Part shown: positions 1 through 64,000 of the stretch, piece by piece
How positions within the stretch are numbered: the stretch's first letter is position 1
How the letters are laid out: the number at the start of each line of letters is the position of its first letter
From: Christensenellaceae bacterium
Lineage (GTDB): Bacteria > Bacillota > Clostridia > Christensenellales > Borkfalkiaceae
Direction of reading: 5' to 3'
Assembly (NCBI GenBank): GCA_045648045.1
Contig: JAZRNE010000037.1
Span: 4,721 to 68,720, forward strand
DNA length: 64,000 nucleotides
Position numbers and translations under genes: made by a program
The notes under the pieces: model-generated
The model's database searches: none
Told to the model about the DNA's origin: nothing
What the model saw: the letters and a program-made list of their open reading frames with translations, nothing else

Positions 1-1
1 T

Positions 2-550
2 AAAGCCATTGACAACTTTGACGCGTCGTTTGGCGTAAAGTTTTCAACCTACGCCGTGCCTATGATAATAGGTGATATAAAACGCCTTTTACGCGACGGA
101 AACAGCATGCGAGTGGCTAGAAGCATACGCGATACGGCGTATCTTGCACTTAAAACTCGCGGTGAGTTAGAGCGTCAAGATAAAGACGCGTCTATGGAAA
201 GTATTGCAAGGGAAATGAACGTTGCGCTATCCGAAGTGGTTTATGCGCTTGACGCTATATCGGACACGGTTTCGCTTTACGACCCCGTGTATAATAAAAA
301 CGGGGACGAGTTGTTACTTGTAGACCAAATAGGCGACGAAAAGTGTACGGATGAAAACTGGACGGAAAAAGTTGCCTTAACCACCGCACTTACGGGGCTT
401 GACGTCAGGGAGAAAAAGATTATCTACTTGCGTTATTTTGAAGGAAAAACCCAAACGGAAATTAGCAAAGAAATAGGTATTTCTCAAGCACAAGTGTCTA
501 GGCTAGAAAAAACCGCCCTAAAAGAAATTAAGCAAAGATTAAGCGTGTAA
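2..550 (+). CDS. sigG: Sporulation-type RNA polymerase sigma factor (SigG/SigF group), N-terminus cut by window edge
   Basis: Frame of ORF 56..550 stays open back to nt 2 (KAIDNFD..FSTYAVPMIIG). The C-terminal region 4.2 HTH GKTQTEISKEIGISQAQVSRLEK is typical of forespore/mother-cell sigmas. It is followed by ylmC/ymxH as in Bacillus/Clostridium sigE-sigG loci. Confidence 0.8.
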   Translation, partial: KAIDNFDASFGVKFSTYAVPMIIGDIKRLLRDGNSMRVARSIRDTAYLALKTRGELERQDKDASMESIAREMNVALSEVVYALDAISDTVSLYDPVYNKNGDELLLVDQIGDEKCTDENWTEKVALTTALTGLDVREKKIIYLRYFEGKTQTEISKEIGISQAQVSRLEKTALKEIKQRLSV

Positions 551-604
551 AGAATTTTGAGTTTTCTTGAAACGACTAATATAAACGAACGAATGAAAAC
601 AAGT

Positions 605-631
605 GCCACCGTTATCGGTGGCTTTATTTTT
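605..631 (+). terminator. Rho-independent terminator after the sigma factor gene
   Basis: Stem gccaccg / cggtggc with loop ttat, followed by tttattttt. Confidence 0.75.
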
Positions 632-667
632 GTCATTTTTAAGGGGACTTACGCATAATATATAAGT

Positions 668-1117
668 ATGGAACTATCTTTTAATGAATTGAAAAAGCGA
701 GACGTAATAAATATTAGCGACGGGCGATGCTTGGGCAGGCTTACGAACTTAAAATTAAAATTTCCGCAAGGGATATTGACTGGTATTTACGTGCCCGGTA
801 AAAAGCGCGGACTTTTTAGTTGCTTTGATAAGAGCGAAATTTTTATTGAAGTTAACAAAATATTAAAAATAGGTGGCGACGTTATTTTGGTGGATTTAAG
901 AAAAGACGCAATACCACGCCCACCCGAGCCACAGCCTTTGCCACCTTGTCCGCCACCGTGTAATCCTTGCGTGCCCTTGTGCCCACCGCAAAACCCCAAC
1001 GTTTGTGCGCCACAAAACAATAAACCCTGCGAAAAAAAGCATTCGCAGTCGGGCGGTTTATCGTTTTCGGATTTTCAAGACGCTATGAACGGGCGTTATG
1101 ATGAAAGCGATTATTAA
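668..1117 (+). CDS. ylmC: YlmC/YmxH-family PRC-barrel sporulation protein with a Pro/Cys-rich C-terminal extension
   Basis: N-terminal about 80 aa (FNELKKRDVINISDGRCLGRL..IGGDVILVD) match the YlmC/YmxH family. The tail PRPPEPQPLPPCPPPCNPCVPLCPPQNPNVCAP is extra. Confidence 0.75.
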   Translation: MELSFNELKKRDVINISDGRCLGRLTNLKLKFPQGILTGIYVPGKKRGLFSCFDKSEIFIEVNKILKIGGDVILVDLRKDAIPRPPEPQPLPPCPPPCNPCVPLCPPQNPNVCAPQNNKPCEKKHSQSGGLSFSDFQDAMNGRYDESDY

Positions 1118-1199
1118 GATTTTTTTCCGTGCTATTAACGCAAACGGCGTCTCTTTTGGAAAAAATTGAAAATTTTACAAATTATTTTTCAAAACCCCC

Positions 1200-1228
1200 T
1201 TGAAAAGTATTGAGTTTTGGTTTATAAT
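1200..1228 (+). promoter_or_regulatory. Sigma-A-type promoter for the EF-G paralogue
   Basis: TTGAAA, 17 nt, TATAAT. Confidence 0.55.
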
Positions 1229-1345
1229 AGATTCAATCTCAAATAAAACTTGTTTGCGCCTATGATTTTTTTATAAAATCAATGGGCGCGTAAGGTTTAC
1301 AAAAGAATTTTACCATCATAAATTTTATATAGGGGGACGATTATT

Positions 1346-3406
1346 ATGGGTAAAATAGGTTCAGACAAAATTAGGAACGTTGCGATTATAGGTCACAGCG
1401 GTGCAGGCAAAACTTCTCTTGCAGAAGCAATTCTTTTTAACGGTAAAAGTATTGATAGATTAGGCAAAACGCCTGATAAGAATACCGTTATGGATTATGA
1501 CGAACAAGAAATGCAAAGGGGGATTTCAATTTCTCTTGCGTGTGCATATACTTACTGGGACGACGTTAAGATTAATATAATCGACGTGCCCGGTTTTTAT
1601 GATTTTGAAGGCGAATTTGAACAAGCAATGCGCGCGGTAGGTTCTGCGGTTTTAGTTGCCGATGCTAACGGACAAGTTGCCGTTGGCGCCGAAAAGGCGA
1701 TTGATTACTGTTTGCGCCGTCACATTCCGCTAATGATTTTCGTTAACGGCATTGATAAAGAAAATTCAAATTACGTTGCTACGGTTGAAGCGTTCGTTGC
1801 TAAATACGGCAAAAAGATTTCTCCGACGCACTTGCCGATTATTCGCGACGGCAAGATGAAAGGTTACGTTTCGGTTATCTCGGGTAAGGCGTTTGAATTT
1901 ACGCCGGGTGGTAGAAATCCGATTGCTATTCCTGACGGAATGCAAGGCGAACTCGATATGCTTAAAGAAACGCTTACCGAGGCGGCTGCTGAAACTAGCG
2001 AAGAACTTCTTGATAAGTATCTTTCAGAAGGTTTACTTTCTAACGACGAAATCGTTGCAGGTATTAAAAACGGTTTAAGCGCAGGTGAAACCGTGCCGAT
2101 TATGGGTGGTTCAGCACTTCAAAATATGGGCGTTATCAACCTTATGTATGAAATTAGGGATTTGCTTCCTTCTCCGTTAGAACGCCGTCCCGTTCTTGCA
2201 ACTGACGAATCGGGCGAAGTTTTATCTATCGTTAGCGATGCTGAAAAGCCATTCTCGGCACAAGTGTTTAAAACTGTTGCCGACCCGTTCGTTGGTAAAC
2301 TTAATATGATAAGAATATTTACCGGCTCTATTAAGAGTGGTATGACCGTTTATAACGCAACGACGGGCGAAAAGGAAAGAATTAACACACTTTACGTTAT
2401 GAAAGGTAAAAAACAAGAAGTCGTTGATGAACTTGGCGCAGGTGATATCGGTGCGGTTAATAAACTAAACAACACCAACACGGGCGATACGCTTTGTGAT
2501 GAAGGCAAGAAGATTAAGTTCTATCCGATACCGTTCCCAGCACCCGTTCTCACTATGAAAATAGGCGCTGCGAAGTCTGGCGAAGAAGATAAAGTTTTCC
2601 AAGGCTTAAACCGTCTAGCGGAAGAAGATTTGACCTTTAAGGTTGAAAAAGACAAAGAAACGGGCGAAACCGTTATCCGTGGTCAAGGCGAAACGCAACT
2701 AGACGTGCTTTGCAAGAAATTAAAATCAAAATTCGGTTGTGAAGCCGTTTTAAGCGAACCCAAGGTTGCGTTTAAGGAAACCATTACGGCAAAGGCTGAA
2801 GGCGAAGGCAAGCATAAAAAGCAAACGGGTGGTGCAGGTCAATTCGGCGTTGTTAATATTAAGTTTGAACCGGGCGCTGCTGACGGTGAGTTTGAGTTTG
2901 TTGACGAAACGGTAGGCGGGTCTGTTCCTAAACAATTTATCCCGGCCGTTGAAAAAGGGCTTAGAGAAGCAATCCAAAAGGGCGTGCTTGCAGGCTATCC
3001 TATGGTTAACTTAAAGTGTACTTTGTTTGATGGTAAATATCACCCCGTTGATAGTAAAGAAGTTGCTTTCGTTTCCGCAGCAAAACTTGCGTATGACGAA
3101 GCCGTTCGCAAAGCAAAACCCGTTATTTTAGAACCTATTTATTCTTATAAGATTACCGTTCCCGATAACTACACGGGCGATATTTTAGGTGATATGAATA
3201 AACGCCGTGGTAGAATTCTCGGTATGGAAACGGTTGACGGATTGCAAGAAATTACCGCCGAAGCACCGCTTATCGAAATGCTTAAATACGCAACGGATTT
3301 GCGCAGTATGACGCAAGGTCGCGGTAAGTTTAGTTTTGAATTCTTGTCTTACGAAGAAGTTCCCTTCTCTGCACAAGAAAAAATTATTGCAGAGGCAAAA
3401 AATTAA
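1346..3406 (+). CDS. Elongation factor G paralogue (EF-G2-type translational GTPase)
   Basis: G1 motif IIGHSGAGKTS, DVPGFYDF and full EF-G domain-length architecture (686 aa). Good SD (aggggga) upstream. Confidence 0.85.
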   Translation: MGKIGSDKIRNVAIIGHSGAGKTSLAEAILFNGKSIDRLGKTPDKNTVMDYDEQEMQRGISISLACAYTYWDDVKINIIDVPGFYDFEGEFEQAMRAVGSAVLVADANGQVAVGAEKAIDYCLRRHIPLMIFVNGIDKENSNYVATVEAFVAKYGKKISPTHLPIIRDGKMKGYVSVISGKAFEFTPGGRNPIAIPDGMQGELDMLKETLTEAAAETSEELLDKYLSEGLLSNDEIVAGIKNGLSAGETVPIMGGSALQNMGVINLMYEIRDLLPSPLERRPVLATDESGEVLSIVSDAEKPFSAQVFKTVADPFVGKLNMIRIFTGSIKSGMTVYNATTGEKERINTLYVMKGKKQEVVDELGAGDIGAVNKLNNTNTGDTLCDEGKKIKFYPIPFPAPVLTMKIGAAKSGEEDKVFQGLNRLAEEDLTFKVEKDKETGETVIRGQGETQLDVLCKKLKSKFGCEAVLSEPKVAFKETITAKAEGEGKHKKQTGGAGQFGVVNIKFEPGAADGEFEFVDETVGGSVPKQFIPAVEKGLREAIQKGVLAGYPMVNLKCTLFDGKYHPVDSKEVAFVSAAKLAYDEAVRKAKPVILEPIYSYKITVPDNYTGDILGDMNKRRGRILGMETVDGLQEITAEAPLIEMLKYATDLRSMTQGRGKFSFEFLSYEEVPFSAQEKIIAEAKN

Positions 3407-3437
3407 GCGCTTAATTAGCGTGTAAGGAGTTGGTTAG

Positions 3438-4364
3438 ATGATTTTAACAATATGCCCGAACCCAAGTATTGACTGTACCATTGAATTAGACAGCCTTAAC
3501 GTGGGTATGCTTAATAAGATTGACAGCAAGGTAGAAACTTATTCGGGCAAAGCGTTAAACGTTGCAATAGGCGTTTCAAGGCTAGGGGAAAAGAGTTTTT
3601 CAACGGGCTTTATGTTTGAAAACCACGGTAGAATGTTCGAGCACGTTCTCGATAAAGAGAAGGTTGAACATAAATTCGTTTATAATCAAGGCAATGCGAG
3701 AGTTAATTATAAGATTATTGATAAACGCTCAATGCTTACCGAAATAAACGACCGTGGCGAAACGGTTGCTCGTGATAAGCAAGAAGAACTTATCAAACTC
3801 GTTAAAGAAATTGCCCCTTCTTGTGAAATTGCCGTTATGAGTGGCAGTTTACCCAAGGGTGTTAAGCCCGAATTTTACGCCGAAGTGTTGTCGGTTATTC
3901 CCAAAAACGTAAAGGTTATCGTGGACACCGAAAAGGCGAATATGTTATCCGCTATCGGTAGCCGTGAAATATTTATGGCAAAGCCCAACCTTCGCGAACT
4001 TGAAAGTTTTGCAGGCGAATCGGTCGTTGACCTTAAAGATATGTTGCGTGCGGCGCAAAAGTACATAGATTTGGGCGTTCAAAACGTTCTAGTTTCTTTG
4101 GGGGCTGACGGCGCAATACTTACCGATGGAAAAGAAAGTTATTTTTGTAAGTCAGCGTCGGTTGCAGTAAATTCTACCGTAGGCGCGGGCGATTCAATGG
4201 TCGCCGCCGCTTGCGTAGGGTTGCAAAAAGGCGTTCCGATGCACGAACTTTTAAGAATGTCTGTTGCGGCAGGCACGGCGTCGGTAACTACTAGTGGCAC
4301 GAATCTCTTTTATTTTGACAAATATAAAGAAATTTACAGTAAAATTTACTCTCAAAAAATGTAA
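3438..4364 (+). CDS. PfkB-family sugar-phosphate kinase (1-phosphofructokinase / tagatose-6-phosphate kinase type)
   Basis: N-terminus ILTICPNPSIDCT and C-terminal GAGDSMVAA motif are typical of FruK/LacC. Confidence 0.8.
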   Translation: MILTICPNPSIDCTIELDSLNVGMLNKIDSKVETYSGKALNVAIGVSRLGEKSFSTGFMFENHGRMFEHVLDKEKVEHKFVYNQGNARVNYKIIDKRSMLTEINDRGETVARDKQEELIKLVKEIAPSCEIAVMSGSLPKGVKPEFYAEVLSVIPKNVKVIVDTEKANMLSAIGSREIFMAKPNLRELESFAGESVVDLKDMLRAAQKYIDLGVQNVLVSLGADGAILTDGKESYFCKSASVAVNSTVGAGDSMVAAACVGLQKGVPMHELLRMSVAAGTASVTTSGTNLFYFDKYKEIYSKIYSQKM

Positions 4365-4388
4365 CGGAAAACGAATAAAAAGCATAAA

Positions 4389-4416
4389 CAGTCTGCAAAA
4401 TACGCAGACTGTTTTT
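4389..4416 (+). terminator. Rho-independent terminator
   Basis: cagtctgc / gcagactg 8-bp stem followed by ttttt. Confidence 0.8.
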
Positions 4417-5247
4417 ATGTATATAAATACTTTTAGGCAAATTCTTGATGAGTTTTCGGAAAAGAGAGTTAGCACGGTCGTGGGGGCGTGGGTATTCTAT
4501 TTTTTAACGGCGGTTATTCCTTTGGCATTTTTACTCGTAACGACCTTCGGCGTGTTCGGCGTTGAACTTACTGAAGACGCCGTGTCTAGATTGCCGATTG
4601 AATTTCGTTCGGCTGGCACGGCGATTGTATCCACGGCAAGGCGTGCGTCAAAGGGCGCAACGCTTTTATTCGTTTTAACCGCGGTTTATTCTTGTTCAAG
4701 ATTGCTTAATCAAATGTCAAAGGATGGCGATTATCTATATGAGAAAAAATCTTTAGGTAAACGGGGACTTTTGCGTAGAGTTTGGGCGATTTTGGCGTTG
4801 GGGGCGTTATTTGCCGTGTTTTTGCTTGCGTCCATAGTTATTGCGCTCGGTGGAAGTTTATTTGCGTTTAACTATACGGTTGGTGGCATAAAAAACCTAT
4901 TTGCAACAATCGGCGTTTGTTTGACGGTCGTTTCGTTCAGTTTCGTTATTATAATAATGTTAAATAAATTTATTTGCCCGATAAAGTTAAAGTTTAAGCA
5001 AATTGCAGTCGGGGCGATGGTTTCGCTTGCCGAAATAGTTTTAGGCACGATAGGCTTTGCGCTATATTTAAGGTTTTTTAATTCGTATAACGCTTTTTAC
5101 GGCAGTCTTGCAGGGATTATAGTTTTCTTGCTCTGGGCGTATATATTAATGTTTGGCTTGGTGTCGGGCGTGGTTGTAAATTCAATTTTGAATAAAAGAG
5201 AATTATCTTCTAAAAGCTTTCCAAAACAGATTAAGATTACAGTTTAA
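4417..5247 (+). CDS. YihY/BrkB-family integral membrane protein
   Basis: Multi-TM profile and an N-terminus FRQILDEFSEKRVSTVVGAWVFYFLTAVIPLAFL typical of YihY. Start placed at the ATG just after the upstream terminator; the start is uncertain because there is no clear SD. Confidence 0.7.
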   Translation: MYINTFRQILDEFSEKRVSTVVGAWVFYFLTAVIPLAFLLVTTFGVFGVELTEDAVSRLPIEFRSAGTAIVSTARRASKGATLLFVLTAVYSCSRLLNQMSKDGDYLYEKKSLGKRGLLRRVWAILALGALFAVFLLASIVIALGGSLFAFNYTVGGIKNLFATIGVCLTVVSFSFVIIIMLNKFICPIKLKFKQIAVGAMVSLAEIVLGTIGFALYLRFFNSYNAFYGSLAGIIVFLLWAYILMFGLVSGVVVNSILNKRELSSKSFPKQIKITV

Positions 5248-5283
5248 AAATATTAAAAATCTTTTAAAAAATTAGTAAAACAC

Positions 5284-5312
5284 TTGACACCACTTTATCA
5301 CAGTAGTATAAT
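5284..5312 (+). promoter_or_regulatory. Consensus sigma-A promoter of the aromatic amino acid operon
   Basis: TTGACA (5284-5289), 17 nt, TATAAT (5307-5312). Confidence 0.7.
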
Positions 5313-5336
5313 AAAGGAAAATTTAAGGCAAAAACT

Positions 5337-5393
5337 ATGAAAAAACTTAATTCTTACTTTTACTTTAATAACAAGTTTTCAATATCTCGTTAG
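5337..5393 (+). CDS. Candidate 18-codon leader peptide MKKLNSYFYFNNKFSISR (Tyr/Phe-rich)
   Basis: ATG preceded by aagg. The peptide contains Y-F-Y-F plus one more F. It lies between the promoter and a strong terminator upstream of aroF. Confidence 0.4.
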   Translation: MKKLNSYFYFNNKFSISR

Positions 5394-5434
5394 TGATTAC
5401 TATACGGATTGTTTTTGCGTGAAACAAGAAAACG

Positions 5435-5468
5435 AAGGCTTTGTAGTAATAACTACAAAGCCTTTTTT
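5435..5468 (+). terminator. Attenuator terminator in the aro operon leader
   Basis: Perfect 13-bp stem aaggctttgtagt / actacaaagcctt with loop aata, followed by tttt. Confidence 0.8.
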
Positions 5469-5529
5469 ATTAAACGACTAGAAAATAAAATTAAACGAAA
5501 ATTTCAATATTCGTGTTTGGAGATGCATT

Positions 5530-6543
5530 ATGATTATCGTTGTAAAAAATTCTTGCGAAGAACAACAATTCAAAAACTTAATCGACTGGGTTAAAGAATT
5601 AGGGCTAGACGTCCACGTTAGTTATGGCGAGCATTCAACCGTTTTAGGGCTTGTTGGTGATACGAGTAAGGTTGATATGGACCTTATAGGCAGTCTTGAT
5701 ATGGTCGAAAAAGTGCAACGCGTTCAAGAACCTTATAAGAACGCGAACAGAAAGTTTAACCCCGAAGATACTATTATTGATGTTGGCGGTTGCAAAATCG
5801 GCGGTGATAATTTTACCGTAATCGCAGGGCCTTGTTCGGTTGAATCAGAAGAACAAATTATAGCGGTTGCTAAGGCGGTTAAGTCGGCTGGCGCAACGCT
5901 ACTTAGGGGTGGTGCGTTCAAACCTAGAACTTCACCGTACGCTTTCCAAGGGCTTAAAGGCACGGGGATTGACCTTTTGTTAAAAGCAAAAGAAGAAACG
6001 GGTTTACCGATTGTAACCGAACTTTTGTCTGTTAGCCACATTGATTTGTTCGATAAGGTTGACGTGATTCAAATCGGTGCAAGAAATATGCAAAACGTTG
6101 AACTCTTAAAAGAAGTTGGCAAAACGGGTAAGCCTATCTTGTTAAAGCGTGGGCTTGCAAATACTTTACAAGAACTTTTAATGAGCGCTGAATATATTAT
6201 GGCGGAAGGCAATAGCAAAGTTATCCTTTGCGAAAGGGGTATAAGAACTTTTGAAACGATGACTAGAAATACGCTTGATTTATCAGCCGTTCCCGTATTG
6301 AAAGAAAAAACGCACTTGCCTATCATAATTGACCCAAGCCACGCAACGGGTGTTGCAAAATTAGTTACGCCTATGTCGCTCGCTAGCGTTGGCGCAGGTG
6401 CTGACGGGCTTATTATAGAAGTGCATAACGACCCACAACGCGCGTTGTGCGACGGTGCGCAATCGTTAAATCCCGAACAATTTTCAACGCTTATGGGTAA
6501 GGTAAACCAAATGTTACCACTCGTTAACAAAAAAATTAACTAA
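5530..6543 (+). CDS. aroF: 3-deoxy-7-phosphoheptulonate (DAHP) synthase, type I-beta, with N-terminal ferredoxin-like regulatory domain
   Basis: Core IAGPCSVESEEQ..LRGGAFKPRTSPY..DPSH matches the KDO8P/DAHPS I-beta family. The about 70-aa N-terminal extension resembles Thermotoga-type DAHPS. Confidence 0.9.
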   Translation: MIIVVKNSCEEQQFKNLIDWVKELGLDVHVSYGEHSTVLGLVGDTSKVDMDLIGSLDMVEKVQRVQEPYKNANRKFNPEDTIIDVGGCKIGGDNFTVIAGPCSVESEEQIIAVAKAVKSAGATLLRGGAFKPRTSPYAFQGLKGTGIDLLLKAKEETGLPIVTELLSVSHIDLFDKVDVIQIGARNMQNVELLKEVGKTGKPILLKRGLANTLQELLMSAEYIMAEGNSKVILCERGIRTFETMTRNTLDLSAVPVLKEKTHLPIIIDPSHATGVAKLVTPMSLASVGAGADGLIIEVHNDPQRALCDGAQSLNPEQFSTLMGKVNQMLPLVNKKIN

Positions 6544-6554
6544 CGGAAAGAGTT

Positions 6555-7412
6555 ATGAAAATAGGTATTATCGGTTTAGGTTTAATAGGCGGTTCGCTCG
6601 GAAGAGCGCTCGTGTCAAAAACGCAAGACCAAGTTTATGCGTTTGATATAAGCGATAAAGCGCTTATCGACGGTAGGTTGTTAAACGCTTACCATCATCA
6701 ACTTGACGAAAGCAATCTTGGCGAAATGGACGTGTTGATTTTGTCTTTATATCCAAACGCATTAGAAACTGCTCTTAAAAAATACTGCCCGTTATTAAAA
6801 GACGGTTGTTTGGTAATGGATTGTTGCGGTAATAAGCGTAGGGTAGTAAAGCAAATGCAATCGCTTTCAAAAGAATTTCCAAATCTTGATTTTATTAGCG
6901 CGCATCCTATGGCAGGAAGGGAATTTTCGGGCGTAAATCACTCTACGGCAACTTTGTTCGACAGGGCGTCGATGATTTTAGTACCCGTTAAAGCGGATAT
7001 AAGAAAGATTGCTCAAATGAAACAATACTTTTTGTCTATCGGGTTTGGTTCGGTCGTTATTACGACTGCGGAAAAACACGATGAAATTATTGCTTTTACT
7101 TCGCAACTAGCGCACCTTGTTTCAAGTTCATACATAAAAAGCCAAACGGCAATGCAATTTATGGGCTTTTCGGCCGGTAGTTTTAGGGATATGACTAGGG
7201 TGGCAAGGCTTTCGCCCGAAATGTGGGCGCAACTCACTATTGATAACGCCGATTTTTTGGTTAATGAAATTGACTCTATCGTGAATAGCCTTAACGAATA
7301 TAAGAAAGCGTTGCAAGACGGCGATTTTGATAATATGCGCGCTTTACTTGCCGACGGTAACGAGAAAAAACTCTTATCTGAAAAAATGAGAAGGAGTAAG
7401 ATAATTGATTAA
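6555..7412 (+). CDS. tyrA: Prephenate dehydrogenase
   Basis: Rossmann motif IGIIGLGLIGGSLG, HPMAG motif and operon context. Confidence 0.85.
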   Translation: MKIGIIGLGLIGGSLGRALVSKTQDQVYAFDISDKALIDGRLLNAYHHQLDESNLGEMDVLILSLYPNALETALKKYCPLLKDGCLVMDCCGNKRRVVKQMQSLSKEFPNLDFISAHPMAGREFSGVNHSTATLFDRASMILVPVKADIRKIAQMKQYFLSIGFGSVVITTAEKHDEIIAFTSQLAHLVSSSYIKSQTAMQFMGFSAGSFRDMTRVARLSPEMWAQLTIDNADFLVNEIDSIVNSLNEYKKALQDGDFDNMRALLADGNEKKLLSEKMRRSKIID

Positions 7413-8451
7413 TACGATTAAAAAAATAAAAGTAAACGCGTCTGAAAGTTACGAAGTCGTTATCGGGCGTGGACTATTAGACAATACGGGTGAAATTATT
7501 AAAAAGGTTGTGCCGATTTGTAAAATTGCACTAATTACCGACGATACGGTTAATAATTTACACGCAGAAGTTGTTGAAAAATCGCTTAAAGAAACGGGGT
7601 ATAGTGTCGTTAAATTCGTTTTTCCGCACGGTGAGCAAAGTAAAAACTTAAAAGTTTACGCGGAAATTTTAGAGTTCCTTGCTGAAAATCAATTAACCCG
7701 TGGCGACGCGGTAGTTGCGCTCGGCGGTGGTGTTGTAGGCGATATGGCAGGCTTTGTTTCGGCAACCTATTTAAGGGGTGTAAAATTCGTTCAAATACCA
7801 ACCACCTTGCTTGCGCAAGTTGATTCATCCGTTGGTGGAAAAACTGCGGTAGACTTAATGCACGGTAAGAATTTAGTCGGTGCATTTTATCAACCAAAAG
7901 TCGTTTTATGCGACGCTAACGCGCTTGAAACCTTGCCTAAAACCGTGTTTGACGACGGTATGGGCGAAATTGCAAAGTACGCGATTTTAGATGAAAAAGT
8001 TTTCAATCTTATTAATAACGGCTATGAAGATATTACCGATTTAATATATCTTTGCGTTGATTACAAAAGATACGTCGTTGAAAACGACGAGTTTGAAAGC
8101 GGTATGAGAAAGTTGCTTAATTTAGGGCACACCCCCGCGCACGGAATTGAACTCTTATCCAACTATGAAATATCACACGGGAAAGCCGTTGCGATGGGGC
8201 TTAAAATAATAATCGACGCATCTTTTAAGCAAGGATATATTGATGACGAAACGTATAAAAATGCAAAGTCTATTATTGAAAAATGCGTTAGCGAAACTGA
8301 AAATCCTTATCAATTAGACAAGGTATGTAAGGCGTGTGTTAACGATAAAAAGCGTAGCGGAAACGCCATCGCTTTAACGATGGTTTTCGGTATAGGCGAT
8401 TGCCGTTCGGTAAGCGTTCAAATAGATGAACTTTGGGGGTATTTAAGTTGA
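7405..8451 (+). CDS. aroB: 3-dehydroquinate synthase
   Basis: GGGVVGDMAGF, VDSSVGGKT and HGKAVAMG motifs. TTG start 8 nt after aaggag. Confidence 0.9.
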   Translation: MINTIKKIKVNASESYEVVIGRGLLDNTGEIIKKVVPICKIALITDDTVNNLHAEVVEKSLKETGYSVVKFVFPHGEQSKNLKVYAEILEFLAENQLTRGDAVVALGGGVVGDMAGFVSATYLRGVKFVQIPTTLLAQVDSSVGGKTAVDLMHGKNLVGAFYQPKVVLCDANALETLPKTVFDDGMGEIAKYAILDEKVFNLINNGYEDITDLIYLCVDYKRYVVENDEFESGMRKLLNLGHTPAHGIELLSNYEISHGKAVAMGLKIIIDASFKQGYIDDETYKNAKSIIEKCVSETENPYQLDKVCKACVNDKKRSGNAIALTMVFGIGDCRSVSVQIDELWGYLS

Positions 8452-9641
8452 TAGCAAAAGTAGAAAGCGCTTATCTTCAAGGCGAAATAAAAGCAATACC
8501 GTCAAAGTCTTACGCTCATAGAATAGCAATTTGCAACTATATTGCAAGCGGTGCGCTTTCAGGTGGTTGCGATAACTTCGTTTCAAACGACATTAAAGCA
8601 ACGCTCGATTGCCTTGAAAATTTAAGTAAAGGCAACACGGTGCTTGACGTGGGCGAATCGGGTTCAACGCTTAGGTTTATGTTGCCACTTTGCGCAGTCT
8701 TGGGGGGCCGGTACTCGTTTATTTGCCACGGCAAATTGTTAGAGCGCCCCAACGACGAATTGTTTTCGGTGATGCGCGCGCACGGGGTAAGCGTTGAGCA
8801 AACTGATAAAATCTATATCGACGGCAAATTGAGTTGTGGAAAGTTTAGTTTGCGTGGGGATATAAGTTCGCAATATATTTCAGGTTTGTTGATGGCGTTA
8901 CCTATTCTTAAAGGGGATAGCGAAATTATTTTAACGACACCGCTATGTTCTGTGCCATACGTTGAAATTACCCTAGAAGTGTTAAAAAGTTTCGGCGTTA
9001 AAATTGAGCGAACGAAAAACGGATTTAAGATTTTAGGTAATCAAAAATATCAAGGCGGAATTCGTGCCGAAGGCGACTGGTCTAACGTGGCGTTCTTTTT
9101 AGTTGGCGGTGCAGTTAACGGAAACGTTTGCATTTCGGGCGTAAATCCCGATAGCGTGCAAGGCGATAAGTTTATTTTGGATATTTTAAGGCTTGCCGGC
9201 GTTAATTTCACTATTGAAAACGACTGTGTTAAAGTTAATAAGAGCAAAGTTCAAGCGTTTGAGTTTTCGGCAAAAGATTGCCCTGATTTAGTGCCGATAG
9301 CGTCAGTTTTGGCGGCTTATTCGGACGGAAAGAGCGTTATTAAAGACGTTGAAAGGTTAAAGATAAAAGAAAGCGATAGAATTTTGAGCACTATTGAAAT
9401 GCTTACTGCGTTTGGCGTAAAGGCTGAAAGCGACGGAAAGAGTTTAATCGTTTACGGTGGTGAGATTGTTGGCGGTGCGGTTGATTCGTTTAACGACCAT
9501 AGATTGACGATGGCTTCTGCCATACTTGCTTTGGGTGCGAAAGGCAGTTCGGTTTTAAGACGAGCGGAAGCGATAAATAAGTCGTATCCCACCTTTTTTG
9601 AAGATTATGAAAAACTCGGAGGAGTTGTTGAATATGTTTAA
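8433..9641 (+). CDS. aroA: 3-phosphoshikimate 1-carboxyvinyltransferase (EPSP synthase)
   Basis: PSKSYAHR, GESGSTLRF, DHRLTMA. Exact start uncertain (an alternative in-frame TTG lies at 8448). Confidence 0.9.
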   Translation: MGVFKLIAKVESAYLQGEIKAIPSKSYAHRIAICNYIASGALSGGCDNFVSNDIKATLDCLENLSKGNTVLDVGESGSTLRFMLPLCAVLGGRYSFICHGKLLERPNDELFSVMRAHGVSVEQTDKIYIDGKLSCGKFSLRGDISSQYISGLLMALPILKGDSEIILTTPLCSVPYVEITLEVLKSFGVKIERTKNGFKILGNQKYQGGIRAEGDWSNVAFFLVGGAVNGNVCISGVNPDSVQGDKFILDILRLAGVNFTIENDCVKVNKSKVQAFEFSAKDCPDLVPIASVLAAYSDGKSVIKDVERLKIKESDRILSTIEMLTAFGVKAESDGKSLIVYGGEIVGGAVDSFNDHRLTMASAILALGAKGSSVLRRAEAINKSYPTFFEDYEKLGGVVEYV

Positions 9642-10710
9642 TGATAAACAGTTTTCGGTGTTTAACGGAAGAAAACTGCGCGTGGAAATTTTCGGTGCGT
9701 CGCACGCCCAAGAAATAGGCGTTATCGTAAACGGGCTAGACGGTGAAACGGCGGATTTTGAAGAGTTAGAAAAGTTTATGGCTAGGCGCAAGCCGAAGAA
9801 AACCGCTTATTCAACTAAAAGATTAGAAGACGATAAAGTGATAGTTGAAAAAGGGTTTGATGGGCAAACTTTTTCGGGCGAGTTTAAGGCGGTTATAAAA
9901 AATAACAGTCAAAGAAGTAGCGACTATAATAACGTTGTGAAAACGCCAAGACCTTCGCACGCTGACTTCGTTGCGTGGAGTAAGTACGGTGACGGGTTTG
10001 ATTATCGTGGCGGTGGTAAGTTTTCAGGCAGGTTGACAGCGCCTATGTGCATAGCGGGTGGCGTTGCAAAGCAAATCCTTGAAAAATTGGGCGTAAAAAT
10101 CAACGCGTACGTATCTCAAATAGGTACTGTTAAGGGAGAGAGTTATAAAGATTTAGGCGCGGATATTTGCGTTGGTAGTTTAGACGAGAATTTCCCGTTG
10201 CTAGACGAAGCCTTTAAGGAAGATATGTTTAAGACTATTGAAGACGCGCGTACGAACGGCGATTCGGTAGGCGGTATTATAGAGTGCGTAGTAGAAGGCG
10301 TGCCAGTGGGCGTGGGCGAGTATATGTTTGATAGTTTAGAAAGCGTTATCTCGCAACTTGCATTTGCAGTTCCCGCAGTAAAGGGCATTGAGTTCGGTGC
10401 AGGGTTTGATATCGTTAAGATGCGCGGAAGCGACGCTAACGACGCGTTTTATTACGACGGCGAAAGGGTAAAGACTAAAACGAATAACAACGGCGGAATT
10501 AACGGTGGGTTGGCAAACGGTATGCCTATAACGTTTAGGGTTGCTATTAAGCCGACGCCAAGTATTGCAAAAGAACAAGACACGGTAGATTTAACAAAAA
10601 AAGAAAACGTAAAATTAAAAATAGAAGGACGACACGATTCGTGCATCGTCCCAAGGGCCGTGCCGGTAATTGAAGCGATTACGGCGCTTGCGATTTACGA
10701 TAGTTTATAA
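9634..10710 (+). CDS. aroC: Chorismate synthase
   Basis: FGASHA, RPSHAD, GRHDSC motifs. Start chosen at the ATG 11 nt after ggagg and overlaps the aroA stop. Confidence 0.9.
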   Translation: MFNDKQFSVFNGRKLRVEIFGASHAQEIGVIVNGLDGETADFEELEKFMARRKPKKTAYSTKRLEDDKVIVEKGFDGQTFSGEFKAVIKNNSQRSSDYNNVVKTPRPSHADFVAWSKYGDGFDYRGGGKFSGRLTAPMCIAGGVAKQILEKLGVKINAYVSQIGTVKGESYKDLGADICVGSLDENFPLLDEAFKEDMFKTIEDARTNGDSVGGIIECVVEGVPVGVGEYMFDSLESVISQLAFAVPAVKGIEFGAGFDIVKMRGSDANDAFYYDGERVKTKTNNNGGINGGLANGMPITFRVAIKPTPSIAKEQDTVDLTKKENVKLKIEGRHDSCIVPRAVPVIEAITALAIYDSL

Positions 10711-10719
10711 GGTGATATT

Positions 10720-11865
10720 ATGAATTTAGAAGAAATAAGAACGAAAATTGACAATGTTGACGATAAAATTGCAACGCTTTACGCAGAGAGAATGGGACTT
10801 GTCAAACAAGTAGTTGAAGCAAAAAAACAAACGGGCAAAGCGGTTAACGACCCTGAAAGGGAAAAGAAAATTCTTTTAAGAGTTGCTGATTTGGTTGAAG
10901 AAGAACAACAAGTATACTTAAAGCGCGTGTTTGAAACTATTTTTGAAACGAGCAAAGCATATCAAACGATGAGTGCTGAAATGCAATCGGAAACGGGCGA
11001 TAAGATTAAAGGCGCAATATTAAAAGGCGAACTTAAATTCCCCGTAAAAGCAAAAGTTGCTTGCCAAGGTGTTGCAGGGGCGTATTCGGGGATTGCTGCG
11101 GACAAGTTGTTTGAATTTGCAGACGTTACCTATTTTAAGAATTTCGACGGGGTTTTCCAAGCGGTTGAAAAGGGCTTTTGCAAATACGGTGTGTTGCCGA
11201 TTGAAAACAGTTCCGCAGGTTCAGTAAATCAGGTTTACGACCTTATGAAAGAACATAAGTTCTATATCGTAAGAAGCGTTCGCCTTTCAGTTTCGCACAA
11301 TTTGGTGGTTAATAAGGACGTTAAAAAAGAAGATATTAAAGAAATTTATTCGCACGAACAAGCGTTAACGCAATGCAAGAAATATCTTGAACAATATAAA
11401 AATGCAACTATTATCGCTTGCCCGAACACCGCGGTAGCGGCGCGTACGGTAGCCGAAAGCGGTAGAAAAGACGTCGCTGCAATTTGTTCTAGGGAATGCG
11501 CGGAACTTTACGGTTTGAAACTTTTAGAAACCAACGTGCAAGATAGCGACAATAACTATACTAGATTTATTTTAATCACCAAAGATTTAGAGTTCTATCA
11601 GGGCGCTGACAAAATTAGTATTATGACGACGCTTCCGCAAAACGCGCCGGGCAGTCTTAACAAGTTGTTGTCAAAGTTCTCTAATTTAGGGATAAACTTA
11701 ACCAAACTTGAATCACGCCCGATTGTAGGCTCAAGTTTTGAATTTATGTTCTATTTTGACTTTAATTGTGATATAAAGCAAAAAGCCGTGCAAAATTTGC
11801 TTTGTGAACTTGATAATTCAACCGAACAATTTACCTTCCTTGGTGCATACGGAGAAATTATATAA
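10720..11865 (+). CDS. pheA: Bifunctional chorismate mutase / prephenate dehydratase (P-protein)
   Basis: N-terminal CM_2 helix domain (IRTKIDNVDDKI..ERMGLV). Followed by a PDT domain (ENS.AGSV, TRF) and a C-terminal ACT domain (ESRP). Confidence 0.85.
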   Translation: MNLEEIRTKIDNVDDKIATLYAERMGLVKQVVEAKKQTGKAVNDPEREKKILLRVADLVEEEQQVYLKRVFETIFETSKAYQTMSAEMQSETGDKIKGAILKGELKFPVKAKVACQGVAGAYSGIAADKLFEFADVTYFKNFDGVFQAVEKGFCKYGVLPIENSSAGSVNQVYDLMKEHKFYIVRSVRLSVSHNLVVNKDVKKEDIKEIYSHEQALTQCKKYLEQYKNATIIACPNTAVAARTVAESGRKDVAAICSRECAELYGLKLLETNVQDSDNNYTRFILITKDLEFYQGADKISIMTTLPQNAPGSLNKLLSKFSNLGINLTKLESRPIVGSSFEFMFYFDFNCDIKQKAVQNLLCELDNSTEQFTFLGAYGEII

Positions 11866-11866
11866 T

Positions 11867-13114
11867 ATGCAAAAATTTGGGCTTATCGGTAAAACCTTAA
11901 AACACAGTTTTTCAAAAAAAATACATCCGTATTTTGCCGATTACACTTACGACTTGATTGAAGTTCAACCTGAAAATTTATCGTCGTTTATAAAAGAAAA
12001 CGATTACGATGGGTTCAACGTTACTATTCCATATAAAAAGGACGTTATTGAATTTCTTGACGTGGTTGACGAAAGAGCGAAAAAGATAGGCGCAGTCAAC
12101 ACGGTTGTTCGCCGTAACGGAAAACTTTACGGATATAATACCGATTTTGACGGAATGGTTTATGCGTTAAATAGCGCGGGTATAAACTTAAAAGATAAAG
12201 TGGTTTTAATACTCGGTAGTGGTGGAACTTCTAACACCGCAAAGGCGGTAGCGGAGAGTTTAGGCGCATCAAGCATTAAAAAATTATCGCGCACGGGTGA
12301 GATTAATTATCAAAATTATAGCACGCTAGCAGGTGATGCGCAAGTTATTATAAACACCACCCCCGTCGGAATGTATCCCGAAAATTATTCGTGCTTGATT
12401 GATTTGAAAAACTTTGCTAACTTGTCAGGGGTGTTAGACGTTGTGTATAACCCTGCTCTTACCATGCTATTGAAACAAGCGAAAGATTTGGGCGTGCCGT
12501 ATGCTAACGGTCAACCTATGCTCGTTACTCAAGCCAAAGTAGCGTCCGAATTGTTTTTAGATAAAAAGCATTCGGATAAACTTATTGAAGAAGTTATCGG
12601 CAAACTCAAAATGGAAAATCAAAACCTTGTTTTAGTTGGTATGCCCGGTTCGGGAAAGTCAACGATAGGCAGGGCGGTGGCGGAACTTTTAAATAAAGAG
12701 TTTATAGATACCGACCAAGTTATCGAGCAAAAAGAAAATAAAAGCATACCGCAAATTTTTGCAGAATTTGGCGAAGATTATTTTAGAAAGATTGAGCGTG
12801 AAGTTTTATCGGAAGTTGGCAAACTTTCAGGCAAGGTTATTTCTACGGGTGGTGGAATCGTTAAAAACGCTGATAATTATTTTTATCTTAAACAAAACGG
12901 CGTTATAATTTGGATTGATAGGGATATTGAACTTTTGTCTTGTGAAAATCGCCCCTTGTCAAAAGATTTAGACGCAGTTAAAAAACTGTATAACGAACGA
13001 AAAGATAAGTACGCATTCTTTGCTGATGAAAAAATTTCAAACGACGGCTCTTTAGATAGTGCCGTAAAGGAGACGATAAAGGTTTATGAAAATTTTAGTT
13101 ATAAACGGACCTAA
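11867..13114 (+). CDS. aroE: Fused shikimate dehydrogenase (AroE) - shikimate kinase (AroK)
   Basis: N-terminal half has SKKIH..NVTIPYK..GAVNT..GSGGTS (AroE). C-terminal half has LVGMPGSGKSTIGR..DTD..GGGIV (AroK P-loop). Start at ATG 11867, 2 nt after the pheA stop. Confidence 0.85.
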   Translation: MQKFGLIGKTLKHSFSKKIHPYFADYTYDLIEVQPENLSSFIKENDYDGFNVTIPYKKDVIEFLDVVDERAKKIGAVNTVVRRNGKLYGYNTDFDGMVYALNSAGINLKDKVVLILGSGGTSNTAKAVAESLGASSIKKLSRTGEINYQNYSTLAGDAQVIINTTPVGMYPENYSCLIDLKNFANLSGVLDVVYNPALTMLLKQAKDLGVPYANGQPMLVTQAKVASELFLDKKHSDKLIEEVIGKLKMENQNLVLVGMPGSGKSTIGRAVAELLNKEFIDTDQVIEQKENKSIPQIFAEFGEDYFRKIEREVLSEVGKLSGKVISTGGGIVKNADNYFYLKQNGVIIWIDRDIELLSCENRPLSKDLDAVKKLYNERKDKYAFFADEKISNDGSLDSAVKETIKVYENFSYKRT

Positions 13115-13514
13115 TTTGAATATGTTGGGCGTTAGAGAAAAAGAACTTTACGGCTCGAAAAGTTACAAATCGCTCGTTGAACTTATTAAAAAATCGGCAA
13201 AAGAAAAAAGAGTAAAAGTTAAGTGTTTTCAATCAAATTACGAAGGCGCAATAGTTACGGCTATTCAAAAGGCATATAAAAAATATGACGGAATAGTAAT
13301 CAACCCAGGCGCATATACGCATACTAGCGTTGCTATTTTAGACGCGCTTAAATCGGTGAATATCCCGACGGTTGAAGTGCATATTACCGAAGTTAACGAA
13401 AGGGAAGATTTTAGGAAAATTTCTTTCGTTAAAGAATTTGCATTTAAGGCTATTACGGGCAAAGGATTTGACGGTTATCTTTTAGCAATGGATGAAATAA
13501 TCAACCTAAAATAA
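13086..13514 (+). CDS. aroQ: Type II 3-dehydroquinate dehydratase
   Basis: ILVINGPNLNMLG.RE...YG, NPGAYTHTS, EVHI.N motifs. Confidence 0.9.
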   Translation: MKILVINGPNLNMLGVREKELYGSKSYKSLVELIKKSAKEKRVKVKCFQSNYEGAIVTAIQKAYKKYDGIVINPGAYTHTSVAILDALKSVNIPTVEVHITEVNEREDFRKISFVKEFAFKAITGKGFDGYLLAMDEIINLK

Positions 13515-13540
13515 AATTTAATTAAATTTACAAACAAAAA

Positions 13541-13566
13541 ACTCCCGCAGTCAGCAGGAGTTTTTA
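13541..13566. terminator. Bidirectional terminator between aroQ and the convergent XRE gene
   Basis: actcc..ggagt hairpin flanked by an A-run and a T-run. Confidence 0.6.
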
Positions 13567-13806
13567 TTTTATTTCTTGTTCTAAATTGCTAAATTCGTCG
13601 GTGTTGAAAAACTCAATCAAGGTTATACCGAATCCATCGCAAAGCATTTTTAGTGTGGATATGCCGGGGTTAACGCTTTTTCCGTACAAGATGTTTTTTA
13701 TCGAAGACGGCGGAACACCAGATTCCATCGCGAGTTTGTGTATAGACATATTTTTTTCTTCGAGCAAAATTAATATTCTATTTTTAACTGCTTTGTAAAC
13801 GCTCAT
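13564..13806 (-). CDS. XRE-family helix-turn-helix transcriptional regulator
   Basis: HTH_3-type sequence MSIHKLAMESGVPPSSIKNILYGK.VNPGISTLKMLCDGFGITLIEFF. Start taken at the second Met. Confidence 0.8.
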   Translation of the reverse strand: MSVYKAVKNRILILLEEKNMSIHKLAMESGVPPSSIKNILYGKSVNPGISTLKMLCDGFGITLIEFFNTDEFSNLEQEIK

Positions 13807-13852
13807 ACAAATTCCCACACCTATATTATAGACTAATTATAGCCTAATATGC

Positions 13853-13897
13853 TTGACAAAGTGGGCTATATATGATACTATCGTCTATATATAGCCC
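13853..13897 (+). promoter_or_regulatory. Promoter of the LRR lipoprotein gene overlapped by a perfect 11-bp inverted repeat (candidate XRE operator)
   Basis: TTGACA (13853-58), 17 nt, TACTAT (13876-81). GGGCTATATAT (13863-73) and ATATATAGCCC (13887-97) are exact reverse complements. Confidence 0.55.
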
Positions 13898-13912
13898 AAA
13901 GGAGATTTTGAT

Positions 13913-15139
13913 ATGAAGGGTTTAATAAAAAAATGTTTATTATGTGGGCTTGCATCGGTTATGGTGTTTTGCACAACGGCGTGCAATAGTTCTCTTTTTG
14001 GGAAAGAAAAACACGAACACGAATATTCTTGGTATCTCGTAAAAGTGCCAACCTGTTCAAAAGCGGGGTTGATGGAAGGTATTTGTGAGTGTGGCGAAAA
14101 AACGTATAACGACTTGCAAGCAACTGGGCACGATTATATAAACGGTGTTTGTGGCGTGTGTGGGCAAAAAGAAGAAGATACGTTACAAAAAGTTGAACCA
14201 AATCAAGTAGTGGGGTTGACTTTATCGGGCGTGTATGAAAAATATAAGAATTTCGAAGACTGTACTTTTGAAACTTTCAAGAACAATTTAAGTGGAAACT
14301 ATCTTTCTAATTTAAAAATTGACGCTTTAGGCGTTTTGCATTGTGTTTATGAATACGGTTCAGAATTTAGTGCAGATATTATACTTCCGTCAATGAAAGT
14401 TGATTTTGAGTTGCCGGAAACAACAAATTTGAAAAATATTCTAAAAATAGGCTTTGAAGATAATAATTTCGTATGCACGCTCGTTGACGGCACGTATATA
14501 GAAATAGGTGAAATTGAAGGGATGACACTTTCGCCGCAAAAATTCGTCAGGTCGATTTTTATTAACAAAGAAAATCAATTAGGTGTCGTGTTTTCTGACG
14601 ATACGGTTAAAGTAATAGGTAAAATTGCCGACGTTGGCACGGCGATTAACGGTGCGCAACTTACTTATAAAAAGATTGATGGAAAACAAGAATATAAGGT
14701 TTGGTCTTGGGTAGATGATGACACCACGAAGATTGAAATTCCTGCAACGCATTGTGGCTTACCTGTAACTGAAATAGCGGACTATGCTTTTAAGGACAAT
14801 AAAAAAATAACTGAAATAGTTTTTAGTGAAAATATGAAGTCGGTTGGGCGCTATGCGTTTTCAGGATGTAGCGAATTAATCACCGTAAAATTTAATCAAG
14901 GTTTGAGAGAAATAGAGAATTTTGCGTTTTCAGAGTGTGGTAAATTGCAAAGAGTAATTATTCCAAGCGCGGTAGAAACTTGTGCGATAAGCGCTTTTTA
15001 TGGAACGAACTGCACGATTTACGTTGATATAGAAACAAAACCGTCGGGTTGGGATGCGAACTGGAGTGGCGATAATAATAGGATTTACTGGAAAGGCGAG
15101 TGGGAACTTATCAACGGCGTACCTACACCGAAAAATTAA
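13913..15139 (+). CDS. Lipoprotein with a Cys-rich N-terminal module and C-terminal BspA-type leucine-rich repeats
   Basis: Signal peptide with lipobox (VFCTTAC-N). C-terminal repeats of the type I.IP..V..I...AF..C..L..V. Confidence 0.7.
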   Translation: MKGLIKKCLLCGLASVMVFCTTACNSSLFGKEKHEHEYSWYLVKVPTCSKAGLMEGICECGEKTYNDLQATGHDYINGVCGVCGQKEEDTLQKVEPNQVVGLTLSGVYEKYKNFEDCTFETFKNNLSGNYLSNLKIDALGVLHCVYEYGSEFSADIILPSMKVDFELPETTNLKNILKIGFEDNNFVCTLVDGTYIEIGEIEGMTLSPQKFVRSIFINKENQLGVVFSDDTVKVIGKIADVGTAINGAQLTYKKIDGKQEYKVWSWVDDDTTKIEIPATHCGLPVTEIADYAFKDNKKITEIVFSENMKSVGRYAFSGCSELITVKFNQGLREIENFAFSECGKLQRVIIPSAVETCAISAFYGTNCTIYVDIETKPSGWDANWSGDNNRIYWKGEWELINGVPTPKN

Positions 15140-15241
15140 ATTAAAATAAATAAAAGCGCTTGGATTGTGGATTAGTAAATAGCGTTCCGCAGTTCAAGCG
15201 TTTTTTATTTTAAAAACGTTATAAATATATGGTAAAAATAG

Positions 15242-15270
15242 TTGACTTTATCACTTTACCGTGCTAAAAT
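15242..15270 (+). promoter_or_regulatory. Sigma-A promoter of the yerC-his operon
   Basis: TTGACT, 17 nt, TAAAAT. Confidence 0.6.
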
Positions 15271-15300
15271 GTTAAAAGATTAAAGTGTAGGGAGTTGGCT

Positions 15301-15585
15301 ATGGAAAAATTCAGCATTAAAGAGTATGATGATTTTTTTAACGCAATACTTAAACTAAACAACGTTGAAGAGTGTAGAAAGTTTTTTGAAGACGTTTGCA
15401 CTATTAAAGAATTACAAGATATTTCGCAACGCCTTGAAGTTGCAAAACTTTTAAAAGACGGGCAAAATTACCAAGAAGTTTCTAAAAAAACGGGCGCTAG
15501 CACGGCTACTATTAGCAGAGTTAATAAATGCTTAAATTACGGTAGCGGTGGTTACGGCTTGGTTATCGACGGTAAAGGAGAATAA
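15301..15585 (+). CDS. yerC: YerC/YecD-family TrpR-like DNA-binding protein (putative histidine regulator)
   Basis: ELQDISQRLEVAKLL..G..Y.E....GASTATISRV.K.L.YG is the family signature. ATG lies 6 nt after gggag. Confidence 0.8.
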   Translation: MEKFSIKEYDDFFNAILKLNNVEECRKFFEDVCTIKELQDISQRLEVAKLLKDGQNYQEVSKKTGASTATISRVNKCLNYGSGGYGLVIDGKGE

Positions 15586-15589
15586 AAAA

Positions 15590-16684
15590 GTGGACGGCAA
15601 ATTTATTACGGGTAAAGATAAAACGCTTTCTTCACTCTGCGCGCTTTACGCAAAGTGGGGCTTTAAGCAATACAAGATGAGCAAGTTTGAGCAATACGAC
15701 CTTTACGCTAAAAATAAAGACTTTTTGATTTCTGAAAACGTTATCACTTTTACCGATACTGACGGCAGATTAATGGCGCTTAAACCCGACGTTACCTTGT
15801 CGATTATTAAAAACGGTAAGGACGGCGAAGATATTTCAAAAGTTTATTATAACGAACACGTGTATAGGGTGTCTAAAGGTACGGGCTCGTTTAAAGAGTT
15901 TACGCAAGTCGGATTAGAGTGCGTTGGTAAACTTGACGATTACGCGCTTTCCGAAGTTATTTTTCTCGCAAGCAAAAGTTTAGAAAACGTTTCAAGCGAT
16001 TACGTTTTGGACCTTTCACACTTGGGTATCGTTAACGGCGTTTTAGACGCTTTTGATATTTCCGAATCGGGCAAGAAAAAAATCGTTGAGTTTTTAGGCG
16101 AGAAAAACGCGCACGGGGTAGGCGGTGTTTGTGAAAGTGAAGGGCTTAATAAAGAGCAAACTGAAACCGTTAAAAAATTAGTTACTCTTTACGGGGGGAA
16201 AGAAAAGGTTTTTTCAGAGTTGGAAAAAATCAACGTAAACGAGCAGACCGATATTGCAATTAAGCAACTCAAAAACGTGCTTGGCGCTTTATCAGCACTT
16301 GGCGTTGGCGATAAAATCAACATAGATTTTTCAGTTGTAAGCGATACGAATTACTACAACGGTTTGGTGTTTAAGGGGTTCATCAGCGGTATACCCGTGG
16401 CGATTATTTCGGGTGGGCAGTACGATAATCTTATGCAAAAGTTCAAAAGGCGCGACCGCGCGATAGGTTTTGCAGTTTATCTTGACGAACTTGAAAAATT
16501 GATAAACGCTAAGCCTGAATTTGACGTAGACGTCGTGCTTGAATACGCTGACGAAAAGAACGTTGTTAAAATTAATCAAGCGGTTAAGAGTGTTATCGAC
16601 GGTGGCGAAAGCGTGTTTGCTTGCGTTAAAGCACCCTTGAATTTGAAATATAAAAGGCTCGTTCAGTTGAAGGAGATTAAGTAA
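15590..16684 (+). CDS. hisZ: ATP phosphoribosyltransferase regulatory subunit
   Basis: HisRS-like catalytic core without an anticodon domain, immediately upstream of short-form hisG. GTG start 9 nt after aaaggag. Confidence 0.8.
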   Translation: MDGKFITGKDKTLSSLCALYAKWGFKQYKMSKFEQYDLYAKNKDFLISENVITFTDTDGRLMALKPDVTLSIIKNGKDGEDISKVYYNEHVYRVSKGTGSFKEFTQVGLECVGKLDDYALSEVIFLASKSLENVSSDYVLDLSHLGIVNGVLDAFDISESGKKKIVEFLGEKNAHGVGGVCESEGLNKEQTETVKKLVTLYGGKEKVFSELEKINVNEQTDIAIKQLKNVLGALSALGVGDKINIDFSVVSDTNYYNGLVFKGFISGIPVAIISGGQYDNLMQKFKRRDRAIGFAVYLDELEKLINAKPEFDVDVVLEYADEKNVVKINQAVKSVIDGGESVFACVKAPLNLKYKRLVQLKEIK

Positions 16685-17319
16685 TGAAAAAAATCTTGAA
16701 TGTGGCGCTCCCAAAGGGCAGGCTAGGCGAAAAGGTATACGCAATGTTTGAGGAAGCAGGCTTTCCTTGCCCGTCAATCAAAGAAAATAATAGAAAACTC
16801 ATTTTTGAAAATCAAGAAGTCGGCGTAAGATATTTTTGGGTTAAACCGTCCGACGTTGCAATTTACGTTGAGCGTGGTGCTGCGGATATCGGCGTGGCTG
16901 GTAAAGATATTTTGGTTGAATATCGCCCTGACGTTTACGAACTTTTAGACCTTGATATGGGCAAGTGCAGTATGGCGGTTGCCGCTAAATCGGATTTCGT
17001 TGACGATAGAAGTAAAACTTTGACCGTTGCAACCAAGTTTACTAACATTGCAAAGGCGTATTACGCAACGCAAGGGCGTGATATTGATATAATTCACCTT
17101 AACGGCTCTATCGAAATTGCACCTATTTTGGGGCTTTCAGACGTTATCGTTGATATCGTTGAAACGGGCACTACCTTAAAAGAAAACGACTTGGTGGTAG
17201 TTGAAAAGTTTATGCCTATTTCGGCAAGGCTTATTGCAAACAAGGCAAACTTTAAGTTTAAGAACGAAATTATAGAAAAAATTACTCGCTCGTTAGCAGA
17301 GCAAACGGTGTTAAAATGA
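16684..17319 (+). CDS. hisG: ATP phosphoribosyltransferase (short form)
   Basis: LPKGRL, GAADIGVAGKD, VETGTTLKEN motifs. Confidence 0.92.
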   Translation: MKKILNVALPKGRLGEKVYAMFEEAGFPCPSIKENNRKLIFENQEVGVRYFWVKPSDVAIYVERGAADIGVAGKDILVEYRPDVYELLDLDMGKCSMAVAAKSDFVDDRSKTLTVATKFTNIAKAYYATQGRDIDIIHLNGSIEIAPILGLSDVIVDIVETGTTLKENDLVVVEKFMPISARLIANKANFKFKNEIIEKITRSLAEQTVLK

Positions 17320-18584
17320 TTAAGATTATTTCAGGTGATAAAGTTAAAGAAGTTTTTAACCGCAAACTAAACGAAGTTGACGTTAGCGAAATTGTTTCGA
17401 GTATCATTAAAAACGTTAGAGAAAACGGTGATAAGGCACTTTACGAATACGCCGAAAAGTTTGATAAGGCTAAACTTGATTCGCTAATCGTATCAAAACA
17501 AGAAATTGAAGACGCAAAAAATTCGGTTGAACCAAAGTTTATTGAAGTGCTTGAAAAGGCCGCTAAAAATATCAGGCTTTTTCACTCGGCGCAAAAAAGG
17601 CAAGGTTTTGAAATTAAAAATTTAGACGGCGCAATCGTAGGTCAAAAAATTATTCCGATTGAACGTGCAGGGCTTTACGTTCCCGGTGGCACGGCTGCTT
17701 ATCCGTCAACCGTTTTAATGGATGCAATCCCTGCTAAAATTGCAGGGTGTGAACAAGTGGTTATGGTAACGCCCCCGAATAAAGAAGGCAAAGTTAATCC
17801 CGTTATTCTTGCAGCGGCGTCTATTGCGGGCGTTGATAAAATCTTTAAGATAGGCGGTGCGCAAGCCGTTGCCGCACTCGCTTATGGCACGGAAAGCGTA
17901 CCTAAGGTGGATAAAATAGTAGGGCCGGGCAACGCGTTCGTTGCCGAAGCCAAAAAGCAAGTTTTCGGCACGGTGTCGATTGATATGATTGCAGGGCCTA
18001 GCGAAATAATGATAGTTGCGGATAAAGATAACGATGCAAAATGTATCGCTGCCGACCTTTTGTCGCAAGCCGAACACGACAAGATGGCAAGCGCAGTTTT
18101 GGTTACCGATAGTATGGAACTTGCAAACGCTGTTAGCGAAGAATTAGAAAAGCAAATTCCGTTGTTAGAGCGTAGCGAAATTGCAAGAGTTTCTATTGAC
18201 GATAACGGCAAAATTATCGTTACCGACGGCATTGATAAGGCAATAGAAATCGCAAATGCGATTGCACCCGAACACCTTGAACTGTGCCTTGATAATCCTT
18301 TTATTTATTTAGAAAAAATCAAACACGCAGGCTCGGTTTTCTTGGGTAAAAATTGCCCCGAAGCAATGGGCGATTATATGGCTGGCGCAAACCATACTTT
18401 ACCCACGAGTGGAACGGCAAGATTTTCTTCCGCACTCTCGGTTGACGACTTTATAAAGAAAACGCAATACGTTTATTATTCAAAGGACGCTCTTAATGCT
18501 TGCGCCAAAGACGTTGAATATTTTGCAAAACAAGAAGGGCTTACGGCACACGCAAAGAGTGCAGTCGTAAGGATTGAAGATTAA
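17316..18584 (+). CDS. hisD: Histidinol dehydrogenase
   Basis: YVPGG.A.YPS, GPGN.FV..AK, QAEHD, GDY.AG.NH.LPT motifs. Confidence 0.92.
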   Translation: MIKIISGDKVKEVFNRKLNEVDVSEIVSSIIKNVRENGDKALYEYAEKFDKAKLDSLIVSKQEIEDAKNSVEPKFIEVLEKAAKNIRLFHSAQKRQGFEIKNLDGAIVGQKIIPIERAGLYVPGGTAAYPSTVLMDAIPAKIAGCEQVVMVTPPNKEGKVNPVILAAASIAGVDKIFKIGGAQAVAALAYGTESVPKVDKIVGPGNAFVAEAKKQVFGTVSIDMIAGPSEIMIVADKDNDAKCIAADLLSQAEHDKMASAVLVTDSMELANAVSEELEKQIPLLERSEIARVSIDDNGKIIVTDGIDKAIEIANAIAPEHLELCLDNPFIYLEKIKHAGSVFLGKNCPEAMGDYMAGANHTLPTSGTARFSSALSVDDFIKKTQYVYYSKDALNACAKDVEYFAKQEGLTAHAKSAVVRIED

Positions 18585-18585
18585 T

Positions 18586-19647
18586 ATGAGTGAATTTTTC
18601 AGTAAAAAATATAATGGACTTGCCCCGTACGTTCCGGGCGAACAACCTAAAGAGAAAAAATATATAAAACTTAACACGAACGAATCGCCGTTTGCGCCGT
18701 CGCCAAGCGCGGTAGCGTACGGTAGCGAAGCCTTAAAAGGCGTTCAACTCTATTCAGACCCCGAGTGCACGGCGTTAACTATGGCGGTAGCGGACGATTT
18801 GGGCGTAGATTTTGAAAACGTTATAATGACGAACGGCTCGGATGAAGTGCTAAATTTTGCGTTTATGGCGTATTGCGATGACGAAAATCCTGCAATTTTT
18901 CCCGATATAACCTACGGGTTTTATAAAGTGTTTGCGCAAATAAATAACGTGCCGTATCAAGAAATTCCGTTAAAGGACGATTTTAGCATTGATTTAAGTG
19001 AATACGAGAAAAAAAGCGGTACGATTTTTATTGCAAATCCAAACGCACCCACGGGTATTTTGTTGAGCATTGAGCAAATTGAAAAACTAGTTTCGTCAAA
19101 CCAAAACAGAATTGTGGTAATCGACGAAGCGTATATCGACTTCGGTGGTCAAAGCGCGGTTAATTTGATTAAAAAATATAAAAATCTTTTAGTTACCAGA
19201 ACTTTCTCGAAATCGCGCTCAATGGCGGGGGCAAGGCTCGGATTTGGCGTTGCCGATAAAGCGATTGTTGCAGACCTTAAAGCGGTAAAATATTCGCTCA
19301 ACCCTTATAACGTAAATTCGGTTACTGCTAGTGCGGGCGTGGGCTCTATAAAAGATAAAGAGTATTTTGATAAAAATTGTCGCGCTATAATTGACAATAG
19401 AGAATGGACGAAAATTGAACTTAAAAAATTAGGTTTTAACGTAACTGATTCAAAAGCAAACTTCGTTTTTGCAAAAACGGATAAAATTTCAGGAAAAAAT
19501 TTATATTTAAGGCTAAAAGATAGCGGTATTCTCGTTCGTCACTTTGACAAAGACAAAATAAAAGAGTATAATCGTATTACCATAGGTAATATGGAGCAAA
19601 TGCAAACGTTTATTAACACTGTAAAATCCATTTTGGAGGAAGCGTAA
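18586..19647 (+). CDS. hisC: Histidinol-phosphate aminotransferase
   Basis: LNTNESP, IDEAY, RTFSKS (PLP lysine) motifs. Start at the ATG just after the hisD stop (an alternative lies at 18574). Confidence 0.9.
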   Translation: MSEFFSKKYNGLAPYVPGEQPKEKKYIKLNTNESPFAPSPSAVAYGSEALKGVQLYSDPECTALTMAVADDLGVDFENVIMTNGSDEVLNFAFMAYCDDENPAIFPDITYGFYKVFAQINNVPYQEIPLKDDFSIDLSEYEKKSGTIFIANPNAPTGILLSIEQIEKLVSSNQNRIVVIDEAYIDFGGQSAVNLIKKYKNLLVTRTFSKSRSMAGARLGFGVADKAIVADLKAVKYSLNPYNVNSVTASAGVGSIKDKEYFDKNCRAIIDNREWTKIELKKLGFNVTDSKANFVFAKTDKISGKNLYLRLKDSGILVRHFDKDKIKEYNRITIGNMEQMQTFINTVKSILEEA

Positions 19648-20234
19648 TGAGAAAGACTGAAATCAAAAGAAAAACTGCGGAAACGGATATCGTTTTATCG
19701 CTTAATCTTGACGGTTGTGGCAAAAGTAAAATTGATAGCGGTTGTGGTTTTTTAGACCACATGTTAACCCTTTTTGCAAAGCACGGTAGGTTTGACCTTA
19801 ACGTAAAATGCAAGGGCGATAAAGAAGTTGATTTTCACCACACTACCGAAGATATCGGTATAGTTTTAGGGCAAGCGTTTGAAAAGGCGCTTGGCGATAA
19901 AAAGGGCGTTACTAGATACGGCAGTTTTATTTTGCCTATGGACGAAGCGCTTATTTTAACGGCGGTTGACCTTTCGGGTAGAAGTTTTTTGGTTAAAGAA
20001 CTCGATATAAAGGCAAATAAGGTGGGCGATTTTGACACCGAATTAGTTGAAGAATTTTTGCTTGCGTTTACTCGCACGGCAAACTGCACGTTGCACGTTC
20101 GTCAACTTGCGGGCTCTAACGCACACCACGTAATTGAAGGCGTGTTCAAGTGCCTTGCAAGGGCGCTTAAGCAAGCGGTAAAAATTGACGAACAATCAAA
20201 GGATGAAATTCCATCTACGAAAGGGGTTCTTTAA
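19647..20234 (+). CDS. hisB: Imidazoleglycerol-phosphate dehydratase
   Basis: RKT.ETDI, GFLDHML, HHT.ED.GI, NAHH..E motifs. Confidence 0.92.
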   Translation: MRKTEIKRKTAETDIVLSLNLDGCGKSKIDSGCGFLDHMLTLFAKHGRFDLNVKCKGDKEVDFHHTTEDIGIVLGQAFEKALGDKKGVTRYGSFILPMDEALILTAVDLSGRSFLVKELDIKANKVGDFDTELVEEFLLAFTRTANCTLHVRQLAGSNAHHVIEGVFKCLARALKQAVKIDEQSKDEIPSTKGVL

Positions 20235-20845
20235 TGGTTGTTATCGTTGATTATGGTGTAGGTAATCTTTTTTCGCTAGTAAGTTCTTTTAAGGCAATCG
20301 GTGTAGACGCTATTGCAAGTGGTGATAAAAAGGTTATCGAACAAGCAGATAAAATAGTTTTGCCGGGTGTGGGCGCGTTTGAAGATGCTGCGAAAAAACT
20401 CTTTTCTTCGGGGCTTGCCGACGTGGTTATTGAACAAGCGAACAAGGGTAAACCGTTGCTTGGCATTTGTCTAGGAATGCAACTTTTGTTTGATAAGAGT
20501 TTTGAATACGGCGAACATAAAGGGCTTTCGCTAATCAAAGGCGAAATTCGCCCGATTAAAGAAGTTATACCAAGCGATTATAAAGTTCCGCACATAGGTT
20601 GGAACGCACTTAAAATTCACGCTGAAAAAGACGGGCTTTTTAAGTATATAAACGACGGTGACTGCGTTTATTTCGTGCATTCGTATTACGGCGCGGATTG
20701 TTCTGAAAGTTTGATTGCCACGGCAGAATACGGTGCAAATTTAACGGCGGCGGTTGCAAAAGCAAACGTTTACGGCTGTCAATTCCACCCCGAAAAGAGT
20801 GGAGAAGTTGGGCTTAAAATATTAAAGGCGTTTTGTGAGGTTTAA
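20234..20845 (+). CDS. hisH: Imidazole glycerol phosphate synthase, glutaminase subunit
   Basis: DYGVGNL, LPGVGAF, GICLGMQ, HSYY, FHPEKS motifs. Confidence 0.92.
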   Translation: MVVIVDYGVGNLFSLVSSFKAIGVDAIASGDKKVIEQADKIVLPGVGAFEDAAKKLFSSGLADVVIEQANKGKPLLGICLGMQLLFDKSFEYGEHKGLSLIKGEIRPIKEVIPSDYKVPHIGWNALKIHAEKDGLFKYINDGDCVYFVHSYYGADCSESLIATAEYGANLTAAVAKANVYGCQFHPEKSGEVGLKILKAFCEV

Positions 20846-20847
20846 TA

Positions 20848-21567
20848 ATGAAAATTCTTCCTGCAATAGATTTATTCGGTGGTAAGGCGGTAAGGCTTTT
20901 CAAAGGCGATTACGATAAGATGACTATTTACAGCAACTATCCCGTGCAAGTGGCGCTTGATTTTAAGGCGCAAGGTGCGGAATGGATACACGTCGTTGAC
21001 CTTGAAGGTGCAAAATCTGGCGAAACCCCAAATATTGAAACCATCAAAAAAATAGTTAACGAAACGGGCTTAAAGGTTGAAGTTGGTGGCGGTATTCGCA
21101 GTATTGACGTCGTTAGTCGTTATATTGAAGCGGGCGTAAGTAGGCTTATTTTGGGCACGGCGGCAGTTAAAGACGAAGCCTTTTTAAAACAAGCCGTTCA
21201 AATTTACGGTGAAAAGATTGCCGTTGGCGTTGACCTAAAAGACGGTATGGTGGCTATTCACGGTTGGACGGAAAAGTCTGATGAAGAAGGTTTTGCTTTT
21301 TGTAAAAAAATGCAAGCGATAGGCGTTAAAACCATTATTGCAACCGATATCAGTAAGGACGGTGCAATGAAGGGCACGAACCACGAACTTTATAAAAAAC
21401 TTTCAGAGCAATTAGAAATCAACGTGATTGCGTCGGGTGGTGTTTCTTCTATAAAAGATGTTGAAAAACTGTCCGCTATCGGGGTTTACGGCACGATTAT
21501 CGGCAAGGCGTATTACACGGGCGTAATTGATTTGAAAAAGGCAATTCAGGTGGCAAATGATAACTAA
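20848..21567 (+). CDS. hisA: ProFAR isomerase
   Basis: PAIDL..GK.VRL..G, VGGGIRS, ASGGV motifs. Confidence 0.92.
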   Translation: MKILPAIDLFGGKAVRLFKGDYDKMTIYSNYPVQVALDFKAQGAEWIHVVDLEGAKSGETPNIETIKKIVNETGLKVEVGGGIRSIDVVSRYIEAGVSRLILGTAAVKDEAFLKQAVQIYGEKIAVGVDLKDGMVAIHGWTEKSDEEGFAFCKKMQAIGVKTIIATDISKDGAMKGTNHELYKKLSEQLEINVIASGGVSSIKDVEKLSAIGVYGTIIGKAYYTGVIDLKKAIQVANDN

Positions 21568-22315
21568 AAGAATTATTCCCTGCCTAGACGTGAAAAACGG
21601 CAGGGTTGTTAAAGGCGTTAATTTTGAAGGGCTTTCCGACGTTTCTTCACCCGTTGAATTAGGTAAGTATTATAGCGAATGCGGTGCTGACGAGTTGGTT
21701 TTTTACGATATCACGGCGTCGGCGGAAGGTAGGGCGTTATTTACCGATATTTTGAAAGAAGTTGCAAGCACTATTTTTATCCCCTTGACGGTTGGCGGTG
21801 GTATTAATACGTTAGACGATTTTGACAGGGTGCTTAAATGCGGTGCTGATAAAGTTAGCGTAAATTCGGGTGCGATTAAAAATCCCGATTTGATTTACCA
21901 AGCGGCAAAAAGGTACGGCGACCAGTGCGTAGTACTTTCGGCTGACGTTAAAAGGGTAGACGGCGTTTTTAGGGTTTTCTCCAAAGGCGGTAGAGAAAAT
22001 ACCGGAATGGAAGCGATTGAGTGGATTAAGCGAGGCGTTGATAACGGCGCGGGCGAAATCGTGCTAAATTCTATTGATACTGACGGCGTTAAGGGTGGTT
22101 TTGATTTAGAAATGCTTGATAAAGTGTGCTCGGTTGTGTCAGTTCCCGTAATTGCGTCGGGTGGCGCAGGTTGCATCGAACACTTTACGACGCTTTTTAA
22201 AACCTTGCCAAAAGTAGATGCAGGGCTTGCCGCGTCAATATTCCATTTTGGCGAAGTTAAGATTAAAGACTTAAAAGAAGAACTCTATAAAAACGGAATT
22301 CCCGTAAGAAGATAA
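21557..22315 (+). CDS. hisF: Imidazole glycerol phosphate synthase, cyclase subunit
   Basis: [33 protein letters not shown] motifs. Confidence 0.92.
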
Positions 22316-22326
22316 TAAACGATAAT

Positions 22327-22995
22327 ATGAAAATAGGTAGCGTTATGTTTGATATTAAAAAACTGAAGTTTGATGAAAAAGGGCTTATTCCCGCAGTCGT
22401 TGTTGACGCCGTAACCAAAAAGGTGTTGTCGGTTGCTTATATGAACGAAGAAAGCCTTAAAGTTACGATGGAAAAGAATTTGACTTGTTTTTGGTCAAGG
22501 TCAAGAAACGAATTGTGGTTAAAAGGCGATACGAGCAAAAACTATCAACACGTCGTTTCGATTACCGCTGATTGCGATTACGACGCACTCGTTGTTGAAG
22601 TTGAAAAGGACGGACCTGCTTGCCACTTGGGCGAAGACAGTTGTTTCCATAATAGAGTGTATACCAACCCCGAACTTAAAGAGTTTTCTCTCGACGGGTT
22701 GATGGACTTATTGAAAGGCAGAAAAGAACTTATGCCTGAAGGTTCTTACACCACCTACCTTTTCCAAAAGGGTGTTGATAAAATCTTGAAAAAGGTTGGC
22801 GAAGAGTGCACCGAAGTAATTATTGCGGCAAAAGATAACGATAGAAAAGAAACCGTTTATGAAATTTCCGACCTTTGCTATCACGTTATGGTGCTTATGG
22901 TTGAGCAAGGAATTTCTTTAGAAGAAATCCACCGCGAACTTGCATCGCGCCACGTTATCGACCACAAGGTTAAGCAGGAGAAAATGACCAAATGA
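22327..22995 (+). CDS. hisI: Bifunctional phosphoribosyl-AMP cyclohydrolase / phosphoribosyl-ATP pyrophosphatase
   Basis: GLIPAVV.D, WSRSR..LW.KG, DCD.DAL (HisI half). SYT..L (HisE half). Start may instead be the Met at 22345. Confidence 0.88.
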
Positions 22996-23771
22996 TTTAT
23001 TCTGATTTGCATATGCACACCACTTTTTGCGACGGTAAAAATTCCGCCGAAGAAATGGTTGTTTCCGCTATCGAAAAGGGGTTAAAAACCGTAGGCGTGT
23101 GTACGCATTCGTATACAGATATAGATTTATCGTATTGCATTAAGCAAGAAGATATCAAAGTTTTTCAAGCGGAAATGGCGCGCTTAAAAGAAAAGTATAA
23201 AGATAAAATAAAAGTGCTTTGTGGCGTTGAGCAAGATTATCTTTCGAACGAACCGCTTACGGGGTTTGATTATTCAATCGGTTCGGTGCATTATTTTTTG
23301 CATAACGGAAAGCGTGCCGACGTTGATAATTCGCCTAAAAAGTTCGTTGAAGCGGTTGAAAATATTTTTGACGGCGATTATTATTCGGCGTGTGAAAATT
23401 ACTTTTCTTTCGTTGGAAAGATTATAGAAAAAACCAACGCGGATATAATCGGGCACTTTGATTTGGTTAGTAAGTTTAACGAAGGTTGTGTGCTTTTTGA
23501 CGACCAGCACCCACGCTATATAAAGGCTTGGCAAAGCGCCGTTGATGCGCTAATACCGTACGGAAAGCCGTTTGAAATTAATTTTGGCGGTATTTCACGC
23601 GGGTATAAAAAAACGCCTTATCCGTCAATTCAAATGATTGAATATATCCGTGATAAGGGCGGTAAATTCTGTTTTTCAAGCGATTCGCACAATAAAGATA
23701 ACGTTGCGTTTGGTTATAAAGAATGGAAAGATAAAATTGAGGCAATAATAAACAAAGGAGAAAATGAATAA
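22992..23771 (+). CDS. Histidinol-phosphatase, PHP family
   Basis: DLHMHT.FCDGK N-terminus, THS and SDSH motifs. Last biosynthetic gene of the his operon. Confidence 0.8.
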
Positions 23772-24442
23772 TGGTAGCAACTTGGCTTAATACTGCGTTT
23801 GCAGGGGTAGACGGCGGAATTTTTAATTTCGTTCACAATTTGGCAAAGAACTGCGGTGGCTTTTTTACGCCTATAATGAAGTTTATAACTATGCTTGGCG
23901 ATGGCGGTTGGGCGTTTATCGTTTTAGGCATCGTGTTATTGTTCTTTAAAAAGACTAGAAGGGCAGGCGTTGCCGTGTTACTCGCAATAGGTTTTGGTTA
24001 TATTTTTACAAACCTTACTTTGAAAAAATTGATTGCCCGTCCAAGACCTTACGTTGCGGATGAGCAGTATAATGCTTTTTGGCAATTTGTAAACGGCGTT
24101 AAAGAAAGTGAAAATTCTTTCCCGTCAGGGCACACGACGACGGCCGCTGCGGCAATGATGGCACTCTTTTTAATCTATAACAAAAAGTGGAGTTGGGTAT
24201 TCTTGTTGTTTGCTGCGCTTATGGGCTTTACAAGAATTTATATCGTAGTACATTATTTTACAGACGTGGTTGCAGGTTATATTTCAGGCTCGCTTGCAGG
24301 CGTGCTTGCAGTAGTCGTTAAAAATTTAATCTACAAACAATTAGATAAATGCGGCGACAATAAAATTATAAGTTACGTTCTAAACTTCGATATAATAGAA
24401 TTTGCTAAATACTTATTTTCTAAAAACACAAAGAGCGAGTAA
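23771..24442 (+). CDS. PAP2-family membrane phosphatase
   Basis: KLIARPRP..SFPSGHT..TRIY..VHY.TDV are the three PAP2 motifs. Multiple TM segments. ATG overlaps the upstream stop (TAATG). Confidence 0.8.
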   Translation: MVATWLNTAFAGVDGGIFNFVHNLAKNCGGFFTPIMKFITMLGDGGWAFIVLGIVLLFFKKTRRAGVAVLLAIGFGYIFTNLTLKKLIARPRPYVADEQYNAFWQFVNGVKESENSFPSGHTTTAAAAMMALFLIYNKKWSWVFLLFAALMGFTRIYIVVHYFTDVVAGYISGSLAGVLAVVVKNLIYKQLDKCGDNKIISYVLNFDIIEFAKYLFSKNTKSE

Positions 24443-24456
24443 TTTCGCTCTTTTTT
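24432..24456 (+). terminator. Rho-independent terminator at the end of the his operon
   Basis: agagcga / tcgctct stem followed by tttttt. Confidence 0.8.
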
Positions 24457-24530
24457 AATTGCAATTTGTAAATATTTAGAATATCTTGTCGAATTAAAGC
24501 ATAATCATAAATTACTTAAATTAGGGGGTT

Positions 24531-24785
24531 GTGCTTTTGCGGGAAGATATTATTGATAGAATTGTTGAAGAAGCGGAATATATTATTCGCACGGGGGATA
24601 CCGTTCGGGGAACGGCAAAAGTTTTTCATTTTTCAAAGTCAACCGTGCATAAAGACGTTACTGAAAGGTTGCTTAAAATCGACAAAGAACTTTGCAAACA
24701 AGTTAAAATCGTGCTAGATAAAAACCTTGCGGAACGCCATATTCGCGGTGGTGAAGCAACTAAAAGAAAATATAAGGGCTTTTAA
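24531..24785 (+). CDS. spoIIID: Stage III sporulation protein D (mother-cell transcription factor)
   Basis: VFHFSKSTVHKDVTERL...HIRGGEATKRKYK closely matches SpoIIID. The real start is probably TTG at 24537, 8 nt after ggggg. Confidence 0.88.
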   Translation: MLLREDIIDRIVEEAEYIIRTGDTVRGTAKVFHFSKSTVHKDVTERLLKIDKELCKQVKIVLDKNLAERHIRGGEATKRKYKGF

Positions 24786-24788
24786 TGG

Positions 24789-24817
24789 TTGACAAATTTT
24801 TAATTGTGTAGTAAAAT
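24789..24817 (+). promoter_or_regulatory. Consensus sigma-A promoter directly after the spoIIID stop
   Basis: TTGACA, 17 nt, TAAAAT. Confidence 0.6.
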
Positions 24818-24823
24818 AATTTT

Positions 24824-24952
24824 GTAAATACCTAAACTAAAAGGTGCGCCTAATAGTAAAGGGCTTAATTTGGGAATTAACAAGGCACAAAGTGTCTTGA
24901 TAACTCACGTTCCGCCTTTGCTGTATATTTCGGCAAGGGCGTTTATTTTTTT
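24824..24952 (+). promoter_or_regulatory. Structured 5' leader with an intrinsic terminator upstream of the ABC binding protein gene (unclassified riboswitch-like element)
   Basis: Two internal hairpins (ttaatt-tggg-aattaa; caaggcac-aaa-gtgtcttg). The terminator is ccgcctttgc..gcaagggcg followed by tttattttttt (24913-24952). aaaggtg can pair with cgccttt, which is the terminator's left arm. Confidence 0.4.
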
Positions 24953-25048
24953 AAGCGTTTCTAAACCGCGCATTTCATCGTTACTGCTCTTTCAAAAACG
25001 GCGACACTTGTCAACGCAGGCGTTATGAAAAACAAAAGGAGACTTTTT

Positions 25049-26086
25049 ATGAAAAAACTTTTTAGCATATTTTTAGCAATTATTTTGTGTGTTTCAACTT
25101 TGTGCTTAAGCGGTTGTAATTTAGCCGATTTATTTGGCGATAATTCTAACAAGGGGGATGACGGGCCTAAAAAAATTTCTTTTTACGCGCCCGACGGTGC
25201 GCCCGCTTTAGCGATTGCAAAATTTATAAACGATAACGAAAATTTTGGAATTGACGGTGTAATTGATTACAAGGTTGTTGCGTCAGGCGATATAGGTGGC
25301 GTTATGTCGCAAGGATTGGGCGATTTTATCGTAATGCCCGTTAACGCTGCAAGTAAACTTTATAAGGCAGGTAATTCTCAATACGTTATGACGGCGGTTA
25401 TAACTCACGGTAATTTATACTTAATGAGTAGTGACGGCACGAACACGCTTGACGATTTAAAAGGCAAAGTCGTCGGCGTTATCGGTCAAGGGTTAGTTCC
25501 CGATTTGACCTTAAAAGCAATCTTAAACGACAACAATCTATTAGGCGACGTTTTGGTTGGCGATACGGTAACCGACGGTAAAATAACTTTAAGATATTTT
25601 GCGTCTGCGCAAGAAATGATACCGCTACTTAAACAAGGTAAGTTGAACGTTGGGCTTTTACCCGAACCTGCGGCAACGAACTTAACCAAAGTTGCAAGCA
25701 ATAAAGAGTGGACGAGATTTGACGTTCAAGAACTTTACGACGCCCAAGCAAAATCTTATCCGCAAGCCGTTTTGATGGTTAGAAAAAGCCTTTATCAACC
25801 GTTTAAACAACAAATAGACGGAATGAAAGATTTGTTTGACGCTAACGTTCAATGGATAAAAGAAAATACTGCGGACGCAGTAACTACCGTTAATTCAAAA
25901 CTAAAAGAAGGCTTAACGCCTAGTTTAGATGCAACCAAGATAAACGCAGCGGTTATTGATAATTGTAAAATTTACTACCAAAGCGCAACGGATGCCAAAG
26001 CGTCAGTTGAAGGTTATTTGCAAAAAATAAAGGCTATATCAGAAATTTCCGCAGGGCAAATAGGCGAAGATTTCTTTGCTGAATAA
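25049..26086 (+). CDS. ABC transporter substrate-binding lipoprotein, NitT/TauT (NMT1/THI5-like) family
   Basis: Lipobox LSGC and size and sequence style of aliphatic-sulfonate/HMP-type binding proteins. Start at the ATG 7 nt after ggag. Confidence 0.65.
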   Translation: MKKLFSIFLAIILCVSTLCLSGCNLADLFGDNSNKGDDGPKKISFYAPDGAPALAIAKFINDNENFGIDGVIDYKVVASGDIGGVMSQGLGDFIVMPVNAASKLYKAGNSQYVMTAVITHGNLYLMSSDGTNTLDDLKGKVVGVIGQGLVPDLTLKAILNDNNLLGDVLVGDTVTDGKITLRYFASAQEMIPLLKQGKLNVGLLPEPAATNLTKVASNKEWTRFDVQELYDAQAKSYPQAVLMVRKSLYQPFKQQIDGMKDLFDANVQWIKENTADAVTTVNSKLKEGLTPSLDATKINAAVIDNCKIYYQSATDAKASVEGYLQKIKAISEISAGQIGEDFFAE

Positions 26087-26091
26087 TTAAA

Positions 26092-26850
26092 ATGAAAAAC
26101 AAAAAAGAAAAATCACTCAATTTAATATTGCCTTTAATTAGCGTAATTGCAATATTGCTATTGTGGGCGGTGGCGAGTGTAAGCATTGATAACGAATATA
26201 TCTTGCCGTCAATTCAAAAAACGGCAAAAGAATTTTTTGCGCTTTTTAATAGCAAAGAGTTTTATCTTTCGTTATGGTTAACCGTTATAAGAAGTTTTAT
26301 TGCTTTTGCCCTGTCTTTTATTCTTGCGCTAATATTTGCAATTTGCGCAAACAAAATAAAATATTTTAAGGCTCTTATTTCTCCGCTAATAAGCATAATG
26401 CGTGCCCTGCCAACCATAGCCATAGTTTTGCTTTTACTTTTTTGGACTAATTCAAAGGTTGCGCCTATTGTCGTAACTGCAATCGTAGTTTTGCCAACTT
26501 CTTACACGCATATAGAAAGCGCACTATTTTCGCTTGATAAAACTATTTCGGAAGCGGGTAGGGTAGACGGTGCGGATGAAAAAAGCGTGTTTTTAACTAT
26601 TGAATTGCCACAAATTTTCCCGTCGATTTATAGCGGAATAGGTAGTGGGTTATCGCTTAATCTAAAACTTATGGTGGCGGCGGAAGTTATTGCTCAAACG
26701 GCAAAGTCAATCGGGTATTTGCTAAACACTTCAAAAGTGTACTTTGAAATTGCCGAGATGCTTGCTATCGTTTGTTTCGTAATCGCTTTAGGTGTGATAA
26801 TTGAAAGCGTATTTAATTACCTTTCAAAAAAGGTGGGCGAATGGAAATAA
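26092..26850 (+). CDS. ABC transporter permease (BPD_transp_1, NitT/TauT family)
   Basis: Six TM segments and an EAA-like loop (ISEAGRVDGADE). Confidence 0.8.
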   Translation: MKNKKEKSLNLILPLISVIAILLLWAVASVSIDNEYILPSIQKTAKEFFALFNSKEFYLSLWLTVIRSFIAFALSFILALIFAICANKIKYFKALISPLISIMRALPTIAIVLLLLFWTNSKVAPIVVTAIVVLPTSYTHIESALFSLDKTISEAGRVDGADEKSVFLTIELPQIFPSIYSGIGSGLSLNLKLMVAAEVIAQTAKSIGYLLNTSKVYFEIAEMLAIVCFVIALGVIIESVFNYLSKKVGEWK

Positions 26851-26855
26851 AAAAA

Positions 26856-26879
26856 TAGCCACGGCGAAAGTCGTGGCTA
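26856..26879. terminator. Bidirectional terminator hairpin between the permease and convergent apbE
   Basis: tagccacg / cgtggcta stem, preceded by an A-run. Confidence 0.6.
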
Positions 26880-26896
26880 AATTATTTAATTAAACG

Positions 26897-27970
26897 TTAT
26901 ATATTAATTACAGTAAAATCTTGGTCGTTAAGTGTAAAATCTTGACCGAGATTTTTGTTCGTTAAAAGTACTTTTTCTTGTCCTTTTATAACGGCAACGA
27001 AAATTTGTACGCCTGAAAATTCATTTTCAATAACGCTTAAAAATTCGGTCAATGGATTTAACGGGTTTTCCGTTGAATATTCTTTTAAGCATATTGCAGT
27101 AGTCAAAGCGTCGGCAAGTGTGCCGTCAATTCCTATAAGAGTTGCGCTTGCCACGCCCGTTTGTGCGGGGTAACCCGTGTCGGGGTCAATTAAGTGGCAA
27201 AACTTGTTGCCGTTTATATCTATATGATATTTTTCATAATTACCGCTAGTAGAAACGGAAAGGTTTTCAAATTGATTTAGGTGGACTGTAAAGAGAGTTT
27301 TATTGCCGTCTTGCGGGTGGCGCACGCTTAAATTTTCAACTTTCAATAGGTTAAGGCTACTCGTGCCAACGCTAACGTATCCGTCGTTAAATCCGTTTTC
27401 TTTTAGAATTTTAGCAATTCCGTCCGCCACGTATCCTTTAACGATTCCGCCAAAATCAAGCGTTAAAGCGTTGCTGTTTTTAGATATAAAGCCGTCTTGC
27501 GTAACGCTAACGCCACTAAAATCGACTTTTGTAAGTTCAACTTCAATTTGTTCTTGCGTGGGTGGCGTGTAGTTTAAGGTGTATTTATAAGGCGCAAATC
27601 CCCAAAGTTTAACTAGCGGATATACGGTGGGGTTGAATTTACCGCCAGATAGAGTGTAAGCGGTTTTTGCTTGGTTAAAGATTTGTAATTCTACTTGGTT
27701 TAGTTTAAGAGTTTGGTTTTCTTCAAGGTTATTAAATTTTGCGTTAAAAGAATTTTCGTTATTTATATCGAATTGATTTTCGGCGTCGGTGGCAAACGTT
27801 TTAATAAGGTTTTTAGTTTTGGCGTTTATAGTCTTTGAATAAGAGCAAATCGTAACGGGGCAGTTAAAAGCCGTAAACACGTAAGAATTGACTTTTTGTT
27901 TACAACCTACAAGGCTAATTGCAATTATAAACGCTATTGAAATTGACAATAATTTTTTTACGTAGTACAT
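26897..27970 (-). CDS. apbE: FAD:protein FMN transferase (ApbE family) lipoprotein
   Basis: Lipobox LVGC, GGIVKGY and HLIDPDTGYP motifs. Confidence 0.85.
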   Translation of the reverse strand: MYYVKKLLSISIAFIIAISLVGCKQKVNSYVFTAFNCPVTICSYSKTINAKTKNLIKTFATDAENQFDINNENSFNAKFNNLEENQTLKLNQVELQIFNQAKTAYTLSGGKFNPTVYPLVKLWGFAPYKYTLNYTPPTQEQIEVELTKVDFSGVSVTQDGFISKNSNALTLDFGGIVKGYVADGIAKILKENGFNDGYVSVGTSSLNLLKVENLSVRHPQDGNKTLFTVHLNQFENLSVSTSGNYEKYHIDINGNKFCHLIDPDTGYPAQTGVASATLIGIDGTLADALTTAICLKEYSTENPLNPLTEFLSVIENEFSGVQIFVAVIKGQEKVLLTNKNLGQDFTLNDQDFTVINI

Positions 27971-28037
27971 TGTTTCACCGAAAAATAAAATCTTAAATAA
28001 TATTATATATAAAAACTATTTAAAAATCAAATTTATA

Positions 28038-28067
28038 TTGACAAACCACGGTAAGTTTTGATAAAAT
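28038..28067 (+). promoter_or_regulatory. Sigma-A promoter of the HprK-like/PqqD/DUF1846 operon
   Basis: TTGACA, 17-18 nt, (A)TAAAAT. Confidence 0.5.
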
Positions 28068-28107
28068 AATAAAGTATTTTATCTTTTGGGCTAATTAAGG
28101 GTGAAAA

Positions 28108-28824
28108 ATGATTAGATATAAGATTGCGGACGTGGTTTTTGATGCGAAAATAAGATATCGCTACACCAAAGAACTGTGTCAAGATTATGAATATTGTAGT
28201 GACGAGCAACCGGCTTTCGTTGCGGAAATTACCGAACAAGATATTTTAAATGAAAACGCACTTTCTAGTGAGCCGTTTCCACCTGCGTATCTTGAAAGCC
28301 TTGCGCTTTTTAGAAAACTTTGCAACTACTGTTTAGAGAATGCGGACGGGCTTATTTTTCATTCGAGTGCTATTGCCGTTGACGGGCAAGCCTATCTTTT
28401 TACAGCGCCTAGCGGAACGGGCAAATCGACACATGCAAGGCTTTGGCGTGAGTTATTAGGCGATAGGGCAGTTATGGTTAACGACGATAAACCTATCGTT
28501 AGGCTTATTGACGGGGAATTTTACGTTTACGGAACGCCTTGGAACGGCAAGCATAGATTAGGCAACAACTGCAAGATGAAAATTAAAGCCATTTGTGCTA
28601 TAAGTCAAGCGAAAGAGAATCAAATTCGCAGCGCAAGCACGGGTGAAATGCTTATGGTTATGCTAAATCAAACCATAAGGCCAAAAGAGCAAGTTAATAT
28701 GGATAAATTGCTTGGTTTACTAGAAAAATTATTACTAAGGGTTGATATTTACAAGTTGGGTTGCAATATTTCAAAAGAAGCGGCTGAACTTTCTTATAAA
28801 ACGATGTCGGGGTGTGAATTATGA
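28108..28824 (+). CDS. HPr-kinase-like P-loop protein (HprK-related kinase fold) of unknown substrate
   Basis: LIFHSSAIAVDGQAYLFTAPSGTGKSTHARLW resembles the HprK/P C-terminal domain P-loop. The gene overlaps the PqqD-like gene by 4 nt. Confidence 0.55.
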   Translation: MIRYKIADVVFDAKIRYRYTKELCQDYEYCSDEQPAFVAEITEQDILNENALSSEPFPPAYLESLALFRKLCNYCLENADGLIFHSSAIAVDGQAYLFTAPSGTGKSTHARLWRELLGDRAVMVNDDKPIVRLIDGEFYVYGTPWNGKHRLGNNCKMKIKAICAISQAKENQIRSASTGEMLMVMLNQTIRPKEQVNMDKLLGLLEKLLLRVDIYKLGCNISKEAAELSYKTMSGCEL

Positions 28825-29084
28825 AGATAAAACAAGGTTACATTTTGCGTGAAGTTGCTGGCAATTATATCGTAGTTGCCGTTGGCGAAGCCGTTAAGAA
28901 TTTTAACGGAATAATAAATCTTAACGATTCGGGCGCTTTTTTGTGGAAACTTCTTCAAGAAGGCGCAACGGAAGAGCAACTAAAAGAAAGTTTGCTTAAC
29001 GAATACGAAGTGGACGAGCAAATTGCCGAGCGTGATATTAAGGCGTTCATTAATAAACTTAGTGAAAAAGGGCTTTTAGATTAA
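28821..29084 (+). CDS. PqqD-family protein (RiPP-recognition-element-like peptide chaperone)
   Basis: 87 aa with YIVVAVGEA...IINLNDSGAFLWKLL.EG.T.EQL...L..EYEV....A..DI..FI..L...GLL, the classic PqqD pattern. Confidence 0.75.
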   Translation: MKIKQGYILREVAGNYIVVAVGEAVKNFNGIINLNDSGAFLWKLLQEGATEEQLKESLLNEYEVDEQIAERDIKAFINKLSEKGLLD

Positions 29085-29100
29085 CAGGAGCGTTTTAACG

Positions 29101-30579
29101 ATGGAAAAAGGTTTTGATAACAAGAAATATTTGGAGATGCAGTCGGCGAAGATTTTAGAGCGAATTAAAATGTTCGGCGACAAACTTTATCTAGAATTCG
29201 GTGGTAAGTTGTTTGACGATTACCACGCGTCGCGCGTGCTACCCGGTTTTGAGCCGGATAGCAAAATCAAGATGCTTTCTCAACTCAAAGATAAGGCGGA
29301 AATGCTAATTGTTATCAATGCAAACGATATCGAAAAGAATAAGCAAAGAAGCGATTTGGGTATTACTTACGACCTAGACGTTTTAAGGCTTATCGACATA
29401 TTCGTTAACGAAGGTTTTTACGTTGGTAGCGTAGTGTTGACAAGGTTTGCAGAGCAACCGTCGGCAGTTGCTTTCCAAAAGCGTTTAGAAATGCGTGGGG
29501 TTAAGGTTTACCGCCATTATCCTATCGAAGGTTATCCGTCGGAAGTTGAAAAAATCGTTAGCGAACAAGGTTACGGCAAAAACGAATACGTCGTTACTAC
29601 AAGACCGTTGGTGGTGGTTACTGCGCCCGGTCCTGGTAGTGGAAAAATGGCAACTTGCCTTTCGCAGTTGTATCACGAAAATAAGCGTGGGGTTAAGGCG
29701 GGGTATGCTAAATATGAAACTTTCCCCGTTTGGAACTTGCCGTTAAACCACCCAGTTAACGCGGCTTACGAAGCGGCTACTGCCGACCTTAACGATATGA
29801 ATATGATTGACCCTTTTCATATGGATGCTTACGGGGTTATGGCTGTCAATTATAATAGAGACGTTGAAATTTTCCCCGTTCTATCAGCAATGCTAAATAA
29901 GGTGCAAGGAAAGTGTCCTTATAAATCGCCAACCGATATGGGCGTTAATATGGCAGGGTATTGCATAGTTAACGACCAAATTGTTGAACAAGCGTCAAAG
30001 CAAGAGATTTTAAGGCGCTATTACGCCGCGCAAGTGGATGCTAGAAAGGGTGTTATAGGCAAAGAAACTATTTCAAAAATAGAAATTCTTATGCAAAGAA
30101 TGAAAATTAGCATAAAGGATAGAGCGGTGGTAAAGTTTGCGCTTGAAAAAGAAGCGTCTACCGGTAGCCCAGCGTGCGCTATACAGCTTTCCGATGGTAG
30201 AATGGTTACGGGTAAAACGGGCAAACTTTTAGGCGCAAGTTCAGCAGCACTACTCAATGCCTTGAAGGTGCTCAGCGGAATAGGCGAAGAAGTTGAATTG
30301 ATTTCTTCTACGGTAATAGAGCCTATCCAACAGTTAAAAGTAAATCACATGGGTAGCGTTAACCCTAGACTGCATACGGATGAAGTTTTGATTTCGCTTG
30401 CTGTAAGCGCCGCTACCGATGCGTCGGCAAAGGCTGCAATGGGGCAACTTTCAGGGTTAAAGGACGCGCAGTTCCATTCGTCGGTTGTGCTTAGCCCCGT
30501 AGATGAAATGACGCTTAAAAAGTTGGGAATTAACGTTACTTGCGAGCCCAAAAGGCAAACTGAAAGAAATTTAGATTAA
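29101..30579 (+). CDS. DUF1846 (UPF0371) family protein
   Basis: N-terminus GFDN.KYL..QS..I.ERI..F..KLYLEFGGKLFDD.HA.RVLPGF is characteristic of this family. It begins 16 nt downstream of the PqqD-like gene. Confidence 0.75.
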   Translation: MEKGFDNKKYLEMQSAKILERIKMFGDKLYLEFGGKLFDDYHASRVLPGFEPDSKIKMLSQLKDKAEMLIVINANDIEKNKQRSDLGITYDLDVLRLIDIFVNEGFYVGSVVLTRFAEQPSAVAFQKRLEMRGVKVYRHYPIEGYPSEVEKIVSEQGYGKNEYVVTTRPLVVVTAPGPGSGKMATCLSQLYHENKRGVKAGYAKYETFPVWNLPLNHPVNAAYEAATADLNDMNMIDPFHMDAYGVMAVNYNRDVEIFPVLSAMLNKVQGKCPYKSPTDMGVNMAGYCIVNDQIVEQASKQEILRRYYAAQVDARKGVIGKETISKIEILMQRMKISIKDRAVVKFALEKEASTGSPACAIQLSDGRMVTGKTGKLLGASSAALLNALKVLSGIGEEVELISSTVIEPIQQLKVNHMGSVNPRLHTDEVLISLAVSAATDASAKAAMGQLSGLKDAQFHSSVVLSPVDEMTLKKLGINVTCEPKRQTERNLD

Positions 30580-30703
30580 AACGAAAAAATAGTTGTAAAA
30601 CGTGTTTTTTTAGTGCAATTTATAATATAATTTATCGTTTAAATATTGACAATATAGAATTGTTGTGATATAATTTAGAAAATACTGTTTAGGAGTGTGG
30701 ATT

Positions 30704-31681
30704 ATGGACCCATTAGTTATTTTAATCGTTGCTATTTCTGTTTCCGTTGCGCTTTTGGTAAGCGTTATTGTGCATGCTGTTACTGAACGCAGCAAACTTA
30801 AAGCTTTCCAAAAGTACATAAGTCAAACTATTACCGAGAAAGATATTGCGTTAGTTAAAAATGAAATTTTTGGTATTGCAATACCAGAAAAATTTTTAGA
30901 ACCTTCTATTAAGGTAGTTGAAGAAGAAGTTGCTCCTGTTGAAGAAGTAATCGAAGAAGAAGTTGCTCCTGTTGAAGAAGTAATCGAAGAAGAAGTTGCT
31001 CCTGTTGAAGAAGTAGTTGAAGAAGAAGTTGCTCCTGTTGAAGAAGTAATCGAAGAAGAAGTTGCTCCCGTTGAAGAAGTAGTTGCTCCTGTTGAAGAAG
31101 TAATCGAAGAAGAAGTTGCTCCTGTTGAAGAAGTAATTGAAGAAGAAGTTGCTCCTGTTGAAGAAGTAATTGAAGAAACTGCTGAAGAAGAAGTTGAAGA
31201 AGTAGAAGAAGAAATTATCGTTCCTATGTTAGAAAGAGCGGATTCAAAGAGCCGTATTCCTTTTGCTGACAAGATGATTTATCTCGACAAGAAAACGCAA
31301 GGTTTCTACAATGCGTTGATGAACAAGTTTAAGGGCTTGCGTAAAATCAACATTCGTATTTCTTCAAAAGGCGTTTCATATCGTCTTGGTAGAGAGTTGA
31401 TTGCAAAACTTACTATTCGTGGTAAGACACTCCGTTTGCATTTGGCTTTAGACTTAAATGCTTTTGATGAAAAAGTATATTTCCAAAAAGATATGGGCGA
31501 CGTTAGGTCTTACGTTGAAGTTCCTTTCACAGTAAAGATTAGAAGTGATAGAGGTTTAAGAAATGCAATGAAACTTATCGATGAGTTGATTGCACTTAAA
31601 GGTATTGAAGAAAAAGCACGTTTCAACAAAACCGACGGCGTTAAAGATTTGAAAATTATCGCATTAAAAAACAGAAAGTAG
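30704..31681 (+). CDS. Membrane-anchored protein with an acidic EEVAPVEEVIE tandem-repeat linker and a conserved basic C-terminal domain, function unknown
   Basis: One N-terminal TM, about 100 aa of 11-residue repeats and a 150-aa C-terminal domain. The ATG after ggag is preferred over the GTG at 30695. Confidence 0.7.
   Translation: MDPLVILIVAISVSVALLVSVIVHAVTERSKLKAFQKYISQTITEKDIALVKNEIFGIAIPEKFLEPSIKVVEEEVAPVEEVIEEEVAPVEEVIEEEVAPVEEVVEEEVAPVEEVIEEEVAPVEEVVAPVEEVIEEEVAPVEEVIEEEVAPVEEVIEETAEEEVEEVEEEIIVPMLERADSKSRIPFADKMIYLDKKTQGFYNALMNKFKGLRKINIRISSKGVSYRLGRELIAKLTIRGKTLRLHLALDLNAFDEKVYFQKDMGDVRSYVEVPFTVKIRSDRGLRNAMKLIDELIALKGIEEKARFNKTDGVKDLKIIALKNRK
30914..31216 (+). repeat. In-frame tandem repeat, 33-nt unit, about 8-9 copies (one 24-nt unit)
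   Basis: Near-identical gaagaagttgctcctgttgaagaagtaatcgaa units. Variants occur only at wobble or V/I positions. Confidence 0.9.
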
Positions 31682-31692
31682 TTTTTAATAAA

Positions 31693-31726
31693 AATATCCG
31701 ACCAAAGTTGGGCGGATATTTTTTTA
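31693..31726 (+). terminator. Rho-independent terminator
   Basis: atatccg..cggatat stem followed by ttttttt. Confidence 0.75.
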
Positions 31727-31858
31727 CGGATAAAAGAAAGTTCTATTTGCAATATTGTATAATATAATTAGTTTGGTTATATTTTTTGTTATCGGCAAGT
31801 GCGGATTAGCAAAAACCGAAAAATTTACAAAAATTATTAAAAAAATGGTCGTATTTCA

Positions 31859-31886
31859 TTGACAAATTATTAATTGTGTATATAAT
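31859..31886 (+). promoter_or_regulatory. Sigma-A promoter of groESL
   Basis: TTGACA, 16 nt, TATAAT. Confidence 0.65.
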
Positions 31887-31891
31887 AAATG

Positions 31892-31918
31892 TTAGCACTT
31901 GATTACCGAGAGTGCTAA
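31892..31918 (+). promoter_or_regulatory. CIRCE operator (HrcA binding site)
   Basis: TTAGCACTT-N9-GAGTGCTAA against the consensus TTAGCACTC-N9-GAGTGCTAA. Positioned between the -10 box and groES. Confidence 0.9.
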
Positions 31919-31953
31919 ATCAAATATGGAATAATTAAGGAGGCATATATATT

Positions 31954-32238
31954 ATGAAAGTTAAACCTTTATTTGACAAAGTAGTGGTTGAAAGTTTAGA
32001 AACCGAAGAAAGAACGCAAAGTGGATTTATTCTCCCTTCTGCATCTCAAGAAAAACAACAAATGGCAAAAATCGTTGCGGTTGGCCCTGGTGGAATTGTT
32101 GACGGTAAAGAAATCGTTATGCAAGTTAAAGTGGGCGATACCGTTCTTTATTCAAAATACGCAGGAAGCGAATTTAAAGTTGACGGCAAAGAATTGACTA
32201 TTATCCGCCAAAGTGATATTTTGGCAATCGTAGAGTAA
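31954..32238 (+). CDS. groES: Co-chaperonin GroES
   Basis: KPL.D.V......EE.T.SGI.LP......KP....VVAVG.G family pattern. Confidence 0.95.
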   Translation: MKVKPLFDKVVVESLETEERTQSGFILPSASQEKQQMAKIVAVGPGGIVDGKEIVMQVKVGDTVLYSKYAGSEFKVDGKELTIIRQSDILAIVE

Positions 32239-32246
32239 GGAGGTAA

Positions 32247-33878
<1,632 letters not shown>

Positions 33879-33886
33879 AATATCAA

Positions 33887-33920
33887 GGGGAAGGCTTATT
33901 TTCCGAATGCAGCCTTCCCC
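33887..33920 (+). terminator. Terminator hairpin after groEL
   Basis: ggggaaggct / agccttcccc 10-bp stem with a weak T-tract. Confidence 0.6.
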
Positions 33921-34001
33921 TTAATAATCCCTAACTGCAAAACTCCTCAAAACCCCTAACCCCTTAAAGATTAAGGGGATTTAGTGAAAATAAAAAAACA
34001 A

Positions 34002-34030
34002 AACGCTGTTCAAACGAACAGCGTTTTTTA
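34002..34030 (+). terminator. Second rho-independent terminator downstream of groEL
   Basis: aacgctgtt / aacagcgtt stem followed by ttttt. Confidence 0.7.
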
Positions 34031-34085
34031 TGCGTTAATTTTCTAAACCTAGTTTTTTAGATTAAAAGAAAAAAACAAAAACTAC

Positions 34086-34114
34086 TTGATAAAAAATTTT
34101 CAATGTGATATACT
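34086..34114 (+). promoter_or_regulatory. Strong extended -10 promoter
   Basis: TTGATA, 17 nt (ending in TGa), TATACT. Confidence 0.6.
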
Positions 34115-34119
34115 ATTTG

Positions 34120-34326
34120 TGTCACACAAGTTAATATACGTATTTGATAGGTTCTTTAATTTTTAAGGGATATTTTTTTCATTTGTACACATATTGAATT
34201 TGACAAACTGCAAATTCCACCTAGTGTGTCTAATGGAGAAATCTATAAATATGTTAGGACTTGTGTGACAACAACGGAGTTTGCGTTTGGTGCGCTGACT
34301 TCGGTTGGCGCATTTTTTATTTTTTG
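34120..34326 (+). ncRNA. Candidate about 200-nt structured RNA (unclassified: 6S-like RNA, riboswitch or 5' leader)
   Basis: The predicted 5' end tgtcacacaagt (34120-31) is an exact complement of acttgtgtgaca (34259-70). The next helix is tatttgatag / ctataaata. It ends in a 9-bp stem with a UUCG loop (34291-34312) and a T-run. Confidence 0.35.
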
Positions 34327-34334
34327 GTGGCGAT

Positions 34335-34574
34335 ATGAGTAAAGAATTAAAAATAGAGCAAGTTAAAGATTTGTGTTATAACCTTATGGGTGAAGAAAGG
34401 GATTACGATAAGTATAAAATTATGGCTGCCGAATGTGATATGATAAAACTAGAAATAGAATTTTGGCAATGTTTGGATTACGCGCAAGCAGCCCTTTATA
34501 AAGAATACAAATCCGCAAGAAAGTGTTATTACGATATGGTTATGCAAAATATAGAAAAAGAACAAAAAAACTAG
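34335..34574 (+). CDS. Small (79 aa) helical hypothetical protein
   Basis: ATG 5 nt after ggtgg. Lies between two terminators. No family recognised. Confidence 0.45.
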   Translation: MSKELKIEQVKDLCYNLMGEERDYDKYKIMAAECDMIKLEIEFWQCLDYAQAALYKEYKSARKCYYDMVMQNIEKEQKN

Positions 34575-34600
34575 CAAGCAAATTGCTTGCTAGTTTTTTA
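34571..34600. terminator. Bidirectional terminator (small ORF / fba)
   Basis: ctagcaagca / tgcttgctag 10-bp stem flanked by A- and T-runs. Confidence 0.8.
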
Positions 34601-34614
34601 TATTCAAACGTTTA

Positions 34615-35610
34615 TTATTTGCATTCGTCTGCTTTGCCTGCGCAACCAAGAACGTTAACGAGTTTATGTCTAACGATTTCTTTAATGTTTGCACGTGCGG
34701 GTTTCAAATATTCTCTGGGGTCGAACTTGTCGGGTTTATCATTGTAGAATTTTCTGATAGTACCGGTCATTGCAAGGCGAAGGTCAGAGTCGATATTGAT
34801 TTTGCAAACTGAAAGGGTTGCAGCCTTTCTGAGTTGTTCTTCGGGTACGCCGATAGCGTCGGGCATTTTACCGCCGTTTTCGTTAACCATAGCAACGTAT
34901 TCTTGGGGAACTGATGAAGAACCGTGTAATACGATGGGGAATCCGGGGAGTTTCTTAGAAACTTCTTCTAAGATATCGAAACGGAGTGCCGGGGGAACGA
35001 GAATGCCTTTTTCATTTCTGGTGCATTGTTCGGGTTTGAACTTGTATGCGCCGTGGCTAGTTCCGATAGCGATTGCCAAAGAGTCAACGCCCGTACGAGT
35101 TACGAATTCGATAACTTCTTCGGGTTTGGTGTAACTTTCAGCACCGTGTTCAACTTTAACGTCGTCTTCAATACCTGCTAAAGTGCCAAGTTCGCCTTCA
35201 ACGGTAATGTATCTGCCTCTTGCTTTAACGTCGTGAGCGTAGTCAACAACCTTCTTGGTAAGAGCGATATTTTCTTCGAAAGGAAGGTGGCTTCCGTCAA
35301 TCATAACAGAAGTGAAACCGCCGTCGATAACTGCTTTACAAGTTTCGAAATCGGGGCCGTGGTCAAGGTGAAGAACAATCGGAATATCAGGACATTCGAT
35401 AACTGCAGCTTCAACGAGTTTAACAAGGTAGGTGTGGTTAGCGTATGCTCTTGCACCCTTGCTTACTTGAAGAATAACGGGAGCGTGTTCTTCTTTACAA
35501 GCTTCGGTAATACCTTGAACGATTTCCATGTTGTTAACGTTGAATGCACCGATAGCATATCCGTTCTTATATGCTTGTTCAAACATCTTTTTTGAGTTTA
35601 CTAATGCCAT
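34615..35610 (-). CDS. fba: Class II fructose-1,6-bisphosphate aldolase
   Basis: GAFNVNN.E, PVILQ.S.G, LHLDHG, GTSHGAYKF motifs. Confidence 0.93.
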   Translation of the reverse strand: MALVNSKKMFEQAYKNGYAIGAFNVNNMEIVQGITEACKEEHAPVILQVSKGARAYANHTYLVKLVEAAVIECPDIPIVLHLDHGPDFETCKAVIDGGFTSVMIDGSHLPFEENIALTKKVVDYAHDVKARGRYITVEGELGTLAGIEDDVKVEHGAESYTKPEEVIEFVTRTGVDSLAIAIGTSHGAYKFKPEQCTRNEKGILVPPALRFDILEEVSKKLPGFPIVLHGSSSVPQEYVAMVNENGGKMPDAIGVPEEQLRKAATLSVCKINIDSDLRLAMTGTIRKFYNDKPDKFDPREYLKPARANIKEIVRHKLVNVLGCAGKADECK

Positions 35611-35770
35611 TTGTAAAATCCTCCAAATAGTTTAAATAATTTTCGTATATATTATATATCGTTTTTCAATTTTTAGCAAATAAATTTATAATTTATTATG
35701 AAAATACTTTATAAAAATTATTAAAAGTAGTATAATTTTACCGTTAAATCAATTTCGTGGGGGCTAAATT

Positions 35771-36886
35771 ATGCAAGATAGCAGAATTAATTTGCTTGCT
35801 AAAAATTTAATCAACTATTCGTGTGGCTTAAAGAAGGGCGAAAAAGTGCTTATCGAAGCCAAGGGCATTGACTATATGCTTATAAATGCGCTCGTTAAAG
35901 AAGCGTATGCGGTCGGTGCATATCCTTTCGTGGAAATTTACGATAACCGCGTTTCAAGGCAACTTCTTCTCGGCAACAGCCCCGAACTTGCAAAATTAAA
36001 AGCCAAATTTGATGCGTTCCGTATGAATGAAATGGACGCGTATATAGGCGTAAGGGGTGGGGAAAATTGCAACGAACTTTCCGACGTGCCCGAAGACAAA
36101 ATGCGTGCGGAAAGCGAGTTTTATTCGCACCCCGTTCATCACGAAATTCGCGTTAAAAAAACCAAGTGGGTAGTGCTTCGTTACCCCAACCAAGGCATGG
36201 CGCAACAAGCGGGTATGAGCACGGACGCTTTTGAAGAATTTTACTTTAACGTTTGTAATCTAGACTATTCTAAAATGGATAAGGCTATGGACGCACTTTC
36301 CGTTCGCCTAAACAAGGCGGATAAAGTTCGTATAATTGCAAGGGATACGGATATAAGTTTTTCAATCAAGGGTATAGGCTGCAAAAAATGTTCGGGGCAC
36401 TGTAATATTCCCGACGGTGAAATTTATACCGCACCCGTTAAGGACAGCGTTAACGGAACTATTACCTACAACGCTCCGTCAGTTGAAAACGGCTTTAAGT
36501 TTGAAAACGTTTCGCTCACTTTTAAGGACGGCAAGGTTATCAAAGCAACCGCTAACGATACTGAAAAATTGAACGCTATTCTAGATACCGACGACGGTGC
36601 TAGATATATCGGCGAGTTCGCTTTCGGTGTAAATCCTTATATAAATAAGCCTATGGGCGATATTTTGTTTGATGAAAAAATTTCAGGTTCTATTCACTTT
36701 ACGCCGGGCAGTTGCTACGACGATTGCTATAACGGCAACGTTTCTGCAATCCACTGGGACTTGGTTCAAATTCAAACCAAAGAATACGGCGGTGGCGAAA
36801 TTTATCTTGACGGCGAACTTATTCGTAAAGACGGATTGTTCATTCCCGACGATTTGAAGTGTTTAAACCCCGAAAATTTAAAATAA
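35771..36886 (+). CDS. M29-family aminopeptidase (PepS/AmpS type)
   Basis: LAKNLINYS..LKKGEKVLI, and end motifs GEFAFG.N and H.D.V typical of M29. Confidence 0.85.
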   Translation: MQDSRINLLAKNLINYSCGLKKGEKVLIEAKGIDYMLINALVKEAYAVGAYPFVEIYDNRVSRQLLLGNSPELAKLKAKFDAFRMNEMDAYIGVRGGENCNELSDVPEDKMRAESEFYSHPVHHEIRVKKTKWVVLRYPNQGMAQQAGMSTDAFEEFYFNVCNLDYSKMDKAMDALSVRLNKADKVRIIARDTDISFSIKGIGCKKCSGHCNIPDGEIYTAPVKDSVNGTITYNAPSVENGFKFENVSLTFKDGKVIKATANDTEKLNAILDTDDGARYIGEFAFGVNPYINKPMGDILFDEKISGSIHFTPGSCYDDCYNGNVSAIHWDLVQIQTKEYGGGEIYLDGELIRKDGLFIPDDLKCLNPENLK

Positions 36887-36899
36887 TGGTATAAAATAA

Positions 36900-36929
36900 T
36901 TGACAAATACCATTTTTTAGCGATATAAT
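36900..36929 (+). promoter_or_regulatory. Sigma-A promoter of gap
   Basis: TTGACA, 18 nt, TATAAT. Confidence 0.6.
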
Positions 36930-36985
36930 TAATAAGATAAAATTTTGAAAAATTTTTTAGATTATATTATTTGGAGGACATTGAA

Positions 36986-38008
36986 ATGTCAAAAGTAACA
37001 AAAGTTGCAATTAACGGTTTCGGTCGTATCGGCCGTCTCGCTTTCAGACAAATGTTCGGTGCTGAAGGCTACGAAGTCGTTGCTATTAACGACCTTACCA
37101 GCCCTGAAATGCTCGCTCATCTCTTGAAGTATGACACCATGCAAGGTAACTACGTAGCAGCAGGTCACACCGTTGAATCTACTGAAGATTCAATCATCGT
37201 TGACGGCAAGGAAATCAAAATTTCTAAGTGCGCTAACGCTGCTGAATGCCCCTGGGCTCAATACGACGTTGACGTTGTTTTAGAATGTACCGGTTTCTAC
37301 ACCAGCAAAGAAAAGGCATCTGCACACATTACCGCAGGCGCTAAAAAAGTTGTTATCTCTGCTCCTGCAGGTAACGACCTTCCCACTATCGTTTACAACG
37401 TAAACCACAAGACTTTAACCGCTGACGACAAGATTATTTCTGCTGCATCTTGCACCACTAACTGTCTTGCTCCTATGGCTAAGGCTCTTAACGATTACGC
37501 TGCTATTCAATCAGGTATCATGACCACCGTTCACGCTTACACCGGTGACCAAATGATTCTTGACGGTCCTCAAAAGAAGGGCGATAAGAGACGTTCAAGA
37601 GCAGGTGCTATGAACATCGTTCCTAACAGCACCGGCGCTGCAAAAGCAATCGGTCTCGTTATCCCTGAACTCAACGGCAAACTTATCGGTGCTGCTCAAC
37701 GTGTTCCTACCGCTACTGGTTCAACCACTATCCTTATCGCAGTTGTTAAGGGTAAGGACGTTACCAAAGACGGTATCAACGCTGCTATGAAGGCTCAAGC
37801 TACTGAATCTTTCGGTTACAACACCGACGAAATCGTTTCTTCAGACGTTATCGGTATGAAGTTCGGTTCATTGTTTGATGCTACTCAAACCATGGTTTCT
37901 AAGATTGACGATGAAACTTACCAAGTACAAGTTGTTTCTTGGTATGACAACGAAAACTCTTACACCAGCCAAATGGTTAGAACCATCAAATACTTCTCTG
38001 AAATCTAA
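36986..38008 (+). CDS. gap: Type I glyceraldehyde-3-phosphate dehydrogenase
   Basis: [23 protein letters not shown] motifs. ATG 8 nt after ggagg. Confidence 0.95.
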
Positions 38009-38031
38009 TTTTAGAGTAAATTATTGATTAA

Positions 38032-38064
38032 AAACCCCTTACCTAGGTGAGGGGTTTGGTTTTA
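38032..38064 (+). terminator. Rho-independent terminator after gap
   Basis: ccccttacc..ggtgagggg stem followed by tttggtttt. Confidence 0.75.
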
Positions 38065-38100
38065 TAAACAAAATCCTACAAAATTCATAAAGGAGTTACT

Positions 38101-38940
38101 ATGAGAAAAATTGATTTAAAAGTCGTTAGTGATAAAGTTAAAGATTTGTTTATTGACGCTTGCGAAAATATTCCTGAAAACGTTCTCACCGCTCTTAAAA
38201 ACGCTGTGGAAAAAGAAGAATCTCCGCTCGGTAAACAAGTTCTTGAACAAATCGTTGAAAACGCTTATCTCGGTAGAGAAAAACATTTGCCTATTTGTCA
38301 AGATACAGGTCTTGCTATCGTTTATCTTACTATCGGTTCAGAAGTTTATTTTGAAGGTGATATTTACGAAGCGATTAACGACGGCGTTAGAAGAGCGTAT
38401 ACCGAAGGTTATTTGAGAAAATCGGTTGTTCGCCATCCGCTTGACAGGGTAAACACCAAAGATAACACTCCTGCAATCGTACATATTAAGATGGTTCCCG
38501 GCGACACCTTTAAGATTGAAGTTGCTCCCAAGGGTGGCGGAAGTGAAAATATGTCTACCGTTAAAATGCTTATTCCCGCAGATGGTATTGAAGGCGTTAA
38601 AAAACTCGTAGTAGATACGGTATTCCACGCTGGTGGCAAGCCTTGTCCTCCTATCGTAGTTGGCGTTGGTATCGGCGGTAACTTTGAAAAGTGTGCGCTT
38701 ATGGCAAAAGAAGCGTTGCTCCGTGAAATTGACGACGAAAGCGACGACCCGATTGCTAACCAACTTGAAAAAGATCTTTTAGAACTTATCAATAACTGTG
38801 GCGTTGGTCCTATGGGATTTGGCGGAAGAATTACCTGCCTTGCCGTAAAAGTAAACGTTCACCCTTGCCATATCGCAAGTATGCCCGTTGCAATCAACGT
38901 ACAATGCCACGCTGCAAGACACAAATCTTGCACGCTTTAA
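38101..38940 (+). CDS. Class I (Fe-S) fumarate hydratase / hydro-lyase, alpha subunit
   Basis: PICQDTG, KGGGSEN and VGIGG motifs of Fe-S type tartrate/fumarate hydro-lyases. Confidence 0.88.
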
Positions 38941-38952
38941 TAGGAGGTTAAT

Positions 38953-39498
38953 ATGATAGAACTTAAAAGTCCTTTTAATCCTGAAGAAGTAAAAAAATTG
39001 CGCGCAGGTGACGCCGTTAAAATTACCGGTGTTATCTACACGGGTAGAGACGCTGCACATAAGCGTCTTTGCGAATTGCTTGCTAACAATCAAGAATTGC
39101 CTATTGACGTAAACAATACTGCAATTTATTACGTAGGTCCTACGCCTGCAAAACCCGGTAGAGCAATCGGCTCTGCTGGTCCAACTTCAAGTTATCGTAT
39201 GGACGCTTATTCAGAACCCCTTCTCAAAGAAGGCTTAAAGGTTATGATAGGTAAAGGTCCTAGAAGCAAAGAACTTAAAGAAATGCTCCCCAAATACGGT
39301 GCGGTTTATATGTCGTCAATCGGTGGCGCGGCAGCATCTATTTCGGAAACAATCAAAACTTGTAAAGTGGTTGCCTACGAAGATTTGGGCGCGGAAGCAA
39401 TTCACCGTTTAGAAGTTGAAGATTTCTATGCAATCGTAACTTACGATTCTGAAGGAAACGACCTTTTTGAACAAGGCATTGAAACTTATAAAAAATAA
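38953..39498 (+). CDS. Class I (Fe-S) fumarate hydratase / hydro-lyase, beta subunit
   Basis: L.AGD.V.I.G.IYT.RDAAHKR, GPT.S.RMD and GKG.R motifs. Confidence 0.88.
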   Translation: MIELKSPFNPEEVKKLRAGDAVKITGVIYTGRDAAHKRLCELLANNQELPIDVNNTAIYYVGPTPAKPGRAIGSAGPTSSYRMDAYSEPLLKEGLKVMIGKGPRSKELKEMLPKYGAVYMSSIGGAAASISETIKTCKVVAYEDLGAEAIHRLEVEDFYAIVTYDSEGNDLFEQGIETYKK

Positions 39499-39505
39499 TT
39501 AAAAA

Positions 39506-39537
39506 GAAAAACCTTTGCTTTTTGCAAAGGTTTTTTA
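39506..39537. terminator. Bidirectional rho-independent terminator
   Basis: acctttgc / gcaaaggt stem flanked by A-run and T-run. Confidence 0.8.
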
Positions 39538-39550
39538 TATGCGTGTTTCG

Positions 39551-39718
39551 TTAGGTAAAGTTGGTTTGATTTACGGTATTGTTTGAGCAGAAAAGGTTGC
39601 AACCGTAAGTCGTTGTTGAAAGTAGGGCTAGCAACAAAAGTAGTTGTGTGGTAGAAATCGTGTTGTTATTCACTAGTAAAAACAAAAGGGCAATAAGAGC
39701 CAAGTTGTTTGAACTCAA
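39551..39718 (-). CDS. Candidate small (55 aa) hydrophobic Asn/Thr/Leu-rich peptide
   Basis: In-frame TTG 8 nt after a perfect GGAGG. Two hydrophobic stretches (LALIALLFLLV, LLLLLALL). The stop lies just before the bidirectional terminator. No homology recognised. Confidence 0.3.
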   Translation of the reverse strand: MSSNNLALIALLFLLVNNNTISTTQLLLLLALLSTTTYGCNLFCSNNTVNQTNFT

Positions 39719-39845
39719 AAGATTTACCTCCAAAATATAAAGTTTTTACCATAAAATATAATATGCGACAAATAATTTAAAAATTCCATTTATACTATCT
39801 TATATAATACGTGTACAATCATTATTATATTAAAGTAGGTAGTAT

Positions 39846-40181
39846 ATGAAAGAAATTTTGCTTGACAAAAGATTACAAACTATGGTAAACGATTACGTGC
39901 CCAAAGGCGAAATTTTAGATGATTTGGTGTGTTTTTTCTCAATTTTTGCCGATTATACCCGTTTAAGAATGATTTCGGCGCTCGGTATTAGTGAAATGTG
40001 CGTCAGCGATATATCGTCGCTTTTATGCTTAAACCAAACTACCGTGTCGCATCAACTTCGCTTGTTGAAAAATTTGAACGCTGTAACTACGCGCAGACAA
40101 GGCAAAGTCGTGTTTTATTCTTTAAGAAATGAAGTGCTAAACGACGTTCTTTTAAAAGGAGTAGAATTTTTAGGGTATTAA
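39846..40181 (+). CDS. ArsR/SmtB-family transcriptional regulator
   Basis: FSIFADYTRLRMISAL...EMCVSDIS..L.LNQTTVSHQLR.LK is the winged-HTH signature. Confidence 0.85.
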   Translation: MKEILLDKRLQTMVNDYVPKGEILDDLVCFFSIFADYTRLRMISALGISEMCVSDISSLLCLNQTTVSHQLRLLKNLNAVTTRRQGKVVFYSLRNEVLNDVLLKGVEFLGY

Positions 40182-40220
40182 CTGCTTGTAAAATATAAGA
40201 AAATCGGTTATAATATACAC

Positions 40221-42044
40221 GTGGAGCAATTAAGAGAAAAACTCAAACATTTGCCCGAAAACCCCGGCGTTTACGTTATGCTTGACGCGGACGGGCAAAT
40301 CATTTACGTTGGCAAGGCTAAAAACCTTAAAAACCGTGTTAGGCAATATTTTTTTAGTGGCGTTAAAACCGAAAAGGTTATGGTTATGGTTAAAAATATC
40401 GCCGACTTTTACTATATAATCGCTCCGAGTGAAATTGACGCGCTTTCTCTTGAAAACAATCTTATTAAAAAACATAAGCCTAGATATAATATATTGTTAA
40501 AGGATGATAAAACCTATCCTTACTTAAAGGTTAATTACAAAGAGTGTTTTCCGACCATTACCGTAACAAGAAAAATCAAAAAGGACGGGGCGAAATATTT
40601 TGGTCCGTTCATGGGTGGCGTTTCGGCAAAAAGCGTTCTAGAAATAATTTATTTAGCGTTTGGCATTCGCCCTTGCGATAAAAAACTTAATCCCGAAAAG
40701 CCCCTTAAACCTTGCCTTAATTATCATATAAAAAAGTGCTTTGCGCCGTGCGCAGGGTGCATATCGCAAGAAGAATACTTAACTAGGCTTGACGGTGCGG
40801 TTGCCTTTTTGAGTGGGGACGTTTCGGATACCGAAAACTTGCTCAAACAGAAAATGATAAAAAGTGCCGAGAACGAAGAGTTTGAACTTGCGCTCAAATA
40901 CAAAGAAAATCTTTTGGCGCTTGACAAAATTAAATTAAAGCGTATAACTTCGTTAAACAAGTTCTTAAATGCAGACGTAATTGCTTATAGGGCAAACGGA
41001 ATTTACTCTACGGTAAGCCTTCTTATCGTCCGCAACGGGCGTATGTTAGGCGGAAAAAACTTCTCGTTTGAAAGCGCAACGCTGTCTGATGCCGACGCGC
41101 TAAACGAGTTTATTTTAAGATATTATAAAAAAGATTCGGATATTCCAGACGAAATTATTTGTGGGCAAGAAATAGCCTTTAACGACACGCTAGCCGAGTA
41201 TTTTAAGAAAGAATTTAATAAAAGCGTCAGCATTTTGCACGTTAAACAAGGGGTTAGAAAGCAACTTGCCGATATGGCAGGCGTCAATGCGGAAGAGCAT
41301 TTAGAAACGGCGGTTGATAAAATCAAGCATAAGTCTGATATGACGACTACTGCTTGTAGCGTGTTAAAAGAAAGGCTTTCGCTTTCAAAATATCCCAAAA
41401 GAATGGAATGTTACGATATTTCTAATATCAGCGGTGTTGATAAGGTGGGCAGTATGGTTGTGTTTATTGACGGCGAGCCCGATTACGATTCTTACCGCAG
41501 ATTTAAGATTAAAACTTTTGAAGGTGCGGATGATTTCCGTGCGCATCAAGAAATGATGGAACGCAGGTTGGAAAGGCTTAGTACCGACCCTGAAAAATTC
41601 CCTAAACCCGATTTGATTATCGTTGACGGTGGCAAAGGGCAACTGTCAAGCGTTAAAGAAATTTTTGACAAGTTCGGTATTCATGATATTGATTTAATCG
41701 CACTTGCCGAAAAGAATGAAGAAATTTTTACCTTGACGGATAATAAACCCGTCGTGTTAGAAAAGCGTGATTACTGTTTGCGAATGTTGCAAAGGATACG
41801 TGATGAGGCGCACCGTTTTGCCATAACTTATCATAGAACTTTGCGTGGTAAGCGCGCACTTTCAAGCGTTCTTGATAAGGTAAAAGGGCTAGGAAAGGTA
41901 AAAAAACACGCGTTACTTGAAAAATTTAAGGATTTAAGTGGCATAATAAAAGCAGACAAAGAGCAACTTAAAACTGTTGAAGGTATAGGCGAAGTTCAAG
42001 CAAGCAACATAATTGATGTTTTAACCAAGGAGGGTTTGAGATGA
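40221..42044 (+). CDS. uvrC: Excinuclease ABC subunit C
   Basis: GIY-YIG N-terminus (PGVYVMLD..IIYVGKAKNLKNRV..Y). Also has the UvrBC domain, the endonuclease V domain and a C-terminal (HhH)2. GTG start. Confidence 0.93.
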   Translation: MEQLREKLKHLPENPGVYVMLDADGQIIYVGKAKNLKNRVRQYFFSGVKTEKVMVMVKNIADFYYIIAPSEIDALSLENNLIKKHKPRYNILLKDDKTYPYLKVNYKECFPTITVTRKIKKDGAKYFGPFMGGVSAKSVLEIIYLAFGIRPCDKKLNPEKPLKPCLNYHIKKCFAPCAGCISQEEYLTRLDGAVAFLSGDVSDTENLLKQKMIKSAENEEFELALKYKENLLALDKIKLKRITSLNKFLNADVIAYRANGIYSTVSLLIVRNGRMLGGKNFSFESATLSDADALNEFILRYYKKDSDIPDEIICGQEIAFNDTLAEYFKKEFNKSVSILHVKQGVRKQLADMAGVNAEEHLETAVDKIKHKSDMTTTACSVLKERLSLSKYPKRMECYDISNISGVDKVGSMVVFIDGEPDYDSYRRFKIKTFEGADDFRAHQEMMERRLERLSTDPEKFPKPDLIIVDGGKGQLSSVKEIFDKFGIHDIDLIALAEKNEEIFTLTDNKPVVLEKRDYCLRMLQRIRDEAHRFAITYHRTLRGKRALSSVLDKVKGLGKVKKHALLEKFKDLSGIIKADKEQLKTVEGIGEVQASNIIDVLTKEGLR

Positions 42045-42853
42045 AATATAAACTATTTATAAGCGACTACGACGGCACTTTAGGTGTAGCCCCTGAAAAC
42101 GCTATTGATAGCGAAACGCTTGAAACGATAAACAAATTTATCAAAAAAGGCGGAATTTTCGCGGTTTGTTCGGGGAGAGAAACTTCTTCGATTATGAGAA
42201 TTCTCAAAAAATACGACGCAAAAGGATTGCTTGCATCTCTACAAGGTGCAAAAATCACCGATATCGAAAGTGGCGCTGAAATTTTTAGTGGCGGGCTTTC
42301 TACTGAAGACGCGCTTTGCGCGCTTGACGCGGTTGAATACACGGGGTTAGCCCCTTTGTTTTATCACGAAGGGCAAATGTATTATCAAGAATATAATCCG
42401 TATATCGGTGCTTATGAAAAGTTGGTTGGATTTAAGGGGACAATCGTTGACGTAAAAACGAAAATAAAAGAAATCGGCGCAAAAATATGCAAGATTTGTT
42501 GGCTTGGTGAAGACGAATTAGTTACCGCAACCGCAAAAAAATTAAACGAAAAGTTTAACGGGCAAAAAATTAAGTTTAACAGCGGTGCGACGTGCTTACT
42601 CGAAGCAATTAACCCCGAGTGTAGTAAGGGTAACGCCGTAAGAATTTTGGCAGAGCATTTTAATATTCCGCTCGAACAAGTTATTACTGTTGGCGACAGT
42701 ACGAACGATATAGATTTGTTAGTAGGGCCTTGGCACGGTGTTGCCGTAGGTGATGGAAAAGAAGAATTGAAGGCGGTAGCGGACGAAATAACCTTGCCGT
42801 TCGAGCAAAAACCCGTTAAGTTTTTGCTTGAAAAATATTGCTTAAACGATTAA
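42041..42853 (+). CDS. Cof-type HAD-IIB phosphatase
   Basis: FISDYDGTL, GDS.NDI motifs. Confidence 0.85.
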   Translation: MKYKLFISDYDGTLGVAPENAIDSETLETINKFIKKGGIFAVCSGRETSSIMRILKKYDAKGLLASLQGAKITDIESGAEIFSGGLSTEDALCALDAVEYTGLAPLFYHEGQMYYQEYNPYIGAYEKLVGFKGTIVDVKTKIKEIGAKICKICWLGEDELVTATAKKLNEKFNGQKIKFNSGATCLLEAINPECSKGNAVRILAEHFNIPLEQVITVGDSTNDIDLLVGPWHGVAVGDGKEELKAVADEITLPFEQKPVKFLLEKYCLND

Positions 42854-42869
42854 TACATAAGGTGAAAAA

Positions 42870-45254
42870 ATGACGGAAAAAGAAGTACAAGCATTTATAG
42901 AAGAAATTATTAAAAGTGACGACGATATAAAAGAGAATAGCGTAGAGCCCGAAGCAAAGGTTTTGCCCCTAATAGCGTTGCGTGGCAAGGTGTTATTTCC
43001 AAAAACTTTGCTTAATTTTGACGTGGGTAGACCTATGTCGGTTGCAGCGGTAGAAAACGCAGTAAAGCAAAATTCGGAAATATTCATTACGTCGCAAAGA
43101 AACGCCTTCGTTGAATCGCCCAACGTAGACGATATGTGCAAGGTTGGCGTGGTTGCAAAAATCAAACAGGTTGTAAAAGTTCAAAATACCGATATGGTTA
43201 AACTTGGCGTTAAGGCTCTTTATCGCGCGCGCATACAAGAAGTCGTGAGCACAAAAGGGTATTTTACGGTAAGCGTTACCCCTTGTCCGTATATTGAACC
43301 GACTGATGAAACCGAAACCGAAGCATACCTTCGCGTGGCCAAAAAAACTTTTTTGGAATACGTTAACGGGGATAAGAGAATCGGCAAAGAAATCGTGGGT
43401 ACGCTCACGTCTTTTACCGACCCCAACGAATTTATTGATAACGCCGTTTCGGTCGTTAACTTTAAGGAAAGTGCCGTGCAAGAAATTCTTGAAACGGACG
43501 ATACTTTAGAACGCTTAAAACTTTTCAAATTGCTTTTTGATAAAGAAATAGAAATTGCAAAAATCGAGCGCAAAATTTCGGCAAAAGTTCGTAACAGTAT
43601 TGATAAAAGCCAAAAGGAATTTTATTTAAGAGAACAAATCAAAGCCATTCATTGTGAATTAGGCGAAGCCCCTGAAGAGGGGCAAGTGCTAGTTGACCAA
43701 ATTAAGGCAAAGGGTTTGCCTGCCGAAGTTGAAGAAAAAGCGCTTAAAGAAATTTCAAGGCTTGATAAAATCAATCCGTCGTCACCCGATTATTCAATAA
43801 TTTTGAATTATCTTGACTGGATAAAAGATTTGCCGTTTAATCAAAGCACGGTTGATACCGAAAACTTAAAGCAAGCAAAAGAAATTTTAGATAAAGACCA
43901 TTTTGGCTTGGAAAAAGTTAAGCAAAGAATTGTTGAATACCTTGCAGTTTTGCAATTAACCAAAGAAATAAAAGGGCCTATTCTTTGTTTCGTTGGGCCA
44001 CCCGGGGTGGGTAAAACTTCGGTTGCAACGAGCATCGCAAGGGCGCTTAATAGAAAGTTCGTTAGAATGAGTCTTGGTGGTGTTAAAGACGAATCGGAAA
44101 TTAGGGGGCATAGAAAAACCTACGTTGGCGCAATGCCGGGTAGAATTATTTACGGGCTCAAAAACGCAGGCTCGGATAACCCCGTTTTCTTGCTTGATGA
44201 AATTGATAAACTTTCGTCTGATATACACGGAGACCCCGCTAGCGCGCTGTTAGAAGTATTAGACCCTGAACAAAACACGACTTTCCGCGATAGGTATTTA
44301 GAAGTTCCGTTCGACCTTTCAAAAGTAATGTTTATCACTACTGCAAACACGGTTGATACTATTCCGTATCCATTGCTTGACAGAATGGAAATTATTGAAC
44401 TTACTGGGTATACAAACGAAGAAAAGTTGCAAATTGCAAAGCAATATTTAATACCCAAGCAGTTGAAACTCAACGGCTTAAACGAAAAGAAGTTGGAAAT
44501 AACCGACCAAGCGATAGCCGAAATCGTAAGCGGTTATACTATGGAAGCGGGCGTTAGAAATTTAGAAAGGCAAGTTGGTAGCGTGGTTAGAAAAGTTGCC
44601 ACAAAGTTTGCTGAAAAACCAAAGAGTAAAAAACAAATCGTTGATGAAAAACAAGTTGAAAAATATTTGGGCGTAAAGAAATATCAGCGCGATGCGTCGC
44701 TTGAAAAAGACGAAGTTGGTGCTTGCAACGGGCTTGCTTGGACTAGCGTTGGCGGAACTACTTTGACCATAGAAGTTACGCTCGTTCGTGGAAAAGGCGA
44801 AATTTTACTTACGGGTAAACTTGGCGACGTTATGAAAGAATCCGCGCGTGCCGCTATAAGTTATATCAAAGCAAACGCTACGAAATACGGTATTGACGAG
44901 CAAGATTTTGAAAACAAAGATATTCACGTGCACGTTCCCGAAGGTGCAACCCCCAAGGACGGTCCTAGTGCGGGTATAACAATGGCAACGGCAATTCTTT
45001 CTGCGTTTACAAAAAAACCGGTAAAAAACAGCGTTGCTATGACGGGCGAAATAACTTTGCGCGGTAAAGTTTTGCCTATCGGTGGGCTTAAAGAAAAAGC
45101 ACTTGCCGCATATAGACAAGGGATAAGCGACGTTATTATACCCGAAGCAAACAAAAAAGACCTTGCGGAAATTCCTAAGGAAATACGAAAGCAAATCAAC
45201 TTTATCACGGCGACGAGCGTTGACCAAGTGTTCAAAAAAGCGATAAAGTTTTAA
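42870..45254 (+). CDS. lon: ATP-dependent Lon protease (LonA)
   Basis: LON N-domain, Walker A GPPGVGKTS and the protease Ser motif PKDGPSAG. Confidence 0.96.
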   Translation: MTEKEVQAFIEEIIKSDDDIKENSVEPEAKVLPLIALRGKVLFPKTLLNFDVGRPMSVAAVENAVKQNSEIFITSQRNAFVESPNVDDMCKVGVVAKIKQVVKVQNTDMVKLGVKALYRARIQEVVSTKGYFTVSVTPCPYIEPTDETETEAYLRVAKKTFLEYVNGDKRIGKEIVGTLTSFTDPNEFIDNAVSVVNFKESAVQEILETDDTLERLKLFKLLFDKEIEIAKIERKISAKVRNSIDKSQKEFYLREQIKAIHCELGEAPEEGQVLVDQIKAKGLPAEVEEKALKEISRLDKINPSSPDYSIILNYLDWIKDLPFNQSTVDTENLKQAKEILDKDHFGLEKVKQRIVEYLAVLQLTKEIKGPILCFVGPPGVGKTSVATSIARALNRKFVRMSLGGVKDESEIRGHRKTYVGAMPGRIIYGLKNAGSDNPVFLLDEIDKLSSDIHGDPASALLEVLDPEQNTTFRDRYLEVPFDLSKVMFITTANTVDTIPYPLLDRMEIIELTGYTNEEKLQIAKQYLIPKQLKLNGLNEKKLEITDQAIAEIVSGYTMEAGVRNLERQVGSVVRKVATKFAEKPKSKKQIVDEKQVEKYLGVKKYQRDASLEKDEVGACNGLAWTSVGGTTLTIEVTLVRGKGEILLTGKLGDVMKESARAAISYIKANATKYGIDEQDFENKDIHVHVPEGATPKDGPSAGITMATAILSAFTKKPVKNSVAMTGEITLRGKVLPIGGLKEKALAAYRQGISDVIIPEANKKDLAEIPKEIRKQINFITATSVDQVFKKAIKF

Positions 45255-45262
45255 GGAGAATT

Positions 45263-45886
45263 ATGAAGATTAAAGACGCCGTTTTCGTTACGAGCGTTGC
45301 AAGCGCAAGTAAATTCTTAAAAACGGATAAACCTATTATAGCAGTTGCAGGCAAAAGTAACGTGGGCAAGAGTTCGCTTATAAATATGCTTGCGAATAAA
45401 AACAAACTTGCAAAAACAAGCGTAACGCCGGGTAGAACAAGGCTTATTAATTACTTTGATTTCGGCGAATTTATGCTTGCCGATTTGCCGGGGTACGGCT
45501 TTGCAAAAGTTTCAAAAGAAGAGAAGAAAAAGTGGGGCGCTCTTTTAGAAAGTTTTTTGTCTACTCAAAAAATCACCTTGCTTTTATCATTGGTTGATAT
45601 TCGCCACGACCCGACTGCCGACGACGTTATGATGGTTAATTATTTGTATCATTACGCCGTGCCGTTTGCGCTAGTTGCAACTAAGGCTGACAAACTTGGT
45701 AAAACCAAAATTAAACCGAGAGTAAAAGAGATTGCGTCTTACCTTAGAGTAGGGGTAGCGGACGTTACGGCAACTTCTGCCGAGAACGGTTTTGGCAAGA
45801 ACGAACTGCTAAATATTATTGAACAATCAATTTTGGCAAGCAAAAACGCCGAAAAGATTGACGAAATAGAACAAAGCGAAGAATAA
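45263..45886 (+). CDS. engB: Ribosome biogenesis GTPase YihA/YsxC
   Basis: GKSNVGKSSLIN, DLPGYG, TKADK motifs. Lies after lon as in Bacillus. Confidence 0.92.
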   Translation: MKIKDAVFVTSVASASKFLKTDKPIIAVAGKSNVGKSSLINMLANKNKLAKTSVTPGRTRLINYFDFGEFMLADLPGYGFAKVSKEEKKKWGALLESFLSTQKITLLLSLVDIRHDPTADDVMMVNYLYHYAVPFALVATKADKLGKTKIKPRVKEIASYLRVGVADVTATSAENGFGKNELLNIIEQSILASKNAEKIDEIEQSEE

Positions 45887-45906
45887 GAAAATTTTTACAA
45901 AAGAAA

Positions 45907-45939
45907 ACACCGATTGAATTCAATCGGTGTGATTTTTTT
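45907..45939. terminator. Rho-independent terminator
   Basis: acaccgattg / caatcggtgt 10-bp stem followed by gattttttt. Confidence 0.85.
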
Positions 45940-45957
45940 CTAATGCTTTAACAAGTA

Positions 45958-46635
45958 TTAGTCGATTTTTTTGCCGTAAACCTTTTCGCGCATACGGGGA
46001 AGTGCTGTTTCCGCGCTACCAAGTGGCTCTAACGCATTGCGGTAATCGTGTTTATCGCAAAATCTTTTAAGTTCTTGTTGTAGCCTTTCCATATTGCGCT
46101 TTTGCACTCCGCCAACAATCGAAACGTATTCTTTTGCCATAAAACCTGCCGAACGCGAATATTTTAATAGTTCTGCGTAGTGTTTTAAGCAAAAGCCTTT
46201 AGACTTGATTAAAAGTTTATAAAAATCGCGTTCACGTTCAAACATTTGCGCTATCGTTTTATAATATTTAACCATGCTTTGGTTAACGAAATCGCAAATG
46301 GCGCAAGTTTCAAAAGTACTTAAAAGTGTTTTGCCTTGCTTAATGGCAGAACTAACGTTCTTTTTGTCGTCAATAATTTTCATAAGATTATCAACGCGCG
46401 TTCCCATTTGTAGCGCTACCGAAAGTTTATTCGGGCGAGCAAAAAGCATATCAAAGTGCCTTGCGCAAAAACCTTCTTTGCCCACTTTGATGCGAGTGTT
46501 GTCTTCCATAACGGCGTCGTTTAAAAATTCGTACAAAAATTGTTCTTCAATAATTTTTTGAATTTCGCAAAGTGGACATTCGCATTCCGTCTTAAATTTT
46601 TCGTAAATTAAACCTGTGTCAATATGATATCCCAT
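45958..46635 (-). CDS. Cys-rich hypothetical protein with an internally duplicated CxxC...GFCxxH module
   Basis: Module 1 is CECPLCEI..EGFCARHFDML. Module 2 is ETCAICDFV..KGFCLKHYAELL. No function known to me. Confidence 0.6.
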   Translation of the reverse strand: MGYHIDTGLIYEKFKTECECPLCEIQKIIEEQFLYEFLNDAVMEDNTRIKVGKEGFCARHFDMLFARPNKLSVALQMGTRVDNLMKIIDDKKNVSSAIKQGKTLLSTFETCAICDFVNQSMVKYYKTIAQMFERERDFYKLLIKSKGFCLKHYAELLKYSRSAGFMAKEYVSIVGGVQKRNMERLQQELKRFCDKHDYRNALEPLGSAETALPRMREKVYGKKID

Positions 46636-46742
46636 AACTTTATTTTATCAAATTTATAAAAATATTTCAAGTAATCTATTGCATTTTGTACGTGTGAGTG
46701 ATAAAATAGTTTTAAGATTTTGGCTAATAAAAGGAGCGAGTT

Positions 46743-47576
46743 ATGAATAAAAAAGAAGTGGATTTATATAAATATTTCGGCGTTGCTAAACAAGACGGAG
46801 CAAGGGGATATTTAACTTGCTATACTCTTGACGATTACCCGTTTTGCGAAGGTAGAATTCGCCCTGCAATGTTAGTTGTAGGCGGTGGCGGTTACGCTTT
46901 CGTTTCGGAACGAGAACAAGAACCGATTGCGCTACAATATTCAGCAAAAGGTTTTCAAACGTTTATTCTTGAATATTCGGTTGCACCGCTTTGCTATCCC
47001 ACGCAATTAATCGAAGCGTGTATGGCGGTTGCGTATATTAGGGAAAATGCAAAAGATTTATCCGTAGATAAAGAACATATTTGCGCAATAGGTTTTTCGG
47101 CAGGCGGGCATCTTTGTGGAACGCTTGCTACCCTATACGATAGTAAAGACGTGCTTTCGGCGTTTGGCGAACGAAAAGTTGATTGTAGACCTGACGCAGT
47201 TATTCTTTCTTATCCCGTGCTTTCCGCTTACGGAAAAATTCATCAAGGAAGTATTGAAAAAGTTACGGGTGGCAATGAAGAAATAAGAAAAATTATGGAC
47301 GTTCCTTCTATGGTTAATGAAAACACTCCGCCCGCGTTTATTTGGGCAACTTCAACCGACGCCGGCGTGCCGGTCGAAAGTTCGCTATTGATGGCGCTAG
47401 CATATAGAAAATTTGACATTCCCGTAGAATTGCACGTTTTTGAAAACGGTATTCACGGATTGTCTACTGCAACAAAAGAAGTAAACACAAATCATCCGCC
47501 CGTACAATCGTGGATTAACCTTTCGGTTGCTTGGTTGGAAAATAAAGGGTTCGTTATTAAAAATAAAGGGGAATAA
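46743..47576 (+). CDS. Alpha/beta hydrolase (esterase/lipase type)
   Basis: VVGGGGY oxyanion region, nucleophile elbow GFSAGGH and a C-terminal His (GIHG). Confidence 0.8.
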   Translation: MNKKEVDLYKYFGVAKQDGARGYLTCYTLDDYPFCEGRIRPAMLVVGGGGYAFVSEREQEPIALQYSAKGFQTFILEYSVAPLCYPTQLIEACMAVAYIRENAKDLSVDKEHICAIGFSAGGHLCGTLATLYDSKDVLSAFGERKVDCRPDAVILSYPVLSAYGKIHQGSIEKVTGGNEEIRKIMDVPSMVNENTPPAFIWATSTDAGVPVESSLLMALAYRKFDIPVELHVFENGIHGLSTATKEVNTNHPPVQSWINLSVAWLENKGFVIKNKGE

Positions 47577-48374
47577 ATGGCTAAAAAAAGAAAAACTTTG
47601 GGCTTTGCCTTGGGCGCAGGCGGAAGTCGTGGCGTTGCACATATAGGCTTTATAAAGGCGATGGAAGAAGCGGGTATTAAAGCGGATTTCGTTGCCGGCA
47701 CGTCAATGGGTTCAGTTGTTGGAGCGTGTTATGCTGCGGGCTATTCTGCCGATTTTATGAAGCAAGAAATTGACAAGTTGAAGATGTCTGATATATTCGA
47801 CTTGTCTTTTAATCCGCTTTTTGACGGCGCTATATTAAAGGCAAATAAAATGCGCAGTAAAATTGCAACCTATTTTGAAAAATGCCCAACGTTTGAACAA
47901 CTTCAAATTCCTTTTTCTTGCGTAGCCGTTGATTTGAACGTGGGTGAACTGAAAGTTTTTAGCGGTAAGGACGACGTTGCCGAAGGCGTTGCCGCAAGTT
48001 CTACTATACCGGGGATTTTTAAGCCGTACAAAAAAGATAATATGCTTTTAGTCGACGGTGGAATTAAGTGTCGAGTACCCGTTAATTTAACTAGAGAAAT
48101 GGGTGCGGACGTAGTCGTTGCGGTTGACGTTTTAGGTAGAGTAAGACCAGAAAAAAAGCGTTATAATCTAGTATCGCTTTTATTGCGCACGTTTGACGTT
48201 ATGGATGCGGAAATCGCACGGCATAAACTTAGTGACGAGCAACCTGATTTGGAATTGCATCCCGATTTGGGGGATATGGTGCAGTATAAATTCAAGGGAA
48301 TGCAAATGGCGTACGAACAAGGCTATCAAATCGGAAAAGAAAACGTTGGAAATATAAAAAATCTACTTAAATGA
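47577..48374 (+). CDS. Patatin-like phospholipase
   Basis: GGGSRG, GTSMGS (GxSxG) and DGG motifs. Confidence 0.88.
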   Translation: MAKKRKTLGFALGAGGSRGVAHIGFIKAMEEAGIKADFVAGTSMGSVVGACYAAGYSADFMKQEIDKLKMSDIFDLSFNPLFDGAILKANKMRSKIATYFEKCPTFEQLQIPFSCVAVDLNVGELKVFSGKDDVAEGVAASSTIPGIFKPYKKDNMLLVDGGIKCRVPVNLTREMGADVVVAVDVLGRVRPEKKRYNLVSLLLRTFDVMDAEIARHKLSDEQPDLELHPDLGDMVQYKFKGMQMAYEQGYQIGKENVGNIKNLLK

Positions 48375-48486
48375 GAAAATAGTGCATAAATTTTTTGTAA
48401 GCATATAAAAACTGTTGATATTTTTTAAGTTTTGTGATATCATATTCAAGCAATTAAGAAAAAAGCAAAAAATTGTTTGAATATTC

Positions 48487-48562
48487 GCTGGTGTGGCTCA
48501 GTCGGTAGAGCAGCTGATTCGTAATCAGCAGGTCGCAGGTTCGAATCCCGTCACCAGCTCCA
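48487..48562 (+). tRNA. tRNA-Thr (anticodon CGT), CCA encoded
   Basis: Cloverleaf with acceptor gctggtg/caccagc, D arm gctc..gagc, and anticodon stem gctga/tcagc with loop ttCGTaa. T loop ttcgaat, 3' tCCA. As I read it the T stem has one A:C mismatch (gcagg/cccgt). Confidence 0.85.
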
Positions 48563-48623
48563 CAAAAAGAAACGGCATCCAAAAAAGGGTGCCGTTTTCT
48601 TTTGCAAACCGATAACGGTTTGC
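48542..48623 (+). repeat. Direct repeat copy 1 (tRNA-Thr 3' end + terminator + small hairpin), 82 nt
   Basis: cgaatcccgtcaccagctccacaaaaagaaacggcatccaaaaaagggtgccgttttcttttgcaaaccgataacggtttgc. Confidence 0.85.
48569..48605 (+). terminator. Rho-independent terminator after tRNA-Thr
   Basis: gaaacggca..tgccgtttt stem followed by cttttg. Confidence 0.75.
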
Positions 48624-48700
48624 CTAACCTGCGAAGGTCGCAGTCTACTACGCTAACGCTCCGTAGGGCTAGTCCGTCAAGAAGGGATGTCAAAGTCGCC

Positions 48701-48782
48701 CGAATCCCGTCACCAGCTCCACAAAAAGAAACGGCATCCAAAAAAGGGTGCCGTTTTCTTTTGCAAACCGATAACGGTTTGC
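48701..48782 (+). repeat. Direct repeat copy 2, identical 82 nt, lacking the 5' part of the tRNA
   Basis: Same 82-nt string 159 nt downstream of copy 1. Confidence 0.85.
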
Positions 48783-48866
48783 GAATTACTGCGGCAGGTT
48801 CTGATTCCCTAGCGGGAGACCGCAACCCTTTTGTCGCAAGCGACATTTCCCCTAGTAGGGGAATTT

Positions 48867-48918
48867 CCCGTCACCAGTTCAAAACGAAACACGGTAGGTA
48901 TTTGCCTGCCGTGTTTCG
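48867..48918 (+). repeat. Third, degenerate tRNA-3'-end-like segment followed by a different hairpin
   Basis: cccgtcaccagttca followed by the hairpin cgaaacacggtagg..cctgccgtgtttcg. Confidence 0.5.
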
Positions 48919-48944
48919 TTACGTGCGGTGTGGCGCTGTTAGTT

Positions 48945-48980
48945 CAAAAAAAGGCATCCAAATGGATGCCTTTCAGTTTT
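48945..48980. terminator. Bidirectional terminator (serves the minus-strand yfcC operon)
   Basis: aaggcatcc / ggatgcctt stem flanked by A-run and T-run. Confidence 0.75.
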
Positions 48981-48987
48981 ATTTTTA

Positions 48988-50424
48988 TTATAATTTAATT
49001 GCAACTGCTAGCATTAAGAAGCCGATTGATAAAAGCATTAAGAGAAGTTGGAACAAAATAGTTTTCTTAAACCATTCGGTAAAACTTACGTCGGCAAGCC
49101 CTAAACCAACGAGTAGCGTACCGCAAGTGGGGTATAAAACGTTGGTGTAACCGTCGGCGAACAAATAGGTTAAAATGATAACCGTCGTGCTAATTCCTTC
49201 AATCGGTGCAAGCGTTAACATAGGTATAATTAAAACTGCCTTTGCAGACGCGCTTGGAATAAAGAATTCGATAATAAGCACGAACACGTACAAAATAACG
49301 ACTGCAAGATATGGTGAAATGTTACTTACTGAATTATAGAAATAATCAAATATCGTATGTATTATATTACCTTGTTGAGCAATGTAAGTAATACCGAAAG
49401 CAACCATAATAATTACGATTGACGGAAGTACGTCTTTAACACCTTTAACGAAACATAAACCAAGTTGTTTATACGAGCCTAGCAACATTCTGCCGATAAT
49501 AACCGTGCCAACGATAAACGCAACAGCCATAAACACCATTGCAAGCGACCTTAACGCGGGGATAGCGGTAGTAATAATTACCGACAAAAGGGCGATTGAG
49601 AATAAAATAACAATCATTTTAGCCTTGCGGATATCTTCGGCGTGTTCCGCATCGGTAACCATTGAAAACCCTTCAAGGTCGAATTTAGTAGTTGCTTTCT
49701 TTTCATCGTTTTTAGCAAGGAAAGTCAAGAATAAAGAAGTGATAAAATACATTATTACGAAGATAATGCATCTATACCACATACCGTCCGTAATGCTAGT
49801 GCCCGCAGCGATTGATGCAGTTCCTATTGTCAAGGGGTTAGTAATAGCCGTGGTAAACCCAACGCCCGATGCAATTAAAACGAAAGAGATTGCAGTAAAT
49901 CTTGACCAGTTGAGCGCCGTGCAAAGCATAGCGAAAACGGGGTATAAAATAAGCAACTGTTCTTGAAGCCCGAACACGGCTGACAAAATCATTATAACGC
50001 CCGTAATAACCCAAATTGCAATATAGCGTTTTGAATGAAGTTTAGTCATTATAACTCTAACGAGTGAAACGAGCCCACCACTTTCTTCAAGTACCTTAAA
50101 CGTTCCGCCAAGCACAAGTAAGAGTGCAATAATCATAATCATATTCGACTTGTTGCTACCTAGGAACAACGCTTCAAACGGAGCGGTAAGCCAACGATAG
50201 AACGGTAATCGTGAAGCATTTTCAGCATCGGTAAGCATATGCAATCCCTTATCAAGATTGATTTTTCCGTCTACAATTTCATATTGCCCTGCGGGGATTA
50301 CGTACGTAAGAATACCAACCGCAAACAAAACCACGAATAGTATTACAACGACTGTTATAAAACTTTTTAACCCGAATTTGACTTTAACGTCCATTTCTTT
50401 GTTGTTTGTTTCTGATTTACTCAT
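48988..50424 (-). CDS. YfcC/DcuC-family (C4-dicarboxylate anaerobic carrier-like) transporter
   Basis: About 12 TM, with N-terminus and VLEESGG motif typical of YfcC. ATG 7 nt after aggag, overlapping the upstream stop by 8 nt. Confidence 0.75.
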   Translation of the reverse strand: MSKSETNNKEMDVKVKFGLKSFITVVVILFVVLFAVGILTYVIPAGQYEIVDGKINLDKGLHMLTDAENASRLPFYRWLTAPFEALFLGSNKSNMIMIIALLLVLGGTFKVLEESGGLVSLVRVIMTKLHSKRYIAIWVITGVIMILSAVFGLQEQLLILYPVFAMLCTALNWSRFTAISFVLIASGVGFTTAITNPLTIGTASIAAGTSITDGMWYRCIIFVIMYFITSLFLTFLAKNDEKKATTKFDLEGFSMVTDAEHAEDIRKAKMIVILFSIALLSVIITTAIPALRSLAMVFMAVAFIVGTVIIGRMLLGSYKQLGLCFVKGVKDVLPSIVIIMVAFGITYIAQQGNIIHTIFDYFYNSVSNISPYLAVVILYVFVLIIEFFIPSASAKAVLIIPMLTLAPIEGISTTVIILTYLFADGYTNVLYPTCGTLLVGLGLADVSFTEWFKKTILFQLLLMLLSIGFLMLAVAIKL

Positions 50425-51718
50425 AAATATCTCCTTTGTCATAGTCGTAAACGTCTGCGCAAGCACAAGCCCACTTTTGGTCGTAAAGATTATGTATTTC
50501 TTCTGATGCAAGCGTCCATTTAATCAAGCAACCGTCTTGTTTTTCAGGGACTATCATAAAGTAATCGTTTTTATGATAGAACTCTAAAAATCCTTTGGTT
50601 GAAAAAGTTAGAGAATAAATTGATTTGGCATCAAATTCAAAGTCTATCGTCTGTCCGTCAAGCGTTCCGGTAAAAGTAAGCCCAAGTGGCGTTAACTTTG
50701 CCACGCCGACCGATAAAACTTTTCTATTTTCGGGTGGTTTTCTTAATTTATCTAACTTGATTGTGCATAAACTTGCGTCTAGCGACATTTCAAAGTTATT
50801 GTCTTTAATTTGTTCTTTTACAACTCGTCTTTGCCACTTATACCATTGGTCGATATCTGACGGGCAAGAATTACCTTTCAAATCAACCAAGTCGTAATAC
50901 TCGTTAACTTTAACGCTAAATCCACAAGTTTTGCATTTTATTGTGTCGTTATCAACGAATAAAGTGTGTTCTTGTTTGCAGTCAGGGCAGATATAAAGAA
51001 TTTTATCAATCCCGTCAGTGTTCGGTTTTTTGCCGATATATTTGTTTCTAGCAACCTTGTTAAAGGCGAAGTCGTTATAACTAAATTTTTCTAAAAGTAT
51101 ATCGTAAATTTGTTCAGCAGTAAGATTTTCAAGCATTTCAGGGGTGAAAACCAAACTGTAATCCACGCCGATATAACCTTTTTTGCGGTCGGAAGAATAT
51201 CTATTAGTCGTTAAATACGCACCTTTCGTCGTACATACTACGATATTCGCCTTGCTACTTTTGATAAACTGCGTGGTTGCAGGGTTTATCGGGTGAGTGC
51301 TACCGCTAGTTGATTGTATGCCTTCGGGGAAAAGCCCGATTGAGCCGTTGCGTTTAAGCACTTTAAGCATATTCTTTACACACAAGAAGTCGGGTTGATA
51401 TAGATATTTTGATATTACGCCAAGTTTAATAAATAAACCGTAAATACCTTTTTTAAGAATGTTTTGATATCCGCATATCAAGTTGACGTCTTTTCTTTTA
51501 AACCCGTAAATCGTATAAATAAATTCTAGCCTTGACGCGTGTGTAGAAAGTAAAATTGTCGGTTGATTTTTTATTGATTTAGGGTCGTAGTCGTAACTGA
51601 ATTTGACTTTATATTTTTTGTTTAGAATACCTAATCCCCAACTAAAAATAGTCATCAAGAAGGGGTTTGGCTTTTTAACGTTTCTGTTTACTAGCCTTGT
51701 TTTTAAATCTTTTTCCAT
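50417..51718 (-). CDS. PlsC/LPLAT-superfamily acyltransferase with an internal CxxC...CxxC zinc ribbon and a C-terminal extension
   Basis: THASRLEF (HX4D/E-like) and GLFPEGIQS (FPEG) acyltransferase motifs. CPDCKQ...CKTCGF. Confidence 0.6.
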   Translation of the reverse strand: MEKDLKTRLVNRNVKKPNPFLMTIFSWGLGILNKKYKVKFSYDYDPKSIKNQPTILLSTHASRLEFIYTIYGFKRKDVNLICGYQNILKKGIYGLFIKLGVISKYLYQPDFLCVKNMLKVLKRNGSIGLFPEGIQSTSGSTHPINPATTQFIKSSKANIVVCTTKGAYLTTNRYSSDRKKGYIGVDYSLVFTPEMLENLTAEQIYDILLEKFSYNDFAFNKVARNKYIGKKPNTDGIDKILYICPDCKQEHTLFVDNDTIKCKTCGFSVKVNEYYDLVDLKGNSCPSDIDQWYKWQRRVVKEQIKDNNFEMSLDASLCTIKLDKLRKPPENRKVLSVGVAKLTPLGLTFTGTLDGQTIDFEFDAKSIYSLTFSTKGFLEFYHKNDYFMIVPEKQDGCLIKWTLASEEIHNLYDQKWACACADVYDYDKGDIYE

Positions 51719-51921
51719 CGTTGAAAGAATCCCTTTAACTTTCGTAACGAGAGTATTATATCATAAATAAAATGATTTTGCAATATTGTTCTTAAAAAAG
51801 TGGTAAATAATAGGGGATAAATAATCAAAATTCAACCTTTTTTTTAACCTAAAAGCAATATTCGTTGACTATATTCACTTATTTATGTATAATAATAAAA
51901 TATTTAGTTTAAGGAATAATT

Positions 51922-53238
51922 ATGGCAAAAAGAGATTGTTATTATCACGCGGAAAGGTTGGCGGAACTAATTAAAATAAAAACCGTTTCTTCAAGCGAAC
52001 TGTACGCTGGGGAATTCGAGCGTTTTTTAGTCGTGCTTAAAGACACGTTTCCGAAAGTTTTTGAAAGGGCAACCGTTGAAAATTTCGACGGCAGTTTATT
52101 GCTTTCAATAAAAGGCAAAACGGATAAAGAGCCTATAATGTTTATGAATCATTACGACGTGGTTGAAGCGGGCGACGGTTGGAAATATCCGCCGTATTCT
52201 GCAAAAATCGTAGGCGGAAAACTTTGGGGTAGGGGAGCTATTGATACCAAAGGCGGGCTTTACTCTATGTTTGAAGCGGTTGAAGAACTTTTAGAAGACG
52301 GCTTTGAGTTTGATAGGGATATTTACCTTGAAACTTCATCAAATGAAGAAACTACTGGCGAAGGCGCAAGAAAGATAAGCAAAGCGTTAGAGAGTAGGGG
52401 ATTGAAATTTCAATACGTTTTAGACGAAGGCGGTATGATTGTTGAAGAACCCCTAGCGGGCACTTACGGTGACTTTGCAATGATAGGCGTTGGCGAAAAG
52501 GCGACGGGTATGGTAAAGTTTATTGCAAAATCATCGGGCGGACACTCTTCGACCCCCGGTAAAAATTCGCCATTAGTTAGAATTGCTAAATTTATGGTTG
52601 CCGTTGAAAATAAAAGGCTTTTCAAGGTTAAACTTTCATCAACCGTATGCGAAATGTTCCGCCGTATTTCAAAGCAAATGAAGTCGGCACTAAAAATTGT
52701 GTTAAAACATCCCGTATTGTTTTCGCCCTTATTAAAGTTTGCTATGCCAAGGTCGTCAGATACGGCAGGTGCAATGCTTAAAACTACGGTTGCGTTTACT
52801 ATGGCGAAAGCATCTGATGGGGACAACGTTATTCCTGATGAAGCGTATATAGTTGCAAACATAAGGTTTTCACACCACCAAGGTAGTAAAGAAAGTCTTG
52901 CTATATTAGATAAATTAGCAAAAAAATACGGCTTAATTATGGAAGTTGTTGATGGCGGTGAAACTTCGCCCGTGTGCAGTTATAAGAGTGACGAGTTCAA
53001 GATTGTTGAAAACGCCGTTAAAGAAATTTTCCCCACGGCACTCGTGTCGCCTTACGTTATGACGGGTGCAAGCGATTGTCGTTTTATGGGCAATTTAAGC
53101 GAAAACTGTTTGCGTTTTTCGCCCTTTAAGGTTACCAACGAACAACTTGCAAACATTCACGGTAAAGATGAAAACGTCGACGTAGCGTCGCTTACAAGCG
53201 CCGTAGCGTTCTATAAAAAACTAATGATGGAGGCGTAA
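51922..53238 (+). CDS. M20/M25/M40-family metallopeptidase / amidohydrolase
   Basis: MNHYDVV, GRGAIDTKG, NEETTGEG, LDEGG motifs. Confidence 0.85.
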   Translation: MAKRDCYYHAERLAELIKIKTVSSSELYAGEFERFLVVLKDTFPKVFERATVENFDGSLLLSIKGKTDKEPIMFMNHYDVVEAGDGWKYPPYSAKIVGGKLWGRGAIDTKGGLYSMFEAVEELLEDGFEFDRDIYLETSSNEETTGEGARKISKALESRGLKFQYVLDEGGMIVEEPLAGTYGDFAMIGVGEKATGMVKFIAKSSGGHSSTPGKNSPLVRIAKFMVAVENKRLFKVKLSSTVCEMFRRISKQMKSALKIVLKHPVLFSPLLKFAMPRSSDTAGAMLKTTVAFTMAKASDGDNVIPDEAYIVANIRFSHHQGSKESLAILDKLAKKYGLIMEVVDGGETSPVCSYKSDEFKIVENAVKEIFPTALVSPYVMTGASDCRFMGNLSENCLRFSPFKVTNEQLANIHGKDENVDVASLTSAVAFYKKLMMEA

Positions 53239-53240
53239 TC

Positions 53241-54629
53241 GTGCAACGACAAAAGAATAAAGGGCTTAGCATTAGCGTAAAATCGTTCGTTACTGCGCTA
53301 GCGGTGATTTTCGGGCTAATGGTGTTGTCTTATATATTGACTTTTATAATCCCAGGTGGCGAATACGGCACGCTAGACGATGGTAAAACTATCAATCCCG
53401 AAGTTTTCAACTCGGTTAAAGGTGGCTTGCCGTTCTGGAAATGGCTTTTATCGCCGTTTTTGGTATTATTTGCTGACGGCGGATTTACCATAATTGCAAT
53501 CGTTGCATTCTTGCTCGTTATCGGTGGGGTATTCACTTGCCTTGATAGTTCGGGGCTTATGAAATATATGCTCGATAAAATCGTAAACAAGTTTGGCAAA
53601 TCGCGCTATAAACTTTTAGCGGTGGTAATGTTGTTCTTTATGCTTATGGGCGCAATGGTCGGCTCGTTTGAAGAGTGCGTTCCGCTCGTTCCGATAGTAG
53701 TTGCTCTTGCGGTTAGACTTGGTTGGAATAAAATCACGGGTATTGCAGCAAGTTTGCTTGCCGTTGGTTGTGGTTTTGCGTCGGGTATATGTAATCCGTT
53801 TACTGTTGGCGTTGCACAACAACTTGCAGGTTTGCCTATGTTTTCAGGCGTGTGGTTAAGATTAGTTTCGTTTGTAGTTATTTACGGGTTATTATTTGCT
53901 TTCGTTATGCTTTATGCAAAAAAGGTTGAACGCCCGATTGAAAGTTCTAAAACCGAAGAATTTGTTTCTACCGCTCGCCAAGATAAGGCGCTTATCAGTT
54001 TCGTTGCAATCGTTGGCGTGGGGATTGCGCTCGTATTAAGTTCGGCGTTTATAACCTTTTTGCAAGATTTTAGTATGATAATCGTTGCCGTTATGTTTTT
54101 GGTGGCTGGTATCGTTTCACTTGCAGTTTACGGTATGAGTAAAGGTGAATTTTGTAAAATTTTCGGTAAAGGCGCACTCGGCATTTTACCTGCGGTTGCT
54201 ATGATATTGATGGCGTCATCAATCAGATATACTCTTGACGAAGCAAAAATTTTAGACACGATTTTGCACGGTGCAATCGGCGTTGCGGATATTTTGCCAA
54301 AATGGGTAGTTATTCTCTTTATATATCTTATCGTTTTGGTAATGAATTTCTTCGTTGCGTCGGGTTCGGCAAAGGCGTTTATGCTTATTCCGATAATCGT
54401 TCCGCTTGCGCAGGTGTTTGGAATTTCAGCGCAACTGTGCGTTTTGGCGTTTGCGTTTGGCGACGGGTTTTCAAACGTGTTCTATCCCACGAACGCAGCG
54501 TTGCTTATCAGTTTAGGGCTAGTTGACGTAAGTTATACTGAATGGGTTAAATGGAGTTGGAAGTTCCAACTTGCTAATCTTTTGTTGACAAGTGGGTTGT
54601 TGTTATTAGGGCTTGCAGTTGGTTATTAA
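53241..54629 (+). CDS. YfcC/DcuC-family transporter (second paralogue)
   Basis: Paralogous to 48988..50424 (IPGGEY.., L..SG, FGDGFSNVFYPT). GTG start 2 nt after the M20 stop. Confidence 0.75.
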   Translation: MQRQKNKGLSISVKSFVTALAVIFGLMVLSYILTFIIPGGEYGTLDDGKTINPEVFNSVKGGLPFWKWLLSPFLVLFADGGFTIIAIVAFLLVIGGVFTCLDSSGLMKYMLDKIVNKFGKSRYKLLAVVMLFFMLMGAMVGSFEECVPLVPIVVALAVRLGWNKITGIAASLLAVGCGFASGICNPFTVGVAQQLAGLPMFSGVWLRLVSFVVIYGLLFAFVMLYAKKVERPIESSKTEEFVSTARQDKALISFVAIVGVGIALVLSSAFITFLQDFSMIIVAVMFLVAGIVSLAVYGMSKGEFCKIFGKGALGILPAVAMILMASSIRYTLDEAKILDTILHGAIGVADILPKWVVILFIYLIVLVMNFFVASGSAKAFMLIPIIVPLAQVFGISAQLCVLAFAFGDGFSNVFYPTNAALLISLGLVDVSYTEWVKWSWKFQLANLLLTSGLLLLGLAVGY

Positions 54630-54705
54630 TAAATTTTTGCATATCTATTGACGGCAAAAAAAATTATTGATATAATTACATTATTCAAAAAGTTGAGGTG
54701 TTTGA

Positions 54706-56127
54706 ATGAAAACGACTAAGGACATTATTAATTTAATTAAAGAAAACGGCATCAAAATGGTTGATTTTAAGATGGTTGACATTAACGGGCAATACCGCCA
54801 CGTAACCATACCTGCGGAAAATTTTTCCGAAGACACGATGAAGAGCGGTATCGGTTTTGATGCGTCTAACTACGGCTACGCTGTTGTTGAAAAGAGCGAT
54901 ATGGTGTTTATACCCGACCCTGATACGGCGGTTATCGACCCGTTTTGTTCAATTCCAACTCTTTCTATGAGCGGTAACGCAATGATTATTGATTATCCTA
55001 ACAACCGTCCGCTACCGCAATATCCTAGAAATATCGTTCGCGCGGCAGTAGATTATATGAAAGAAACGGGCGTTGCTGACGAAATGCTTATCTTACCCGA
55101 ATTTGAATTTTATCTCTTTGATAACGTTGGTTGGGAAGTTAGCGGTAAAAATATTAGCGCACAAGTAGACGCTAAACAATCTTACTGGAACAGCGCAACC
55201 GAAGGTTTAGGCGTAGTAGTTCCCAAGCAAAAGAATTATCATATAGCAAAACCGTTTGATATTTCTTACGAATGCCGTAGCGAAATGTGTACGTATATGA
55301 AAGACGCGGGTATTGAAATTAATTACCATCACCCCGAAGTTGCCGCAAGTGGTCAGTTTGAAATTGAACCGCAATTAGGCGAAATAGTGCACATGGCTGA
55401 CGCTACTATGATGATTAAATATATTATCCACAACACGGCGTTAAAGTACAATAAAACTGCAACCTTTATGCCCAAGCCTATTTACGGTGAAGCAGGTAGC
55501 GGTATGCACGTTCATATGTTACTTAAAAAGGACGGCAAACCCGTCTTCTCTGACGATAACGGCTATGCGCATTTGAGCGAAACGGCACACTACTTTATGG
55601 GTGGTTTATTAAAACATATCGCATCGCTTTGTGCACTTACAAACCCAAGTACTAATTCGTTTAAGCGTTTAGTTCCCGGTTTTGAAGCGCCCGTTACGGT
55701 TGGTTATGCAACTTCTAACCGTAGTGCGGTTATAAGAATTCCCGCTTACGCAAAGAGTCCGGACAAGCGTCGTTTCGAACTTAGAAATCCCGACGCAACT
55801 TGCAACCCGTATTTCTGCTACGCAGCAATCTTGATGGCAGGGCTTGACGGTATTAAAAATAAAATAGACCCCAAGGAAAACGGTTGGGGCCCGTACGATA
55901 TGAACCTTTATCATTTAAGCGATGAAGAAAAGGCAAAATTGCATCATTTGCCAACTTCTTTGGATCAAGCGCTCGACGCGTTGGAAAAAGATTACGAATA
56001 TCTTACCGCAGGTGGAGTATTCCCCGAAGAATTGCTTAAAAACATTATCAAAACCAAGCGCGCGGAATGTAGTGAACTTTCAAAAATACCGCACCCCGCT
56101 GAATTTGATAAATACTATAATTTATAA
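54706..56127 (+). CDS. glnA: Type I glutamine synthetase
   Basis: FD.SN beta-grasp region, HHPEVA..GQ.EI, GSGMH.H and NPY motifs. Confidence 0.93.
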   Translation: MKTTKDIINLIKENGIKMVDFKMVDINGQYRHVTIPAENFSEDTMKSGIGFDASNYGYAVVEKSDMVFIPDPDTAVIDPFCSIPTLSMSGNAMIIDYPNNRPLPQYPRNIVRAAVDYMKETGVADEMLILPEFEFYLFDNVGWEVSGKNISAQVDAKQSYWNSATEGLGVVVPKQKNYHIAKPFDISYECRSEMCTYMKDAGIEINYHHPEVAASGQFEIEPQLGEIVHMADATMMIKYIIHNTALKYNKTATFMPKPIYGEAGSGMHVHMLLKKDGKPVFSDDNGYAHLSETAHYFMGGLLKHIASLCALTNPSTNSFKRLVPGFEAPVTVGYATSNRSAVIRIPAYAKSPDKRRFELRNPDATCNPYFCYAAILMAGLDGIKNKIDPKENGWGPYDMNLYHLSDEEKAKLHHLPTSLDQALDALEKDYEYLTAGGVFPEELLKNIIKTKRAECSELSKIPHPAEFDKYYNL

Positions 56128-56144
56128 TAGTTTAAAACAAAAGA

Positions 56145-56176
56145 AAACCGCCACGCAATTTTGCGTGGCGGTTTAA
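56145..56176. terminator. Bidirectional terminator between glnA and the lipid kinase gene
   Basis: aaaccgccacgca / tgcgtggcggttt stem. Confidence 0.85.
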
Positions 56177-56192
56177 TATTACATTTAACTAA

Positions 56193-57062
56193 TTATCTAT
56201 ACATTTTTAGTTTATCTGAAACGATTTGCACGTCAAATTGAACGTCGTCGTAAAGTTCGCCGTCAACTTCAATCGTAAAAGGTTTTTCGCATTCAATCGA
56301 AATGCTTTCGCAAGGAATTTGAGACGCTTGCTTTAAGGTTAAAACTTTACCGCTTACTAGTTTAAGTAAAGCGTTAACGATTTTAAGCCCCTTGATCTCT
56401 TTAACTGCAACGAAGTTTAATTTTTTATCGGTGGGGTCCGCGATGGGGCAGATAGGAAGACCACCGCCAAATCTACTGCCGTTTGCGATTGCCGCAATAA
56501 AGGATGAGTGGCTAACCGTTTGTCCGTTCACTTTTGCAGTAAACTTAATAAAATTAATATTAAAAAGCGTTTTAATTAAACACCAAGTATACCCAAACTT
56601 ATTTTTTCTTTTAAGTTTGCTGTATGCAACTAAAACGTCAACGTCAATGCCCGCGCCGATAACGTTAATACCGCGCACGGTAGGCAGTTGCATAAAGTCG
56701 GTATATTTAGGCGTTCCGTCTATAATAAGGTCAATGGCATTAATAGGATTTTTTGGCAATCCTATTGCGCTAGCAAAGTCGTTACCCGTACCGCAAGGTA
56801 TGAGCCCAAGGCTAACGTTTTCAAAATTATCGAAGCCGTTGATTACTTCGTGCAAAGTTCCGTCGCCACCCAAAACCACGATTTTTTTCGCACCGTCGTC
56901 AATTAACTGTTTGGTTAACTTGGTGGCGTGCCCTTTGTATTCGGTAGCGTGAACAAAGTATTCAATATTTCTTTCTTTAAGCCTAGTTTCAACGGCGGAT
57001 AAAGCCTTTTGAACTTTTTTTCCGCGTTTACCGCCGGCTGTTTTGTTTACGATAACGTGCAA
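56193..57062 (-). CDS. Diacylglycerol kinase-family lipid kinase (YegS/BmrU type)
   Basis: NK.AGG..G, GGDGT..EV.NG, P.GTGNDF motifs. TTG start. Confidence 0.88.
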   Translation of the reverse strand: MHVIVNKTAGGKRGKKVQKALSAVETRLKERNIEYFVHATEYKGHATKLTKQLIDDGAKKIVVLGGDGTLHEVINGFDNFENVSLGLIPCGTGNDFASAIGLPKNPINAIDLIIDGTPKYTDFMQLPTVRGINVIGAGIDVDVLVAYSKLKRKNKFGYTWCLIKTLFNINFIKFTAKVNGQTVSHSSFIAAIANGSRFGGGLPICPIADPTDKKLNFVAVKEIKGLKIVNALLKLVSGKVLTLKQASQIPCESISIECEKPFTIEVDGELYDDVQFDVQIVSDKLKMYR

Positions 57063-57146
57063 AATAGTTTCCCCAAAAATAATATATTTAAATTTTACTA
57101 CAAAATCAACAAAATTTCAACTTTTTGTGATATAATAATTTTCAAT

Positions 57147-58505
57147 ATGATAAATTTTTTACCAAAAAGCATAATTGGATTAGCAAAAAAACTTCCCCGC
57201 CCGTTATACGCGGTGGGTGGCGTAGTGCGCAATTTTTTAATTGACGGCAGTATTTCGCAAGATATTGACTTGGGTGCGGCTATTTTGCCAAGCGAGTTAG
57301 CGCCTTATCTTAAAGAGTGTAATTTTGAAATTCTTGCAGAGTACAAGCGCACGGGTACTTTGGTGTTTTCCGACGGCGAACGCAAGTATGAATATACTGC
57401 GTTTAGAAAAGAAAGTTATCTTGGTGGGGAGCACGTTCCTGCGAACACGCAGTTTACCGAAAATCTTGAAGAAGATTCTTTGCGTAGGGACTTTAAGTGC
57501 AACGCCGTGTATTACGATTTGAAAAATCAAAAATACGAAGACCCGCTTGACGGAATAAACGATATAAGGAATAAAGTAATCGACACGGTTACGACGCCTT
57601 ATAAAGTGTTTTCAAACGACGGGTTAAGGCTAATGCGCCTTGCTCGATTTGCAGGCGAACTTAATTTTACCCCTACTAGCGACGTGTTGAGCGCCGCTAC
57701 GACGCACGCAAAGAACGTTACTGAAATTTCACCCGAGCGTATTTACGCTGAACTTATTAGGATTTTAAGTTCGGACCAAAAATATTCGTTTTCCGACCCT
57801 CGCGGGCATTACGTTGGGCTCAAAATACTCGACGCTACGCGGGTGTTGGACTATATTTTCCCTGAACTTGCGGAAGGTAGGGGAATGGCTCAGCGTGCTG
57901 ACTTTCATCGTTATGACGTTTTGGAACACAGTTTAAGAACTTTGCGCCACGCAGACCCACAAATAAGGCTAGCGGCACTTTTGCACGACGTTGCAAAGCC
58001 TTTCTGCTTTAAGCGAGACGGGTATTATTATCATCATTTTGAAGAAGGCGAAGTGCTTGCTGAAAAGGTGCTTTTGCGCTTAAAGGCTGACAAGGAAACT
58101 ATAAAAGAAGTTAAGTTTTTAGTACGCGAACACATGGTTGATTTAGATTGCAGTATGAAAGAAAGTAGCGTTCGCAAATTTATAGTTAAAAATCAAGAAA
58201 GGCTTGATAAACTTTTAATGGTAAAACAAGCGGATTTCCGTGCTAGTTTAGAAACGCACGACGTTGCGCCAACGCTTATTAAGTGGGGTAGAATTATCAA
58301 CAAAATGAAAGAGGACGGCACGCCGTTTACGCTAAAAGAGTTGAATATTACCGCAAGCGAACTTATCGAGTTAGGTTTCCGCGATAAAGATATAGGGAAA
58401 GAACTTAAAAAGTTGTGGGACGGTGCAATTTTGCACCCCGAAACGAATGAAAAAGGCACCTTGCTTGACTTGGCGGAAAAAGACGCTAAAAAATTGAAAG
58501 ATTGA
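57147..58505 (+). CDS. cca: CCA-adding tRNA nucleotidyltransferase (PolyA_pol head + HD domain)
   Basis: YAVGG.VRN.L, DID, RRDF..NA and HD motif (LLHDVAKP). Start chosen at Met47 of the track ORF, because the upstream part overlaps the divergent gene. Confidence 0.85.
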   Translation: MINFLPKSIIGLAKKLPRPLYAVGGVVRNFLIDGSISQDIDLGAAILPSELAPYLKECNFEILAEYKRTGTLVFSDGERKYEYTAFRKESYLGGEHVPANTQFTENLEEDSLRRDFKCNAVYYDLKNQKYEDPLDGINDIRNKVIDTVTTPYKVFSNDGLRLMRLARFAGELNFTPTSDVLSAATTHAKNVTEISPERIYAELIRILSSDQKYSFSDPRGHYVGLKILDATRVLDYIFPELAEGRGMAQRADFHRYDVLEHSLRTLRHADPQIRLAALLHDVAKPFCFKRDGYYYHHFEEGEVLAEKVLLRLKADKETIKEVKFLVREHMVDLDCSMKESSVRKFIVKNQERLDKLLMVKQADFRASLETHDVAPTLIKWGRIINKMKEDGTPFTLKELNITASELIELGFRDKDIGKELKKLWDGAILHPETNEKGTLLDLAEKDAKKLKD

Positions 58506-58552
58506 AAGTGTGAAGAAGAATGAATTGACGTAAATAAAAATTTAATTTTTTA

Positions 58553-58591
58553 AAACTACCTGCCGTGTTAACCATTGACAGGTAGTTTTTT
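58553..58591 (+). terminator. Terminator after cca
   Basis: ctacctg / caggtag stem (16-nt loop) followed by tttttt. It overlaps the next promoter. Confidence 0.55.
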
Positions 58592-58603
58592 ATGTGTTAT
58601 AAT
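58575..58603 (+). promoter_or_regulatory. Consensus sigma-A promoter of the 725-aa repeat protein gene
   Basis: TTGACA, 17 nt, TATAAT. Confidence 0.65.
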
Positions 58604-58667
58604 ACTATGTACACTAATATTATTAATATATATAAAACCAAGAAGTCAAGATTTTGGAGAGCTATAA

Positions 58668-60845
58668 ATGGGTGTATTAAAGAGAATCGAAAGAAGGAAA
58701 AAGAGCAAGATTAAAAAAGCGCTCAAAAGTTACCGCGGAAGATTTTGGAAGAACGTTGCTATTTTTATGGCAGGCGTATTTTCTAGCGGTATTATTTTTG
58801 TAGGTATAGGCGCGCTTGTTCTAAAATTCGTCAAAATATCAAAAATCGCAGGAGACAATACGAACAAAATTGTTTCCGAACAACTTTCAGACAAGAGTAT
58901 TCTTGACTTGCTCTTGGGCATAAAAGAATACACGACTGACGACTTGGTTGCAGTCAATACTCTTATTGACGCTATCCAAAACGCGGAAATTTCAGGCAAG
59001 AAACTCAGTCAATTTATCACTATCGATACTAATAAACTTGCAGGCGTAAAGATTTTGGAACTCGGTTCAAAGTTTAAGGATGCTATTACGGTTACCGCAA
59101 CGCTTGAAAGCACGGTTGGTAACGAAATGCTAGATAGCGTTGGGCTCGGCAAAATTAGCGCGTTTAAGGAATTTGAACCCGTTATGAAAGAAGACGGAGA
59201 AACGCAAGCGAAAGTGTCTGACGTTGATAATACGGCGGAAGGCTTTAAGCCAAAACTTTATTACTATAAAGGCGAAGGGGACGTTTTTTTAAGAGCGTAC
59301 AATAACGATAATTCGCTAGCGGAAGGCGTTACGAATGATACCGAACTTTATTATGCGGCAATAACGAAAGTTCCCGTAACGGATGCGGTAACCTTAATCG
59401 GCGATACTGTTGGGCGTATTAAGGCAAGCGATTTATTGAGTTCTCTTAACGTTAGCACGGATGGCATTATCGGTAAAATAATAGGCGATAAAACGATAAC
59501 CGAACTTGGCGAAATTGATACTGATGCGCTATTGTTGAAAGACGTGTTTGCCGATACTTATCCCGAAGGTTACGTATATATTGACGAAGAAGGCACGGAA
59601 GTTACGGTAACAAAAGAAAATGCAAGCATGATTGCAGACGTGTTGATTGATACGAAAGAATGGGAAGAAAGCCAAAAAGATTTATCAGTTACCGACAAAT
59701 GGAACCTTTTAACTGTGAAAGACGTTATGGGGTTAAACAGTTTTAATAACGTTAAACTTGCATCCGTTATGACAACAACTTATCCTACCGGCTATATGAA
59801 AGGCGGCGAAGAACAAACGGGCAGTCTTATAGCCGATATATTGATTGATTCAAAAACTTGGGAAGGTGAAAAAGCAAGTTGGTCAATTAATGATAAATGG
59901 GATAGTTTAACCGTAAACGATATTTCAGGTATAAATTCAAGCAACATTAAACTGAAAACTGTTTTAAGCACGACTTATCCTACGGGCTATATGAAAGACG
60001 GGGAAGAACAAACGGGCAGTCTTATAGCCGACATATTGATTGATTCAAAAACTTGGAATGAAACCGAACATCCAGATATAAATTCTAAATGGGATAGTTT
60101 AACCGTAAACGATATTTCAGGTATAAGCGCGGAAACTATTAAACTTAAAACTGTTTTAACGGAAACTTATCCTACGGATTACGTTAAAAAGGACGGAACT
60201 ACTGTTTCAAGTGGCAGTATGATTGCAAACGTTTTGATAGAATCAAAAACTTTTGACTCAAGTCTTGACACTATAAATAAGAAATGGGACAGTTTGACCG
60301 TTAACGATATTTCAAGTATAGAATTTACAAACGTTAAACTTACAACTTTGGGTATTAATGGTAGCGGAAATAAGATACTTGAAACCTTGTTGAGTGACGA
60401 TACCGTTACAGTTTCTAATATAGGCACAAAAATCAACGACCTTTCACTTTACGATATTTACGGAAAAGATATTTTTGTAAAATTAGAAAGTGGTGCATCC
60501 GTGCCTAGCGGTAAGCGTGGTTACAAGTTGGAAGGAAACACGTTTACTTACGTTGGAAATGGGGTTGATGCAACGCACTATTTAGATAGCGCAAATGCAG
60601 GTATTTGGTTATTGCTTTGCTATAATCCTGTTGGCGATGGAAGACCTACTGGGTACACGATTGATTCGGGCGCTAATTTCTCAAGCATGTCTAGTGGTAC
60701 TACAATTTCTAATAAATTTACGAGTGCAAAAATCGGTCAACTCGTTGACGCTGGTTTGTTGGCTGAAACAACAAGTTCTAAACTCTACGATTATACTTTG
60801 GCAGGCGTAATGGGTGTTGCGGCAGGCGCTCTTGGTACGACCTAA
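58668..60845 (+). CDS. Large N-terminally anchored surface protein with four about 64-aa repeats, function unknown
   Basis: Basic N-terminus plus one TM. Repeats are TYPTGYMK.GEEQTGSLIADILIDSKTW....KWDSLTVNDISGI...IKLKTVL. Confidence 0.7.
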   Translation: MGVLKRIERRKKSKIKKALKSYRGRFWKNVAIFMAGVFSSGIIFVGIGALVLKFVKISKIAGDNTNKIVSEQLSDKSILDLLLGIKEYTTDDLVAVNTLIDAIQNAEISGKKLSQFITIDTNKLAGVKILELGSKFKDAITVTATLESTVGNEMLDSVGLGKISAFKEFEPVMKEDGETQAKVSDVDNTAEGFKPKLYYYKGEGDVFLRAYNNDNSLAEGVTNDTELYYAAITKVPVTDAVTLIGDTVGRIKASDLLSSLNVSTDGIIGKIIGDKTITELGEIDTDALLLKDVFADTYPEGYVYIDEEGTEVTVTKENASMIADVLIDTKEWEESQKDLSVTDKWNLLTVKDVMGLNSFNNVKLASVMTTTYPTGYMKGGEEQTGSLIADILIDSKTWEGEKASWSINDKWDSLTVNDISGINSSNIKLKTVLSTTYPTGYMKDGEEQTGSLIADILIDSKTWNETEHPDINSKWDSLTVNDISGISAETIKLKTVLTETYPTDYVKKDGTTVSSGSMIANVLIESKTFDSSLDTINKKWDSLTVNDISSIEFTNVKLTTLGINGSGNKILETLLSDDTVTVSNIGTKINDLSLYDIYGKDIFVKLESGASVPSGKRGYKLEGNTFTYVGNGVDATHYLDSANAGIWLLLCYNPVGDGRPTGYTIDSGANFSSMSSGTTISNKFTSAKIGQLVDAGLLAETTSSKLYDYTLAGVMGVAAGALGTT
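59556..60355 (+). repeat. Intragenic tandem repeats, about 192-222-nt period, 4 copies (copies 2 and 3 near identical)
   Basis: acttatcc(t/c).. anchors at about 59556, 59778, 59973 and 60165. Confidence 0.8.
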
Positions 60846-60875
60846 CCCTTAAAAGTAAAATCTATTAAAAAATAA

Positions 60876-60904
60876 TTGACAAAATTTTGAATTTTTGTTA
60901 TCAT
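60876..60904 (+). promoter_or_regulatory. Sigma-A promoter of rpsF-ssb-rpsR
   Basis: TTGACA, 17 nt, TATCAT. Confidence 0.6.
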
Positions 60905-60943
60905 ATCGGTAATTGCGTTTATATAAACGTAAAAATAAACCTT

Positions 60944-60963
60944 GCTTACCGAAAGTGGTAAGC
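60944..60963 (+). promoter_or_regulatory. Hairpin in the rpsF 5' UTR (candidate S6:S18 autoregulatory leader)
   Basis: gcttacc-gaaagt-ggtaagc followed by cgaataagtccaggagg (SD). Confidence 0.35.
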
Positions 60964-60988
60964 CGAATAAGTCCAGGAGGTAAAAATT

Positions 60989-61270
60989 ATGACGAAATAC
61001 GAGATGCTTTATATCCTTGATAATGCGCTCACAGACGAAGTGAAAGACGGGATTATTAAGAAAATCGAAGATTTGGTTAGCAAAAACGGTGGTGTTATTG
61101 AAAAGACCGACCGTTGGGGCGTTAAGAAATTGCAATACCCCATCAACTACAAGTCTGAAGGTTTCTACGTTTTGATGACTTTCGAAGCAGAAAAAGCGTT
61201 TGTTGAAGAATTGAAGCGTGTTATCGGTATAACCGACGGTATCATCAGAAGATTGATTACCAAAATCTAG
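60989..61270 (+). CDS. rpsF: 30S ribosomal protein S6
   Basis: YE..YIL......E........I...V...GG.I......WG.K.LAY.I pattern and rpsF-ssb-rpsR synteny. Confidence 0.95.
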   Translation: MTKYEMLYILDNALTDEVKDGIIKKIEDLVSKNGGVIEKTDRWGVKKLQYPINYKSEGFYVLMTFEAEKAFVEELKRVIGITDGIIRRLITKI

Positions 61271-61284
61271 AGAGGAAGAAATTT

Positions 61285-61695
61285 ATGAACAAAGTTATCT
61301 TAATCGGAAATTTAACCCGTGACCCAGAACTTACCGAAACCCCTAGTGGCGTTGCAGTATGTAGATTTGCTATTGCCGTTTCTCGTGATTATGCGAATTC
61401 TGACGGCACGCGCGAAACTGATTTTTTCAATATTACCGTTTGGCGTGGTAGAGCAGAAACTTGCGGTAAATATTTGAAAAAAGGTAACAAAGTTGCAGTT
61501 GTCGGCAGTTTACAAACCCGTTCTTATGAAGATAAAGACGGTATTAAGAGAAACGTTACCGATATCGTTGCAAACGAAGTGGAATTCCTTACCCCAAAGA
61601 ATGCGCAATCTGATGATATGGATATGCCCGTTGCTTCGGTTAAGAGAGACCGTCCACAGTTGGAAGAGGTTGACGATAACCAACTTCCGTTCTAA
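61285..61695 (+). CDS. ssb: Single-stranded DNA-binding protein
   Basis: [18 protein letters not shown]-fold and an acidic C-terminal tail ending DD.LPF. Confidence 0.95.
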
Positions 61696-61736
61696 TTTGG
61701 GTGAATATACCCGATAAATTATTAAGGAGATTAAAC

Positions 61737-62030
61737 ATGGAAGAAATGACCAACGTAACCACAGCGCCTGCTACTGAAAGTGCGGCTGCGCCTAAGGAAG
61801 CGAAAAAGTTTGTTAAAAGAATTCCCCGCAAAAAAGTTTGTGCTTTCTGTCAAAATAAAGTTGATGCTATTGATTACAAGGATATCAACACTTTGAAGAA
61901 GTACATTACCGAAGGCGGTAAAATTCTTCCCCGCCGTATGACGGGCGTTTGCGCAAAACACCAAAGAGTTTTGGCTGTTGCTATTAAGCGCGCAAGATTG
62001 GTTGACTTGTTGCCTTTCAAAGGTGAATAA
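61737..62030 (+). CDS. rpsR: 30S ribosomal protein S18 (with an about 20-aa N-terminal extension)
   Basis: KKVC.FC......IDYKD...LKKYI.E.GKILPRR.TG.CAKHQR.L..AIKRAR. ATG after aaggag. Confidence 0.93.
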
Positions 62031-62046
62031 TTCACAAAGCAAAATA

Positions 62047-62078
62047 AAATCCCTGCTAGTCAGGGATTTTTTGTTTTT
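62047..62078 (+). terminator. Rho-independent terminator after rpsR
   Basis: aaatccctg / cagggattt stem followed by tttgttttt. Confidence 0.85.
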
Positions 62079-62102
62079 ATAGTATTGTATTCTACACAAA
62101 AT

Positions 62103-62130
62103 AAAACGGCGGATAACCGCCGTTTTTCTT
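62103..62130. terminator. Bidirectional terminator (serves the minus-strand lipoprotein gene)
   Basis: aaaacggcgg / ccgccgtttt stem with loop ataa. Confidence 0.8.
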
Positions 62131-62142
62131 TTTGAAACATTA

Positions 62143-63177
62143 TTAATAAGTTGCACTAGTTAGCGTGTAAACTAAAGCGCCCATATTATAAAACATTCCG
62201 TAAGTGGTAATCGGCGCTGCGTATTCAATCAAAAGCGCTTTGTTGGGGATTTCATTTACGGGGCTACTTTTTTGAATAAGCGCGTAATGTGCTAAACCCG
62301 TGTTGTAGTTCGCAGATAACTTAAAGTTTACGTTTTGCACGGGGATTGACGCGTTAACGCCGTTAATCGCAGTTGATTTTGAAGTGTCCGTACTATTCGT
62401 AAAAGTTAGCGTTTGTGGTTTTTCATAAGCGGGGGATACTACGGGGATTGATACCGTTTGTTCGGTCGTAATATTCAATGAGCGGATTGCAAAAAGTAAT
62501 TGAGTGTTGTCTATCACGCACTTAAAATCATAATCAGCGTCGTTCGTTTTGGTTTGGTCGCCACTAGTAATAGTGGTGTGATATTCGTCGTTATAGTAAG
62601 TCGTTTGGTAAGAATACTCGTTTAATTCAACGTTTACTTTGTCGCTTAAAACTACTGCGGTATACTTTTGTGCACCCTTTGCATATATAGGCGCAAAAGA
62701 ATGCCCCCTAATTAAAAACCAAACTTCGCTATTAGCAAAAGTATCGTAACTAACCGTGCCGTCGCCGTTTTCAACGTAACCTTCGGCAAGCGTGCCGTCA
62801 ACTTTATAAGTTGCTTTTACGTTGAGTTCAGTTTTGTAGTAATAAACTTTATCAGTAATTTTCGTGCTAAATTCAGTTTCAACGCCTTCGGGTAAAGACG
62901 TTAACGAGCCGACTTTGAAAGTTGTTTTGAACGTGCCGTTATATGAATAAGCAAGTTCGTAATCGTCTAATAGCGTATCTTTTTTCAAAGAATCGTAAGA
63001 GTTTTCGTTTTTTACCGTATATTCAAGAACTTCCGTGTAATCGGTCGAAGCGTCGTTAGAACTGCCAAAAGCGTTGTTGTTAAAAACTAGCGTGTTTTGT
63101 TTATTACAACCGCTTGCCATTAACGCGATTGAAAGTGCCATCAAAAGGGCAAAAAGGCGTATTGAAAATTTTTTCAT
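62143..63177 (-). CDS. Hypothetical lipoprotein
   Basis: Signal peptide with lipobox LMASGC. Thr/Tyr/Asn-rich, beta-type sequence. ATG 6 nt after ggag. Confidence 0.65.
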   Translation of the reverse strand: MKKFSIRLFALLMALSIALMASGCNKQNTLVFNNNAFGSSNDASTDYTEVLEYTVKNENSYDSLKKDTLLDDYELAYSYNGTFKTTFKVGSLTSLPEGVETEFSTKITDKVYYYKTELNVKATYKVDGTLAEGYVENGDGTVSYDTFANSEVWFLIRGHSFAPIYAKGAQKYTAVVLSDKVNVELNEYSYQTTYYNDEYHTTITSGDQTKTNDADYDFKCVIDNTQLLFAIRSLNITTEQTVSIPVVSPAYEKPQTLTFTNSTDTSKSTAINGVNASIPVQNVNFKLSANYNTGLAHYALIQKSSPVNEIPNKALLIEYAAPITTYGMFYNMGALVYTLTSATY

Positions 63178-63296
63178 ATAGGTCTCCGTCAAATATTCTT
63201 ATAATATAATAACACAAATTAAAAAAAATGTAAACTTAATCAGAAAAAACTTTAAAAGATTATTAAAAGTCGCCGTATTTATGATACAATATAGGT

Positions 63297-64000
63297 ATGT
63301 GTAAATTAATTTTAACTCATTCGTATAGCGATTTGTTTTATGCGCTAACCGAGCAACTTGAAAAACTAAATAACGTGCCCGAACAGAAAAACCTTATTTT
63401 TTGCGAAGCCAAGGTTTCGCTTATGGTTGAACGCTTTATTTGCGCGCAGTTTAAGGGTAGTTTTAATACCGACGTGTTTTCTTTCGGCAAATTTTTGCGC
63501 ACTAAAAAAACTATCGATAATCTTCTTTCAAAAGAAGGCTCGGCAATGGTTATTAAGCGCATACTTTCAAGCGTTCAGTTAAAGTGCTTTAAGCAAAGCA
63601 AGCACAATCTTGCGTCAACCGTTTACGACCTTATTATACAATTAAAGAGCGCAAAAATTTCCCCTGACGACGTTTTGAGAGCGACGCAAAATACCAAGGG
63701 TACTTTAAAAAATAAACTTTTAGACCTTGCGCTTATCTACGCTCAATATGAAGAATATATAGTAAGCAACGGCTTTGAAGACCAAAGTTCAATGCTTTCT
63801 TACTTGCCCGAAGTAATATATAGTTCAAAAGAAATTGAAAACTGTAACGTATTCTTGTTTGGTTACGGTAGTTTTACCGCGCAAATGCGTGCAGGTGTGT
63901 CTGCGCTTTTAGAAAAGGCAAAATCCGTTACCGCAATTTTAGTTGAAGGACAAAACGAACGCCTTTACGTTAACGAAACGCCTAACGTTATTCGTGCTTT
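63297..64000 (+). CDS. addB: Helicase-nuclease AddAB/RexAB subunit B, N-terminal part (runs off the window)
   Basis: Open frame from ATG 63297 to the window end; it is absent from the track because it has no stop. Matches to AddB/RexB N-termini include VFSFGKFL, LLDLALIYAQYEEY, EDQSSML and FLFGYGSFTAQ. No Walker A was seen in the first 20 aa. Confidence 0.65.
   Translation, partial: MCKLILTHSYSDLFYALTEQLEKLNNVPEQKNLIFCEAKVSLMVERFICAQFKGSFNTDVFSFGKFLRTKKTIDNLLSKEGSAMVIKRILSSVQLKCFKQSKHNLASTVYDLIIQLKSAKISPDDVLRATQNTKGTLKNKLLDLALIYAQYEEYIVSNGFEDQSSMLSYLPEVIYSSKEIENCNVFLFGYGSFTAQMRAGVSALLEKAKSVTAILVEGQNERLYVNETPNVIRA

Follow-up and report, generated by a model that had tools for sequence, protein, structure and literature searches.

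Judging from sequence comparison and RNA modeling, the region upstream of aroF in the window, by which we mean the whole 64,000-nucleotide stretch of Christensenellaceae DNA analyzed here, probably encodes a ribosome-mediated (leader-peptide) transcription attenuator that responds to Tyr and Phe and controls the shikimate/Tyr/Phe operon. The same reading had been put forward in the initial annotation, and it is now supported by conservation in relatives, covariation, and negative Rfam searches. Computation shows that the parts of the element exist, are conserved, and covary, and that its alternative pairings exclude one another. Taken singly, neither the leader ORF nor the antiterminator of the window stands out from chance; their combination and its conservation in relatives are beyond chance.

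Table 1. Features of the aroF leader region and of the downstream operon, in window coordinates.
Feature	Position	Strand	Remarks
Sigma-70-type promoter of the leader-aro transcript	5284..5312	+	TTGACA 5284-5289, 17-nt spacer, TATAAT 5307-5312
Weak Shine-Dalgarno AAGG (5325-5328)	within 5325..5335	+	Read from sequence; 8 nt before ATG
Leader ORF	5337..5393	+	ATG 5337, TAG 5391-5393, product MKKLNSYFYFNNKFSISR
Regulatory codon run TAC TTT TAC TTT (Y7 F8 Y9 F10)	5355..5366	+	Further Phe codon F14 at 5376-5378
Hairpin P1	5384..5409	+	RNAalifold consensus; leader stop codon 5391-5393 in 5' strand
Long-range helix P0	5328-5335 with 5411-5418	+	Clamp on the ribosome-binding site of the leader
Antiterminator 5' strand (ATTACTATA plus GG)	5396..5407	+	Partner 5439-5450, the upper terminator 5' arm and loop
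Conserved U-rich segment TGTTTTTGCGTGA	5410..5422	+	Supplies the P0 3' strand (5411-5418)
Intrinsic terminator (attenuator)	5434..5471	+	14-bp stem, loop AATA, T-tract 5466-5471
Operon aroF, tyrA, aroB, aroA, aroC, pheA, aroE-aroK fusion, aroQ	5530..13514	+	NCBIfam profile matches

Organization of the Leader Region

Re-reading of the sequence placed the promoter, the Tyr/Phe leader ORF, the 13-bp terminator, and the 9-bp antiterminator where the initial annotation had located them (Table 1). The promoter is the sole 12/12 consensus match in a scan of positions 4000-16000, and the leader-aro transcript likely starts at about 5319-5320, with a 17-nt 5' UTR that contains the Shine-Dalgarno (SD) sequence. 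A promoter of the cTTGACA/TATAAT type was found at an equal distance from the leader ATG in 12/12 clade relatives inspected; the -10 hexamer of clade relative L011 reads TATACT, not TATAAT. As in classical attenuators, an ORF with a usable start lies between the promoter and the first structural gene. It comprises 18 codons and contains the aromatic residues Y7, F8, Y9, F10, and F14. In the clade alignment, the columns of the codon run are invariant except for the third positions of the Tyr codons, where C and T alternate. A Tyr/Phe level of 4 of 6 is matched by 42 of the 1452 short ORFs in the window (2.9%). The codon F14 was considered as the key sensing codon and discarded: it is ideally placed to open hairpin P1, but it is in frame in just 5-7 of the 15 clade members.

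An intrinsic terminator separates the leader ORF from aroF and ranks first among the terminator-like sites in the 12 kb scanned, with a folding energy of -19.2 kcal/mol. Its stem consists of 13 perfect pairs (5435-5447/5452-5464), extended to 14 by G5434-U5465, and is completed by a 4-nt loop and TTTTTT. The proposed core antiterminator duplex joins ATTACTATA (5396-5404) to TGTAGTAAT (5442-5450) through eight Watson-Crick pairs and one G-U pair, spanning just the upper half of the terminator stem. Its energy in the window alone is -9.3 kcal/mol vs. -7.3 kcal/mol in dinucleotide shuffles (p = 0.18). Since the full-length RNA at equilibrium invariably adopts the terminator fold (P = 0.97), regulation, if any, must act kinetically. 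In a truncated transcript with the 5' side of P1 masked, the antiterminator is the minimum-energy structure.

The region had previously been pictured as a choice between two structures, the antiterminator and the terminator. This picture was incomplete in that P1 sequesters the antiterminator strand, which sits in its loop and 3' strand, and P0 clamps the ribosome-binding site of the leader, the 5' strand of this helix (GCAAAAAC, 5328-5335) overlapping the SD region. We propose P1 as an anti-antiterminator, and it could possibly serve as a pause hairpin as well. Its nucleotides are kept even where the stop codon precedes it (L001, L003, L005, L006, and L082). The P0 duplex reaches -10.0 kcal/mol vs. 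-5.6 kcal/mol for shuffles in the window (p = 0.017) and is significant in 8/15 clade sequences, and its partner covaries in L008, L009, L010, L011, L082, and L084. Within the U-rich segment, TTTG is invariant and the flanks are nearly so among the 15 clade sequences. This segment might be an RNA polymerase pause site right after P1, as an analogous case in the B. subtilis yxjB leader (PMC6851288) suggests.

Several further candidates were rejected. Helices J (GUUUUC:GAAAAC) and P2 (UUGUUU:AAACAA) are predicted in the window; these pairings of A/U runs are not kept across the clade. A five-segment chain, in which UUACU of the run pairs with AGUAA of P1, has just five AU-rich pairs and the wrong regulatory polarity. 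A +1-frame ORF that would extend from the run across the terminator is uninterrupted in the window and L001; in L003, a 1-nt indel brings in a TGA that ends it, and it is not conserved.

Conservation across aroF Loci

The comparison set comprised 81 aroF loci drawn from Clostridia, including Christensenellales and Oscillospirales. A leader was scored as a short ORF that starts with ATG, contains 5 or more Tyr/Phe among 6 consecutive residues, and is located no more than 300 nt upstream of aroF. Such an ORF precedes aroF in 49/81 loci, and in 66/81 at the level of 4 of 6, which answers positively the question of whether the leader is conserved in relatives. Searches on the reverse complement and inside aroF each returned 0/81, and overall 0-2/81 in controls is set against 49-66/81 at the proper position. 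Phe and Tyr are by far the most enriched pair of amino acids (49 loci, the next pair reaching 14). In 68 leader peptides, Phe accounts for 18.8% and Tyr for 16.2% of the residues, vs. 4.3% and 3.5% in the background (35% vs. 7.8% for both), with a median of 4 Tyr and 4 Phe per peptide; Trp is not enriched. Codons for the end products are thus clustered both in the window (YFYF and F14) and, as Tyr/Phe enrichment, in the family. The order within the runs is irregular, for example YYFYF or FYFDYYYFF. The peptides are 14-60 aa long, and their length, their sequence outside the run, and the position of the stop codon vary even between close relatives. Cultured members of the family include Oscillibacter valericigenes (L064), Angelakisella massiliensis (L040), and Flintibacter faecis (L062).

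A terminator was located downstream of the ORF in 68 loci. Pairing of the post-run segment with the terminator 5' arm surpasses that of dinucleotide shuffles (mean z -1.73, p ≤ 0.05 in 46%; 65 loci), so that an antiterminator overlapping the terminator 5' arm is found at the family level. The paired post-run segment usually begins 12-20 nt past the last Tyr/Phe codon, a position just clear of a stalled ribosome. Segment 1 is located 5' of the codon run family-wide, and because of this placement the run sits in a loop. Nine members (L015-L019, L025, L047, L054, and L060) are probably leaderless, since the sensing ORF starts 6 nt after the -10 hexamer without an SD. The Tyr/Phe leader with its terminator, present in about 65-70 of the 81 related Clostridia, is very probably a genuine amino acid-sensing switch.

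Covariation within the Clade of the Window

The clade of the window comprises 15 sequences, and an nhmmer profile built on it retrieves only these 15 members. A pattern scan of metagenomes for clade members gave 19 matches, of which just 3 were real (L082, L084, and L093). Across the clade, the terminator is paired in 95.5% of cells, with compensatory change in 7 pairs, P1 in 89.6%, with compensatory change in 4 pairs, and P0 in 79%. Taken jointly, P0, P1, and the terminator show 89.5% of cells paired and 12 pairs with double changes, and 0/500 shuffles were as good. The antiterminator (9+2 bp) is paired in 90.4% of cells vs. 26-57% with the partner strand slid; it carries compensatory change in 2 pairs and is equaled by 10-20 of 500 shuffles for the 15 sequences. 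In the clade, 25-28 nt separate the run from the start of the antiterminator strand, vs. the 12-20 nt seen elsewhere in the family. The position of the stop codon is not conserved, and in 5/15 clade sequences it precedes P1; a ribosome seated on the stop codon can therefore not serve as a universal off-switch by occlusion. A repeat that is inserted downstream of the attenuator in relatives is absent from the window.

Modeling of Ribosome Placement

Ribosomes were represented as masks whose footprint sizes are assumptions. Helix-specific probabilities were used instead of the pairing of the terminator 5' arm with anything upstream, a measure that was too noisy in the AU-rich clade. In the window, the modeled probability of the antiterminator is 0.10 without a ribosome, 0.21 with a ribosome at the last Phe of the run, 0.68 if the SD/AUG region is occupied as well, and 0.00 once a ribosome sits on the stop codon. 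The last value agrees with the earlier proposal that a ribosome at the leader stop would occlude the antiterminator. The same modeled pattern was obtained for L004, L008, L010, L011, L084, and L093. A ribosome stalled on the run alone does not reach or melt P1 in the model, and the antiterminator wins only when the SD/AUG region is occupied too. For L016, L018, L021, and L071, modeled antiterminator occupancy peaks with a ribosome on the run and drops as it nears the stop codon. For L038, modeled occupancy is no higher than without a ribosome and drops only near the stop.

The Downstream Operon and AroF

Gene content over 5530-13514 confirmed the shikimate operon with tyrA and pheA that had been described downstream of the leader. 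aroF, aroB, aroA, aroC, pheA, and aroQ match NCBIfam profiles above the curated cut-off; tyrA and aroE-aroK give strong matches (E 7e-44 and 6e-50, respectively), yet these fall below the curated cut-offs. The product of pheA is a chorismate mutase-prephenate dehydratase (CM-PDT). The operon holds tyrA and pheA and no trp genes, in agreement with a leader enrichment in Tyr and Phe that lacks Trp. Residues 1-67 of AroF correspond to the ferredoxin-like regulatory domain PF18152 (FXD), a match to PF00793 (Pfam) is also present, and the protein aligns over its full length with the Thermotoga maritima DAHP synthase (1rzm/3pg9). This homology supports the suggestion that attenuation would be layered on a DAHP synthase carrying a feedback-regulatory N-domain.

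Alternative Explanations

A constitutive terminator, acting as a 5'-UTR stability element or ending the upstream YihY-like gene, would reduce the ORF to a chance frame in AT-rich sequence. This explanation gains from the share of window short ORFs that are as Tyr/Phe-rich (42/1452), from the antiterminator p = 0.18, and from the fact that no other terminator lies between the end of the upstream gene (5247) and 5434. We nevertheless consider it highly improbable, given that the ORF, its frame, its ATG, and the run are kept before aroF in 49-66/81 loci vs. 0-2/81 in controls, that antiterminator pairing is enriched family-wide, and that a 12/12 promoter stands between the upstream gene and the ORF; in L013, L021, and L024, moreover, the upstream gene has a separate terminator of its own ahead of the leader promoter. 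There is only the slightest chance that the ORF is instead a functional hydrophobic micro-protein, co-expressed with the operon and not a sensor. Its conservation and its aromatic-rich product would suit such a role, and in other bacteria, certain leader peptides have functions in trans (PMC7298713). A micro-protein, however, is at odds with a length, non-run sequence, and stop position that are not conserved even in close relatives, and with the terminator and overlapping alternative pairing that always follow the ORF.

T-boxes or RNA-binding proteins are a common means of controlling amino acid operons in Firmicutes, which speaks for a leader RNA sensed without a ribosome, whether by a T-box-like tRNA sensor, an aromatic riboswitch, or a TRAP-like protein on UAY/UUU repeats, with the ORF incidental. 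P1 and the U-rich segment are indeed kept as nucleotides, not as codons, and candidate riboswitches for aromatic amino acids have been suggested to precede the Enterococcus aroFBC-tyrA operon (PMC4448216). The Rfam scan, however, agreed with the earlier impression that no T-box is present: the T-box model (RF00230) did not reach the gathering threshold anywhere in the 64-kb window, gave nothing at E ≤ 10 between 5200 and 5600, and matched none of 20 related loci. Other Rfam families likewise gave no match at threshold in the window or the 20 related loci, the weak matches being driven by the terminator; the Phe_leader family (RF01859) scored 22.5 bits (E = 0.17) vs. a gathering threshold of 55 bits, in an alignment made up mostly of the terminator. 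No TRAP-type array (about 9-11 (G/U)AG triplets, 2-3 nt apart, overlapping the antiterminator) was evident when 5320-5470 was read by eye. Beyond the 15-member clade, the leaders cannot be aligned as RNA with nhmmer, yet the in-frame ATG, the SD or leaderless start, and the irregular run are kept, which indicates that a codon property is conserved and not a binding motif. Variation within the run is also limited to synonymous third positions. A sensor that dispenses with the ribosome is therefore improbable. The probability is very slight, too, that the two copies of the 12-bp palindrome TAGTRATTACTA (5391-5402 and 5444-5455) serve as DNA operators at which a dimeric repressor would act by roadblock or looping, with the hairpins as a by-product. 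The near-identical copies are about 52 bp apart, roughly five helical turns, and both are kept in most clade members; against this, they are confined to the 15-sequence clade, whereas the leader and terminator are family-wide, and many G-U wobbles and compensatory changes in both stems keep RNA pairing rather than DNA sequence. Such a repeated sequence is expected if segment 2 must pair with segments 1 and 3, and segment 3 with segment 4.

Relation to Known Attenuators

The switch as such appears to be undescribed; the class of mechanism is well known. Like E. coli pheL-pheA and the trpL/hisL class, the Tyr/Phe attenuator combines a short ORF containing clustered codons for the pathway product, mutually exclusive hairpins (1:2, 2:3, and 3:4) that end in an intrinsic terminator, a stop codon placed so that the terminating ribosome would cover segment 2, and a hairpin with a U-rich stretch that could act as a pause. 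In contrast to E. coli pheL, Tyr and Phe would both be sensed, in alternation, and the whole common pathway from DAHP synthase would be controlled, as opposed to pheA alone. Other differences are the codon run located in a loop (family), the extra helix onto the leader's own SD (clade), and the host, a Firmicute of the class Clostridia.

Leader-peptide attenuation has precedents both for aroF and in Firmicutes. A review (PMC11802643, citing Neshat et al. 2014) describes the C. glutamicum aroR leader, in which a Phe-Tyr-Phe motif lies directly upstream of an operon headed by the DAHP synthase gene aroF, read-through rises when ribosomes stall at the motif codons, and the reported response is to Phe, not Tyr. 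Compared by this description, aroR is actinobacterial, while the Clostridia runs are longer and their DAHP synthase is Thermotoga-like with an FXD domain. A predicted uORF attenuator, uORFC-13-1, occurs exclusively upstream of aroF (Brewer et al. 2021, PMC8632094). It consists of a promoter, an RBS, a start codon, a Phe-encoding U-run, and one further base-paired element, followed by an intrinsic terminator; its 24 representatives come from Acholeplasma and unassigned environmental sequences, and the account, a prediction only, specifies "at least one" Phe codon and leaves Tyr codons unmentioned (PMC8632094). The window shares its descriptive features, a Phe-codon uORF before aroF and then a terminator, a likeness by description only; no Rfam family fitting this description was matched in 5200-5600.

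Firmicute leaders for other amino acids include the Lactococcus leu/phe leader (RF01743). In Bacilli, His leaders are reported to precede hisS/hisZ paralogues (PMC2965389), and a Leu-rich attenuator is described for Staphylococcus aureus ilv-leu (PMC5794164). The His, ilv-leu, and leu/phe leaders are likewise amino acid-specific ORFs with terminators where T-boxes are usual; they differ in amino acid, operon, and lineage, and none of them gave an Rfam match here. The nine probably leaderless family members resemble the leaderless polycysteine, Cys-sensing short ORFs of mycobacteria (bioRxiv 10.1101/834739), with a different amino acid sensed and a different phylum.

Proposed Mechanism and Implications

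We propose that the operon would be tuned to the supply of charged tRNA-Tyr and tRNA-Phe. Transcription would start at about 5319, and the 18-codon leader would be translated while RNA polymerase heads for the terminator at 5434-5471. With Tyr and Phe plentiful, the ribosome would reach the stop codon inside P1 and cover 5396-5404; the terminator would form and transcription would stop before aroF. In a leader without ribosomes, 5328-5335 would pair with GUUUUUGC (5411-5418) as P0, which, stacked on P1, would lock the antiterminator strand away and shut off further translation of the leader, leading again to termination. When Tyr or Phe is scarce, ribosomes would stall and form a queue covering the YFYF codons and the leader's 5' portion, so that P0 would be blocked and the weak P1 would yield. 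Under this scarcity, 5396-5407 would pair with 5439-5450, the 5' arm of the terminator would be taken, and polymerase would read into aroF. A pause at the U-rich segment after P1 would give the ribosome time to act. In B. subtilis, transcription outruns translation, and if the same applies here, the timing of the attenuator would be harder. We infer that the ORF is translated, that ribosomes stall at its Tyr/Phe codons, that the 5' region must be occupied by a second ribosome or in some other way, and that polymerase pauses after P1.

More tentatively, the element may be the founding example of a large, unrecognized family of dual Tyr/Phe attenuators in gut and rumen Clostridia, both SD-led and leaderless. 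The decision would depend on occupancy of the leader 5' region at the moment when polymerase leaves the post-P1 pause, without ribosome-polymerase coupling, and, with P0 as an anti-SD clamp, the leader would be translated for a single round only. If true, this would show how ribosome-sensing attenuation can work in Firmicutes despite transcription that is thought to outrun translation, and the cultured family members could serve to probe transcription-translation timing in Clostridia.

The finding extends a known theme and does not overturn it, as attenuators of this class have long been established, and leader peptides of aroF are known or predicted elsewhere. For annotation, it offers a specific and testable label for a region that recurs, unannotated, in hundreds of genomes from gut and rumen. 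Firmicute aromatic amino acid operons are textbook T-box or TRAP territory. A broad range of Clostridia (Christensenellales, Oscillospirales, and others) very probably use a translated Tyr/Phe leader of the proteobacterial style instead, which would place control on the first committed enzyme of the pathway, atop the allosteric control through its FXD domain.

Leader Region and Downstream Operon

Direct reading of positions 4900 to 5800 recovered the promoter, leader ORF, terminator, and antiterminator complementarity, each where the initial annotation had set it. A consensus scan of positions 4000 to 16000 returned the leader promoter as the sole 12/12 match and the leader hairpin (5434–5465) as the best terminator-like site.

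Features of the window leader, its operon, and related loci
Feature	Position	Strand	Description
Promoter	5284–5289, 5307–5312	+	TTGACA, 17-nt spacer, TATAAT; read from sequence
Leader ORF	5337–5393	+	ATG to TAG; encodes MKKLNSYFYFNNKFSISR
Tyr/Phe run	5355–5366		Y7 F8 Y9 F10
Terminator stem	5435–5447/5452–5464	+	13 bp, perfect; 14 pairs with G5434-U5465; then TTTTTT
Antiterminator	5396–5404/5442–5450	+	ATTACTATA complementary to TGTAGTAAT; proposed
P0 helix	5328–5335/5411–5418		GCAAAAAC with GUUUUUGC
P1 hairpin	5384–5409		
P1 apex palindrome	5391–5402		TAGTGATTACTA
Terminator apex palindrome	5444–5455		TAGTAATAACTA
aroE-aroK	11804–13114		Single fused ORF
Hairpin 3' of aroQ	13537–13565		Symmetrical; A- and T-runs on flanks
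Repeat insertion	L005:2164–2460		127 nt, GATTGTGAAATGTTTCGCAATACTGCGTTACTGCTTAGTGTTT..., 2.3 tandem copies
L016 leader	L016:2289–2387		-10 end 2318, ATG 2325
L016 hairpin	L016:2370–2384		Followed by UAGUUUUGCG
L018 leader	L018:2239–2339		-10 end 2267, ATG 2274

The genes 3' of the leader are aroF, tyrA, aroB, aroA, aroC, pheA (chorismate mutase-prephenate dehydratase), aroE-aroK, and aroQ, in agreement with the proposed operon of shikimate steps plus tyrA and pheA. Thermotoga maritima DAHP synthase (1rzm/3pg9) matches AroF full-length, and AroF residues 1–67 correspond to PF18152, an N-terminal ferredoxin-like regulatory domain, as expected from the feedback-regulatory N-domain ascribed to this enzyme. 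The aroE-aroK ORF joins shikimate dehydrogenase to shikimate kinase, and the hairpin directly 3' of aroQ is probably a bidirectional operon end.

Judged on the window alone, the leader features are not beyond chance. At least four Tyr/Phe in six consecutive codons occur in 42 of 1452 short ORFs of the 64-kb window (2.9%), and the proposed antiterminator duplex reaches −9.3 kcal/mol where dinucleotide-shuffled versions of this AU-rich stretch reach −7.3 (p = 0.18). The proposed Rfam check found no family at gathering threshold in the window, T-box included, consistent with the claimed absence of a T-box core. A permissive scan of the leader region gave no T-box and a terminator-based Phe_leader match of 22.5 bits against a threshold of 55; as tested, the leader belongs to neither Rfam family.

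Conservation of the Leader ORF among Relatives

A genome scan with AroF yielded 80 loci (63–88% identity), mostly MAGs of Christensenellaceae, Oscillospiraceae, and other Clostridia, with Oscillibacter valericigenes, Angelakisella massiliensis, and Flintibacter faecis as cultured organisms. Nearly all aroF-upstream regions of these relatives contain a Tyr- and Phe-rich short ORF, for example, MKFNHAYFYFYFNRKVLISR, MKKQNLSVYAYYFYFSYEVA, MKNMIISRISNAYYYYYGYLR, and MSTFTFAAEYRYFSFTYYFGKAYFGLAENECV. On the sense strand up to 300 nt upstream of aroF, a short ORF with at least five Tyr/Phe in six consecutive codons was present in 49/81 regions and one with at least four in 66/81; the corresponding counts were 0/81 and 2/81 for the reverse complement of the same regions, and 0/81 at both thresholds inside aroF. 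When all amino acid pairs were compared, Phe and Tyr ranked first (49 loci; runner-up 14). Phe and Tyr account for 18.8% and 16.2% of residues in 68 leader peptides, against a background of 4.3% and 3.5% from long ORFs of the window, and these peptides show no Trp enrichment, which fits an operon with tyrA and pheA and without trp genes. A terminator lies 3' of the leader ORF at 68 loci, and 20 related loci, among them the ones without a detected leader, gave no T-box and no other Rfam family. On this sequence comparison it is the relatives, not the window alone, that decide that the leader exceeds chance, and their conservation was decisive in upholding the attenuator interpretation overall.

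Loci L031, L055, L056, L063, L066, L072, and L079 display no Tyr/Phe leader within 700 nt of aroF and no Rfam family; here, the operon may begin with a gene other than aroF. The arrangement of aroF and leader also occurs in L046, L051, and L075, MAGs labelled Flexilinea (Chloroflexota) and Lentisphaerae/Oligosphaeraceae: either the operon and its leader were transferred horizontally together, or the contigs were mis-binned.

RNA Pairing in the Clade of the Window

Fifteen sequences were alignable: the window, L001–L011, and three that a pattern scan of metagenomes supplied (L082, L084, and L093). Their profile matched no further family member, which points to fast evolution of these leaders. 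Among the 15, the Tyr/Phe run varies at Tyr third positions only. Directly past it, TTTAATA (window 5364–5370, alignment A2 columns 59–65) is invariant in 15/15; it yields TAA in the -1 frame, and TAG too where the next base is G, and may be a trap for ribosomes slipping on the U-rich run.

The suggested covariation was found for the terminator (seven compensatory pairs) and in part for the antiterminator, which, together with G5406-U5440 and G5407-C5439, stays paired in 90.4% of cells compared with 26–57% when slid, with only two compensatory pairs in the 15 sequences. P1 has four compensatory pairs. The stop codon lies inside P1 in 10/15 sequences; the other five stop earlier and still conserve the P1 nucleotides, which argues for selection on RNA rather than codons. 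P0 is a long-range helix joining the leader SD/AUG region to a conserved segment just past P1. It is better than shuffles in 8/15 sequences and covaries in L008, L009, L010, L011, L082, and L084, while in L001, L005, and L006 the P0 partner lies in codons 1–7 instead. The clade antiterminator strand begins 25–28 nt past the run.

The P1 and terminator apices are near-identical 12-nt palindromes and, spaced ~52 bp apart, they resemble possible DNA operators. The same near-identity is expected if segment 2, the antiterminator strand, must pair with both its upstream partner (segment 1) and the terminator 5' arm (segment 3).

The 127-nt repeat of L005 lies between the attenuator terminator and aroF; its insertion also occurs in L003, L004, L006, L007, and L010, has no copy in the window, and pushes the leader 300–430 nt upstream. 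It has the look of a MITE-like or other small mobile element.

Architecture across the Family

Pairing was scored at 65 loci; one locus whose ORF call was truncated and three where the wrong ORF or terminator had been picked were left out. Pairing of the post-run segment with the terminator 5' arm and loop exceeds that of dinucleotide shuffles (mean z −1.73; p ≤ 0.05 in 46% of the 65). The 5' edge of the antiterminator strand usually lies 12–20 nt past the last Tyr/Phe codon, a spacing that puts it just past the leading edge of a run-stalled ribosome. Segment 1, taken as the best upstream partner of that strand, usually sits directly 5' of the run (p ≤ 0.05 in 23% of loci), so that the run occupies the loop of the 1:2 helix. 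In folding modelled with ribosome-sized masks and read out as terminator 5' arm occupied by upstream sequence, occupancy peaks with a ribosome on the run and drops toward the stop codon in L016, L018, L021, and L071; in L038 the value on the run equals that without a ribosome, and the drop appears only near the stop.

At nine loci (L015–L019, L025, L047, L054, and L060) the -10 hexamer ends exactly 6 nt from the leader ATG, with no SD, and these are probably leaderless Tyr/Phe ORFs. Leaderless sensing ORFs are not otherwise known from Clostridia. Leaderless short ORFs sensing Cys are a known form in mycobacteria (bioRxiv 10.1101/834739).

The small L016 hairpin, flagged terminator-like by the scan, begins directly past the run. 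Together with its U-run it mirrors P1 and UUGUUUUUGCG of the window, and this similarity suggests that a pause-like element is shared across the family.

Modelled Switching and Known Systems

Helix-specific probabilities were modelled on the window transcript ending before the terminator 3' arm. The antiterminator probability was 0.10 without a ribosome, 0.21 with one on the last Phe of the run, 0.68 when the SD/AUG was occupied as well, and 0.00 with a ribosome on the stop codon, as the predicted occlusion from that codon entails. L004, L008, L010, L011, L084, and L093 share this pattern, and in early-stop L003, L005, and L006 the value rises from ~0 without a ribosome to 0.75–0.97 with any ribosome on the ORF. 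The antiterminator pairs with the upper terminator stem only, and full-length window RNA at equilibrium always favours the terminator (modelled P = 0.97), which means that any regulation has to act kinetically.

The modelled probabilities by ribosome position favour three states. A terminating ribosome would cover the antiterminator strand, and on an empty leader P0 and P1 would lock it, both leading to termination; ribosomes held on the run and start region would let the antiterminator form and the polymerase read through. P1 with its U-rich stretch resembles a pause signal. In the B. subtilis yxjB leader, a NusG-dependent pause at a T-rich non-template stretch buys leader-translation time (PMC6851288), and by analogy pausing of this type may also occur in the window leader.

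E. coli pheL/trpL/hisL follow the same control logic. The C. glutamicum aroF leader aroR, with Phe-Tyr-Phe, is reported as Phe-responsive (PMC11802643, citing Neshat 2014). The uORFC-13-1 motif, compared with the window leader by description only, is predicted 5' of aroF in Acholeplasma and environmental DNA (Brewer et al. 2021, PMC8632094), and amino acid leader peptides of Firmicutes have been on record since Naville and Gautheret 2010 (PMC2965389). Full-text searches, in incompletely covered literature, found no description of a Tyr/Phe leader family in Clostridia. The leader features are real, and their first interpretation as an attenuator is supported; the leader adds a new member to a known kind of regulator, and its sequence family is probably large and new.

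Follow-up and report, generated by a model that had tools for sequence, protein, structure and literature searches.

Upstream of an ABC importer operon in a 64,000-nucleotide stretch of DNA from a Christensenellaceae bacterium (the window in the following) lies a leader that is a real, conserved attenuator RNA missing from the RNA catalogues. Very probably it represents a class of attenuators defined by a motif that is otherwise associated with genes of the TM1266 family, and according to structure predictions its default state is most likely read-through, i.e. closure of a small hairpin in the leader would result in termination and switch the operon off.

The leader is framed by a promoter and an intrinsic terminator (Table 1). 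A preliminary description of this DNA had placed a near-consensus promoter just after spoIIID, followed by a leader of about 130 nt ending in an 11-bp terminator stem, and this layout holds: the promoter begins 4 nt past the spoIIID stop codon (24785) and matches the consensus at 11 of 12 positions, the leader comprises about 128 nt, and the stem is G+C-rich and followed by UUUAUUUUUUU. We infer a transcription start near 24824-24826. In agreement with the preliminary description, no second promoter-like site was found on the + strand between the terminator and the start codon of the binding-protein gene at 25049. The promoter is conserved as well: of 72 distinct homologous upstream regions, 70 keep at least 10 of 12 consensus positions, and the distance from the end of the -10 element to the hairpin is 7-16 nt in them, most often 14.

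Table 1. Features of the attenuator region and its neighbouring genes (positions in the window).
Feature	Position	Strand	Remarks
spoIIID	24531-24785	+	PF12116, 114 bits; upstream neighbour, outside the switch
Sigma-70-type promoter TTGACA-17-TAAAAT	24789-24817	+	11/12 consensus positions
Core hairpin	24831-24862	+	RNAalifold consensus and covariance model (R1); 32 nt, nested
Predicted antiterminator 5' strand	24853-24864	+	3' half of the core hairpin plus 1-2 bases; pairs with 24912-24924
Linker	24863-24880	+	Weakly conserved (U)GAAU stretch in alignments
P2 hairpin CAAGGCAC-AAA-GUGUCUUG	24881-24899	+	4/4 modelled pairs change on both sides
Intrinsic terminator	24913-24952	+	11-bp stem 24913-24941, U-run 24942-24952
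Lipoprotein substrate-binding protein, NitT/TauT (SsuA/NMT1/THI5-like) type	25049-26086	+	Weak SsuA_fam match, no Pfam match
ABC permease (BPD_transp_1)	26092-26850	+	Convergent apbE next, no ATPase gene behind

The core hairpin has the layout CCU-AAA-CUA-AA-AGG-[UGCG]-CCU-AA-UAG-UAA-AGG, i.e. three 3-bp helices (P1a, P1b, and P1c, from the outside to the loop) are separated by A-rich internal loops. Its two 14-nt strands, when both are read 5' to 3', agree at 10 of 14 positions, so that the duplex, which can also be described as 3-[2x2]-4-[2x2]-3, is dyad-symmetric. Folded alone the hairpin is weak (-4.2 to -6.3 kcal/mol); the fold energy of the leader has a z-score of -2.9. The three-helix architecture proposed in the preliminary description has to be replaced by this nested core. 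Of the two hairpins named there, caaggcac-aaa-gtgtcttg (24881-24899) is P2, a real hairpin with covariation in relatives, whereas ttaatt-tggg-aattaa (24866-24881) is present in the sequence of the window but lies in non-conserved linker. P2 is found in the genus and the family and is missing from more distant members (L127-129, L142, and L148).

Covariation among homologous leaders, which had been suggested as a check, is clearly seen. In 95 distinct leader sequences, aligned by fitting to the covariance model, a procedure that biases the pair counts towards the structure, standard pairs fill 97.1% of the pair cells as compared to 79.4% in shuffles (none of 500 reaches the observed value), and their share drops to 40-60% when the partners are slid. 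Changes on both sides occur at 18 of the 23 modelled pairs in the same set, and all 10 modelled pairs of the terminator covary. Within P1b, the middle helix, pair 16:35 is UA in 78, CG in 7, and GC in 4 of the 95 sequences, and pair 17:34 is AU in 59, GC in 17, and UG in 6. Divergent members exchange this helix freely (CCG/CGG, CGC/GCG, CGA/UCG, CAA/UUG, UCG/CGG, UUC/GAG), and the inner helix P1c appears as AGA/UCU, GGG/CCC, or AGC/GCU. A pseudoknot between the loop and CACGU was considered and dropped, as inspection of the alignment by eye revealed no consistent covariation.

The leader is regularly found together with the importer. In a BLAST comparison with 60 relatives it was present in 27 of the 36 genomes of the same genus, with 24826-24869 being its most conserved part. 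A pattern search through 185,579 species genomes yielded 73 loci, all from Christensenellaceae or uncultured Clostridia of gut or rumen, and binding protein and permease follow at every locus with readable downstream DNA. Altogether, about 95 distinct leader sequences stand ahead of the same importer in gut Christensenellales. The downstream proteins diverge to 27-35% identity to those of the window, whereas the RNA core is near-invariant. Within the family, covariance model R1 matches 38 of 151 genomes, which belong to 12 of 23 genera, and it also matches ahead of homologous binding proteins in other families of the Clostridia, where P2 is missing. A 37-bit match in G121, a genome from a genus without TM1266 and the only one of this genus to match, was discarded as a false positive caused by a gene-end terminator. 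In the host genome a parser scan detected a single copy of the motif followed by a T-run.

None of the families in Rfam 15 fits this RNA, in line with its earlier description as an unclassified leader. At gathering thresholds cmscan reported nothing but one tRNA in the whole window. A permissive scan of 24700-25120 (421 nt, E<=10) gave 12 matches, all at chance level, and the NMT1, TPP, purine, preQ1, and HMP-PP models were not among them; the explicit check for the NMT1 (xanthine) RNA, which the preliminary description had advised, was thus negative even at E<=10. The PyrR site (RF00515) scored 23.1 bits (gathering score 54, E=0.51), mainly driven by the terminator, the PyrG leader 20 bits (gathering score 65), and the L10 leader (RF00557) 17.9 bits (gathering score 44), the latter in the wrong gene context, as rplJ would be expected. 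The TPP riboswitch (RF00059) gave no match in this region, and the same search detects it in two other loci, L151 and L152. Likewise, 20 loci of the TM1266 type discussed below have no Rfam match at gathering score, and 10 gave only sub-threshold scores for the L10 leader. On two related leaders the L10 model scored 25-31 bits. A literature search revealed no paper on the leader motif or on the function of TM1266.

How the hairpin is coupled to the terminator can be seen from minimum free energy (MFE) folding of transcripts cut ahead of the 3' arm of the terminator. In 91 of 95 leaders the 5' arm of the terminator pairs with the 3' strand of the hairpin, and in 3 with its 5' part. For the window the antiterminator fold amounts to -29.0 kcal/mol versus -22.3 kcal/mol with the hairpin enforced, and the full-length MFE fold (-38.1 kcal/mol) contains the hairpin(s) and the terminator. 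Cognate strand duplexes average -10.1 kcal/mol and non-cognate ones -9.2 kcal/mol, an effect that is small and confounded by the relatedness of the leaders, although none of 2000 permutations reaches the cognate mean. As the 3' strand of the hairpin is the antiterminator strand, stabilisation of the hairpin favours the terminator, i.e. the OFF state. In the mechanism we propose, transcription would begin near 24825 and the nascent RNA would first fold the weak, dyad-symmetric hairpin 24831-24862. As long as nothing holds the hairpin, its 3' strand AUAGUAAAGG would be captured by the emerging 5' arm of the terminator, and the antiterminator thus formed would allow transcription of the importer genes (ON). 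With the hairpin clamped by an effector, formation of the terminator (24913-24952) would put an end to transcription (OFF).

Two other readings of the region have to be weighed against this OFF switch. According to the preliminary description the leader is an ON switch in which a ligand-stabilised helix P1, formed by the 5' AAAGGUG and the CGCCUUU arm of the terminator, blocks termination. The underlying complementarity does exist in the window (24840-24846 versus 24913-24919), but the conserved competitor for the terminator arm is the second AAAGG, at 24858-24862. In relatives with a UCCCUUU arm the postulated helix keeps 5 bp, while the 3' AAAGGG(A) strand offers 6-7 bp; the AAAGGU is sequestered by a covarying nested hairpin, and the strong preference of the terminator arm for the hairpin's 3' strand (91 versus 3 of 95) points the same way. 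Folding thus indicates OFF logic acting via the 3' strand, and we consider an ON switch improbable. Even less credit can be given to the view that there is no switch at all and that 24913-24952 is merely the terminator of spoIIID, the remainder being unregulated spacer. spoIIID is the usual upstream neighbour, in several loci at a distance of 0.4-1.2 kb, and no other terminator was found for it ahead of the leader, so that the stem probably ends spoIIID transcripts, too. Nevertheless, at a minimum of 11 loci the unit of promoter, hairpin, and terminator is kept ahead of the importer although spoIIID is missing from the available upstream sequence, the unit is also found beside different genes in other families, and the hairpin is far more conserved than the binding protein with its 27-35% identity at the lowest. 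These loci decide against a mere spoIIID terminator, which the preliminary description had named as the competing explanation, and in favour of its own view that the leader is a cis-regulatory element belonging to the transporter.

The motif is not confined to the importer. Divergent copies occur across Clostridia, nearly always directly ahead of a gene of the TM1266 family (PF21699/TIGR03959), i.e. ACT-like proteins of about 80 residues that contain no DNA-binding domain and are annotated as 'putative iron-only hydrogenase regulator'. Behind this gene either the importer or hydG/hydE is located. Thus, several TM1266 loci without adjoining importer consist of motif and terminator followed by HydG-like or HydE-like radical-SAM genes, e.g. 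the motif heads a TM1266-hydG operon in L210, where two tandem copies share one terminator (~1790-1900, minus strand), and a TM1266-hydE operon in L193. In these hyd-type leaders the 3' AAAGG(C/G) strand is likewise complementary to the 5' arm or the loop of the following terminator. The TM1266-associated form of the motif can be written as CCU-RA(A)-[3-4 bp]-AA-RGN-loop-NCY-RA-[3-4 bp]-N(N)A-AGG, and 24831-24862 fits it. The window shares with this class the 3' AAAGG strand opposed to the terminator arm and the NitT/TauT-type importer in the operon, but the gene directly downstream is that of the binding protein instead of TM1266. In other families, as well as in many genera of the host family, a TM1266 gene is found between the motif and the binding-protein gene, and this arrangement suggests an ancestral operon in which the motif was followed by genes for TM1266-like protein, binding protein, permease, and ATPase. 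Ahead of homologous binding-protein loci lacking TM1266 we found no motif; two of these are instead preceded by a TPP riboswitch and a ThiT-like gene.

Of 399 Clostridia sampled, 246 possess TM1266-like genes, many of which have no recognisable motif upstream. Conversely, all 36 motif-bearing genomes of the host family possess PF21699, a phyletic count that covers related, non-independent genomes and leaves out the false positive G121 as well as G077, where the contig ends. The window's genus keeps an unlinked TM1266 gene in 11 of 11 sampled genomes. In the host genome the sole PF21699 gene lies on another contig (G000:C27:67644-67859; L155:1492-1734), flanked by a sigma-factor gene and thyA-folA (L155:1492-3134), and has its own TTGACA/TACAAT promoter without the leader motif. 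As the TM1266 gene is unlinked, the window shows a variant arrangement, common to its genus and g44.

Some lineages depart from the common form of leader and TM1266 gene. In the genera g36 and g45 (L166, L170, L174, and L183) a variant leader, CUGAAUCG-AUGAUU..-CGGAGAGAAAGCG, is paired with a divergent TM1266 subfamily (GRMGVPD, no DAP motif), which may reflect co-variation of RNA and protein or merely phylogeny. In genus g27 (L157, L161, L162, L164, L165, and L168) the 3' arm of the terminator, AAAGGAGG, is at the same time the Shine-Dalgarno sequence, and the start codon (AUG) of the TM1266 gene comes immediately after the U-run. With the terminator arm serving as ribosome binding site, transcription and translation would be controlled together in this genus.

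The identity of the effector is the main point on which readings of the OFF switch diverge. The near-obligate association of the motif with TM1266, which extends over four or more operon types, makes a protein at least as likely an effector as a small molecule, and from our analysis we give roughly even chances to a TM1266-family protein, probably ligand-loaded, that clamps the hairpin and thereby causes termination. Encoded in trans in the window's genus, it would act in the manner of PyrR, TRAP, or HutP. TM1266-like proteins are mostly basic (pI 8-9.7) and do not contain the Ni-binding His/Cys residues of NikR, their relative 2nzc in the PDB was deposited with 4 chains, and a dyad-symmetric duplex is the kind of site expected for a symmetric oligomeric protein. 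The pairing of a variant leader with a divergent TM1266 subfamily in g36 and g45 would fit a protein effector, too. On the other hand, to our knowledge no ACT/NikR_C-like protein has RNA-binding activity, and a riboswitch with TM1266 as its main regulated product would be expected just as well to lie next to the TM1266 gene. The joint loss of motif and TM1266 in G065 and G069 can be explained by a single deletion; as the two elements are adjacent in these related genomes, their co-loss does not provide independent evidence.

A metabolite riboswitch is thus the obvious rival of the protein-controlled attenuator: the hairpin itself would bind a molecule or ion, e.g. the substrate of the importer or a compound of H-cluster assembly, P1a would be stabilised and transcription terminated, TM1266 simply being the most commonly regulated gene. 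We regard this as possible, though with the odds against it. The closing helix overlaps the antiterminator, as in OFF riboswitches, the conserved nucleotides gather in the internal loops whereas the sequence of P1b is free to covary, tandem copies as in L210 are known from some riboswitches, and in the window's genus the RNA precedes an importer operon without TM1266 gene. Moreover, small rod-like hairpin aptamers exist, i.e. the xanthine/NMT1, THF-II, and preQ1-I RNAs. Yet dyad symmetry of the duplex would be unusual in an aptamer pocket, three 3-bp stems provide little tertiary scaffold, the motif is almost confined to genomes and operons that carry TM1266, and the gene context names no candidate ligand.

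The operon controlled by the leader encodes a binding protein, homologues of which are named 'NitT/TauT family' in the sources, and a permease. The AF2 model of the binding protein (pLDDT 89) has 3hn0, a structure whose ligand is unknown, as best fold match, followed by TauA, PqqT, Thi5, and ThiY, and neither fold nor sequence searches revealed its substrate. In many relatives (e.g. L064, L038, L028, and L093) a gene for an ABC ATPase of 213-226 residues overlaps the permease stop codon. An orthologue of this ATPase was not found in the host genome, which is 85% complete, the best match having 40% identity. Two loci combine a TPP riboswitch with a ThiT-like gene, a distant homologue of the binding protein, a permease, and an ATPase (L151:547-648 and L152:3218-3320), so that part of the binding-protein family is thiamine-related. 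The conserved Cys306 of the binding protein was considered as a possible ligand of a metal cluster and rejected; as TPP-linked and motif-less homologues share this residue, it discriminates nothing.

The binding-protein locus varies in other respects, too. Relative to the protein of the window the binding protein is circularly permuted in L003, L011, L014, L017, L020, L023, and about 30 further loci, residues ~176-343 coming first and ~27-158 second in one frame. In L002, L004, L005, L009, L012, L013, and L016 the spacer between terminator and start codon has grown to 300-600 nt by 1-3 copies of a repeat of about 100 nt that begins with UUAUAAAC(G/U)(G/U)CGCA and looks like a REP/MITE-type element; at most a remnant of it is present at 24953-25048 of the window.

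The TM1266 link may connect the importer to hydrogenases. In the host family 142 of 151 genomes encode the catalytic domain of [FeFe]-hydrogenase, whereas the maturases were not found in searches in which control genomes gave positive matches (HydG in none of 151 above the cut-off, HydE and HydF in none of 61 each). The host genome G000 itself contains two HydA-like genes (contigs C30 and C40), and neither HydG nor HydE was found in it. TM1266 and HydG tend to occur together: among 399 Clostridia sampled across the class, 201 have both, 45 TM1266 only, 41 HydG only, and 112 neither. The binding-protein family is enriched where TM1266 is present and HydG is not, being found in 21 of the 45 genomes with TM1266 only and in 30 of the 201 with both, although these genomes are related and thus not independent. 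In several lineages the motif-TM1266-importer operon is immediately preceded by a HydA gene. Presence of hydrogenases in genomes where no maturases were found means that the importer may serve hydrogenase activation, and suggests that it supplies something the hydrogenases need in maturase-less organisms. Much more speculative, and in our estimation rather unlikely, is the extended idea that leader and TM1266 sense and control uptake, by the importer, of an external hydrogenase-activating compound in a salvage route that replaces the maturases; one candidate for this compound would be a building block of the H-cluster.

If our reading is correct, a widespread regulatory RNA of anaerobic Firmicutes, absent from Rfam 15 and from the papers we searched, is added to the known attenuators, and TM1266, a long-unexplained 'putative regulator' of [FeFe]-hydrogenase maturation, gains a target that can be tested. 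Attenuation by an ACT-like domain that binds RNA would reveal a new kind of RNA-binding protein; should the RNA bind a ligand directly instead, it would constitute a new riboswitch class. Moreover, with the motif detached from the TM1266 gene and placed in control of an orphan importer, in a host family that has hydrogenases but in which the maturases were not found, the window would allow one to test how [FeFe]-hydrogenase is activated without HydE, HydF, and HydG.

Several known systems resemble parts of this arrangement. The xanthine riboswitch (NMT1 motif) is a small hairpin with conserved internal loops, a shape resembling that of the leader, and is located upstream of NMT1/THI5-like ABC binding-protein genes; the protein downstream of our leader has an NMT1/THI5/SsuA-like fold. 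However, the conserved nucleotides differ, the Rfam model does not match, and the partner genes are TM1266 and hydE/hydG rather than genes of purine oxidation, with no purine-related gene near the leader. In the TPP/ThiT operons the same transporter family, which includes importers of thiamine precursors, is under RNA control, but the window has no TPP element and its binding protein has a different residue signature. TM1266-hydE-hydG-hydF operons of the Thermotoga type involve the same family of small putative regulators (TIGR03959; 101.8 bits, cut-off 60.8), and their counterparts in Clostridia, operons for hydrogenase maturation, carry the same leader motif; in the window, by contrast, the motif precedes the importer, TM1266 is unlinked, and maturases were not found in the host family. 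The closest parallel to the mechanism proposed here is provided by PyrR (B. subtilis pyr, RF00515), TRAP (trp), and HutP (hut), where a ligand-loaded oligomer holds a hairpin, the antiterminator is prevented, and the terminator forms. The RNA is unrelated to the PyrR site, as reflected by the 23.1 bits versus a gathering score of 54, and the candidate protein is an ACT/NikR_C-like polypeptide of about 80 residues, which in the window is encoded in trans. Nevertheless, just as pyrR and hutP are the first genes behind their leaders, TM1266 directly follows the motif in most lineages, and PyrR-type systems have tandem sites in some operons, as has L210.

Follow-up and report, generated by a model that had tools for sequence, protein, structure and literature searches.

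Organisation of the locus

Three genes packed together on the forward strand of a 64-kb stretch of genome (called the window throughout) raise the question of whether they make up a single system or bring separate functions under common transcription. Gene 1 (28108-28824, + strand) encodes a 238-residue protein assigned to the ScmC family, with a predicted HPr-kinase/PEPCK-like P-loop fold, a putative ATP-dependent peptide kinase; gene 2 (28821-29084, + strand) encodes an 87-residue protein with a PqqD-family domain, a putative leader-peptide recognition element partnering the gene 1 product; and gene 3 (29101-30579, + strand) encodes a 492-residue DUF1846/UPF0371 protein, the probable ortholog of the ammonia-dependent CTP synthase PyrJ. 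The layout is exactly that given in a preliminary description of the locus, namely three tightly packed co-directional genes behind one promoter-like site, with a 4-nt overlap and then a 16-nt gap. The overlap of genes 1 and 2 reads ATGA and has GGGGTG ahead of it, and the gap between genes 2 and 3 carries an AGGAG ribosome-binding site.

The promoter-like site upstream of gene 1 (28038-28067, + strand; TTGACA, an 18-nt spacer with TG, and TAAAAT) scores 11/12 in a consensus scan, a pattern match that does not by itself imply function. The same scan gave no strong separate promoter directly before gene 3, the next strong promoter-like site lying downstream of it at 30646-30674, and terminator-like sites were not found across 28390-31498. 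Genes 1-3 (28108-30579) form one transcription unit. Within approximately 4 kb the neighbouring products include ApbE, an ABC permease, the DUF1846 protein itself, a repeat protein and GroES/GroEL. An Rfam search revealed no regulatory RNA near the locus, its sole match in the window being a tRNA at 48487-48559, and PADLOC returned no anti-phage defence matches for the three proteins.

Gene 3 as a probable CTP synthase

DUF1846 had been treated in the preliminary description as a protein of unknown function, an assignment that can now be replaced. The product of gene 3 matches PF08903 in its N-terminal part (599 bits, E 1.9e-180) and PF20921 in its C-terminal part (207 bits, E 1.9e-61), reaches 801 bits against NF010184 (cut-off 631), and aligns in the PDB with 7F00, the UPF0371 protein of S. 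pneumoniae, at 617 bits and with 3BH1 at 604 bits. One preprint (bioRxiv 10.1101/2024.09.24.614635) reports that the S. pneumoniae DUF1846 protein Spd_0310, named PyrJ, makes CTP in an ammonia-dependent reaction as a CTP synthase, and DUF1846 is essential in C. difficile (PMC12157513). From this close homology gene 3 is probably the ortholog of PyrJ. Compared with Spd_0310 it is full-length and high-scoring, and there is nothing notable in the protein itself; its operon partners alone are unusual, and in this clade only.

Fold of the ScmC-like protein

The sequence of the gene 1 product resembles curated families weakly. Profile scores are 2.3e-6 for ScmC, 7.9e-5 for HprK_rel_A, 0.003 for PEPCK and 0.087 for hpr-ser, and the bit scores fall well short of the respective cut-offs for the ScmC equivalog TIGR04249 (27 against 125), the HprK-related kinase A of the HPr-rel-A system, TIGR04352 (21.9 against 200), and HPr kinase/phosphorylase, TIGR00679 (12 against 240). 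The Pfam family PF27840 (ScmC), which comprises approximately 9,000 representative clusters, appears in the precomputed annotations of a protein identical to the gene 1 product (P0001) and of its relatives, faintly in some of them. An exact look-up of P0001 returned no record, and our literature searches on PF27840, ScmC and SynChlorMet found no relevant work, "ScmC" leading to unrelated acronyms only. Searching the PDB with a profile of the aligned family retrieved only generic P-loop matches (ABC transporters, PEPCK), with HprK at E 0.74, so the HprK assignment of gene 1 rests on the fold.

The AlphaFold2 model of the protein (pLDDT 96.5, pTM 0.91) places it in the HPr-kinase/PEPCK fold. In a Foldseek search of the PDB the best matches were HprK/P (1knx, 1ko7 and 1kkm; E ~2e-6, probability 1.0), followed by ATP-dependent PEPCK, which gave the best whole-length structural overlaps (TMq 0.53-0.61). 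The HprK-like character proposed earlier is thus borne out at the level of the modelled structure, the resemblance in sequence being weak. The protein differs from both HprK/P and PEPCK in that identity is 8-19%, the N-terminal domain is different and the partner is a PqqD domain instead of HPr. Among homologues of 36-64% identity 16 positions are invariant, including H85, the P-loop S102-T108, D127, K128, W145 and K148, and the Walker A motif APSGTGKST is followed by an acidic NDD motif. The spacing H-21-K(P-loop)-about 20-DD presumably corresponds to that of HprK/P.

Pairing with the PqqD domain

The assignment of the 87-residue protein to the PqqD family is secure, since it covers 66 of the 67 positions of PF05402 with 66.7 bits (E 2.4e-18), well above the cut-off of 23.4. 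The nearest curated families are lasso B1 chaperones, NF033530 (41 bits against 70) and NF033536 (39.6 against 80), both below cut-off, and the PqqD of PQQ biosynthesis (TIGR03859) is likewise too distant, with 20 bits against 46. ScmD is matched at 1.5e-5 (25 bits, cut-off 100). The SynChlorMet proteins ScmC and ScmD (TIGR04249 and TIGR04248; PF27840) are therefore the best curated match of gene 1 and a further match of gene 2; however both scores lie far under the equivalog cut-offs, and the radical SAM/SPASM partners ScmE and ScmF are missing from the window.

ScmC-like and PqqD genes adjoin in most loci across Clostridia, as had been anticipated, and in some relatives (P0106 and P0265) they are fused into a single protein. 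We refer to loci in which the pair stands beside DUF1846 as trio loci; a PqqD gene was found within 7 kb of the ScmC-like gene in all 13 of these and in 58 of 73 other genomic loci, and in-frame fusion variants are present inside the trio clade as well. The ScmC-like protein and PqqD form a genuine functional pair. The AlphaFold2 model of the natural fusion P0106 has a pLDDT of 81 and a pTM of 0.65, scores that are silent on the docking of the PqqD domain.

The usual setting of the pair is a RiPP-like cassette

In the 73 non-trio loci the pair is accompanied by an S24/S26-like (signal-peptidase-like) peptidase in 49 cases, by an ABC exporter in 32, by an NTP_transf_5 nucleotidyltransferase (PF14907, 5.8e-37) also in 32, by a precursor peptide in 21 and by a radical SAM enzyme in five; some ScmC-like relatives are fused to or adjoin radical SAM enzymes. 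The precursors, 34-41 small ORFs spread over 21-24 loci and frequently arranged in tandem, make up one family with a common leader (approximately MxKYExPEMEVVxFExEDVITTS) and hypervariable cores. No model in Pfam or NCBIfam recognises them, and no description of a cassette with YExPEMEV-leader precursors was found in the literature searched.

The closest described analogy is provided by Firmicute lasso clusters, where the Ser at the C-terminus of the precursor is phosphorylated by homologues of HprK and nucleotidyltransferases are encoded alongside (PMC8498205). As judged by description, the lasso kinases PadeK (paeninodin) and PsmK (pseudomycoidin, with the nucleotidyltransferase PsmN) share with our pair an HprK-type P-loop enzyme beside a PqqD-type protein, and the fuller relatives of the pair also have NTP_transf_5 and an ABC exporter. 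A fusion of nucleotidyltransferase and protease occurs at times in both (PMC8498205), among the relatives of the pair as S24-like/NTP_transf_5 ORFs of ~500 aa in the loci L041, L070 and L072. In contrast to lasso clusters, the related cassettes have no adjoining cyclase or transglutaminase-type B2 protease and carry the S24/S26 signal-peptidase-like protein instead, and from the locus in the window precursor, protease, exporter and nucleotidyltransferase are all missing. Neither precursor, B2 protease nor macrolactam synthetase of the lasso type was found among the neighbours within approximately 4 kb.

These comparisons bear on the chemistry of gene 1. The protein might not be a peptide kinase, the P-loop serving another reaction instead, for example a nucleotide- or pyrophosphate-dependent chemistry, a phosphorylase activity or a role as ATPase scaffold, so that the function of the pair would be unrelated to peptide phosphorylation. 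The marginal sequence similarity to HprK, the best whole-length overlap with PEPCK, a small-molecule enzyme, and the cassette precursors, which unlike the substrates of lasso kinases rarely end in Ser, speak for such a role, and the ScmC family contains no characterised member. However, the protein is an obligate partner of a domain that binds peptides, PqqD, and can be fused to it; this, the co-occurrence with precursors, protease and exporter, and the presumed HprK/P-like spacing of the motifs argue against it, and we consider it unlikely, while taking it seriously.

The only feature of the cassette found in the window is the ScmC-like gene adjoining PqqD. Precursors, S24/S26-like peptidase, ABC exporter and NTP_transf_5 were all absent from the 64-kb window and from every trio locus (HMM searches with --max and E up to 10, regular expressions and tblastn), radical SAM homologues were absent from the window (tblastn and HMM), and a leader-like segment was found in none of the window proteins, PyrJ included (HMM and regular expressions). 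What the preliminary description said of the immediate surroundings, that they show neither a precursor nor a maturase, extends to the whole window for precursors and for cassette-type radical SAM enzymes, peptidases and exporters, and a substrate encoded in trans becomes the natural inference. With the usual partners missing from the locus, the pair would have to act on something encoded elsewhere, and without a leader peptidase and an exporter the locus does not fit a RiPP pathway of the ordinary export type. The usual setting of the pair is a RiPP-like cassette, of which the locus in the window is a reduced form; consequently the term "undescribed system" was too strong, given that precomputed annotation assigns the pair to a large family already modelled in Pfam (PF27840).

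Selection on the pair

A reduced locus may simply be decaying. The pair would then be the functionless relic of a RiPP cassette that has been lost, kept because pyrJ is transcribed through it, and indeed every other part of the cassette is absent from the window and the essential downstream gene relies on the upstream promoter. Comparison with relatives at saturated dS gave a dN/dS of 0.10-0.16 for gene 1, 0.09-0.20 for gene 2 and 0.05-0.08 for gene 3, and the reading frames are intact at every trio locus. These ratios, together with the more than 7,700 homologues, demonstrate that the ORFs are real and not due to chance. Approximately 50 family-conserved residues are kept in the trio clade, among them H85, the P-loop and D126/D127, as are all 16 family-invariant ones. 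The coding sequences indicate that the pair is under purifying selection, which largely refutes decay; the retained residues and the in-frame fusions inside the clade point the same way, and we regard a remnant as highly improbable.

Neofunctionalisation of the pair in this clade was also considered and was rejected, as the comparison with cassette-type relatives revealed no marked divergence, only a few conservative clade-specific substitutions.

Distribution of the trio and its relation to PyrJ

The suggested functional link to DUF1846 did not hold as a general feature. DUF1846 stands next to the pair in 13 of 13 trio loci (12 of them distinct), whereas it is missing from this position in all 73 of the other genomic loci and in all of approximately 80 further metagenomic ones, and the trio is limited to one Christensenellaceae-like clade, which is monophyletic in a neighbour-joining tree and lies beside clades with ScmC-PqqD-peptidase. 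Inside this clade the arrangement is tight in all 12 distinct loci, with spacings of -11 to +33 nt and 4 to 22 nt, and it persists where the downstream neighbour varies (GroES, EF-G and others). The upstream synteny (SpoIIID, ABC transporter, ApbE) is kept too, so that common descent accounts for a large part of the picture.

It is conceivable that co-option gave the pair a new target in PyrJ or in pyrimidine metabolism, for instance by a PqqD-guided regulatory phosphorylation, with the operon as the true functional unit. A trio that is invariant in 12 distinct loci over saturated synonymous divergence, with spacing suggestive of translational coupling, that survives changes of its downstream neighbour, and in which pyrJ has no strong promoter of its own, would be expected from such a link, as would the loss of the leader peptidase and exporter needed for a secreted peptide. 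We nevertheless find co-option improbable: beyond this single clade DUF1846 is never found beside the pair, the genes around an independent orphan pair are unrelated, the ScmC-like and PqqD proteins of the clade have not diverged markedly from their cassette-type relatives, PyrJ has no leader-like segment, and the likewise conserved upstream genes point to common descent.

Proposed function

We propose, with somewhat better than even confidence, that genes 1 and 2 constitute a reduced chaperone-kinase module with a trans-encoded substrate, co-transcribed with a functionally separate pyrJ as a result of lineage-specific history. A leader-like segment would be recognised by the PqqD protein, which would hand the substrate over to the ScmC-family enzyme. 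If this enzyme behaves like the HprK-homologous lasso kinases, it would most likely move a phosphate from ATP to Ser or Thr of a peptide or protein encoded elsewhere. We infer further that pyrJ, as a housekeeping CTP synthase, would share the transcript through gene order particular to the lineage and not through a shared pathway. Against this module stand the weak match of gene 1 to HprK in sequence, the missing leader peptidase and exporter, the substrate, which was not found in a search covering 64 kb of the genome, and the tight spacing of the trio over saturated synonymous divergence with a varying downstream neighbour, since a real link to PyrJ would give the same picture. A bolder version, which we hold to be doubtful in much the same degree as co-option or slightly more so, is that a RiPP-type pair lost its role in peptide export and is now a housekeeping protein-modification module co-regulated with PyrJ, the alternative CTP synthase, and perhaps acting on it; if true, a kinase guided by PqqD would here have a cellular protein as its target instead of a secreted natural product.

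What looked like a three-gene system comes apart into PyrJ, an enzyme already known, and a reduced pair of recognition element and kinase. A second, independent orphan pair of PqqD and ScmC, whose neighbours are quite unlike those here, was identified in a human-gut lineage; orphan pairs under purifying selection, lacking any precursor close by, in at least two independent lineages suggest that PqqD-guided modification may work on trans substrates, and such substrates would escape genome mining based on clusters. The fuller cassette is widespread in rumen and gut Clostridia, where it represents a concrete candidate for a new class of modified peptides and offers a way into ScmC-family chemistry. 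A metagenome scan for further close relatives yielded one short close contig, the remaining matches belonging mostly to the human-gut lineage at 44% identity.

Operon structure

Three open reading frames lie on the forward strand exactly where the preliminary description placed them: gene 1 (28108-28824) encodes a ScmC-like protein of 238 aa, gene 2 (28821-29084) a PqqD protein of 87 aa, and gene 3 (29101-30579) a DUF1846 (UPF0371) protein of 492 aa. Genes 1 and 2 share the overlap ATGA, 5' of which the sequence is rich in purines, and an AGGAG is present within the 16-nt gap 5' of gene 3. A promoter-like TTGACA-18-TAAAAT pattern with a TG extension is found at 28038-28067, a pattern scan located no terminator-like site between 28390 and 31498, and the next strong promoter-like site (30646-30674) is 3' of gene 3. 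The natural reading of these pattern matches would be a single operon.

That downstream site, of perfect consensus, precedes a 328-aa ORF of its own (30695-31681, +), with an N-terminal hydrophobic segment, about eight copies of a 33-nt tandem repeat (EEEVAPVEEVI, 30920-31177) and a C-terminal domain without Pfam match, for which PADLOC gives weak PDC-S18 matches (3.7e-5). Its homologues come after DUF1846 in three other loci (L006, L007 and L011).

Fold of the ScmC-like protein

By sequence, the likeness of gene 1 to HprK is weak: its matches to family profiles (ScmC, 2.3e-6; HprK_rel_A, 7.9e-5; PEPCK_ATP, 0.003; hpr-ser, 0.087) are all far under the cut-offs, and its family profile gave only generic P-loop matches against PDB sequences. 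The HprK resemblance proposed in the preliminary description is nevertheless borne out by the predicted structure, which decides the assignment. An AF2 model that draws on 32 diverse homologues (pLDDT 96.5, pTM 0.91) has HPr kinase/phosphorylases as its top structural matches in the PDB (E about 2e-6, probability 1.0), and also matches ATP-dependent PEP carboxykinases there (TMq 0.53-0.61).

In precomputed annotation, the protein identical to gene 1 and its relatives carry Pfam PF27840 (ScmC), in some of them as a faint or weak match; after 50% clustering the family comprises 8,958 representatives at E up to 1e-3 and 859 at E up to 1e-30. Sixteen positions are invariant in homologues at 36-64% identity, including H85, S102/G105/K106/T108 of the Walker A motif, N125/D127/K128/P129 and G142/P144/W145/G147/K148. 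We take the order and spacing of the His, the P-loop Lys and the DD motif to be like those of the HprK/P catalytic residues. Fusions of ScmC-like proteins with PqqD, radical SAM and S24-like domains are known. In one homologue of 316 aa (P0158) a Caudoviral major tail N-terminal domain (3.4e-22) is followed by a ScmC-like C-terminal part of 150 residues, 60% identical to gene 1; a chimera arising in assembly or gene calling is possible.

PqqD and DUF1846 proteins

The product of gene 2 is a PqqD domain, as first recognised (PF05402, 66.7 bits against a cut-off of 23.4), whose closest curated families are the lasso-peptide B1 chaperones, with scores under their cut-offs. The two DUF1846 domains are present in gene 3 with 599 and 207 bits. 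Its score of 801 bits exceeds the cut-off of 631 for the NCBIfam equivalog NF010184, and it matches the S. pneumoniae UPF0371 structure 7F00 with 617 bits and 3BH1 with 604 bits. In a Dual Tn-seq preprint S. pneumoniae Spd_0310, a DUF1846 member reported as an ammonia-dependent CTP synthase and named PyrJ, is synthetically lethal with pyrG (10.1101/2024.09.24.614635), and the DUF1846 gene of C. difficile is essential (PMC12157513). DUF1846 now has a reported function, and from its family membership gene 3 should be read as a probable pyrJ.

Conservation of the three genes

A one-genome-per-species scan gave 80 loci encoding relatives, and exact-protein look-ups gave 8 more (L001-L005, L086-L088). 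Among the genomic and metagenomic loci compared, DUF1846 is directly 3' of the ScmC-PqqD pair only in the closest clade, which comprises 12 distinct loci (the window, L001, L004, L006-L012, L086 and L087) recorded as Christensenellaceae, Christensenella or Clostridia MAGs; the ScmC-like proteins of L006-L012 are 54-73% identical to that of the window. It adjoins the pair in none of 73 other genomic loci, one of which (L031) has a copy about 10 kb away, and is absent from some 80 further metagenomic loci. The link between DUF1846 and the pair suggested earlier thus does not hold generally. The clade is monophyletic by neighbour joining, and the clades beside it in the tree have ScmC-PqqD-peptidase surroundings.

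Within the clade the trio is tight: genes 1 and 2 are separated by -11 to +33 nt, and a gap of 4 to 22 nt precedes gene 3. Synonymous divergence has reached saturation, and the three genes are kept with a varying 3' neighbour (GroES, EF-G or other). The 5' synteny of SpoIIID, ABC transporter and divergent ApbE is conserved as well, and shared ancestry therefore accounts for much of the stability of the trio. In the window this 5' region (25025-27970) encodes a 353-aa lipoprotein-like protein without Pfam match, an ABC permease (BPD_transp_1) and a divergent ApbE flavin-transferase; an ABC ATPase gene lies between permease and ApbE in L086-L088, and is absent in the window and L001. SpoIIID (24531-24785, +; PF12116, 2.6e-33) is kept 5' in all loci of the clade that extend far enough, which suggests a spore-forming lineage.

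A candidate RiPP-like cassette

Clustering of ORFs around the 73 other loci, followed by profiling of representatives, defined a recurring cassette, which lies outside the window in L013-L085 and L090-L162 (for example L020:2314-3223, L081:162-1446, L033:881-1336 and L068:9974-14301). With the ScmC-like gene, PqqD is present in 58 of the 73, and 49 have a GDSM-motif protein of about 145 aa with weak signal-peptidase matches (Peptidase_S24, E 0.01; archaeal-type signal peptidase I, 6.7e-5), a fused relative of which (P0190) scores above the S24 gathering threshold. An ABC exporter (about 570 aa) and a nucleotidyltransferase of the NTP_transf_5 type (about 380 aa; PF14907, 5.8e-37) each occur in 32, and a radical SAM enzyme occasionally (5/73). 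A family of precursor-like small ORFs (34 in 21 loci by BLAST clustering, 41 in 24 by HMM), without match in Pfam or NCBIfam, lies mostly 5' of the ScmC-like gene and frequently in tandem, with six copies in L020. Its leader approximates M-x-K-Y-E-x-P-E-M-E-V-V-x-F-E-x-E-D-V-I-T-T-S and is followed by short, hypervariable, often acidic cores. This candidate RiPP-like cassette, widespread in rumen and gut Clostridia and without prior description in the literature searched, is with its precursor family the most interesting by-product of the analysis.

We see in the leader a likeness to the lasso-leader motif YxxPxL...T, in keeping with the nearest curated relatives of the PqqD protein. Firmicute lasso clusters likewise combine a HprK homologue, PqqD, a nucleotidyltransferase and an exporter; unlike lasso clusters, the cassettes have no adjacent lasso cyclase or B2 protease. 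In the Firmicute lasso clusters the kinase phosphorylates the C-terminal Ser of the precursor, and the nucleotidyltransferase, sometimes protease-fused, adds a hexose to that phosphate (PMC8498205; PMC7533575). The HprK-fold enzyme of the pair would most likely phosphorylate Ser or Thr with ATP. A chemistry other than peptide phosphorylation seems unlikely, if worth keeping in mind: the ScmC family is without a characterised member, the best whole-length structural overlap of gene 1 is with PEPCK, and the cassette cores rarely end in Ser.

The reduced module of the window

As the preliminary description had it, no precursor or maturase is nearby: tblastn and HMM searches of six-frame translations revealed no precursors, S24/S26-like peptidase, exporter, nucleotidyltransferase or radical SAM enzyme in the 64-kb window or any locus of the trio clade, the precursor search comprising a leader HMM (filters off, E up to 10) and two regular expressions. 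At 137 and 115 nt, the intergenic spaces that border the trio are too short for a precursor, and among the small ORFs clustered from the trio loci none outside known genes is conserved.

The pair is not decaying. Against the other trio loci the ScmC-like gene has a dN/dS of 0.10-0.16 and the PqqD gene one of 0.09-0.20, with dS saturated; all family-invariant residues are retained in gene 1, and the clade shares about 50 conserved positions with cassette-type relatives and has few, conservative changes of its own. A dead remnant is largely excluded by this selection analysis and hardly credible.

A second orphan pair, in reversed order (PqqD, then ScmC-like), was found in a human-gut lineage, where a surface protein of 1,310 aa and a secreted protein are its unrelated neighbours, so that the pair is able to survive alone in differing genomic settings. 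True co-option of the pair to PyrJ or pyrimidine metabolism would agree with a trio that is tight and invariant in its clade and has lost protease and exporter, but the restriction of DUF1846 adjacency to one clade, the second orphan pair and the lack of marked sequence divergence in the clade's pair make it improbable. The locus is a reduced PqqD/HprK-like module of known type accompanied by a likely pyrJ, and not the undescribed three-gene system for which it had been a candidate. The best-supported reading, which we favour by a modest measure, is a composite operon: PqqD would bind a leader-like segment of a substrate encoded elsewhere in the genome and hand it to the HprK-fold enzyme, and pyrJ would be a housekeeping passenger on the transcript of the pair, independent of it.

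Another clade (L013, L014, L019 and L060) gives a further example of the module amid housekeeping genes: its ScmC-PqqD-peptidase unit adjoins dockerin-bearing secreted proteins and lies directly 5' of a YjeF_N gene (NAD(P)HX epimerase-like) of housekeeping type. In L103 (8161-10625; related human-gut loci, L092-L129), two 201-nt direct repeats, 98% identical, flank an orphan pair (PqqD, then ScmC-like) together with a 272-aa secreted protein; both repeats represent the Clostridiales-1 RNA motif (RF01699, 153-154 bits).
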